DNA from: Setoptus koraiensis
Lineage: Eukaryota; Animalia; Arthropoda
Length of the DNA: 64,000 bases
Assembly: GCA_048013815.1 (NCBI GenBank)
Contig: CM106586.1
Location: forward strand, 14,632,001-14,696,000
Direction: 5' to 3'
The notes under the pieces are model-generated. The model did no database searches. It was not told where the DNA came from and worked only from the letters and a program-made list of their open reading frames with translations. The position numbers and the translations under genes are program-made. This document shows, piece by piece, positions 1 through 64,000 of the stretch; position 1 is the stretch's first letter; each line of letters starts with the position of its first letter.

Positions 1-156
1 GCCAACCATTTGCCAAATCAGTATCAACGCCAGCAGCAGCAGCACCAATTCGCCTCCATGGCGCCGGACCAGAACGCGCCGCAAGCGCCCGACAACAACA
101 TCGCCGACCGGGCGCTCCAGTCGGCCACGCGCATGTTCGAGCGGCTGTGGCAGTGA
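1..156 (+). CDS. Possible 3' end of an unidentified gene running in from the left edge
   Basis: Frame 1 is open from base 1 to TGA at 154-156 (ANHLPNQYQRQQQQHQFASMAPDQNAPQAPDNNIADRALQSATRMFERLWQ*), with strongly C/G-ending codons. No family recognised. Confidence 0.45.
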   Translation, partial: ANHLPNQYQRQQQQHQFASMAPDQNAPQAPDNNIADRALQSATRMFERLWQ

Positions 157-1239
157 GGGGCGCCGCGCTCCGCGCTAGGCCGGCCCGAGCCGACGCGAGC
201 TGATGGGAGGCGACGGGAGCTGATGAGAGGCGACGGGAGCGGCCCGTGCCACAGGCCCGTATTATAAGCACAGTGACAGTCTGTCACTGACAGGTGACCG
301 GCTGACAGGCGAGTGGCGCCGTTTGACAGTTGTGACACTCGTGACGGACGCAACAAGTGCAATTGCAATTGCAGGTTACGCAACACACGCTATACTATAG
401 CGGCTATAGTTGATATGCTGCGCAGTGCGCTTGTTGAGTGCGATATGGCCGTAGTGTGGCGCACGATAATGCGCACAATGGTGCATGTAAAATACAATTT
501 AATATATATATATATATATATGATGTAATAGCAGCGAATGCAAAGCGGAAAATAAATGATGAATAATCGAGTTAAATCGAGCAACTGTGTAGAACAAATA
601 AACAAATAAACAAATAACGCGCACGCCGTGTCCCCGTTAGCCACTTACGCAACAAGTGCACCAGACAAACGCACCGTCGACGAGCAACAAACAAGCTAAT
701 TGGCAAGTGTAATTGGCAGTCGTAATGGGCAATCGTATAATAGTGAGCGATGGTAACAGGCAATTGTAAACAAACGAGCGCGACAAACAAGCAACGTAAA
801 CAACGGACTTACGTAAGCAGCGAGTCTGCTGTTGTTGAGTGACAAACTGAGCTGACAGTTGCGCAAGTGACAAGTGATTAAGTTTGATTGTGAGTTCAAG
901 TGACTCGACTGACACTGATGACATTGTGAGCGGCTCAATTCGTGCTGCTGGCATTATAATATCGGTATTGTCAGTCAGATGTACAAATCGACTGACAATA
1001 CATTGTGAGTCGCTGGTGGTGAGCCGAAGGGATTGTCGCAATTATTGTGTTCGCTGACATTAATGTGACATTATTGTTATTTTATTCACTGACAGAGATT
1101 GCGAGCCAATCGATGATGTCGACGATGATGATACCGATTCGACGCAATTGACACAATAAACGCTTGCCTGTGTCGACTGGCACACACTGGCACACACCAA
1201 CGGGGGCCGGACGTAATGACGGCTGCCCGTTGGGCCGGA

Positions 1240-1429
1240 TCTGGCACAGGTACCATCACTCAGGCAGCCAGCGAGCGTGTGAGATGGAGTGTGAAATGGA
1301 GTTCAACTTCCGCATTTTCGCGCATCAGCCCACTGCGGCGGCACATGTGCGCCGTCGGGCCGGCGCTGTGCGCCGGCCGGGATGAGCCGCACTCGGTCGG
1401 GCTGCCCGAGTGATGTTACCTGTGCCAGA
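1240..1429. other. Long hairpin / structured element with 30-bp inverted arms
   Basis: 1240-1269 (TCTGGCACAGGTACCATCACTCAGGCAGCC) is the reverse complement of 1400-1429 at 28/30 positions. The 130-nt interior holds further stems such as GGCCGGCGC-TGT-GCGCCGGCC. Confidence 0.75.
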
Positions 1430-1920
1430 CTCTTTGGAAGGCGAAACGGCGCAAAGGCCGGCTAACGGCCGGCGTCGTCATTATTATTATTACACAGTGA
1501 GTGTGTGTATTGCACAGTGTGGCTGACAATTGTGTGAGCCACTGACATTACGCAACACATACAACGTCTTGCATGCGACAGGTTGCCAGTGCGCCGGCCG
1601 AAACAACAATTGCATTACGTCAGTGGCGAGCGTTGGGCAAGGGCGGCCGCCGAGCGCAGTGTGTCACGTTTGTCAGAACTGGCTGGCCCGATTATGTGGC
1701 CGGTGTCGTCGCATTGAGTGGTATTGGGTCGCTGCGAGTCGTTGCGAGTCGTTGTGAGCCGGGCAATAATGCAGTTGGATATAATATGATATTATTGAAC
1801 ATTGTAGCAGCTCTCTGACATGCGCTATCGTGACGCCAGGCACCGGCGAGCGAGCGATTGAGACAATTGAATGATGCCAATGATGATGCCGCCGTTGGCG
1901 CTGTTGCGCAACAGTTGCAC

Positions 1921-2042
1921 TTGTCGTTGTTGCCGTCAGTGTTGTTGTCGTTGTTGTCGCTGTTGTTGTTTTCAGTGTTGCTGTCGCTGTTGTTGTTGTG
2001 GCTGTTGTCATTGTTGTCGTCGTCGTCGTTGTTGTTGTCGTT
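1921..2042. repeat. Imperfect (GTT/GTC/GCT)n microsatellite
   Basis: Directly visible trinucleotide array; produces spurious poly-T/V/L/C/N ORFs. Confidence 0.9.
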
Positions 2043-4304
2043 GGCGCAATAATGCAGTGCATGCACAGTTGTTGTGTGTGTCGGCATGGCGACGCGGTAC
2101 CGTCGACAGGGCACCACAATGGAGCGGCCGGCGAGCGGCCCGCCGACAGCACAGTCTCCCGACAGACAACACAGTCGCCCGACAACCCGCGCGGTGCCGC
2201 ATGCCCGTGATCCGCTGCCCTGTGCCCGCTATCGGCTGTTGGCGCCGACAAGCTTGCGGACCGCGGCTCACGGTTGCGCAACAGGGCAACCGGGCAACAG
2301 AGCCACCGGGCCAACAGCTGAAGGCGTCTGGCAACGGCCAGATCAGATGAGCGCTTGTTGACAAACAAGCGCTCTTGTCGCCAGCGCTCGTCTAACTGTC
2401 ACACTAACGGTGCAATCTGTCAGGTTGCGCTTGAAAAAAGCGGCAGCCAACCAACGGCAACTTGTTGGCCGCCGTTGGCGAGACCGATCGCTGCGCAAAC
2501 CGAGCAACGCAGACTAATGCCTAATGCAGACCGTTCAGCGGCAGCAGTCAGTGTTCGGTTACAATACCGATGGCGATACCGATGGCAGTGGTTGCGTAAT
2601 AGCTGCGCAGCAGCGGCAACAGTGCAAGCAGCAATGCAAGCAGCAATGCAGTAATAATTGCGCAATAACAAAAGTAGGTTAGCTGCTGTGAGCCACACAC
2701 GAGACGCTGGCCGTTATCTGTCACTTGACACAACAGCTGACTGGCTGACTGGCTGACGGTTGCGACTGTCACTGGCTCACTGACAGCCAGCGACAGTGCG
2801 TGTGTGCTTATGTCACTTTACCTGTGTTGCGCACAGGCTGTCAAACACAGCACAGTCAGCTGTGCGGCGCGCCGCACAGCTGACTGATCGCTAACAACTG
2901 TCATTAGTGGTCAGCTTGGCTCACAACTTTGGCTCACAAATCGGCTCACAATGTTTTGTTTGTCGACCCTCTGACAGAGAGTCTCTGTTGACTTTTTGGC
3001 AAACACTTTTTGCCCTCGTGGGCAATCCCGCAATTCAATTTCGACTCGGTGTGTGCACATTTCGCACAGCTCACTCGTTTGTGTGCAAAACTATTCGTGG
3101 GGCCCGCCGAATCAGGCCAAACAAACGCAAACACGAGAGCGAGCTGACAGGCGAAACGAGCGAGCAAAACAACCACGCGTTGCCACGACAACAACCGAGC
3201 TCATCTCTCGCCAGATCGATCAGCGCAGCCACCAGGTAACGGGGCACGTTTGTTTATGTGCTTGCGCAATCACCATAGACACAGGTGATTATTAGCTGTG
3301 CTGTTGTTGCAAAGTGGCTGCAACGCGCAGCGACAATGCCACTCACGTTATGCGAGTCAATTGGTCAATTTAGTTGAGTATGCACGAGACGGCCTCTAGC
3401 GAGCATCTAGCGACTGTCTGGCGCGGCCATTTGCGCTTCCGTCTTTTCCGTTGTGGCGCTGCATTCAATGGCAAATGATGCATTGGCCATGATGCAAAAC
3501 AACTAATCACACACTGGCAAGCAGACGAGCTCCCTTATGCAGACTGCGTATCGCGGAGCAACGGTGCCGACAGCGACACAAAAACTCAAAACGCTCATAA
3601 CTTACGAGTCATAAGGCACACGAAACGCTCACACAAGGCATTATTACGGCACAAACACGGATAAATTTTTAACAAAAACAGGGCCAACGGATGCAGTTGT
3701 TATCTGAGTGGCGCACAATGCAGTCGCCAGTTGGCGACAATGACGACGACGATAATGATACGACGTAGATACGCCAATGAGAAAGCGAGGCGGAAAATAG
3801 GATAGTTCCTGGAATGGGCACACGCAGCGAGCGAGCGAGAGCGAGGGGGCGCCCTCAGCGGCAGCCAGCGACAAAGCGAGCGCCAAAGTAAGTCAAGGTT
3901 GCCCCTAATAGCTGCTACTTCCGCTGTCCGCTGCAAGGCGCGCTGGCAAGCTACGCCAGCGACTCGCTAGTAGCGCTATGTAGTAGCGAGTGTAGGCGCG
4001 CTGGCAAGCGAGTGGCAGGCGAGTATCAAGCGAGCGGCAAGCTCGCAGTGGCGCTTTGGCGCGGTTAACGCGGCCGCCGGCCCGACGGTGGCAACCCTTT
4101 CACTTGGCACAGGCAGTGTGTTTATGTGACACGACGAAATACGCCGAGTGGCAACATTGGCATCTCGTCTCATTTGCTCACTTTAAACTACTTTGCACTC
4201 ACTACTTTGTCAGTAGGGCACGCTCAGCTGACGCGACACACTCGCGAGTCAGCTGAGCGGGGCCAGGTAACAGGGACGCAGCCAGCGGCAGCCAACAGCG
4301 ACAG

Positions 4305-4416
4305 CCAACAGCGACGTCGAACAACAACAGCGACGTCGAACAACAACAGCGACGTCGAACAACAACAGCGACGTCGAACAACAACAGCGACTGCGAACAA
4401 CAACAGCGACTGCGAA
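4305..4416. repeat. 19-bp minisatellite, about 6 copies, with palindromic core CGACGTCG
   Basis: GCGACGTCGA starts at 4311, 4330, 4349 and 4368; variant GCGACTGCGA starts at 4387 and 4406. Confidence 0.9.
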
Positions 4417-5084
4417 GGGCGACGGTGAACAGCGACTGTAAACAACGACGGTAAACAACGACAGCAGCAGCGACAGTAACAGCGACAGTAACAGCGACAG
4501 TGAACAACGACAGAGACAGACCCAGTTAGACAATCAGTCAGTTTGTGGCACTGTCAAGTGCACGCAAACTGGCTTGCCAATAACTGTCGCTGCCGTCAGC
4601 GACAATGACTGACATCTTCGCGCACACAACGCACACACAACGGCGCTGGCAAGACGTTGCATGCGTTTATATTTATACCCCGGCTGGCTGATTTTATCTG
4701 TTGTGCGAACGCCACTTTTATGGCCACACATAACGGCTGTCGTGATTGTCGTAAATTGGCTGTCGCGTCGCTGTTGCGTTGTAGGCAGCGTTGCATTGGG
4801 CCGCTTTCACTTGACTTTACTTTGTCGGCCGGCCATTTAGCCACTTGGCCATTGTTGCCCGTCGTGCGGCTCGCACAACAACACCGACAACCACCGACAA
4901 CCACCGCACCTCGGACGGGCTCGCCGTTCAGTTAGCGCCGAGCCGCCGGCCCGATCGCCGGCCGGCCAGTCAACCGGTCAGCTGTTCGGCGAATGCAAAT
5001 CTGCGCTGCCATCAATCTTGTGTGTCTGTGTGTTGCTGTTGTTGGCCACGTCAGGCCGGCCAACCGGTGCCGTGGTCGTTGCTG

Positions 5085-5950
5085 TTGTTGTCGTTGTTGT
5101 TGTTGTTGTTGCTGTCGTTGTTGTTGTTGTTGTTGCTGTCGTTGTTGTTGCTGCTGGCGGCCGGCGAGTGCGAGCGATAATCAGTTATTATCAATCGTTA
5201 TTATTTGTGGCTCGCTCGCCAATCAGCTGACGGTGCTCGCAGTCATCGCGCAACCAGCGATTGTGATTAGCCAGCCCGCGATTGTGATTAGCCAGCCAGT
5301 CAGCCAGCCAGCGAGCTGATGCCTGCCAGTGCATTGGCTCACGCCGATCCTTGGCTGCCCGTCGCCGCTCTAAACTGGCTCGCCACTGGCCACTGACAGT
5401 AGTTAAATGAGGCTCGTTAACTCTCGCTCTTCCATCTTTTATTTCGCCTTTCACATCTCTTACATAACGGCAGCAACCTGTTGTTGTTGTTGTTGCTGTT
5501 GTTGTTGGCGTCGTTGTTGTTGCTGTTGTTGTTGGCGTCGTTGTTGGCGCCGCCGTTGCCATTGTTGCGTGATCGGTCGCTGTGGTGAGCGGTGCCATGT
5601 GAGCGGGCCGCCTATCCCGACACACAATAGTGTTGCGCAATTTCGCTTGCATCAGTCGCCTCATTGCGACCCGTCTCAACTGGCTGACTGGCAAACTCTG
5701 CCACTGACACAAGCACCGACTCAAGCGCCGACACAAGCGCTAGTTGAGCGCACTGCCAGCGACCAGGCTAACTAGTTGCCAGCGTCTTGCCAGTGTTTGT
5801 ATGGCGAGACTGTGTTTGTATGGCAAGACGCGAACGGCAAGGCTGCCGCCGCTGCTGTTAGGGCTGCTGCTGTCGTTGTTGTTGTTGTTGTCGAGGCTGC
5901 CGTCGTTGTTGCTGTTGCTGCTGTCGTTGTTGCTGTTGTTGTTGTTGTTA
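5085..5950. repeat. Three (GTT/GCT)n microsatellite blocks (about 5085-5155, 5478-5560, 5870-5950)
   Basis: Directly visible trinucleotide arrays. Confidence 0.85.
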
Positions 5951-7252
5951 TGGCCGCCGCTCAATGGGACGGCAGCAGCGGCGACGTAAGTTGTTTTTAT
6001 TTGCTGCACACGCTGACCTACATTCTATTCATTCGCTCTCTGGGCTATGCCGGGCACGCCGATCGCCCTGGCAATCACAATCCGTCTCATCTGATCCTGT
6101 CGAACGGTTCTTTGGCGTTCCTTGGCGGCGCCGTTGGCCGTCGCCCGTTCGCTCGCTGGCTGGTTGGCTCGTCTGCTCCATCTTGGCGCTCTCTGTGTCG
6201 CCGTCGCAAGCTCAATCTCAAGCTCAACTTCTCTCCCTGGCAGCAACGACGCCAACAACAACGACAACAACAGCGGCAACGAGCGCCGCAACTGGCACAA
6301 CTGGCGCAACTAGTGCGACGGCCGGCTCGGCATGAGTAGCGCAACGGTAAGGCTACTCATGCGTTTCCATCATTGTTTGTTACGTAACTGCGTCCACTGC
6401 AACACGACAAACAGTTGCTGGCGTCCATTTTGGGTCTCGCCTTGGCTCTTTCTCATGGACACACACACACACACACACACACGCCATTCCGGCATGGCCG
6501 GCATTTTGCTGGCCACCTCCGCCCGACAAACTAAACATACACACACACACACACACACACGTTTGCCATGTGTGTGTCCCGGCTTCGGGTGACGCCAAAT
6601 CTAGCCGGCCAAATCTAGCTGGCCAAAGCCGGCTCGCCAAAGCCGGCTCGCCAAGCTTGCGTGATGCCGGCCGGCCCGGCTGTCGCTGGCGGCTCGCCGG
6701 CGTCGCTCGGTCATCGTGCTACGTGCATTTGTTGCGCATAACAAGCGGTCTAATTAGATCACTTATGGGTGCACTTACGCAATCAATGCAACCAGCCGGC
6801 GGATCTCGACGCGGGGGCCCCAAGTGGCGCCCCTCTCGCGTCGTATCTTTGCGTGGCCGCCTCTCAAACCGTTTGGTCATGGCGAAATGTTGTCAAGCCC
6901 ATGCCGTGCTGACGCACGTGAGCCACTTGCACGGCAATTGCACGCAATTACGCAACGCGCTTACAACAACAAATTCAGTTGAGCTAATTATCGGCACGAA
7001 CGGTGATTGTGGCAATTAGCACGCATTGCGCAAACAAACGTCACAATTTGTGACTCACAAACGTGTCACGTCGTCACAGCGTCGTTGTGACGGATAGGCG
7101 ACAACAGAGCGGCGACAACGGAACGACGACAACGGAACGACGACAGCGCAATGACGACAACAGAATGACGGCACAACGTAACGGTAAATCACCGTTATGC
7201 GAGCAGCAGGTGCGAGCTGCCCGCTTGCCCGTTGTTCCTGTCGTTGGTCCTA

Positions 7253-7358
7253 CCGGCGCAACGAACCGGCCCGACCGGCGCAACGAACCGGCCCGACTGG
7301 AGCAAACGAGCGGCCCGAGCGGCGCGAACAAGCGGCCCGAGCAGCGCAAACAAACGGC
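7253..7358. repeat. 22-bp minisatellite, about 5 diverging copies
   Basis: CCGGCGCAACGAACCGGCCCGA is exact at 7253 and 7275, with degenerate copies at 7297, 7319 and 7341. Confidence 0.85.
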
Positions 7359-8451
7359 ATTGCGTCGCCGTGCTTGTTGCGCCCGGCCTCACAGTAGGCG
7401 TCACATCGAGGCTGTGCCGTCCCGCTCGCAGCTAGCTCGCCAAGTCGCACTGTCACAAATGTTGTGCACGCGTGCTTGGAACAACGTACGCCAGGGCGGC
7501 GCGACTGCGCCCCATCGGCGGCCACTGCGAGCCCAGACCAGAACTGTCCAGTCGAACTGTGACTGTCACAGTCCAATTATGGGACTGCGAGCGGGTCGAC
7601 TTCGGGCCGCAGGCCGTCAGCGCCCCCCAGCGTACGGTGCGAGGAAGCGTCGCGCAAAGGATGAGCACGGCGGCACAGACACGCCATTGGCAGCACATTG
7701 TCTAGCTAACTGAATCAGTTGAACTGATCGACTAACTGCAGTTTGTGCGCGGCTCGCCACTCGCCTCTCGCAACAGTGTGCAGTTGTGGCATCTACAGTC
7801 CATTGGCAGCGCATTGGCATCGAGTGAAAAATAACTGGCACAACGAGACAGCGCGCCGTTGCGCAAGTTGAGTCCGCCAGCAAACCGAACAACAGAGCAG
7901 CGCTTGTCGTGTTGCGCAATCGCACCGAAGTGCGCAACCTGGCGAACCGCATGGTCTCAACAGTGCACAACAGTTTGCACAGCAACTGCACAGTTTTCAA
8001 CCCAACAGTAACTGTGAACTGTTGAGCACAGCAGTCACTGTTGAGCTGCCGGCCGCGCCGCTTGTCAAGCAAACGCAACAGTGCGGACAAGCTAGCGAAT
8101 TTGCGACGTTGCGCCGTTTGCGTTGCCGTTACTTGTCGCTGGCCTGCGTGTGTCTTGTTGCTGTTGTGGCAACTTTTTTATCGCAACTCGCTCAACGGGC
8201 GACTCACAGACGACGATGGCGCGACTCAACTCTTTGAGTCTCCGCCATGACACCAAAGAGTGGCTGAGTCCGCCCGACTCTGTTAGTTAGTCTGTTAGTT
8301 GGTCCGGGCCGACGGCTGCTAGCAGAGTGTGCGGCTGGCGGAGCCCGCGGCTGGCAGAGTCCGCACTCTGTCGCTGGCGGAGTCCGCGGTGCAGCGCTGA
8401 GTCGGGCGACTGGCACAGTTGCGCCGAGTAGCGGCACTTGAGCCCGGTCGT

Positions 8452-8510
8452 GTGTAGTACACACTGTGTAGTGCACAGTGTGTAGTGCACAGTGTGTAGT
8501 GCACAGTGTG
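8452..8510. repeat. 14-bp tandem repeat GTGTAGTGCACAGT, about 4 copies
   Basis: Exact copies at 8466, 8480 and 8494; variant copy at 8452. Confidence 0.9.
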
Positions 8511-9855
8511 GAGCGGCCGCGACGAGCCGCCAGGTAGCGTCAGGTGGGCCCGCGACTCGGCTGAGCTCACCTGAGCTCAGCTGAGTCTTGTGCGAGTGTG
8601 TGTGTGTGCGCGGAATATGCGTTCATTCGGCGTCGCATATTCGGGCTAGTGGTCGGCGTCGTACAGTGTTATACACAGTACAGTGTTGGCCATACGTACA
8701 GTGCACAGCGCAACAGCATATCGGCTGCCGAACAAGCCTACGCTGCACCGTATTGAGCACATTCTACTACATGCATAGTACAGTGCACCGCAGTGAGCGT
8801 ATCTGCATACTCAGTGCGAATTGTGAGTGTTACTCGGGCATCATTAGCCACAGGCAAACAACGAACACAGTGAGAACGTAGACAGAGGCGAAATTGTGCA
8901 AATTGAGCGAATTTTATTGTGCGAAATATCGGCAAATATCGCCAGAGCAATTGTAATTATCCGACCAGATTAGTGGACAACAACAGCAGCAGCAACAGCG
9001 CGTCGCAATCAAGAGCGAGCAGCAGCGAGCAACAGCGAAACGCAAACAAAAACGCAAACAAAAACAACGCACAGCTGAGTGACACAACAGCGCACATTCG
9101 GTGACAGTCGGCGACCAGTGGCCGCCAGCACCAAAAATACGCCAACCGACAATACACAAGCAACAATCGACACTCGACCAGCAACCTGCCACAATAACGG
9201 CATTTCGTGAAAATACGCAAACACTACAGACACACAAGCGACAAGCGACAAGTGAAGCAACAAGTAACATGGACAACAAATCCCTTCTGCTCATTCAACT
9301 CGGGAAGCCAGCACACAGAATCAAACAGAAGAAATGAGAAGAGGCCAGTCTCGTCGGCGAGCCGGTAAGTAACAACAGCAGTGAGCGACGATAATGCCGA
9401 CAATACCGATGATACCGATAATACCGATAATAGCGTGGCGCAATGATATCACTGTAATAGTGTGATGGCAACAACATCGCGCCAGCGATAGTGTCGCCAC
9501 CGTGCAATTCGCTGACAATTTTGACAATTGTGAGCCCGACACACCGAACGCCGACGCACCGAACGCCCACAGAGCCCGGGTTGTGAGCCCGAGAGACAAA
9601 GGACGCACGGTCTGCAGCGGCGCTTTAAATGGCCGCTTTAAATGGCCCTCCGCTCGCCTCGAGTCACTCGAGTGCCCGCTGCTCGCTGCGCCGCGCAACG
9701 CTGAGCCGTCGTGCGTGTGCCGGTTTGTGCGCCGCCGTCTGTGCCGCGGCGGCCCCTTGCGCGTACACATATAACGCTGTGATAGCACTGCTATTGTAGC
9801 ACTGCTCCAGTTGCGCGGCCCGCCGGGGCCCGCAGTTCGGTCTGTGCGCCATGTA

Positions 9856-9922
9856 CAATCATTGTAACGCAAACATTGTAACGCAATCATCGTAACGCAA
9901 TCATTGTAACGCAATCATTGTA
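9856..9922. repeat. 14-bp tandem repeat CAATCATTGTAACG, about 5 copies
   Basis: Copies at 9856, 9870, 9884, 9898 and a partial copy at 9912. Confidence 0.9.
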
Positions 9923-12900
9923 TTACAATGTTGCGCGCGGCTGTCAAACGGGCGCGGGCCGCTCGCAGCTTGCGGGTCGCAAGTTGTCAGCGTGTTGCTC
10001 GTCGTCCGTTCGTCTGCGGCGCCCGCACAAAGCCAACGAGCGGCTGTTGCGCAACAATGTCGATGCTCGAGTTTGCCAGCGTCGGTAGCAGCGGCGCCGG
10101 CGCCAGTAAAGCGAGCCGATAATGGCGATGCCAATTACGCCAATTCCACTATCCCGGCCGCCACACACACCCAGTGTCACACTGCCAGTTTATATGCCAG
10201 TTTGTATGCCAGTGTGACACTGGCTGGCAAGCGAGCAAGAGCGATTTGGCGGCTGATGCGCTGCGCTAACAAATTGTAAATTGACTCGACGCGCACCGGC
10301 GTCTTGCTCGGCGAGTTGCTTGCAGCGCGACGGCATAACTGTGCCGACGGCCACTCATGTGTCGCCTTGATAATATCAAGTTGATACAAACAAATTCAAA
10401 TTTCAGCAGCCAGCGACTGTCGCTCGGCCCGCTCGCCATATCGCACACCAACGGCTGACAAGGGGCTCGGCAGTGCGAGCACAATGCCAAGCTCGACCCG
10501 GCCCAGAATTTCACATTTGTTAGCAATTGAACACTCGGCTGGCTGTGTCACCGAGCTGCCGTTGCGTAACACATGCAAATATTACACATTGGCTGGCATG
10601 AGTTGTGCCGCTGCAAGCAGCCCAATGCATGTATAACTTATACAGACTGTGCAATACAGTATAAGTGCACACGTACATTGGCCCCCTTTTTCGGCGCCTC
10701 GAGTTCTGTTCGAGCGAGATCCGACAGGGCGGCGCCGCTCTGCTTGCAGGCCAAAGCAGGCAGCGGGCAGCTCGCACAGACAAGCTTGTCAGTTGCGGCT
10801 GTGTGACACACACAGCCTGTGGCAGGCACATGGGCGATGCTCGCCTCGCGCACCGGCCCGCGGCACGCAGTCTGCGACTCACACGCTGTGACTCGCTCGC
10901 TGTGGGGCAATCAAAGAGATAAAATATTTCACGAGACAGTCTGACCTCTGCTGCAACACTCTCAACGATGCGCGCGCCTCTGGCGGACCGTCCGTGAACG
11001 GAAACCGGAGTAACGACGCACAAGCGACGCACACAAATGCAAAGTGCCAAGCTAGCTGAAAAGTGTTAACCTTGACTTTGCCACCAGTAGCAGTTGCGTT
11101 AGCGTGTATTAATGACAATCATCTGTTGTCTGTGTAGCTCACTTATCGAGGGCATGCACTCTCACCGTACTAGCACTAGTACTAGTGACAGTTTTTATTG
11201 TGCCATCTGCTGTCGCTGTTGCTGCTGTTGCGGCTACATTTGTAAACATTTCAACACAGGCGGCTCGTTGCCAGTTGCAACTGACATTCGGCTCACAATT
11301 GTCAGCTGTTGCCGCCAACACTGCGCTGGCCTGTTGCGCAATCATTGATCGCTGATCAATGGCAATCAGGTTGCGTATACCAAGCAGGTAACAAGTCGTC
11401 AGTTGGGCTCGAAAAAGGCCGCTTGCCGCCGCCGCGGTGTGCGTCCGTGAATGTTTCATGAGTGTTGGCTGGACGCGGATGTGGAAACATTCGCAGTTGT
11501 CAGTGTTTTTAATGCGTCGAGTGCGGCCGTTCGCGATGACCACAAGCAGCGGTCGAGCGACAGTTGATTTTTGCAATTAATCATGATGTTGCGATGAGTC
11601 ATGATGTCTCGTCGCTCACAGACTCCAAGTTGGAGTGACGCCGATTGATACTTTGCATTGTTTCAAGCGTTGAAATTCAACGGGGTGTCCCAGCTGATAG
11701 CTGGCGGCTATCGCATGCGTGTAGCGCAACACAATTTGCTATTTGCTATTCACACGACTCGTTTATGACACACGATGATGAGTACAAGACTCGTAACGAG
11801 AGCGCGGTCTCGTGCGCAAACAAGTGCACGCTCATTAGCGCTGCTGTGAGCAACATGAACAACAACGACAACAAAAACATACACGAGCACTGTGTGAAGT
11901 TGACGAGACGAGTGCGCAATATTGCTGCCAAAACGGCTTGCCAATTAAGAGCGGCGGTGACTGTTGATGGGATTGTGTGACTAACTGACTTTGTATCTGT
12001 TGTGGCACAACTTGTGCCCGACAGTTGCCAACTGCACCGCCAGTGTATCAGGGCCACTTTGGCACAGTCTGCCGGTATAATAATACCATACTATAATAAT
12101 GGCATACAGTTTAGTGTGCGGTTTGGAGAGAGAGAGATTTTACAATATTTTTGCTAGCGCACACTGCCCAAACAGGTTCATCTCTGGCAAGCGCACACAC
12201 GCATGATACGCTGCCGAGTGTGCGCAGCGTTGTGTGTGTGTGTTGCAAGTTGCAACTCTTTGCATAGCCAAAATTATTGCGTCTTGTTTGCGTGGCGACC
12301 TCAATTTGGAGCTCCGTCAGGCGGCGCTGCGCGCCGCAGCCACAAGTGGTTGCGCCGGCCAGCGCCGGCGACCCAGCCAGTGCCGCCGACACACACACAT
12401 GCGCTGCGGTGGCTAGGAAAGAGGTTAGTCATGATGATGGGCTGCTGTTGTTGCCTGAGAGCTTTGCACTGCACAGTTCGGAGAACAAATTAATAATATT
12501 GCACTCGCCAGTGCACTCGCCAGCGCGCTTGCATCATGCGCTGCCGCATGTGATGCCGCATGCGACGCAGCATCACTGATGCTGCACGCTGGACACGGCA
12601 CAACAGCGACTGTTGCAAACAGCGACTGTTGGACGGTGCGACAGCGCTGCTGTCGGTGTCCGCCGTTGTGGCCACAACAGACAACGGATTGTAGCTGCTG
12701 GCGTTGGTAGCCCGACAACAGCGACCGACAGGCAAACAATAACACAGACACATCGCCAGTCACTGGCGCGCTAGACTCCAGCAGCCAGAGTCCACTGGGC
12801 AGTAGAGTGACTGGTATTACTAGTTGCGGCCACTGTCGTAGCGACTGTACAGTGTGGACACATGTTTGCAATGTGATGGCCGGCCGTCTGGCCGTTGACG

Positions 12901-13555
12901 TCTAGCGTGTCCCGTGCCGCATGTGTAGCAGCACCGTCTGCTGCCCGCTGGCTGCGCATTTTGGCCTCTGTGCGTCACATGTGTTTGCGCGCACTTTGCA
13001 TCAGATTGCTGTTGTTGCCGAGTGTTGTTGTTGTTGTTAATATTGTAATCTCGATATTAACAAGCGCCTGGTCCACTGCACCTATTAATAGTCGCCCATT
13101 TTGTATATTAAATTGTATATATTGTGTTGCCGGTTAAATATAGCCGCGTTGCCGTCTGGCCTTTAACTGGCCTTTCATCACGCGCTGCCGGATGATTCAG
13201 CGTGAATTTCTAGTGCCTTCATGCTGTATGCCCACTGTGACAGCAGTTGTGTGATGAGCAGCACTGATGAGGAATAAGCACCTATATAAATTTGCACACA
13301 TGCGAGCAGTAGCACACACACACACACACAAATTGTTGTTATCTCGTTGATCGGCTCGCGTTGGAGTCACCGATTGAGAGAGTTGTTGCGAGCGCCACCG
13401 TCAAACACTTTTTAGAGATTATTCTCGCTGCCAGCTTGCGATTTGCTTACGTTGATTTGTCTCTAGATTTGGCTGCTCGGCAGTCTGGCAGCTAAACTGG
13501 CAGCTCGACTAGCTGCTGGAGTGTGGATAGACCGCGACCGTGCCGACACAACGAG

Positions 13556-13694
13556 TCGTACGCCGTGTGGATACCGTGGTCGTGTGGATACCAAAGAGTG
13601 GATACCGAAGAGTGCATACCAAAGCGTGGGTACCAAAGTGTGGATACCATACGTTGCGGTATCCACACGACTACGGTATCTACGCGGCGTGCGA
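13556..13694. repeat. GTGGATACC tandem array with inverted terminal copies (foldback)
   Basis: Several GTG(G/C)ATACC-like units in 13566-13648; 13556-13592 pairs with 13658-13694 over 37 bp, 4 of them G-T pairs. Confidence 0.8.
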
Positions 13695-14963
13695 GAATCG
13701 CAGTGCGAGTCGCGGGGACGCTTGCAGCGAGCGCAGAAAGAGACTAGCTACTTTGGGTTAGTAATGTGTTAGTGAAGTGAGCTAGCGCGCGTGCAATTAA
13801 TGCAATGGGCGAGTGCGCGTGCGCACTCGCAAGCTGCAAACTCGAGTGCCTGCACTGGCAAGGCTAAGCGTTTAAACTGTGTGTGTGTGTGTGTGAGTGT
13901 GTGCTCTTTACTGTGTCTCACCGATTTGCTGTGTGAGCGCACAACTGTAGAGACTGTAGTGAGTGTAGAACTATTTGTCAACACACACACACACACGCAC
14001 AGACGCTGCACTCGCAAAGCTAAAGCTAGCTGTCTGTGCGTTATTGCCCCGCTATCGCTAACAGCAGCAGCGGCCTAGCTGGTGGGGGCAGCGGCGGGGC
14101 TCGAGCCGGGGGCGGCACTGGGCACAGCAATGGGGACAGCATCTGCAGACTGCTGGCTGCTGAGCAGCGGCAGCAGAGTTGTGCTGGCATCGCGATAGCA
14201 GAGTTCGATTCGATTATTATTATTATTACCGTTCTCATTCTATTTTCTATATTGTGTGTGTGTGTGTTGCCATTATACACCATTATGTACCGACATGCCT
14301 GTGCGTCTCTCGTGTGTGTGTCTGTGTGTGTGTGCGTGCGTGTGTGTATCCTATGTAGATAGACCCGCACTCACTCACACGTAGCGTTCAGCAGCGAGAC
14401 ATAGCGAGCGAGAGAGGGCCGATCATTCGATAATCGAATGTAGACGCGAACGTTAGCGCCATCAACAAGTACCGACGCTGCTATTATTACCGTCTCGGCT
14501 ATTATTACACATAAATTAATATACGCAACCCACTAATTGATTTATCCCCATTGTCACACCACATTTATCCGCTGTTATTGTTGCCCGACGGACGCTGGTG
14601 CCTCTCCGACTGACTGATTGACTATCATTATTTTATATTGTTGCAACGACGAAAAATATCGCAAATATCCGCTCACTATTTAAACCACTATTAAAACATG
14701 ATTGCACCCGATAAAATCACGCCACTTAACCACCGGAATCGTCACTGTTGCCGTCACAATCGCCACCACTGACCAACCATCAACTGATCGAACAAATTAA
14801 ATTTATCCCGACCGAAATCGAACCGAAATTGAACCGCACGAACAAACGCCGGACACAAAAAACAAAAACAAAAACGAACGACAACGCAAACGCCGCTGCG
14901 AACGCCCGAAAATTGCTTGTCCATTGGTGCGTCGTTCGTTGGTGTCCGCACAACACCAAATGG

Positions 14964-26598
<11,635 letters not shown>

Positions 26599-27807
26599 AA
26601 ATCACCCAAAATATACTCAGTCATAGCTCAAAGTATTTGATAAAATAGCAAACTGATTGTGATATGAACTATGTCTAATATTACTTTAAGTCAGTTAGAG
26701 CAATGCAATTATGATGATTATCTGTGTGCCTGTTATTCAATCATAGGATTATAACATTTCATAGCAGCGACCAAAATAAGAAAATGTTAATCGATTTCAG
26801 ACCAAGCGCTTTACTTATTATTATAAACAGTTAGTATTGGAAAGCCAAACTCAATTACTGTGACAACAACAATAGTTTAGAAGACCAATGTGATATTTGC
26901 ACAAACTCCTTGATTGTTTATTATTATACTCCCATTATCGTCATTGATATGAACTTCTCAAGATTGCGTTGCCTTGGACACATAATATATTATTAGTTAC
27001 GACGAATAGTTTGGACTAAATAACTAACGATGCTAAGATAGTTCAAGAAGAAAATAATCGAAGATGGTTAGAATATATAGTTTGTTTTGTTTATGCACTT
27101 TATCTGTGTTGATGTTTGATTCACAGCTATGAAGTGTTTATATCCACTGAAATTTCCCCTTTTAAAGAAAGTACTAATATTATTATATATTTGTTATTAG
27201 TATATATAATATTTGCATTATTGTAACTACTATAATATTTATAGATTTAAAAGAAAAAAGTGAACGCATAACATTTGGATGCATAATTAAACTTGAATTT
27301 CTCATAATTGTTGTTAATGAATTTAATTTTTATATCTGGATCACTACCTGGATCAGCTAAAATGCAGTTAGATCAGCTAAAATACAGTTAGATCTTGCTC
27401 CCATTTAGGTGAAACCCAATAGAGAGAGACCCTTCAGAAAGACTCTACGTGAGACTATCACGGCGCGAGAGCGCAGCGGGAGAAGTGTTGCACGCGACAC
27501 TTCTCCCACTGCAAGAAATCTTGTTCGTAAGGTCGCACACACACACACACACACACTGTGTAAGCCTAGCGTAAACACCATGTCCAAGTTGCGATGGTCA
27601 CAGCTGAGCAGGGTGACCACGAAATTCCTTAGCTGAAACGGCGCTTCCGACGGTAAAGTTTGAGCTTGAATTAGCATTATATTTATTTGTACGAACGAAT
27701 ATGATAATATTGTTTACACTGTGCGTCAACTCACAATCATTAACTACACAAAAGTTGGGTAAACTTGTAAATTAGATAGAAGGAGCAAGAATAAGAAACA
27801 ATTTCCA

Positions 27808-28677
27808 ATGGACCTATCTAGCTCAGGCCAGCGCCATGAAGCAAGTCACCGGGCCGGTCCAAATCGGAAGATACCAAAAGACTGGCTTGACTACCCTAAT
27901 TACGGCGAAGTGATTGACAATTGTTTCATTGCCCTCAAGACTCCCTTGGATAGCAATTACACGTCTGTGCCAGAGAAGAATATTTTCACGCCTGAGATGT
28001 TCATAAGTGAAATGCACCAACGCAGAATAAACGTTGGAATGTGGATCAGCCTGGTGGGCACAGACCGATATTACGACAAGTCCATGTTTGCCAGAATGGG
28101 CCAGAATCACATCGGGCACGTTCATTTGCCCTGCCAGGGCCAATCAGTGCCAGACAGAAGAATTATAAGCGCATTCATAAGAACCTGTGATACTTTCTTT
28201 TCGGCCTATCCGGGCAAAATCATAGCGGTGCACTGTACACACGGTCTCAATAGGACGGGCTTCATGATTTGCTCGTATCTGTACGAGCGGCGCGGCTGGC
28301 CCATCGACGGAGCCATAAACGTATTCAACGAGTTGCGTTTTCCAGGAATATACAGGGAGAAATATGTGGAGGAGTTGTTGGCCAAATACAGCAACAAACC
28401 AGACGCCAGCCGCAACAGTCAGGGGCGACATTTGCGGGCACCCGCACAAGCTGCCGTTGGGCGCGCATATCGCGACGACACACGGAAGCGCAACCTGGAC
28501 AAACCCTGGAGAGACCACACGCCCGTCGGACGCGATGCAGAGCACAAGAGGCGCCCGGAAAAGCACGACGGCCGCGAAAAGTACGACGGCCGGGATCGCA
28601 GGTCGCGATCGGGCCGCCACTCTTACAGCAGAGGCAGCCTGCACTCGACCGATTCTAGGTCGCACAATAAACGTTGA
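27808..28677 (+). CDS. DUSP11: DUSP11/PIR-1-like RNA 5'-phosphatase (Cys-phosphatase fold), intronless, 289 aa, R/S/D/G-rich tail
   Basis: Active-site loop IAVHCTHGLNRTG; N-terminal IP..WLDY...G..I...FIALKTPL typical of DUSP11, RNGTT and baculovirus PTP triphosphatase domains. No guanylyltransferase domain follows. Confidence 0.82.
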   Translation: MDLSSSGQRHEASHRAGPNRKIPKDWLDYPNYGEVIDNCFIALKTPLDSNYTSVPEKNIFTPEMFISEMHQRRINVGMWISLVGTDRYYDKSMFARMGQNHIGHVHLPCQGQSVPDRRIISAFIRTCDTFFSAYPGKIIAVHCTHGLNRTGFMICSYLYERRGWPIDGAINVFNELRFPGIYREKYVEELLAKYSNKPDASRNSQGRHLRAPAQAAVGRAYRDDTRKRNLDKPWRDHTPVGRDAEHKRRPEKHDGREKYDGRDRRSRSGRHSYSRGSLHSTDSRSHNKR

Positions 28678-28907
28678 GTTGATCACATTGTCCAACTGTT
28701 GATTCACCGACCATCGTTAGCTTGATCGTCAAGCACGATCCGGACGGACACTTTATCTATTTTGTAACACTATTCACTCACTCAGTGATCTCTCAGAGCG
28801 CAGTTGATTAAGTGCGGACACCCGACACCGCGGCAATCGATACGCCATTAATTACGCCAGCACGCCAATTAAGTGTGAGTGTGTGTGTTTGTGTGTCGGC
28901 TCAACTA

Positions 28908-30365
28908 TCACCAAATGTCGTGGGCAACGTAAGGCCATTTGCGCATCTCAACTGTGCCCTGGACGGGCAGATTCAATTGTAATCGGCCATCTTCACTCGT
29001 GGCGCCCCTCAAGTCCCGGATCATCCGGCAAACCATGGCGGCGGAATACAGCGCCGACACGGGCTTGTCAGTTTGCACGAGATGCTCCAAGAGCCACGGG
29101 TCGCCCATGTTTGTGTCCGATCTGGCCGCTTGAACGATTTTGTTGATAGCGTCATCGAAAGTGAAAGTTCTTTCATCCTTGGCATTTCTGCCTGAACCTA
29201 TGTGCACGCTTCCCTCAACTGTGGGCCGGTCGCTGTTTGGTCCGTACACTTCGCACAGTTTCTCTTTTGTTTGTTCCACAAACTCTTCGAAATCTGCACT
29301 CTTGTTCTTGAAATCACTATCGCTTGCCAAATACTGGCCGAAATTGTCCAGAAATTGTGTCTGTACCGATCTGATGTTTTGTTTCAATCCCGATGTGACC
29401 CCTACAACGCTTTTCATGTTGACTCGAGCGCCCGGCGACACACCGATGGCCACTTGTAACGGGCGCATCATTTGTTTGGGCCAGTGCTTAGTTTCGCTCT
29501 GACGATGGGCACCACTGAAAAGAGAATCTAACACTGTCTTGACGCCCTTATCCGACGCCTGCAATTCCTCCGCGTACCAATTTTCGACCTCTTGATTCAA
29601 TACTTGAATCTGGGCCAACAATGGAGCCTCCAGCTCGTCGGCATAGTAGGGCAATTGACTGTAGGCAATGTCTTCTCTCAATAGCAAACTAAACGCACCC
29701 TTATGCCTGAAGGGTACCAAGCGATCGATGGCTCGACACATGTGCAGTGTTGAATAAAGTAATCCAATGTGTTGGGTGGAAAAGATAACATCGTCCATGA
29801 ATTGCTTGTCAGACACATTCTCCTTTTGTTTCAATTGCAGCAATTTATTGATGGCTTCGTGAAAGTTGAATGTGCCACTCACGCCGGTTTGTTTGTACGG
29901 TGAACACAGCTCCTCTTTAACCGGCGCCATAAATTCAATTAGAGCGCTCGTTTCATCGAGGCCCGATTCGAAATCGAAGTCGGATTCGTATCTGAATTTG
30001 GCGTCGTAAAATTGCCAAAAGTCTCGTATGAATTCGCGCACTGAGGTCGCATTGTTGTGTTGCAAGCCCGCAATATGGCGCGCCACTTTTATCCTGTCCA
30101 CGGGCTCAGAAAAGTCCGCTCCTGTTCCTGCCTGTAGCACTGTCACCATTCGTATGGGCCAATGATATTTTTTACATTGTGCAAACGCGTAGCCAGTCAC
30201 CATGTCGAGATCATCCTCTGATTGATCTTTGTACAATTTCTCCACCTCTCTGTTGATGGCTTTTATTTGGGCCGAAAAACGCGGATGTGTGTGTGCATCG
30301 ACAATCGCAGTGGCCACGACAAACAACACCACGGCTAAACTAACAAAATTGAGGCTCTTCATCAT
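28908..30365 (-). CDS. Secreted orphan-family protein A, two tandem domains, about 485 aa
   Basis: Part of the 535-codon ORF; likely start MMKSLNFVSLAVVLFVVATAIVDA (signal-peptide-like). Both halves align by eye with ORFs 31753-32478 and 35221-35967. Confidence 0.85.
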   Translation of the reverse strand: MMKSLNFVSLAVVLFVVATAIVDAHTHPRFSAQIKAINREVEKLYKDQSEDDLDMVTGYAFAQCKKYHWPIRMVTVLQAGTGADFSEPVDRIKVARHIAGLQHNNATSVREFIRDFWQFYDAKFRYESDFDFESGLDETSALIEFMAPVKEELCSPYKQTGVSGTFNFHEAINKLLQLKQKENVSDKQFMDDVIFSTQHIGLLYSTLHMCRAIDRLVPFRHKGAFSLLLREDIAYSQLPYYADELEAPLLAQIQVLNQEVENWYAEELQASDKGVKTVLDSLFSGAHRQSETKHWPKQMMRPLQVAIGVSPGARVNMKSVVGVTSGLKQNIRSVQTQFLDNFGQYLASDSDFKNKSADFEEFVEQTKEKLCEVYGPNSDRPTVEGSVHIGSGRNAKDERTFTFDDAINKIVQAARSDTNMGDPWLLEHLVQTDKPVSALYSAAMVCRMIRDLRGATSEDGRLQLNLPVQGTVEMRKWPYVAHDIW

Positions 30366-31752
30366 ATTCTGTGTGTTGTATAACTTGTCCATCGCCAGCA
30401 ATTTCAGCTTTGTTTTGTTTCGCAAATTTGCGTATGGTCCCAGCGGCTGCCACTGACGGCTCTCTATTAAATGGCTCTCCTTCGATGCCATTTTTAGATT
30501 TGCTCGACGACGCACTCAAACAACAACATTTGTACCACATATATCAAGGCGAGTGCATGAGTGGCACATCAAATTCTATTTACATCTAAACCTCGGCCTT
30601 TGTTCTGGCATGGAAGCCATAGAGGCCACTTCGGGTTTCAACCAGCTGGCCAGAAGTGGCCTCTATTCATCGCAATATAGGCCGTGCCTTCGAACTGTCT
30701 AGGCCGCAACACTAACACCGGCCATAACAGCAGTCACGATTGGTTCGGAGATTGTTCAGCACAATGTTTGCATAAATCAATTCACGAAATTATGTTGACA
30801 ACGGCGCATGAGGTGTGTTGAAAGCTCGAGGAAGCGTCACATCTTAGTTGTTGGCTCCGATAAAAACTTTAGGCGCGATCCTGTTGCTAGCGACAAAAAA
30901 ACTCCATTTCAGTTTGCGACAGGTTTAATTCGGTCGAAGTGGATACAATCTTATCTATCATTTGGCAAATTATCACATAGATTATCTATGCAGATTATCT
31001 ATGCTATTTATTGAGTACAATTGATTTACAAGACGCTCACTTCGGATTTGTTGCAAACTTCACACTGAGCACTCCAGATAATCTAGTCTGAAACTGTCTC
31101 GGTTTCTTTCAGATTTATGCTGTACCAACGGATGCAGGGTCCTCGCTCTCTCGGAACAGTTTATTTTTATCTGTCTTTTTAAATCATTCTATGCTATTTA
31201 TTTTGGTACATTGTGTGCCTCAAATGCTTGGGGAATGTGGTTGCAGTGATAGTTGTCGCATAAATATCACGTACAATGGACGATGTCTGGATCGACAAAA
31301 GGTGCTCTTTGTGAGAAACTATACGTATGCAGGCAGATTATTTCCGACAGGAAGTGGCATAGAAAATACTGATCGAAAGATTAATATATCGGAGACAGCG
31401 CATATAGAAATAGACTATATATAGTATAGGATAAACAACTAAAATTAACATGATAATGAACCATTATTACCCGCTTATGAAAGTCAAAGTGAAGTATTGG
31501 TGTAAATCAACATCAGATCTGACACAGACAGGAGTTATTTTGTGAAAAGAATGTTTCTAGTAATTTACGTTGTAGATCCCTGCGGCAATTTCAGTTTTTA
31601 TTTTTATTCAGACAACACTTCGCTCGTCCCATCTGAGATGCGATATCCATGACTGATGTTAAGCCATAAGTTTCTTATAAGTGCTCAGAAAATTTTCTGA
31701 TTTATCATGGCGAGAAATTCTTGATATTGATTCCATCGGCTCCGATGGCAAA

Positions 31753-32478
31753 TTAAAAGGCATAGGGCCAATCATTAATATCTGAGCCAACCAATACGAT
31801 ATTCAAATTGACATCTATTATGTCATTGTCAGCTACTCCATCAACTGTAATTCCATCAATGACTTGGCAGATCATCGCAGATGAGTATAGTGATGCAATA
31901 GGTCGATTGAAATTTACAACATGGTAAGCAAACTCCCTGATATCAACATTCTCAATTTTCTTTAGTTCCACAAGCTTATTGATAGCTGCGTGAAAATTAA
32001 AATATTTCCCGCTGTCTGTCCTGTAAGGCTCGCATAAATCCTTTTTTATCTGTTCGACAATTCCATCTAAATTGTCTCCAGACTTGATATTGGTGATGAG
32101 GAATTTTTTAAAATTCTCTAGAAATTCTTTTTCTACAAACGAAGCGCTACGTTTCAATCCGGCGGTTATGCGAGTCACCTTTATCATATCAACTCGGCTT
32201 GATAGAGATACTCCAGTGGCCACTTGTAATACTCTCATCAATTGGCGAGGCAAGTGAGATCTAACGCTCTGTCGATGGGCGTCGTTATTGACGCCAAAAG
32301 TTAGTTTTGAACTGCCTGCCAACTTCGGATCCTCCTTTGTGTACCATTCTTCTATTTCTCGTTCTATCATTCCTATCTGCTCTAAGAAACGTTTCGGCTC
32401 AGAGGCATTTGCAACGGAGCAGACCGCGACAAATGAAATCGTCGCAGCAAAAATAAGAATCACATTGATTGGTCTCAT
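31753..32478 (-). CDS. Secreted orphan-family protein B, 241 aa, single domain
   Basis: Signal-like MRPINVILIFAATISFVAVCSVANA. Shared motifs RF..QI..I.REI..WY, AH.QS...H.P.Q.MR.LQ..TGVS, LC.PY, FNF..AI..L, LYS.AM.C..ID, WPY. Confidence 0.88.
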   Translation of the reverse strand: MRPINVILIFAATISFVAVCSVANASEPKRFLEQIGMIEREIEEWYTKEDPKLAGSSKLTFGVNNDAHRQSVRSHLPRQLMRVLQVATGVSLSSRVDMIKVTRITAGLKRSASFVEKEFLENFKKFLITNIKSGDNLDGIVEQIKKDLCEPYRTDSGKYFNFHAAINKLVELKKIENVDIREFAYHVVNFNRPIASLYSSAMICQVIDGITVDGVADNDIIDVNLNIVLVGSDINDWPYAF

Positions 32479-33926
32479 TTTTCGAGCAGGGCACTATCAA
32501 TTTATCAATTAGTCAGAAATTAACTGTAACTTTTTTTCGTGAATTGTGTTTCTTTTCGGACACGCAAAGGACACAGAGTGCGGAAAACTATTTTCATCTT
32601 TTCTGGCTCACGCCACGCTTTACAATATTTGTGGAGTTTATTTTTAACATATATTCTCCTGACAGTTGATTCGCACATGAAACTCTGGCAACATTCTGGA
32701 TAGTTGTCTCGATCGATTTGTCGAAATGAATCAACTGCTTGATGTATAATAAACTGAACACTTCGCGTGAATATACATACTAGGCTTAGGTTTTTTTCTC
32801 TTAACTTCTTTCTCTTCACAAGTTAATGAACTTGAATTGAGTTCTCCTAAGTTTATTTCCTCTCAACTTGAGAAGTTGCGCGGTATAAGTCCAAACTTGG
32901 CCCGGTATTGTTCCAATTCTGGCGAGATCGATGTGATTTGATTGTCATTCATAAGAGAGATCACACGTAAAGTCCGTGGATGAAAACTAATTCGCAGTTC
33001 TATTTATTCACACTATCGATGTTTCAATTATTCGTGCAGTCACATTCGAGGTATCATGATCTACATCCCTATTGTGCTAGTCTTATCTGTAGCGACATGC
33101 ACTAGGATTGATTTAACCCTCACTCGAGATCCATATGAATTGGTGAATGTATCCGAGATTCTCATAAAAATGGTTACCATCTTCATTCTTGCTGGCATTA
33201 TCGATGTCAATATGTTCTTTAGTTCTATTGCTTGTACTGTCAACGTAAAATTGTCTGTATCTCATTTGTAGTTGCTTGTGAGGATTGGCCGGCATGAAAA
33301 AAGTCGACACAAAGTCTATGAATGCACAAAATCCAATCAAATAAATCATGCCATCCCATCCGATGAAAGTTGTGAGGTATTGCGATAATTGTCAGTCAAT
33401 AGCAGCAATTGTAGATAGAGGATAGCATTATTATTTCATGTTTGCTAACATGGAATCAAAGGCTATCCCATTTCCATCATGTGATGCCTCATTTTATTTG
33501 ACAGGTAAGTAAATAATATATTGATACAATATTAGAACAACCTGTTGTGTCATAAACGATAGATAAACAAACTAGTATCTATATACTGTCACCAGAAAGA
33601 GTTTTTTTCCAGAGAAGAAGGAAAAAGTTTGCGTCATCATTTGCTATAATTGATAGGCAGCGTGAAAAAACTTTGTTTGCATGCATATTTGTCGACATGT
33701 GTCCTGGGTCATTCAAACTATCAACGTCAGAGAAACTTTCAAAGAGCGAAAAACTACGTCTATCAAACAGAATATCGAAGCTTTGTTAGTTGAAATTCCA
33801 CAACAACTCATAAGAGCAAATTACAAAGGGATGAATCTCTGTTTCAGAGAAAGATTTTTATTCACAAGTCACGAGAAGAAGTATTCATAATTAGTGAAGT
33901 GCGATACAATCTAAATAATTATAACC

Positions 33927-34075
33927 ATGATCTTTATGAAACAAATGAGCCTTGTAGTGGCCACCACATCAATAATTTGCATTCTATTGAAACCCAATAC
34001 CGTTAAATCAAGAGAAATAGTAAGTGTATTGCAATAAGATCTGCATGAAGTTGTTAGTCAAATATGATTAGAAAG

Positions 34076-34106
<31 letters not shown>

Positions 34107-34833
34107 TACAAACTATGAAGAAACTTAATGTATATTCTAAATGTGTCATTTTCATTTTGATGTCTTGTAATATCACTAATATGAACCTACTATTCGCATT
34201 CAGGATGCTGCACTCGTTCAACCAATGGCCGATACACTGAAGAGTCTGATAGGTACTATTACTGTTGGCAGTAATTTGGAGATTCATACCAACGTGAATG
34301 AAATGGCAAAGGATCTAATTTCACTAGCATGGCAAACAGGATTTCCAATGAACATTCCGGCGGGAGCCTCGGAAAAAACACAAGCCTTCTATGCAAGAGT
34401 TGTAGAGAGAGCCTATGCTACACCTGTTGATGGGTTACCGAGAAAAACCTTGGATCAGTTGAGGCAAGATATGGACGCTATAATAGACAGTGTTGTAGCT
34501 GAAATCAGGGCAAGTCCCGATGGCATTTATACCGATATGACACAGATAAAAGTTAATGGAGTTCCTATCGAGGATGCCCTAGTTAAAGTTGGCGTACAAC
34601 TGCGAGCATACGGCGTTGATATTTATAATTACAAGAACATTGCGCAAATGGTATTAGGGGTACCGATATTACCAAATGTTGCATCTGCCATGATAGGGGC
34701 CACAAAGATGTTACCCATGACCGCAATAACTGATAATCTTCCATCGATGCCATCAATGCAATCGGCACTGTCATTGAATTTACTAACTAGCAATTTGGCG
34801 TCTAGATTGCCTAGTGTGTCATCAATAATCTAA
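33927..34833 (+). CDS. Secreted orphan protein C, 2 exons, about 240 aa
   Basis: Exon 1 33927-34019 (MIFMKQMSLVVATTSIICILLKPNTVKSREI) ends at GTAAGT. Intron 34020-34203 contains (AT)n and ends CATTCAG. Exon 2 34204-34833 is phase 0 and in frame with ORF 34225-34833. Confidence 0.75.
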
Positions 34834-35148
34834 CGGTCGCTGATACCGTCGCGTAGCGGTATCACAACAGATGATGAACTATAGCAACGATCATTGATCG
34901 ATCATATACAACTGCAAATGGAACGATCTCCATTGAAGCAACAGCGTTGAATGATAATTGTAAAAATAATTTTCTACCAAAAATAAAACCCTAATCAAAT
35001 ATGCTTCTGAAAATGTTACAAAAATAACTCAAAAAAGTTAGAGACACATCAAGCTATGACCAATGACTAGCAAGCCTATGGAGAATACATATCTATGAAT
35101 GGAAAGAATGACTTGATGAACAATTGAAGCTGCACAAGCCTACTGCAC

Positions 35149-35154
35149 TATAAA
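35149..35154 (+). promoter_or_regulatory. TATA box of secreted gene D
   Basis: TATAAA about 70 nt upstream of the ATG at 35221, with an Inr-like ACAGT about 30 nt downstream. Confidence 0.5.
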
Positions 35155-35220
35155 GTGGCGTCTGTTCTTTATTGATAATACAGTATCTTATGCTTCCGTT
35201 AAAAATAAAAAACTAGAGTT

Positions 35221-35967
35221 ATGAAGTTGATCTATGCGTTTGCTGCAGGTTGTGTGGCGATTATTTTTGTGCTGAGCTATGCCTTGGCAGCGATCGAAGA
35301 ACAGGAACGCTTTCAAGCGAAAATAGATATGATTAACCGTGAAGTTGACAAATGGTACAAAAAAGAATCATTTCTGCGGAGGGGTTTTAAAGAGTTGGTC
35401 GGGATTACTGCAAGTGAAGCGCATGAGCAAAGCCAAAGAAACCATTGGCCTAGACAAATGATGAGAGTGTTACAATTGACCACAGGAGTGTCCTCATCTG
35501 CCATGGTTTACAGCCCGAGAGTTATCCGTATTGTTTCAGGTTTGAAGCATAATGATTTTCCGGCTCAACAAGAGTTTCTATCCAATCTACGACAATTCAC
35601 TTTCACGAAGTCATGGCCCGAACATGATGATTCCGAATCAAGTAAAGAAATTTTCATGAAAAGAGTGGAGTTATTGTGCGCGCCTTTCAGACCAGGCAGT
35701 AAGGGATATTTCGATTTCAAAAGTGCGATAGACGAACTGATAGAAGTAAAGAAAACTGAAAATGTCGGGGATGAACGATTCATCGACCATGTGGTTCTCA
35801 CTAATCAATCTATCGGACCCCTCTATACAGCCGCAATGGTTTGTCAAGTAATTGATGCAATCAAGCACAGTGTGATGAAGTCCACTGTTGAATTCAGGCT
35901 GAAAGATTTAGAATTACCGGACGGTAGTAACGACGGAATTGCCAACTGGCCTTACCCCTCATACTGA
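35221..35967 (+). CDS. Secreted orphan-family protein D, 248 aa, single domain
   Basis: Signal-like MKLIYAFAAGCVAIIFVLSYALA; same motif series as A and B, including both cysteines and C-terminal WPY. Confidence 0.88.
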   Translation: MKLIYAFAAGCVAIIFVLSYALAAIEEQERFQAKIDMINREVDKWYKKESFLRRGFKELVGITASEAHEQSQRNHWPRQMMRVLQLTTGVSSSAMVYSPRVIRIVSGLKHNDFPAQQEFLSNLRQFTFTKSWPEHDDSESSKEIFMKRVELLCAPFRPGSKGYFDFKSAIDELIEVKKTENVGDERFIDHVVLTNQSIGPLYTAAMVCQVIDAIKHSVMKSTVEFRLKDLELPDGSNDGIANWPYPSY

Positions 35968-36101
35968 ACCCTCGCTTGCGGGAATCCAACACGAATCTCT
36001 GGGCTGACAATGCAGACAGTTGCATTTGCTTTCTCATTCACAAGTGCAACTGTCAATGGCGCGCTATGGAAGTTCACTGATCATTGTATTTGATACTAGA
36101 T

Positions 36102-37325
36102 TTATTTCTGATTAGTCTTTTCTATAATTTTGCCAATTTGCATAAGTAACTCTTGGACAAACAGGCTTCTATCTGCTTTGAGAACCTCTTTCTGATGTTG
36201 CTCAGCCTCATTCAATATTGGCTCTGTACATCGCGACAATAAAAATTGATATTGAGGCGCATTCGCTGACACCGTTTGGCTAGTTCCGTTAGTCTGTGCA
36301 TTTCCTGAATTAGAGTTGACCGCACCCACACCAGATCCTATTGGACCCTGTTCCATTAATGTGACATATGGTTGATTGTGATACTGGCTTGCTGAGTGAT
36401 TTGTTGTTGTTGTTGAGCCTAACACAGAGCTGGGTACATGTTGCGCCGACAACTGGTTATTATTCATAGATTGAAATGTTCTCCGCATTATTCTGACCTC
36501 TCGATCACTCGTTGAACGTGCGAACGAGGGTGAAGACTGTAATTGCATCTGCAATTGATGTAGTTGAGAGGCGGGCGATTGTGCCGAGGTTCCTGTTCTC
36601 CCCCTACCTGATAATTGCGATAAAAGCTCGGCCAATGGATCCATTGCGTCCCGAGCACTAGGCGACGAACCTGTGGCTCCGCCGACAGAGTTGAATTGCG
36701 TTTGTGTTCTCCTGGCCCTGGCCCCTCCAGTTCTAGTGTGGCACCTCCCGCCTCGGCTCCCCCTCATGGCCACTTGATCAGTTAGATCACGCGGAGTTCT
36801 GTGTTCCATTGTTAAATGAGTAGCAAAATCTCCAAAGGTCAACTGATTAGTATCACCGCCGCATATGGGACAAACAACACCTACGGCAGTGTCGCCATGC
36901 TCCGGACTGCTGTGATCGGCGGTCACATGGTCTAAAAGTGTTCCCTCTGTATATCCTAAGCCACCACAGAACGGGCATGTCAATGATTGAGGCTGCTCTG
37001 AATTGATGGCTTCACCACTATAATATAGGTCATAATCGCTCCTGACTAATATACATTGCATTGGATGATCTACGGTATGCCTCGACGAAGTGAGGCCAGC
37101 TTCATAACATGTTGAGCATAGGTCATAATCGAAACAGACTAAACATTTGTACCTCAATCCCATGAAATTGTTTTTGCGGCAAGAATCACAAGAGACGCCT
37201 AGGTGAAGGAGAGATGGGAGAATAAGGAATAAACAGATTGTTAGTTATGAGTATAAATTAAGAGATGGTTTGTGATTGCGTTGATTTGTTGTGTGATTTG
37301 GCTCACCTTCATGATTGGTTGACAT
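36102..37325 (-). CDS. KCMF1: E3 ubiquitin ligase KCMF1 (ZZ plus C2H2/Di19 zinc fingers)
   Basis: Exon 1 37325-37307 (MSTNHEG|gtgagc); exon 2 37198-36102 (GVSCDSCRKNNFMGLRYKCLVCFDYDLC...HPMQCIL...CPFCG...DPLAELLSQLSG...ADRSLFVQELL). Confidence 0.93.
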
Positions 37326-38617
37326 GAGTGTATATTATAATTGAATAGTTTAATGTTGTCACTTTGTTCACTATTGAATGATAGTTTGCTACGAGTATAA
37401 GTAAACTAGTGTCAATGTGGCTTCAGTAATAGTGTAAAATAAGGTAGCAGATAATAAGCTATAACAAGGATATTATCAGCAATAACAATGTGATGAGTAG
37501 CGGTATAAATTATTGATTATTTATATATATAGATAAATATATATAATAGAATAGAATTGATTGCCTAATATTGTTTTTTGACGTAGTGGTAATATTAGCT
37601 TCTCTAGCGATAATAATCATCCTAGTAAGTTGGTAGATAATAAGTGGGCCTCTCACCTCCAAAATAGAGAAGCGACATCGAGAGTGTTAATCAATTAGAA
37701 CGAAAGGGTAGTCAAAGAATATGTGCAATAGTGATAGAATTATATTCTTCCATAGGAATAGGTCAATTTGGAGAGTAGATACAGTAGTTATTAAAATATC
37801 AAAATACCAAGTCCTCGACAGTAGCCATGTAGCTTGGCTTATCTATGTGGAGCATAAAGAATTTATCATTTCCAGTGGATATAATAATGTATAGCGATAA
37901 TAATAATGATAGTCTCACAACATTGTCAGTGAACACAATCGATACGCGTCATGTATATCATCATAGACATAACACATTTAAAGTGATACAATTCTCGTTG
38001 TTGTTGGGTGTTTCACAAGTTTTGACAACGAAGCCGCAACGATTGCGCGGCACATCGAGCACCATTCTATTGTGTCATGGTGAGCTTGTTGATTTGATTT
38101 TCGAAGACACGACTCATGCCTTTGGAAAACAGCCGCTGCCGCAACAGCAGCAGGTAACAACACCAACAGCAGGGTGAGTTTAAACTGCCAGCAACCGGCC
38201 GTCAACAACGCACAACTGTACTCGTCTGCAGATAACTGTCACACTAACTGCGAGGGCAGTTAGTTTTTAATATGCATGCAATGCTGCGCACACTACCTGC
38301 CAAACAATACTAACAACTGTATTCTTTTTTCTTGTTGTTGTTGTTGTTGTTGTTTGTTATTATTGCACTATTTGATTACTGTGGTCTTTGTGTCCGAAGT
38401 CGTCGACAGTTCATTCTTGTACAATCTAGTGTAGATCTTATCATATTATCACTATTACTACCTCTATTACTATTATTATTATTACCATTATTGTTATTAT
38501 TATTATTTAATATATGCTCCAAATAACACAACACAGTTCCACAGTTCTAGCCGACATACCGAGATACAGATATACCCGAATTGCAAAGTCAACCAACGAA
38601 ACAACACAGGTAAATAA

Positions 38618-39553
<936 letters not shown>

Positions 39554-39931
39554 ACAGATAGGAGGACATATATAGTTCGAAAGAGAAACAGGGAGACAAC
39601 ATACAGTATGGATATTACCTACTCTATACTATATAACTATAACGGTATAGGAGCGCCTCCGAATCACTATATGGCGCCCATCGATTGTCCTCAAATAGGA
39701 TAAGAGACTATGCGAGCATGAGCAGCAGCCAAGTGACGAGATAGAAATTCTTTTTCCATTAATATATATAGATGATGTTTGTTGTTATTATTGTCAAAGA
39801 CCTTTCTTTAGTCAGAACTAACAAGATAGTCTATACACAAACTTTCGTTCATTAATCAGTAAAGAAGGTATCGATCAAGGTTCTAAGAAATAAAATAATA
39901 TCAACACTAATAGTAATAACTTTACTGGGGT

Positions 39932-41785
39932 CTACCAGCAGTCGTACTGGATTCTGTTGCTCAATTCCATATTGACAATGTAATCCTCAGGCTTATCCAT
40001 AATAGCCTTCTTACTCTCAGGCAGTCCTATCAACATTTTAGTGAATGTGCGGCGTAAATCTTCGGGTAATTTGGAATTCCCCGCTACATAGATATTGGCT
40101 TCCTCATCCAATAGTAGTCTCATGAATTCATCACAATTTTCCATTATTAGGTCCTGGACATATTTCTTCGCACCTTCTCTCGAAAAAGTCACATATAGAG
40201 ATAATAATCCACTTCTCTCATATCTATTTAGCTCTTCAGAGAAATAAAAATCTTTGTCTTTATATCTACATCCAAAGTAGAGTATATTCTTTGATATATC
40301 GTTGGAGCAGCTCTTATCTTGGAGAAAACTTCTAAAGGGTGCTATACCGGTACCGGGACCGATCATTATTATAGGCTTATGGTCCTCAACGATTTTAAAA
40401 CTGGTCTTCTTCACATAGAAATATACTCTTCTGTCTTTCAAGTCACCTACAGTGTTCAATCTAGCCAAGTAGTTCGAACACAGTCCCAATCTATTTTTTC
40501 TCAGCCTAGTTTTATAGTTAACAACTCCCACTATGAGATGTAGCTCATTAGGAAATAACCTCACTGATGATGCTATAGAAAACGATCGCGGCTTTATGGG
40601 TGGTATCAGATCAAACAGATAGTCGAATTCGATGTTGGGTACAGTATGGGGAAAATCGATCAAGACCTCTAAAATGCTTCTTTTTGGTAGTGTACAGTAC
40701 TCGTAAAGCTCCTCCTGGCCGTCAGTGGTTGATAACTCCATGAGTTTATTCTTTTCTAAATCATCATGGCTGAAATGCCACAGAAACTGGAAGAATGAGC
40801 GCTTCGGCACAGATTGAATATCAAAGTAATACTTGACTAGATCATATATGCTGATATTATTGTCTCCAGTTACCGATTCTTCCGTAGGAATGAAGTCATA
40901 TAGATAATTTTCCATAAAATGCGCATTCCTCTTCGTAAGTTTCACTCTTGTGCTCCCGTCTAATTGGAGCAATTGCAAAAACGTTTGTATATTTTCATCG
41001 TGATTGGCCGGGAATATAGAGCATACATCGCCTGGCTCAAAATCAACCTTATCACATTTTATCACAACAAGCCTAGTGTCCTGGAAGTGATCATCGGGGG
41101 TCAGGCGTTGATTGACTGTGCAGTGGCCCTCCAGGATACGATACTGAGAAGTCATTCGAGATGAGAACGGACAGCTCGATTGACTGGCAACTAACGGGTG
41201 CGTTTTGACGTCGGCCATATAGGAACTGGTCGGCAGAATTTTGTCAACGGCATCGGAATTTGTCAACGTGTGTGTCGCATCATATGCCGGCCCTAGTAGT
41301 AGCTCATACAGTTTGGGCCAAAGTTCTGTGAGTTTAGGATAGATTTTTTGATCACAGCCATATGTGTCTTGCTCGTCACCGAGTGTGAGTTCTTGCTGGG
41401 CTTGGGCGCCACACTGCAAGAGTCTCTTGTATAGTATCTTGGCCACCCAATTGAACTTGGCATAGGAAGAATCTCCGATGCCATAGACTGCAAACTTGAG
41501 AGTTCTAAGGCAGTTTTGGGGCAGGTCCCTTCTCCTGATAAAATTTAAGAATAGCCTCATATTCTCTGGCTCTTGCCCGTGTCCCGTGGTGGAACAAACA
41601 AACAAGACAAACCGTTCCTTTATCAGTAACTTGAATTTGTAGTCGTCCATGGGCTTGACGACAACGCCAGGTAAGCCCCTTGCTCTGGCCATGTAGCCTA
41701 TCCGCCTGGCGAGATCCTCGGCGTTTCCTGTTTGGCTGCCATACAAGATGACCAAACCTTGGGTATCGACCTGGACAGCCGCCAT
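39932..41785 (-). CDS. NDOR1: NADPH-dependent diflavin oxidoreductase 1, intronless, 617 aa
   Basis: LVILYGSQTGNAED, FVCSTTG.GQEPENM, GDSSYAKFN, PKRSFF, PRSFSIASS, GLCSNYL, MIGPGTGIAPFRS, LYFGCR, YVQD, C-terminal YDCW. Confidence 0.95.
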   Translation of the reverse strand: MAAVQVDTQGLVILYGSQTGNAEDLARRIGYMARARGLPGVVVKPMDDYKFKLLIKERFVLFVCSTTGHGQEPENMRLFLNFIRRRDLPQNCLRTLKFAVYGIGDSSYAKFNWVAKILYKRLLQCGAQAQQELTLGDEQDTYGCDQKIYPKLTELWPKLYELLLGPAYDATHTLTNSDAVDKILPTSSYMADVKTHPLVASQSSCPFSSRMTSQYRILEGHCTVNQRLTPDDHFQDTRLVVIKCDKVDFEPGDVCSIFPANHDENIQTFLQLLQLDGSTRVKLTKRNAHFMENYLYDFIPTEESVTGDNNISIYDLVKYYFDIQSVPKRSFFQFLWHFSHDDLEKNKLMELSTTDGQEELYEYCTLPKRSILEVLIDFPHTVPNIEFDYLFDLIPPIKPRSFSIASSVRLFPNELHLIVGVVNYKTRLRKNRLGLCSNYLARLNTVGDLKDRRVYFYVKKTSFKIVEDHKPIIMIGPGTGIAPFRSFLQDKSCSNDISKNILYFGCRYKDKDFYFSEELNRYERSGLLSLYVTFSREGAKKYVQDLIMENCDEFMRLLLDEEANIYVAGNSKLPEDLRRTFTKMLIGLPESKKAIMDKPEDYIVNMELSNRIQYDCW

Positions 41786-42341
41786 GATTCAAATGGTCGT
41801 CCGGCCAATTTAATAAATAATAAATTAAAAAATGTTATGGTGGATGGGATCTGTTTGTTGGGGGCAGCACCATTTCTAACATGTGTCTGCCAAGTTCAGT
41901 AAAGATCCGCTGGCCTACGGCGGCGCTCTACTTTTAACACGGAGTGTCTTTCTAGAAAAGAGGGCGATTCTACTCAATTTTTATTTATCATTTCTTTGTT
42001 ATTTTTTTTTTTTTTCATAAAATCACCACCATCTATAACATTTATACACTATATGATTGTCAGGTTGATCTTGCTAATTATTAGGGATGTCTTTCCGAAA
42101 ATTTCACAGTCATCCCACGGCAATTTGTGTCTAGACATGGTCGAAATCAATTGTCAGCATGACCATGTTACATAACGATCATGGTGTCTCACAAGACTGT
42201 TCAATAGGTTGATTCACAAACACGTTGATGTAACAGCCAGAACAGACACACACACAAACACATACAGAGATTATGAATGCAGATTGCGCGCAATATTTCC
42301 CCTGCAGCAAATCACGCTAACAGGCCCTGCGACACAGGGAC

Positions 42342-44510
42342 ATGAACGCTGTCGCTTACCTATTGCGCGATGGGCGTGAACGGGCTACCGACACCAATAC
42401 CAGGTAAGGCGCTATTTGTGATGTACTAATTGCCGAATTAATTGTTATCGCCACCGCGACTATCTGCGACATCCTGTTGTCGCCCTGTTATCTTTTTTGG
42501 CCTCTAACAACAATCTATTATCTGTTTTGAGTGTGTCCCCAAGGGTACCGCGACGGTACCAAAACCGCTCAGGCCCCAGGTATTGCCAATGTTCTTCTCG
42601 AATCTATTAGGCAACCGATTTGTGTTTTAAGACTAGAGAGACTAGAAAGTCACTCTGCCCATCGCAGGCTAGCGTCTTTTATCATAAAATCAATTACTGA
42701 ACAACAACAACAACAACAACAACAGTGGCAAGCTAACCAGCTAGTATGCGTGTTGGGGGTATTCAAGGAGGTGGGCGTTTTGGCTCACAAGCTCACTTGT
42801 CAGGCCTAAAATACAGACACACACACACACACACTCCGAGTTGTCAACTCGTGTGTGTGTGTGTGCGCGTGCGCGTATCCCATTTGTTTTGTGTGTAGCT
42901 GAAAGTGTGCAGAATTTTCGGAACGACGCAGGGTTAGCGCAAAAATATACGCTCAAGAAAAACTGGTTGATTCTAAAGGTTTGGCACAGAGAGTTGACAG
43001 GTTTCGTCCGCAGCGTGGCGTTCAGGCCGCTCCAATGAAAACTTTTTTACGCTGATTGACACTAGCACCGACTCTAATAACCACATAATGGATAATTGTT
43101 GCACTCAGGCATCACTGGGCGCTTTGCCCCGCCACTTGCGGCCGAACATTGCGAATATTCTGGTTCGCAACTTTCTTTCTCACCGATACACATGCAATCG
43201 CACAATGTCTACTATGTGCACATTTATAGCCACTCGATACCAACAATAATACACGGATTATCTGGTCTCATTAGATCATCTGTAGATTGGAGAGAAGCCA
43301 TGTTATATAAACCGTAAACCATTTACCTCCATGCTTCTTTTGTAATACTACTCCCTACCGACCACCACTGTAGCAACAATATCAATTATCATTATCAACT
43401 AACAACATCAAACTTGTCAGAATGATGGACGACATTAACAGACAGAGTTTCAAGGGAGTTTCGTGGGAAGTTTTCAAAGAAGCGGACATCCTTTATCAGA
43501 CCCGACAATATACCCGAGTGAGTCAAATATTGAAGTCTCAGCGGAACTGGCAATACAATGAACAAATATTATGGCGCCTGGGATCCTCGGAATACAAGCG
43601 GGCGCTGGAACTCAAGCTTGAAGAAGATGAATTGGGAATTCCTAACACTCTATCCAAAAGACTTTTTACCGATGCGCATTTATACTCGTTAAAATCCGTA
43701 GAGTTAGACGGAAACAATGGTCAAGCGCACAAGTGGGCTGCCATAACCATGGACCACGAATCCTTCTGTGCAAACTCTGACTACAAGAATCGCGAAAGAA
43801 TGTTACATCTACACTCTCACATTACAAAAGCGGTCTTTAAGTTACCACTTCTAGATGCCACCAGTTTCCACTCATTCGGACAGTCATACTACAAATTCTA
43901 TTGGCTTTATGATTATTTCTCAAGCGACAAAACTCATCCTATCTTCCGCGCTTATCCAGCATTTGCACTTACCATGTTTGAGAAGGCAGAACTAATCAAG
44001 ACGGAACCTTTTACGGGAAATACCATGATGATCGCGCTCATGTTGCTGACTTTGAATCGTAACATCGAGCACGCGTTTAATTTACTCAGAGCAATCATTG
44101 CCAATTATACCATAAATCCAAGGCCAGAAGACAAAGAGGTTGGTATTGGTGCGACTCTGGATTATCCAAAATTTTCCTCCCTCATTCGCTGCAGTTTATT
44201 GGACGTAACATATACAAGTAACAAAACTAATCTATAATAACCTCTCTCTTATACCCCATAACCACTCGTACCCATATTGCTCCATTAGGTTGTCGAGAAA
44301 TCATCAAGACTTCTTGGAGAGTATTATTGGTTGCACTTTGATAGAGCAGCGCAGGCAGCAGCAGTGGACGACGCGCTAGAAGCATTGCGAGCAGAGGCGG
44401 CAGCGAAAGCAGCAGAGGCGGCAGCAGCAGAGGCGGCAGCGGCAGCAGCAGCGGCGGCAGCAGCAGCGGCAGCGGCGGCAGATGAAGCGTCGAGGTCGCC
44501 GTCGTCGTGA
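42342..44510 (+). CDS. RMDN1: Divergent regulator of microtubule dynamics (RMDN/FAM82)-like TPR protein with an Ala-rich tail
   Basis: Core exon 43421-44138 has ADILY, ILWRLG, AHKWAAI, H..KA...DATSFH..G, AL..FEKAE and PEDKE, matching RMDN1 as recalled. Phase-0 final exon 44289-44510. Phase-2-compatible upstream exons 42342-42403, 42532-42579 and 43230-43313 are less certain. Confidence 0.68.
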
Positions 44511-45112
44511 CATCCAAGCTCTATAAATTCCATCAGTAGATGGCCATAAGAAGTCACCACATCAACAACTTATTTAGTACTAGTGATCAACTCGTGAGCA
44601 AGATTGTCGCTGATTAACTGCTGCACTTTCTCGGAGGTTGCATGTTTTATTACATGTAAATATAGACAATTTTAAGAATACTTTCTTGTCTCTGTCACAA
44701 CTTTTGGCTTTACTACGCATTAAGCTTCATTGTAAACGTTCGGTTATTTTTAGATCAATTTCTGGCCTTTAGCGCCAATCTATGAAAACTCTTTTTGATG
44801 CCCCCATTAAAAATTATTTAAAAGCTTGATTCACACCATCTCATACACAATTCATTATTGTTGACGCTCTGTTATCAAGCTCTCTCTAGGGCAAGGTGTC
44901 TTGAAAGCTTCGGAACTAGAGTCCTATAGAAAAACAATCATAGCTCCACTGAGCGACTGCTCGTCCTCCATATCAACTGCTGTCATTTATTGATTAACTG
45001 CTGCCATTTGGTAATTAACTGCTATCATTTGGTGATCCAAGCAGTTTGACGACTCTTACGATACGTCGCGTCATAATATAGAGTCACATCGACTTTCGGA
45101 TTCAATTATAGA

Positions 45113-45313
45113 TTACTGTCGATAACACTGATAACATTGATAACATCCATAGCATTGACAGCATCCGCAATGAGCTGTCATTCGAGAATGAATTTCGCGC
45201 CTTTCTACATCGAGCACAGAGACATCTAGGGGAAATGTTTGCAATGAAAATCATATCTGCCGCAAAATCTTTCTCTTATACTCACCTGGTTTGCCATCTA
45301 TTTCCATGATCAT
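45113..45313 (-). CDS. Candidate 44-46-aa spliced Cys-rich micropeptide
   Basis: Exon 45313/45307-45286 ends CCAG|GTGAGT; 60-nt intron ends TTTCCCCTAG; exon 45225-45113. Peptide (MI)MEIDGKPDVSVLDVERREIHSRMTAHCGCCQCYGCYQCYQCYRQ*. It overlaps a putative promoter element, so it may be non-coding. Confidence 0.3.
45187..45228 (+). promoter_or_regulatory. 42-bp bipartite element (E2F-type TTTCGCGCC plus GAGACATCTA box) upstream of LSM4
   Basis: 35/42 identical, ungapped, to the reverse complement of 47270-47311. Confidence 0.6.
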
Positions 45314-45622
45314 ATCGGCCTACTTTATTATATATAGAGAGCTGAGGTTTATTTATTCACACCCAGACACTGCTTGTTTATCATCAGAGACTACTTTTAT
45401 TATTAGCACTATCCTGTATTGTTATTTTTGTGTTGTTATCAATAACATTTGAATGTCCATGTTGGTCCTGTACACCGCTAGACACGAACTATCCAGGTTG
45501 AGGTCGATTGAGTGAGCAGGACAAGAGAAGAGAGCAGGTGAGATTTATTTAACTCTCACACAATATATATTTGTTAGAAGCCGGGATATTATTAGGTACA
45601 GAGGCAAATCAAATTGCTAACG

Positions 45623-45916
45623 ATGCTTCCCCTGACCTTGTTAAAGACAGCACAAAATCAGCCCATGCTAGTTGAGCTGAAGAACGGTGAAACATACAAC
45701 GGACATTTGGCATCTTGTGACAACTGGATGAATATCCATCTCAAAGGCGATGTCATTTGTACATCTAAAGACGGTGATAGGTTCTGGAAGATGCCAGAAT
45801 GTTATATTAAAGGTTCTATGATCAAATATTTACGACTGCCCGATGAAGTCATGGATCTAGCCAAGCAACAACCAGAAAACAACAAGCGTCGCAGAAGAGA
45901 CAACAACAATAGATAG
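45623..45916 (+). CDS. LSM4: U6 snRNA-associated Sm-like protein LSm4, 97 aa
   Basis: [37 protein letters not shown]...[32 protein letters not shown]. True ATG is at 45623; the ORF track started at an upstream TTG. Confidence 0.95.
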
Positions 45917-46094
45917 GGATTATCATAACAATAAATAAACGAAGGATAAAAAAACACTGTTCGTAGTAGACAAAAAGACAATTCTATCTGGTGTACAAAT
46001 ATACATACGTTCAAACAATGATCTCAAAAGAAAGAAAAGCTATCATAAATTTAGCAATTGATCAAACCTAACTAAATATGCTGTTCTATTAATA

Positions 46095-47118
46095 TCATGT
46101 ATTTAATCGGACCTGTTTCTCAATCTTTTGAGCAAGCTCAGCCTCCAGTTTAAATCTGACGAAAGTGGTCACTGTTCTTCTTTTACCTGTTATCACATTT
46201 CCGTGAGTGACATCATCGAAGCGACTCTCGTAATTACTAATAGAGTCGGGACAATCATAATTGATTAGATGTGATATCTAGTAGAAGTTGGTAGATTGAT
46301 GGAGGTTTGTAACAAGGAATGACAAGGGTGAAGGGTGGAAAATATGTTAGAATAACCAGCTGCAAAGAGTAGTACTTTTTAGATGTTCTCAAACTTCACC
46401 CACTTACAACAAAACCGAAATTTTTTGTCTGGTGTTGATAAACTTGGTCCATCTCATGTCGGCCTTGAACAGACGAATCCAGCTTCAACAAGATGTTGCA
46501 ATCCATGGCTTGGAGTTCCTGTAAGAAAAGCTGATTTGCTGCTTCACTCAAGTTACTTTTGACTACCTTAGCAAATAGTTTCTCTTTGTTCAACAACATC
46601 TCTAGATAGGAGGCAGTGCCTAGCTTACGGGAGTATACGGCCACAAATGGGATACGACCACTATCATCAGTCGTTTTATTTAGCCTCTTCAGAAGCTTTA
46701 TGAGGAGATCTGGCCTATCATCACGATTAACTCTGATAAACTTTTGCTCTATGTGCCCTGATAGATAGGAGACTGGATTTTCGTCAATTCTACCACCCTC
46801 ATATGATCCATTTCTGGCAAATGGCTTTATTATAAAATACTGGCCAGTCGAGGTCATTCTCTTCCATCTATATGTGGCCAATGTTAGTCGGTTGTGATCA
46901 TAAGTCTGCCCTTCATGATGGGCCAATTTCCTTGCTCGGCATCTGATGATTGGAACGTCCGCTTTTCCCAATTGACTGTCTCTTCTAAACTTCTCAAGTT
47001 CTTCATTTCTGATTGCACCTTTGAGTTTCCTCATGCCCTCTTTGTAGTAAACTGGCAGTTTGATAACGGGCAGATCAACCGCAACGCGGGATAGCTTGAG
47101 GCTAGATACAATCACCAT
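46095..47118 (-). CDS. DDX28: DDX28-like protein lacking the DEAD (RecA1) domain, about 297 aa, 2 exons
   Basis: Exon 47118-46408 ends GTT|GTAAGT; 130-nt intron; exon 46277-46095 (ISHLINYDCPDSISNYESRF...VTTFV...ELAQKIE). N-terminus PII.C....L.HH.GQTY.....LATYRW....STGQYFII resembles the DDX28 extension; HIEQKFIRV, FVAVYS and ILLKLDSSVQG resemble the RecA2 domain. The 5' end is uncertain. Confidence 0.7.
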
Positions 47119-47269
47119 GATGATCGTGATGTATCCAATAATACGAGCAACATTAAGGAAAGAGGTTGCAAAATTGTAAAAAACGTGGACAAACGCATTT
47201 TATCTGTCGGAGTTATTGTTGCATAATATTGAAAGTACCAGAGTTTATTTTGAACGCGCCGATTCCCTG

Positions 47270-47311
47270 TAGATGTCTCTGAGCTTGAACTGGGAGGGCG
47301 CGAAATTCATT
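47270..47311 (-). promoter_or_regulatory. Second copy of the 42-bp bipartite element, upstream of DDX28-like
   Basis: Reverse complement reads AATGAATTTCGCGCCCTCCCAGTTCAAGCTCAGAGACATCTA. Confidence 0.6.
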
Positions 47312-47347
47312 TTGAAAACTAGCATTGTTTTTTCGTATAGACGGGAG

Positions 47348-47608
47348 ATGAGGACACAAGAATTGACTCTACCTGTAAGTTTTGATTTGTTTTCGAATAG
47401 TATCTAGATTGTCTTTGGAAATTAACCTTTATGTCCTCAAAAGCGCTCCAAGCTGCTCAACTCTGGGGCAAACATCGCCGAGGTGGCAATTACAGAAACC
47501 TGGGCGAGGCGAATTAATGATCTAGCCACTGATGGCTGTACGTTTTTTTTTTCTTAACTTATGTTAGACAAAATTTCATCCTTGAATTATCCATCTATTC
47601 CAGGCTAA
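47348..47608 (+). CDS. Candidate 3-exon micropeptide (41 aa) or spliced ncRNA, divergent from DDX28-like
   Basis: ATG 47348-47374|GTAAGT, 69-nt intron, 47444-47537|GTACGT, 66-nt intron ending TTCCAG, then 47604-47608. Peptide MRTQELTLPRSKLLNSGANIAEVAITETWARRINDLATDGC*. Confidence 0.4.
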
Positions 47609-48406
47609 ATTAATTCAGCTGATAAGATTCAGATCAACTGACAAGCCTGCAAATAAGCTATCAGCTTGCATAATCGATATTATGCAAACTGATGCAAAAT
47701 GACCCTACCAACGCAATCATCTTGTGTGCATCAAGAGTGAAATTAGTCGGCTTTCATTTGGTTGCTTGCATCTATAGGCGAAAATCTTGGGCAGCATAAA
47801 AAATAAACTATTTGACTGACACTTGGCAAAATGTGTACACGAATCAATATTGATAGCGCTATCACAGTATAACATGAGTCTAATATGGATGCCCATGAGA
47901 TTGTGTCTACAAGATGAAAGTATTGCATATAGTCTACCAACTAACTAATGTTTGTATGTACTATGGGCGAGTTTGATAGCTAAATAGGCTAAAACTTGCT
48001 GATACAAGCTAAATTCATTAAGACTTGTTGCCTCTTATGACATATTAATCAATCTTCAATTTGTTTAGTTGCTAGCTATGCAGCAGCAGACGAAATAAAT
48101 TAGCGAGCGCCACATCGGAAAAGTGTAGTTGCCATCGAGACAACTCACTAGATTGATTAATCAACTGCACAGCAACTATGGCAAATAGGGAAAAAGTGTT
48201 CATTATGGCATGACTTGTCAAACTGAGAATTGTCAAATACATATCGCCGTTTCTAACGCTAATAATTAGATAATTAGATGATTCAATAGTTTTACAATCC
48301 ACATGATCGCCTGGCCGTTCATTGTGTATTTACGCAGTGACGAAGACTCAGTGGTGATGTGACTCGTGTCTTCTTGTCAGTGAAAGGGCCGACAAACTAT
48401 GGCCGA

Positions 48407-48412
48407 TATAAA
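48407..48412 (+). promoter_or_regulatory. Possible TATA box of vitellogenin
   Basis: TATAAA about 265 nt upstream of the ATG at 48674, with Inr-like TCAGA about 25 nt downstream. Confidence 0.3.
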
Positions 48413-48673
48413 CCAAATGCTCAAATCATCAGATTGAGCTGCCAATTGCATCGATCACTAGTATCAAAATTAAATGATATAAATAGCAAACACTTGGCCA
48501 ATTTGGAGCTAGTCTTCAGGAATTAAGCTTGGTGCTACAAGTAAAAAGTCACCGAGACTCGTAAGAGATAGATAGTTTATAATAGTAATAATAAAATAGC
48601 AAAGATATTGTGATATAATACGACAAAAAAGGTTTGAAAATAACAAAATAACACACAGCGAATTCAAGACAAA

Positions 48674-51296
48674 ATGAAGCTCGCTCTAAGCATCGCTTTG
48701 TTGGGTCTCTTTGCCGTAGGTAAGTATTGGGCTCGCATTAGTAATTAGATTGGTTATTATTAAGAGTAGTGATAATAGTGCAAACAAACAAAAAATGACA
48801 AGTATAACAGCAAAGATAATCATGTCCAGTGTTAATTGTTAATTGCAGTCAATCAAGCAAGTCACTGAATGTAAACAAACAACTGCTCATCAGCATCTGA
48901 CTAATCGAACCATTATGTGTTTCATCCATACCCACTATGCAAATGAAAATGAAATCAACCGCCAATCAATCACAAATTTGCGAAAACTACAGCCGCCTTG
49001 GCTCGCACTGACATCCAGCGAAAAGAATTCAAATTTGCACCAGGAAAGATCCAGACCTATGAATATCGCGGTCGTCTAGTCAACGGAATTCCAAAATTGG
49101 CCAACCAATACTCAGGCCTACAAGTTGAGAGCAAGGTAGTTGTTGAGCCAGTGAATGATCAACAAGTTGTGATGAAACTCGAGCAAATTCGAGTTAGTGA
49201 ATTGCCACGCCATCACAATGTTGAACATTATGAAAGAATTGGCTCAGACAGCTTTGACAATGTCAAATACAGCCAAAACAAGCAACTGACCGAAGAATAT
49301 CAAGGTGAATTGTCGAAGCCAATTCGTTTCACCTACATCGACGGCAAAGTTGAGGGTTTTGAGGCTGCCGCTGACGAAGCCGAATGGTCAGTCAACATGA
49401 AAAAGAGCATCTTGTCTCTATTTCAATTGGACCTAACACCAAGCAAAATCATTAAAGCAGACTCATTGAGACGCTTGTCTACACAAAAACAAGAGACCGA
49501 GCTAAGCACCATCGTTGATCCAATCACCGGCGAACGTCGCGTTGGTCAATTTAGCCCCGAAATGGTGCTCAGCAAGACATCGGCCCTGCCATTGGTGTAC
49601 CCAGTGTACGAGGACTCATTCCAGGGTATCTGTGAGACCCAATACCAGGTTGATTCTGTTGAGAACATCGACGAGCAAAAGCATCAACAACAGCAACAAG
49701 AACGCTACCCAGAATTCTACCCGCTCGACTCAAATGCTGACATGCACCACGACTCATACAGTCGCTCCAAGAGCATCGCTGGTGAAAAAGATTTCGACTT
49801 CAACGTGTTGAACGTCACCAAAACAATCAACTTCAAGAATTGTCTGACCGACCCGAGCGTCGCATACGACCAACATATCTTTGGCTCGAAGGCCTCAGTG
49901 TTGACCCAATGGCAAAAGGCTTACATTGAGCGAAAGCGTCAAGCCCGCTACAACAGCGTTCCAGAGGAGATCAAACAAAAATACTCAAACGTATTCACCT
50001 CAGAGGAGGAAAACAACAACGTTGCCGCCCCAATGCCGGTTGACCGTTACTCGTTCACTAAATACAACATCACCCAAGACCACCGAACAGGTTTGAGCCT
50101 CATCGAGGGAGTGCTAGCCGAGGGTAAAATCAAATATCAGGCCGACGGTGACGAGCTTGTGTCTATCAGTCACCAAAAGCTGAACCTGTTGAGCGTCAAG
50201 AACGCCCAGCAAGATTCGCAATCGTTGATGAGAAAATTCGAACAACAAATTGGCCAAGCAGAATATTACACAACAATCCAAAACGAGATGAGCCAACAAA
50301 AGTTGCAACAACGCAACTACCTGCCAACCACTTACTCAGCCAATGTTGCCAGTTACACCAAAGGTCTATACAACAATGTTGACAGCCACAACAAAATTAA
50401 CTTCAACATTGACAGCCACAACAAGGATAGCCACAACTCCGACAGTCACACAAACTGGGGCACCGACGTGTCGCACGGTTCGTTCGGACACGTGGACACA
50501 ATCGGAAACGCGGCCAGAACCGCGGCAAAAAGAAGCATCTGGCCCCAACGGGATCAAACAGGCGGAATTAAATTGGGCCGAGACAGCTCAAAGGTGCAGC
50601 CACCGTTCGCCAGTTCTGCCTCGTGGTACTCGCTGATTTCGGACGACGACGATGTGACCGTGCCCACAAGGGTGCTAGTGAAGCGCGTCATTCAGCTGCT
50701 GAAAGATCTGGCCAAGGCCGTCGAGTCGGACATTGTGTCAGAGGACACGAAGAAGGCCGGCAACAGAGTTGTGCAAATTACGCACATCATGTCCAATTTG
50801 CCCGCTGACAAATTGTACGAAATCTACGACAGAATCACTAGAAAATTGTACGACGATTCCGACAGCGACTTGGGCGCCACCATTGTGTCCAGCTCCGACA
50901 ACGATCTCACCGTTAAGATTATGCGCAGATTGTTCTTGGACTCGTTGCCTTTGGCCGGAACAAAACCTAGCGTTAGCGTCATTGTTGAACTGATTGAGAA
51001 GCGTCTCGTGAGCGCCTACGAGGCCAAGCAACTGGTGGAGGCCAGCCCTGCCAGCATCCGTTATCCGAGCAAGGACATCATTGACGCATTTGTGCGTTTG
51101 AGCCAAATACCTGCGGTTCGCGACAACGAAACCCTCAAGATGTCGACCTCGATCGCCGCGGCCAAAATGATTGCAAACGCGTACGCACGAAGCAAGAATT
51201 TGAGCCACAAATCGACCGTTTACGAGAAGCGATTGCCCGCTCATTTGCGCGAGGATCGCGATTCGGCCCTGATTGCCGGTGATGCCGACCCACGCT

Positions 51297-51339
<43 letters not shown>

Positions 51340-54300
51340 GAACTACGTCAGCTACGGCCAACAGAAGCTGCGCGGCGAGCTCATCGACGAGCTGGACATC
51401 GCCAAGTACGTGCAAATCTTCCAGGGCATGCTGGACAAATCGAGAAGCTACCACGACCGCGTCACCTACATCGAGACGCTGGCCCACATGAAGGTGCCCC
51501 AAGTGTTGCCCGTGTTGAAGCCGTACATCAGCGGCCGCATTTCGCTGAACCAGTGCCTCAACTCGAAGAGTTACGCCGACGACTACACCGTGTTCGAGCA
51601 CCAGCGCCAGCAGCACCAATACCGCAGCATGCGCCAACAACAACAACAACAACAGCGCCAACAATCTGAGACGGCAAGCGACAACAAAAACTGGTCCGAC
51701 AAAGACGGCAAAGACGCCGAGGAGTGCAACTTCCTGCGAACCGTGGCCATTTACGCTTGTGCCCACATTGCCCGTACCCAGGCGGCCAAGAACGAGATTG
51801 TACCGCTAGTGTTGCCCGTATTTGACAACACCTACGAGCCATACCAGATCCGCATTGCCGCGTTCACCGTGGCCACCCTGGCCGACATTGACGAGTCAAC
51901 TTTGGAGCGCATTGCGTCACAAATGTGGCGCGAGCCAAGCAAACAAGTGGCCTCGTTCGTTGTGGGCACCCTAGACACGCTGGCCCAAATGAGCCATCCC
52001 AAAATGGCCAAGATCGCCTACATGGCGCGCAAGGCCACCGAGTCCATGCCAAAGGAGTACCTGAACACGTGGCGATACTCGTGGCTCATGGGCGGCGACC
52101 ATTACAACAACGAAATCGAGCAAGGTTACTCGTGGATCAGCGAGCTGATTAAATCCAATGTGTCGGCGGTGCCACGTGCCGGATATTTCCATTTCGGTCA
52201 CTCGCACGGACCGGCCGCTCAGAACTACGACAACAAAATTGAGCTAGGCTGGACCGCCAAGGGTCTCGAGCAATTCATGGATGAATATTTGGCCGAGGAG
52301 GAGGGCTCCGTGTTGGCCACCCTGTTGCAGCAAGTGTTCGCCTCTAGCGACGACATTGAGCAATACTACGAGGACGCTCGCAAATCGTTCCACAACCACA
52401 ACCAGGGTGAGAATGAGCAAGACAATGAGCAAGACGATGACGACTTCGTCTCGTCGAGATATTCACGCTCGCAACTGGGCAGAGAAGCCGCCAACAAGCG
52501 TCAACAACATCGCGAAAAAATGATGAGAAAGATCAGATCGGCATCGTCGCCATCGGAGAGATCGTTCGGAAACCAGCAACAACAACAACAAAGAACAACC
52601 ACACACAAACAACAACAACAACGAGAGGAGCAATACTTCTCGCGCGACGGACAATCCTACTCGTGGGAGTCTAACAAAGAGGAGCCAAAATTGGCTTTGT
52701 TCGCAAAATTGTTCGACCAAACAACCTATCTAGCTTTAGACAAACAACAAATGAAAAAGATGGCCAGAGATTTCGATGATTACATCACCGAAGTGGGCAA
52801 GGAGCTGCTGTTGGGCAACAAGGTCACCTATGTCAAGATGATCATGCCCGATTCAATGTGGCAAATGGTGCCATCGCAAATGGGTCTGCCCGTCATCATC
52901 ACTCACCGCAAGCCAATCATTGTCAGCGTGACATTTGACGGAACAAAGAACAGCCCAACCACACAAACACAAACAACCACAAACAACAACAACAACGACA
53001 ACAAGTGGTCGAGATGGTCCAGCCCGAGCGGCCTTGCCCAACAGCAATCGGGCCTGAGCCACTTGAGCGTCTACGTTCACCCCAAGATCATCATGTCAAA
53101 CTATCGTTTCATGTTCGCCGTTGACCAAGCACAAAAGGTCGCCTACGGTGTCCAGACAGAGAAATCGGCCCAAATTTCGCTACCAGTCGTCATGTCGGCC
53201 GCCTACTCGCAACCAAAACAAATTGTCTCGTTTGCCCTGGCCCCAATTTTCCTCAACAACAAGCCACAACAACAACAACAACAACAACAACAACAGCAAC
53301 AACAACAACAACAACAACAACAACAACCACAACAACAACAGGACGAGGAAGAGCAAGTGATCGAGCCCGCTTTCCTCAACTACAATTCTAAGACCATCAA
53401 TTACGGTTCGCCCACAAACACCAACACCAACACCGACACCAACGCCGAAACCAAAACCAAAACCAGCACCAAGTCGTTCACTGATGAACTGTTCTCAAGA
53501 GGCGTCTTGGATGTGATCTTTGGCGGCCGCGTGAAGAGAAACTCCGTGTTTGAGATGCCATCGTTCAGAGACAACAAACAGCAACAATCGTCCCAATTCT
53601 GGTCCACCCAGGTCGCCAAGACCTTCGTCGGTGATCTGGACCTGTTCCAGTTGCAACAACAGCAACAACAACAACGCGCCAACTCGTTGTTTGACAGCCA
53701 CAACCGTGACAGCCACTATTTCGACAGTCACATAAACTCAGATAAAGAGTCGCATAGCCAATTTGGCAAAATTGCCAAGAGAAACACTGAACAAACAACA
53801 AGAACAAGCAACAGTTGGTTGGGCGACGAGCAAATCATTCGCTCTAAATCGTCTGACAACGTCAAATCGCCAATTAACGTGTCGCCAGCGAGCCAATTGA
53901 GAGAATTCCAGCGCACCTACAACCAAAAAGTTTTGGGTGTCGAGCTTGTGATTGACGGTGTCACAGACGAAGATCACTCTGATCTGTCATTCAGCAACAT
54001 GGACGACAAACTGCAACATCGTGCCAGCGGACCAAACGCGCACGTGCTGCACGTTCTAGACGAGCTGACCAGTCGCCCAAGCAAATACCAGGAGGTTTAC
54101 GGTTACCTGAGACCGAACCAGCTGAACAAGGAGCCAGTGTACAAATTTGAGGTTGCCCTGCAAAATCAAATGAAGGTCTACAACGGCCAACAACAAATGA
54201 GCTACATCAAGGAGTTGCACCAGCAACGCCAACAGCAACTGTCCGCTGCTGCCCTCAAAAGAGTGTCGAGAGAGCCCTTCTCAGGCAACGACGACGACAA

Positions 54301-54733
54301 AGAATACGAAGCAACAGGAATGGCAGATTCAGGCTTCTTGGACAGACCAGATTTGGACGAACCTCAAACCGACGACAAAAACGGCGAGAAGTCGGGCAAA
54401 GCGTCAAAAAACTGGCCAGGTAAAAAGGGAGGAACGGTGACACCGTGGCTATACACTGCTATGGAAAAGATTGACGGTGTAAACTGTTTCTCGGTGCAAC
54501 CAGTGTACAAATGCCCATACGGCATGGAGATGCAAATCAAAGAAATCGAGGTGACATTCTTCTGTCCCAAACGAGCAGACCAGCTACAAATGGCTCAAGA
54601 ATGGGCCAGATTGTCCGATAACGATGAAAAGATAGACGCAATGGCACACATGCTCGCAAAGGGCGATATGGCCCCGAAAAAAGTCTATGCCCAGCCTGAA
54701 AAGTGCTACATAGAAAAGCGTGTCCGTTATTAG
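48674..54733 (+). CDS. Vg: Vitellogenin / large lipid transfer protein, about 1,928 aa, 2 exons
   Basis: Exon 1 48674-48719 (MKLALSIALLGLFAV|gtaagt); exon 2 48993-54733, phase 1. LLTP motifs: YEYRGRLVNGIP...QYSGL, NMKKSILSLFQ, YEDSFQGICETQY, NVTKTINFKNC, LFLDSLPLAGT, IRIAAF, QVASFV, PSQMGLP. Furin-type RVKR site; C-terminal CFSVQPVYKC...FFC...PEKC. Confidence 0.9.
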
Positions 54734-55879
54734 ATGAATTGTTCCATATGTTTATTGCTTAAAAAATTTATGTCGACAACCGGTGTCAATGGCACACTGA
54801 TATATGGTCTTGATTTAAATAAACAACAATCATTCAGAGCCAACATCCGGCCAGCGAGCCGGTCGATTGCGTAATTGGCGTGCTGCCCATTAATTGGCTC
54901 GTTCTCATGTTGATGAGGTGTTTGCACTGGCACTTACTGGCACTCTTACTCTCACTCGCAAGGCCAAAGCTCAAGCTCAGCCAAAAGCTTGCCAGCCAAA
55001 AGCCGGCTAGGCGAATGGCGTTACTTTGTTTTTGTTGCATTCTCATGCGCGATTGTGTGCCAAGTCCGGCCATGTTGATACACCAATTTGTGTATATATA
55101 AATGGCTGGATTTGTGGATCAAATTGGCTATTTCAACATATCATATATCAACATATTTTATACAGGGTTTATAGATATCATATATGAGGGGTCCAGTGAT
55201 TGTCACCAATAATAACATAGATAATAGTGATTGTCAACAGATTGTCGCTTTGAATGCACGGCCCCAGATGGCGCTGCAGTCGCGCTGAAAATCTGGGCCC
55301 CGACCACGAAATGAAATTTTTGCAATCCCGACACGAGTGTGTCAATTGCGAATAATTTCAAGCGGATATTAGTGGCGAGCGAGAGACAAGCGACAATTAC
55401 TGATCGAGATATCAAAATAAACAGCACACGACAACGGAAAGAGTAGTGAACATTGACAACAACGACAAGTGACTCGACTTTTTGGCTGGCCCATTATCCG
55501 GCTGCGGGCGCCTATAACTGTCACACTGTCACTGTTGCAATCGCTGTCACGCCAGGCCCCGTCTTTGTGTCTCAATCTCGCCGGGCGACAGCGCCAAACA
55601 ATAATGTCTTTTCGACTTTTGCTCCCGCTGAAATCTCTCGTTTTCGCGGCCGCGCTGGCTGGAATATAGGCGCCGTTTTTGTTGTTGTTGCTGTGGTTGC
55701 TGTAGTTGCTGTGGTTGCTGTGGTTGTCGTTGCTGTCGTTGCCGTGTTATGGTAACGAAGCGCCAGAGAGCCTCTGTCGACTGCATCGATGATGAGCCCG
55801 CATCGACGATACTATGTATGTTTTTTAATGGCTTGGCCGTGGCGTTAAATTGTTGCCGTTTCGTCGACAGTCGCTCGTT

Positions 55880-56035
55880 GTCGCTGCTGTTGTTGTTGTT
55901 GTCGCTGTTGTTGTTGTCGCTGTTGTTGTTGTCGCTGTTGTTGTTGTCGCTGTTGTTGTTGTCGCTGTTGTTGTTGTCGCTGTTGTTGTTGTTGTTGTCG
56001 CTGTTGCCGCCGTTGTTGTGGACGTTGTTGTTGTT
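55880..56035. repeat. (GTT)n/GTCGCT compound microsatellite
   Basis: Directly visible array. Confidence 0.9.
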
Positions 56036-56510
56036 AGCGGGACATTAGTGGTAACATGTTACATGTGCATAAATAGAGAGCGAGTTGCATTGTTTGTGTT
56101 TGCTGGGGCCATTAAACGCGCCCGAGCGCCGACAAACTAGTTGTCGCTGTTGTTAAATTAGTGGCCGATAAAGACAAAGACTCTGCCAGCAATTAATTGT
56201 TTTATCTCTCTCAATCTCTCTCAATCTCTGCCAATCTCTGCCAATCTCTCGCTCGGTCCGTGTGTCAATTTCACACAAATGCACTAATCAATGTCTCACT
56301 GACTAACATCATGGACTGCGCCAGCATATTCTCTCGCTCTCGGGCCACTCCATAGGCCCATTTGGCAGCAGCGTCACAGTGCCATTAGAGCCGCAGAGAT
56401 TGTATTTATTTTGCCTAGATACTAACTGTTTTATTGGGCTCGCTATGGGCCCGACTGGCCGCTGGCGGCACCACAAAAGCTCCACGCCCTTCGACGCCCG
56501 CCGCTCCGCG

Positions 56511-56576
56511 GCCGGTGCCGCCGCTCTGAGGCCGGTGCCGCGACTCTGTGGCCGGTGCCGCGACTCTGTGGCCGGT
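56511..56576. repeat. 20-bp tandem repeat GGCCGGTGCCGCGACTCTGT, about 3 copies
   Basis: Directly visible duplication. Confidence 0.75.
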
Positions 56577-57209
56577 GGCGCGGCGCGCCGTCGGCCGGGA
56601 CGGCAGTGATACACCCAGTTTCTCTCGGCGTGTCTATATCAGTATGATGCACGGTCGCCGTTGCTGCTGCTGCTGTTGTTGTTGTTGTTGTTTTTGCTGT
56701 TGTCGTTGTTGTTGGTGTTGTTGCGTGAAAAACTGGGCGACTTCTTAGGAGCCGGCCGCGGCCGCTCGAAACGAATGCGCACGTGCACGGGCACCGAACG
56801 GCCAAACAAGTGACAATGTAAATTAATGCAAATTAGCGACTAGTGACCAGTCGCCAGTTCGTGCCGTCCGCACCCAGCCGGGCGCTGTCAGAGCCGCTCA
56901 AAACGGCCGCTGCTGACACAGTGCTTTTATGGCTCATTGTTTATAAAAATATACATATAATCATATCGGTGTTGCCATAGCGACGACCGCAGGTAGCCCG
57001 TGCGACCTGGCGACACAGGGCGCCGACTGACAGGCGCGTATCATCATCATCATGACAGACAGATAGACAGGTCGACAGGTAGACAGATGGACGGGCAAAC
57101 AAGCGTGATTCGTCGGGTTTGATTTTTTAATTCTACGCTAATCACATGCACTCTGCACCCACCGCCCTCTATAGGCCGTCTATAAGCGATTATAGACGCC
57201 AGTGCGTGG

Positions 57210-57332
57210 GCGAGTTTGTTTGCGAGCGAGTTTGTTTGTGAGCGAGTTTGTTTGTGAGCGAGTTTGTGCGGGTCCCGCGGCGACATGACGAGCGGACGAC
57301 ATGACGAGCGGGCGACATGACGAGCGGGCGAC
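57210..57332. repeat. Two adjacent 16-bp minisatellites (GCGAGTTTGTTTGTGA; CGACATGACGAGCGGG)
   Basis: 3-4 copies of each are visible. Confidence 0.8.
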
Positions 57333-58799
57333 TCCTTAAAAGTGCGCTTATATTCATATTAGTGCCATGATTACATTATTGACTCTCTCGCCGTGCCCAT
57401 GATTCTAAATTTATTATTGTCGCTTGGGCTCGGGCAAAGGGTCCAGCCGCCGTTTGCGGGACTAGCCGTTTGCGGGACTTGCGGCGCTTGCGGGATGGTC
57501 ACATTTGGGGCTCCGCGCCGACAGCATCGTCACATTGTCGGCACTGTCTGGCGAAGCTCGGTCGGGCTGGTCTGCATGCGGCCGACCGGCCCGACCGGCC
57601 GGGATATAGGATGATCGAGTGGGCGCCGTGGTCGAGTTGTGACGCACTCGCGGCGATCGGCTCGCCGCGATCCACTCGTCGGCGGTCGGCGGTCGGCGGG
57701 CCCCGATAGTTTATCCGTGATAAAGCGCATTCTGTGCAGCTATCTGTGCAGCTATCTGTGCGCCCGCGTCGCTTTGGGCCGACTGGTTGAAACGGTGAGC
57801 TGAGAACAGTTGGCACAGTGGAGCGGTGGCCCCGAACGGCGAGGAATTTCTCTTTGTGAGCGAGGGTGAGAGCAACTTTGTCAGCGCGTCCATTGTTGCA
57901 ACAAGCGACAGAAGTAGACAAACATGATAGACTCTCTCTGGCCACTGACAAGCACCGAATTTGCAGTTAGCGCCAGAGTAAATCGCCAAGAGAATATCCA
58001 GCAACGACGCGCCAGACTGAGCGGACCCGACAAACTGGCCAGTTCAACAATGGCCCCTGTCCAGCAATGTTTGCGCACTGTGTCCTCCGCCGGCGCACAG
58101 TCTCAACAGGTATGTGCCTCACCGACTTGAACTGCTCGCCCTTTCAACTGCTCGCCGTTCTAACTAGTTTCCACTGGTCACCGTCTCAACTGGCCACCGT
58201 ATCAACTGGCCACTGTGGCCACCGAATCAACTGGCCACTGTGGCCACTGTGGCCACTGGTGGCCGTCGGAGGTGTGAAGAAGCGACAACAAAACAGTGAG
58301 TGTTTGTGCCTCTCGAGCTGGAATGTGCCAACACACAATGGCATTGTTGTCGCCGGTGAGCCGATGAGCCGATGAGCAGCTCATTGTTTGTCAGCCGGCC
58401 CGGCCAGCTAACTGTGCGCCACAGTTATCAGAGTTAGCACAGTTAGCCGCTACCGCGTGACAATTATCGTTTACGCGCGCGCAGCGTGCAAATAGCGAGC
58501 GTTAAATCATGCTTGAACCGCTGGCACATGAAAGGAATATGCGCATTAAATGGGTTAAATTCGGCCATTGGGTCCCCCATCAGTTAGCGTAAGTGGAGCT
58601 GACGCGACCCGCGAACAGCGCACAAAGGCCCAAAAGGTGAGAGCTGGTCAGATATGCAAATGAGCCCGGCCTGGGTGTGCATTGTGCCGAGTGAGGTCAG
58701 CGCTGCGCGGCACAGGGGAGTCAAAAATGGGCGCCCATTGTGTTCGGCGGGGGTTTGTTTGCTCACTTGATTCGGCTGAAACGCGAGAATTCCTTTGCG

Positions 58800-59022
58800 A
58801 CCGCTGCCACTGCCACTACAACAACCACTGCCACTACTGCCACTACAACTACAACAACTACGACAACTGCAGCAACTACTGCCACCGCGACAACTACGAC
58901 AACTGCAACAACAACTGCAACAACAACTGCAACAACAACTGCAACAACAACTGCAACTGCAACTGCTACTACGACTGCGACGACTGCGACAACAACTACA
59001 ACGACAACTACCGCAGCAGCCA
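58800..59022. repeat. (ACT/ACA/GCA/CGA)n compound microsatellite
   Basis: About 220-bp trinucleotide array giving poly-T, N/C and Q/L ORFs in the three frames. Confidence 0.9.
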
Positions 59023-59724
59023 CGACGAGAGTTTATATACTCGGCGCGGTGTTTGTGTTGGCCGCCGCCGGGTCCGAGCTGCCCATTATGCACCGGCCAA
59101 TCGGATCGCCGAATTTATCATTTATCGGCGAGTTGGCCCGGCGCGGACGGGGCTCGGATTGTGTGGGGCGACATACCTGCGTTTGGCGTGGCTCGCCAAG
59201 AGCGCGGCCGCGGTTCGTCCGACGCCGAGTTTGCGCCGGCGGCGAAGAATGGGAAAAGAATGCGCCCACAACAATGGGCCGGCCAGCGCAGACTGGCCGG
59301 CGACCGGTCGCCTGGGTCCGCTTCGAGCGTGCGGGCCGGCGTGTTTGCCAAGGGTCCACATCGGCGCATTAAATGGAGTGAGTGGCACCAGTTGCTCGAG
59401 TTGATCTAAATCCGAGTCTCTAAAGTCTCTGGTGGCGCTTGATCCAGTTGCCGGCGCGCGGTTGACACAATTGATGCTGCTTCTCTCGTTTCGAAGCCGC
59501 CGAGTGTCAGCAGAGCGTTCGAAATGGCCGCTTCGAAGTGGCTGCCGCTGGTGAGAATTGGCGCAAACACAAAGCACGCAGCCAACACAAAAGTAATCAG
59601 TTATCACTACAATAATATTGTTATTGTTCGCACATCCACTGGCCGCGCCAATCCACTGCGGGCCCACTGGATTTGCAGCCACAATTGCCGGCGTGTTTGC
59701 CGTGCTCGAGCCGCTCGAGCCGTT

Positions 59725-59802
59725 CGAACTGCGAACTGCGAACTGCGAACTGCGAACTGGCCGAACTGCGAACTGGCCGAACTGCGAACTGGCCGAACTG
59801 CG
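59725..59802. repeat. GAACTGC 7-mer array merging into a 16-bp unit (GAACTGCGAACTGGCC)
   Basis: Directly visible higher-order repeat. Confidence 0.9.
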
Positions 59803-62800
59803 ACTGTATAACGGCGACTGTATAACGGGCAGAGAGGCTCGTGTAACGGCGCAGAGGCCGAAGAAGCCAATTAAGCGACGTGACAAAATTCACATATTCA
59901 TGACAATGCTCAAGTGCGCCATTGTTGGCCGTGGCGGCCTTTGTTGCTGCTCCGATTTGCAGAAGTGTCGCCCGCTGGCCAACGCCGCTGACCATATATC
60001 ACGCAAACAAGCCAAATTGATACCACATTCTGGAGCCGCTCAGTCTGGCCCCGTCGAACCGCCTGTCGATTGTCGCGAGTGTCGACAAAATCTGACAAAA
60101 GTTGCAGTTTATCCACCATCCAAAATCGGCCTAAAACCTAAGTAAACAAACGAGCTTTTACAATAACGATGGCATTAGATCAGCTCGATTTGCCGGTCGC
60201 ACAAAATCGAGCACTCGGTCCAAGGGAGCCCGTTGAACACTTTGTGCACTTTGCCCGATGACAGTTCACAATCGCTACAAGAGCTACAATCGCTACAGGA
60301 GCTACAAGAGCTGCAAGAGCTACAAGAGAGAGCGGCCCGAAACGCGCCAGATCCGACAAAATCCGCGCGCCACTTTGCGCCTCGTTTGCATATCGCTCTC
60401 ACAACGTCAGCCGTTGAAAACCCGTTGAGGCTTACAATTGTTACAATTGTTGGGCTGGCTTATCCCGGCCGATTTGTCGGTTTGCCCGCTGCACGCCGAC
60501 AAATCGCATGCCCGAATAGCGGCCGCGCGATCCGCGAGCCGGCGCAGCCAGTCGATTTTGGCCATTTTTTCAATTGTCAAATTTTCAAATATTTTAAATA
60601 AATAGTCGAAACAATCGTGTGTGCGAGCGCCACCAAAATCAACTTATCGGGCCGGCGAGCCGCTGCACAAAATCCGTATTTTTGCGCGCAACTTTGCCCC
60701 TAAGCAGAGCGTGCCGACTGTCAGGGGCCAACCGTCAGAGGGCCAACTGTCACCCGACGACGACTGTCACCCGACGACCACTGCCACGACGCAACCATGG
60801 GCCGCCGAGACGCCTGAACTTGACACTTGCCGCCGCCGCCGTTGGGTTACCTTGACAGAATCGAGTTGATGCGGCGCGTATGCGTGCCTAGCCGGTCGCT
60901 CGCTCGCCTGGCCGTGCTCGGGCCGCTCCCTGTCGGCGGGGCCCGTCGGCGGGCCCCGCAACCAACTGAACCGTTACAGTGGCTGCCGGTGAGCGGTTGC
61001 CAACCGCTGTTGCGGGCCGTTGCGGACTGTTGTTGGCTGTTGTGGGCTGTTGTTGGCACAACGACGGCCAATTGTTTATTTATTCATCTCCGCCACTGTG
61101 CCATCTAATTTAAATAAAGCCCTCGGTTGCCGTTCGAGCGAACTCGCGTCCACCGCTCGTCACATATGATTTTGACAGTTCTAGTTCTGACAGTTCTCAT
61201 GTATCCAAACGTATATATCGCGGCGCGATTGCCCGCAACATACTTGTTGATGTTTGTCGAGATGTCTCTGGCTGCTGGCTGCTGATTGCCGATTGCCGGC
61301 CAGCCAGTCGGCGAGCGTCGCAAAAGTCAAATATTGATATTGCGCCTCAATATTCTTCAATATCTGCAATCGATGAATGGACGAAACAACACTCAAACGA
61401 AGCCACAACTGCCACAAAATGCACTCGAGACAGCGAAATTGTCAAGTGGCCGACAGGAACAACTTTTGAGGCGCCTCGAGTGTTTGCGCCCACTAAAGTG
61501 TCATTGTTCCGTCGGATCGCGCACAATATTACAATATTCACGGGCGAATATTTAGATAGACAGACTAAGAATTTGGGTCGGTGACTGGCGAAAATCATAA
61601 AATTTGCCCAAAAATACAGCGAGAAATGCCCTGAAAACAGCTCGAGAGTCATGAAAAAGGCCGATGGCGGATACAAAGTTCAATTTGTGGATAGTGACGG
61701 GCATTGCGGGGGTATCCGTGGTGGGTATTGCGGGGCATCCGTGATGGGCGCTGCGGGGGTGCCCACGATGGGAAGACTGTCGATTTGAAGCGGACAGTTT
61801 TCAAATGGACTAACCGGGTGCCGATTGTTGCAATTGTGTCACGCTCTCTGGCGGCGAGCTGTGCCAGTGGTTACAGTGCGCGACGACAGTTGAGTAACAC
61901 ACACTGGCCACAATTCAATTATTTGTGTTTGGCGTCACAACAAAATTGTGCCAGTGGCAGTGCAAGCAACCGCCGGTAGAGTGCCGGGCGCAGCGTTTAA
62001 TTGTGGCTGTTTTGATTACTTTTGATATAGACTGACTGACTCGCCGACCAGGCGGCTCGCTGACCGAGTGAGCGGGTGACCGAATGAGCGGGCGACCGAG
62101 TGAGCGGGTGAGTCGGGTGCGCGAGTGCAAGTCGAGTGGCAACTTTTGATGTTGTTGGCGACAAGTTGTTGTTGTTGCTGTTGTCAGTGTTATGAATGAA
62201 CGGTTACGTAATCCAATTTGCAAATATTTGCAAGTGCAAGGCGCAGTTGGTCGTGTGTCAGCGGGCCTCAAGAGCTGGCACACTTGGCGTCGATATAACG
62301 ATATAACAGCGTGCGATATGAGTGCCACCTACCAACCAGCGCCACGTGACAAGTTGGACGGGCCGGCGCACAATTTGGACCTGTCACGGGCCAAACAGCC
62401 GGGCTAATCTACCAATTAAAGTGGGGCCCCGAAATGGATCGCGCGTAATTGCGTTCGTGCTGTGCGACGGCAGCGGCGCTATATCGGTGGCGGCGCTGTG
62501 CGGCGCGCGCCCGTAAGCCGGGCCGGCGCGGCTGACACGCCGCGATCGGAAGTGATAGTGATGATAGGCGACATAGTGACCACCAAATAGACACGATAAA
62601 CAAGTAGCGGCTTAGCCCAGATTGAGCCACCAGATGAGCTCACTCGATCATGGAGATGCCCGCAAGCCGCGACTGGCGGCCCGCAACTCGCGACTCGTGG
62701 CCCGCAACCCGCAACCCGCAATCTGCAATCCGCAACGACGGCGACATGCAGCGGCGGCCCGCAACCCGCAACGACGGCGACATGCAGCGACGGCAAAGGC

Positions 62801-63229
62801 GGCGACATGGCGACGGCGGCAACGATCCAACGATCGCCGGTATCCGCTGACTCGGGCCAAACGTTGTCGCGATCTGGCGCGCTCGTACGCAAGCGGGCAG
62901 ACAAACCGTAGCCAGACGTAACGGGGCGCGTTCACCTTATTGCGCCAAATCTCATCTCAGCGCGCGGATAACGGGACCTGATGACGTAATCATCAACCAC
63001 ACAAACAGTGTGTGTGTCGCTGTGTAAGTCTCTGGGGCGACATTAGATCACAGACGGGCAAACGGGCGCAGAGAAACAAGTGACAGTGACGTAATCTCGC
63101 TATTACATGAGCTAACAAGTGCACACTGGCGCGCAGTCAGTTGAAAGTAGCTGACTCTCTTTGTCGCTGTCACGGCCGTTGGTTATTGGTTATGGTCGCC
63201 AGTGAGCACAACAACTTGCGCAACATCAA

Positions 63230-63340
63230 CATCAGCGACAACGGCGACGACAGCGACAACAACAACAGCGACAGCAACAACAACAGCGACAGCAACAGCG
63301 ACAGCAACAACAACAGCGACAACAACAGCGACAACAACAA
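63230..63340. repeat. (CAA/CAG/CGA)n microsatellite
   Basis: Directly visible; a similar block lies at 63825-63888. Confidence 0.85.
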
Positions 63341-64000
63341 ATTTTCTGCTCGTTTTAACTTGTAAATTGCTTTATCCGGCGCTGTTACGCAACACGCAAT
63401 TACGTAGCATGGGCATGACATAGTCTATCTAATCTTACGTAATGTCATCGGCCGGCCGCTTCTTTAATCTAAATTACATCTTGTTTTTGTTCCAGTTTCA
63501 GCCGAAACTGCGGCCCGTCGCGGCCCGTCGCGGCTCGGGTCGCGGCTTCAATCCCGACTCTGGTTGCGCCGACAGCGCCATTCAATTGCGGCGATTTACT
63601 TTTCAGACGCGCCACCATTCCGTGATATATAGTGATATGTGGCGATATGTAGTCATACGTAATCGTACGTAGTGTGTCGTACGTAGTGCGCCGTATGTAG
63701 TGGGCCAAGATATTGCGCAACGTATATTGTTGTTGTTGTTGTTGTTTCTGTCAACTCAATATTGTTGTGTGTCGAGTAAAGTGCAGTTGCAGTTGACTTG
63801 CCAGCGGCAACAATATAAACAACATGCAACAACAACAACGGCGGCAACAACAACGGCAGCAACAACAACAACGGCAACAACAACAACATTGCCTCTGACT
63901 GGCAACAAACTGCGCTCGCAACGGCCAGATTGACTCGCGTAACTCGTGCCAGTCTAACTCGTGCCAGTCTAACTGTGTCTAACAGTTAGACTAACTCGAG

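Follow-up and report, generated by a model that had tools for sequence, protein, structure and literature searches.

What defines a DEAD-box protein is a pair of RecA domains that close on ATP and RNA. The gene at positions 46095–47118 of the window (the whole 64,000-nucleotide stretch of Setoptus koraiensis contig CM106586.1 analysed here) raises the question of what becomes of such a protein when one of the two domains is missing. An earlier note on this DNA had described it as a DDX28-like gene with no RecA1 and with degenerate catalytic motifs in RecA2, and had proposed that its product is an ATPase-dead scaffold that replaces or accompanies DDX28. DDX28 itself, conserved in animals, is a factor of mitoribosome assembly in whose role the share of ATP turnover is not settled. 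We examine here whether the locus descends from DDX28, whether it is a functional gene, whether a complete DDX28 exists beside it in the same genome, and what its product might do.

Gene organization and relation to DDX28

The interval 46095–47118 is the exact coding sequence of a two-exon gene of the minus strand whose product has 297 amino acids. Its features and those of its immediate surroundings are the following:

47119..47163, minus strand: 5′ UTR of at least 45 nt, seen in a transcript-like contig of run X7 that covers 46924–47163
47118..46408, minus strand: exon 1, 237 amino acids ending in GFV; carries the start codon, the DDX28-type N-extension, the scar and RecA2 to just past the degenerate motif V
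46819..47118, minus strand: N-terminal extension, residues 1–100, with the DDX28-specific motifs LPVI.LPVYY, PIIRC, GQ.Y, LA..RWK and GQYF (phmmer and alignment)
46765..46818, minus strand: junction or “scar”, residues 101–118, a short non-conserved linker in place of RecA1
46408..46764, minus strand: first part of RecA2, residues 119–237, with strand 1 (LSGHIEQKF), a weakened motif IV (FVAVYSRK) and a lost QxxR motif
46456..46482, minus strand: degenerate motif V, LDSSVQGRH for TD..SRGLD, followed by a lineage-specific insertion
46407..46278, minus strand: intron of 130 nt, GT..AG, phase 0, acceptor ..CTAG
46277..46095, minus strand: exon 2, 60 amino acids and a TGA stop codon; ISHLINYDCP, degenerate motif VI and the DDX28-type C-terminal strand and helix (VTTFV...L..KIE..VR)
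46203..46229, minus strand: degenerate motif VI, ESRFDDVTH and a two-residue insertion for HR.GR.GR, with every arginine lost
45623..45916, plus strand: LSM4, the convergent neighbour (Pfam LSM, 4e-15), a syntenic marker of orthology in all three mite species with the RecA1-less gene

The donor of exon 1 is GTAAGT, and no in-frame ATG was found upstream of the start codon when the upstream frame was checked. The half-DDX28 gene and LSM4 stand tail to tail. The other neighbours are a gene of the RMD1-3 family, an NDOR1-like flavoprotein gene and a large gene starting at 48998. The genome comprises two contigs of 24.2 and 24.5 Mb whose genes have few introns; the published assembly is described as two chromosomes with an N50 of 24.53 Mb and a BUSCO score of 89% (PMC11920263).

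The two exons were searched separately, not as one joined protein. Exon 1 was compared exhaustively by phmmer with 1.84 billion representative proteins, which gave 26 matches. Apart from two mite proteins, these are mostly 480–580 amino acids long, with a few shorter fragments, and the long ones were aligned in two stretches that correspond to the N-extension and to RecA2. Pfam identified both DEAD and Helicase_C domains in all seven of the long matches scanned. Proteins named DDX28 at their source were found for Centruroides, Limulus, Nymphon, Dinothrombium, Cherax, Patella and Babylonia. In this whole-library search residues 15–115 of exon 1 match residues 36–137 of Centruroides DDX28 (E 8.7e-14), and residues 22–116 of Limulus DDX28 match the N-extension with E 2.5e-13. 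One of the long relatives, P0005, matches human DDX28 at 2.8e-75 as against 3e-38 for the next family.

Within the PDB, exon 1 alone gives a weak single-sequence match to human DDX28 (E 0.21), and the N-extension alone gives none, its homology being visible only against arthropod DDX28 proteins. A profile built from the three mite proteins and searched with E up to 1 matches DDX28 as the only helicase (1.1e-7 and 1.5e-4). The phmmer and profile matches in the PDB for the first part of RecA2 (46408..46764) correspond to DDX28 residues 354–474. At the level of sequence, the derivation of the half-gene from DDX28 that the earlier note had suggested is shown by the N-extension match to named DDX28 proteins and by a profile that recognises no other helicase in the PDB. 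An origin from another DEAD-box paralogue, or from an alpha/beta protein with no relation to RecA2 beyond a chance resemblance, might be read into the weak PDB match of the single sequence and into the only paralogue found with exon 1 in its own genome (a weak RecA2 match to the DDX54 orthologue, E 0.014), but is highly improbable given that the N-extension homology is specific to DDX28 proteins, that DDX28 alone among the PDB DEAD-box chains is matched by the profile and that the best structural match, N-extension piece included, is DDX28 again.

Alignment of both exons with seven full-length DDX28 proteins defines what has been lost. Residues 1 to ~100 align with the DDX28 N-extension; they are followed by ~19 unconserved residues and then by the first strand of RecA2, which restarts as LSGHIEQKFIRV where full-length relatives have LH..PHV.QKF.RV. 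The columns of the Q motif, GSGKT, DEAD and SAT fall in a single gap of ~250 columns. RecA1 occupies about 230–250 residues in full-length DDX28, and everything from the Q motif through motif III is absent here. The direct joining of N-extension and RecA2 by about 20 residues within one exon, and the lack of Q motif, Walker A, DEAD and SAT, are thus as the earlier note had read them. In the remaining domain, FVAVYSRK replaces the canonical motif IV V.IF.NK and the arginine of the QxxR motif is gone. The degenerate forms previously reported for motif V, here followed by an insertion, and for motif VI, with its two extra residues, both recur in the alignments. With a cutoff of E 10, Pfam assigns no domain to either exon, not even PF00270 or PF00271; the 65 matches to PF00271 (Helicase_C) in the genome do not include the locus, and the genome-wide list of PF00270 matches contains none at or near it. 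RecA1 exons lying upstream were considered and rejected on the lack of a nearby PF00270 match and on a transcript-like contig that is collinear across the junction.

Compared with canonical DDX28 of about 540 amino acids, the mite protein retains the homologous N-extension that is common to human, mouse and chelicerate DDX28, the first RecA2 strand (H..Q.F.R) and the C-terminal strand and helix (VT.FV...L..IE..R). The Q motif and motifs I, Ia, Ib, II and III are absent. Degeneration affects motifs IV, QxxR, V and VI, insertions are present after motif V and in motif VI, and the usual C-terminal tail is missing from the product of exon 2. As the sequence contains neither a P-loop nor a DEAD box nor arginine fingers, the protein can neither bind nor hydrolyse ATP and is unable to act as an ATPase or helicase, in agreement with the earlier description of it as ATPase-dead. 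Clamping of RNA between two RecA domains is likewise impossible.

The only other strong match to exon 1 is a hypothetical protein of the eriophyoid mite Fragariocoptes setiger, P0002 (38% identity, E 7e-32), which also lacks RecA1. Structure prediction, one of the checks named in the earlier note, was applied to this orthologue. The AF2 model, computed from an alignment of 25 sequences and including a probably mis-annotated tail, has a pLDDT of 68.6 (medium confidence), with values of 80–95 in the RecA2 core and 86–94 in a long helix of the N-extension. Foldseek relates it to DEAD-box C-terminal domains (TM 0.6–0.68 to crystal structures of isolated RecA2, Z 13–15). The best VIA-align match is mouse DDX28 in the pre-mitoribosome (Z 18.4 for 9HCD and 18.0 for 9HCC), a chain that was fitted into a low-resolution map (PMC12198368). 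Residues 82–342 of the model are superposed on residues 63–514 of the mouse chain with 201–205 residues aligned, while RecA2-only matches align about 125–160 residues with Z ≤15. The ~55 extra residues belong to the N-extension, which in the model is predicted to be set on RecA2 as in mouse DDX28 (9HCC/9HCD). Since the two parts pack together in models of full-length DDX28, they can be seen as one compact module, and such packing would explain how a coherent unit survived the excision of RecA1. For S. koraiensis exon 1 alone AF2 reaches a pLDDT of 62, falling below 50 over the junction (residues 101–119), and the beta-alpha pattern is visible in the first part of RecA2; Foldseek returns nothing at E ≤0.001, with DDX28 at rank 10 (E 0.018).

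Splicing, selection and age of the deletion

Contigs of four public sequencing runs were compared with positions 45500–47400. In run X1 one 4-kb DNA contig spans the complete interval with zero differences. The contigs of run X7, whose record does not state RNA, are restricted to the LSM4 and DDX28-like exons. One of them joins 46277 to 46408 by skipping exactly 130 nt (GT..AG on the minus strand, CT..AC on the plus strand) and is collinear with the genome through the N-extension/RecA2 junction (46408–46952); together the X7 contigs cover 46408–47163, up to 45 nt upstream of the ATG. X7 is most simply taken to be a transcriptome, given that its coverage is limited to exons and that the GT..AG joint is precise. 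The predicted intron is thus removed exactly, and the identity of the X1 contig and collinearity of the X7 contig speak strongly against a misassembly at the junction.

A Logan contig from the run of a sister species (L001) contains the orthologous gene, flanked by the same neighbours in unchanged order. The two proteins are 83% identical. Donor, acceptor and stop codon are kept between the two species, all indels are confined to the intron, and neither coding frame contains a frameshift or stop, so that frame and splice sites are intact as had been stated. Comparison by the Nei-Gojobori method, the codons of both exons being pooled for substitution counts as the residues were for the charge count given below, yields dN 0.087, dS 0.81 and dN/dS 0.108 over 297 codons. 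Values by part are 0.116 for the N-extension, 0.103 for RecA2 and 0.06 for exon 2. Strong purifying selection acts on the N-extension, on the RecA2 core and on the C-terminal helix, and the locus does not evolve neutrally beside an intact DDX28, of which no copy was found (see the next section). The half-DDX28 is a transcribed, spliced and selected gene, not a relic or an artefact. The absence of any Pfam domain in either exon is what a decaying pseudogene, a collapsed assembly or a mis-annotation could present; this reading is left with a negligible share of the probability by a dN/dS of 0.11 at a dS of 0.8 with no frameshift or stop in two species, by the same architecture in a separately assembled genome of another genus, by the spliced contig, and by an independent DNA contig that is identical across the junction.

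In that other genome, of Fragariocoptes, exon 1 codes for 273 amino acids and ends at a GTAAGT donor. The intron of 114 nt interrupts the frame at the same phase-0 codon boundary, just before I.H.I.YDCP, and the open frame of exon 2 has 60 codons that end 54 nt from the convergent LSM4. In both genera the sequence restarts after the RecA1 gap with LSGH[IV]EQ. The NCBI model of the Fragariocoptes gene leaves exon 2 early and splices across LSM4. Its tail is probably wrongly annotated because it is the unspliced continuation (...GKTRTVTTFIRFVLEA..AQ.LE...) that shows homology to the S. koraiensis C-terminus. The sites of motifs V and VI read TNDFNPTLTH and ENLLESLFY in Fragariocoptes, wholly different from those of S. 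koraiensis, while the flanking segments are conserved. Such divergence would be expected once the ATP site is functionless, and the motif VI segment in particular appears to be unconstrained since an unrelated string occupies the same place in the second genus.

The three proteins without RecA1 group together in a maximum-likelihood tree (support 100/99), on a very long stem whose place among the chelicerates is not resolved. The loss is not general to mites because the acariform velvet mite Dinothrombium has a full-length DDX28 of 542 amino acids. When exon 1 and the Fragariocoptes protein were used in word-index searches for further orthologues, only the sister species and the query came up, and the RecA1-less form is thus represented by three species in the databases searched, none of them in Eriophyidae. 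Together, the shared architecture and the tree point to a single old event that predates the genus. Among eriophyoids, phytoptids of the Setoptus type (nalepelline) and of the Fragariocoptes type are lineages that branched off early; if both did so, the deletion would date near the base of Eriophyoidea.

Search for a complete DDX28 or a separate RecA1

Two genuine DDX28 proteins were used as probes against the S. koraiensis genome: P0005 and P0015, the latter from Dinothrombium. Both gave only matches to the helicase core in a smooth series of scores, reaching at most 126 bits with P0005 and 163 bits with P0015, and the best matches of both are the vasa/DDX4 and DDX47 orthologues, with paralogue-level scores. 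The N-extensions of the probes match the half-DDX28 locus only (E 6e-6 and 2e-6). Neither a full-length DDX28 elsewhere in the genome nor a stand-alone DDX28-like RecA1 was found with the two probes. The half-DDX28 is the sole DDX28-type locus, with a small risk of a missed gene at a BUSCO score of 89%. The lack of both a second DDX28 and a DDX28-like RecA1 supports the view that, of the two possibilities that had been left side by side earlier, the half-protein replaces DDX28 rather than accompanying a canonical copy.

One RecA1-only DEAD-box ORF is present in the genome at G000:C2:4579xxx (L005 3069–4463, minus strand). It resembles DDX18/HAS1 (5e-25) more than DDX28 (3e-11), reads ADAH in place of DEAD and has a basic, repeat-rich N-terminus. 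It was rejected as the missing DDX28 RecA1, being DDX18/HAS1-like and itself degenerate. Its existence is what could recommend a split helicase, whose RecA1 would be encoded elsewhere and whose halves would rejoin in trans as an active ATPase. The family assignment and the ADAH of this ORF speak against it, as do the failure of both probes to detect a DDX28-like RecA1 and the state of motifs V and VI, which would be needed in trans, yet are destroyed and unconserved between the mite species; we consider a split enzyme very unlikely. It is on the other hand very probable that the DDX28-derived, RecA1-less and catalytically dead gene is functional and is the only DDX28 of this genome.

Putative role of the RecA1-less protein

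In the literature we found no description of DDX28 in mites, nor of a natural, selected protein reduced to the RecA2 of a DEAD-box helicase. Canonical DDX28 binds 16S rRNA and keeps helices H80–88 of the central protuberance immature until its departure, and its RecA2 contacts the N-domain of MRM3 (PMC8316566; PMC12198368). The explanation that we favour overall, with a probability of roughly 0.6, is that the gene is a RecA1-less eriophyoid orthologue of DDX28 that acts as an ATP-independent placeholder in the mitoribosome. Taken by itself, the proposition that its job is still the assembly of the large subunit stands at about even odds. An in-frame internal deletion would have taken out the whole of RecA1 in a shared ancestor of at least the Setoptus-like and Fragariocoptes lineages. 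Afterwards motifs V and VI would have drifted freely, whereas strong purifying selection continued to act on the N-extension, on the RecA2 core and on the C-terminal helix. The half-protein would still enter mitochondria and bind the immature mitoribosomal large subunit near the central protuberance through the retained module. There it might serve as a placeholder or chaperone that is displaced by incoming ribosomal proteins and not by an ATPase cycle of its own, canonical DDX28 having been replaced by the half-protein in a lineage with a heavily streamlined genome.

Several observations bear on this scheme. In S. koraiensis the leader before the first conserved motif of the N-extension is 14 residues long, as compared to 25–50 in other species, so that a classical presequence is not evident in its sequence. 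The N-terminus of the Fragariocoptes protein is long and rich in arginine and lacks acidic residues ahead of position 40, and in this it resembles mitochondrial presequences. No SpoU-type methyltransferase (PF00588; MRM1/MRM3) was found in the genome, and the published contact between RecA2 and MRM3 may therefore have been lost, in which case it is perhaps not what is conserved. Other large-subunit assembly factors are present, namely two Obg-type GTPases and MALSU1/RsfS; since these occur while PF00588 is not matched, the assembly pathway seems to have been pruned rather than to have gone. The RNA-contacting motifs IV, QxxR and V of RecA2 being degraded, any RNA binding that is kept must, on the sequence, use other surfaces, for example the N-extension, which is basic with a net charge of +11.

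The strongest competitor assumes that the module of N-extension and RecA2 was kept for a different job, for instance as a protein-binding platform like the RecA2 of DDX6 or eIF4A3, perhaps outside mitochondria, and that no DDX28 function in mitoribosome assembly is left. It would account for the very short leader of the S. koraiensis protein, for the loss of all RNA- and ATP-contacting motifs and for the lack of an SpoU/MRM3 homologue. The very long stem branch suggests a burst of change after the deletion, and many of the fold neighbours in the PDB are RecA2 domains solved with partner peptides. However, the columns most conserved with canonical DDX28 are those of the N-extension and of the C-terminal helix, which argues for a kept DDX28-specific interaction; the presequence-like N-terminus in Fragariocoptes and the persistence of the Obg-type GTPases and of MALSU1/RsfS also weigh against it. 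We regard such a change of job as unlikely, though clearly less so than the other alternatives considered above, and retain the mitoribosomal placeholder as the better explanation.

Features expected of a pseudohelicase are found together at this locus: lost catalytic motifs, a dN/dS of 0.108, a spliced contig, and a form that is kept in two genera and in a sister species. A DEAD-box-derived pseudohelicase, Utp25/Def, is known from the nucleolar SSU processome (PMC9539457). It is a DEAD-box descendant that lost its catalytic motifs and is kept as a non-enzymatic ribosome-assembly factor, as proposed here for the mite protein. It differs in retaining both RecA-like domains where the mite protein has RecA2 only, and in being an ancient factor of the cytoplasmic small subunit, universal in eukaryotes, whereas the mite protein would be a lineage-specific reduction of a mitochondrial large-subunit factor. 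By analogy, Utp25/Def may be the closest precedent for how the mite protein works. Yeast Mrh4, the fungal counterpart of DDX28, is a mitochondrial DEAD-box protein that acts late in large-subunit assembly; unlike the mite protein it has a complete helicase core.

The fold predicted for the C-terminal half of the mite protein is also the one found by Foldseek and VIA-align in the RecA2 docking platforms of DDX6 (with CNOT1, EDC3 or LSM14), of Vasa (with the Oskar LOTUS domain) and of eIF4A3 (with CWC22). Docking in these proteins indicates that RecA2 alone can serve as a specific binding surface. Their RecA2 is nevertheless part of a complete, active helicase, and when isolated it is a laboratory construct, not the product of a natural gene.

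The half-DDX28 adds a clear case to the gene and domain reduction seen in the smallest arthropod genomes, and is of interest for research on DEAD-box proteins and on mitoribosome assembly. With only the N-extension and RecA2 left, both under strong constraint, this lineage makes the ATP-dependence of the DDX28 role testable. We tentatively suggest, as a possibility that falls somewhat short of an even chance, that the N-extension/RecA2 module as an ATP-independent placeholder is what matters in DDX28 for the construction of the mitochondrial large ribosomal subunit, and that eriophyoids dropped the helicase engine, and possibly MRM3 too, as their mitochondrial translation was streamlined. If this is true, eriophyoid mites would be a natural separation-of-function experiment on DDX28.

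Flanks and spacer of the LSM4/DDX28-like pair

The convergent LSM4 and RecA1-less DDX28-like genes are accompanied by the following elements.

Window 45187-45259 and 47239-47311: inverted repeat of 73 nt, arms 73% complementary
Window 45917-46094 (5425-5608 in L001, the sister-species contig): spacer of 178 nt between the convergent stop codons
Window 47119-47153: upstream ORF of 13 codons, opened by an out-of-frame ATG 35 nt 5′ of the DDX28-like start codon
Window 48998-54733: single-exon ORF of 1911 aa, adjoining the DDX28-like gene

The stop-to-stop spacer is strongly conserved between the window and L001, exceeding in this respect the intron and the 5′ flank; its counterpart in Fragariocoptes has just 54 nt. 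The 3′ UTRs of the two genes probably overlap or have signals in common. The inverted repeat brackets the pair, with one arm upstream of the start of each gene; it might serve both genes as a promoter element or represent ancient terminal repeats. The upstream ORF runs over the main ATG of the DDX28-like gene and shows no conservation in L001. Poly-Q and poly-N are very abundant in the 1911-aa ORF, whose N-terminal part is likewise the neighbour in L001. Window stretches with a GC content above 50% coincide with low-complexity coding runs of this kind.

Gene model of the Fragariocoptes setiger orthologue

L009 6001-7696 (JAIFTH010000260.1): locus of the RecA1-less orthologue, protein KAG9510013.1

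The NCBI model appears to quit exon 2 past ...GDVTK, splicing over the convergent LSM4 (7170-7502). Beyond this point the open frame runs for 30 more residues to a stop at 7116, a stretch homologous to the C-terminus of the Setoptus type. The real protein is probably 333 aa long, versus 345 in KAG9510013.1.

DEAD-box loci and mitoribosome assembly factors in the Setoptus genome

Two further DEAD-box loci lie on C2, one of the two chromosome-size contigs (C1, C2) of the Setoptus genome.

C2:4579068-4580462 (L005 3069-4463), minus strand: RecA1-only ORF of 464 aa
C2:24390082-24392691 (L007): head-to-head pair of DEAD-box ORFs, 624 and 643 aa

RecA1 is the sole helicase domain of the 464-aa ORF, is DDX18/HAS1-like (PDB match 5e-25) and follows a basic, repeat-rich N-terminus (ETNKR repeats); ADAH replaces DEAD and TAT replaces SAT. 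The next gene, UGT-like, lies only ~430 nt past the stop codon, so that a RecA2 cannot fit there. This ORF may represent another half-helicase, or else a gene in decay. The L007 ORFs are inverted duplicates spaced by ~300 nt, just one of which is included in the genome-wide list of Helicase_C (PF00271) matches.

Six-frame searches of the genome identified two loci for Obg-type GTPases (C1:14566239 and C2:10354905) and one for RsfS/MALSU1 (C1:375660). The same type of search over the whole genome returned zero matches to PF00588, the SpoU methylase family of MRM1, MRM3 and TARBP1, which suggests that MRM3, the partner of DDX28, may have been lost from this genome.
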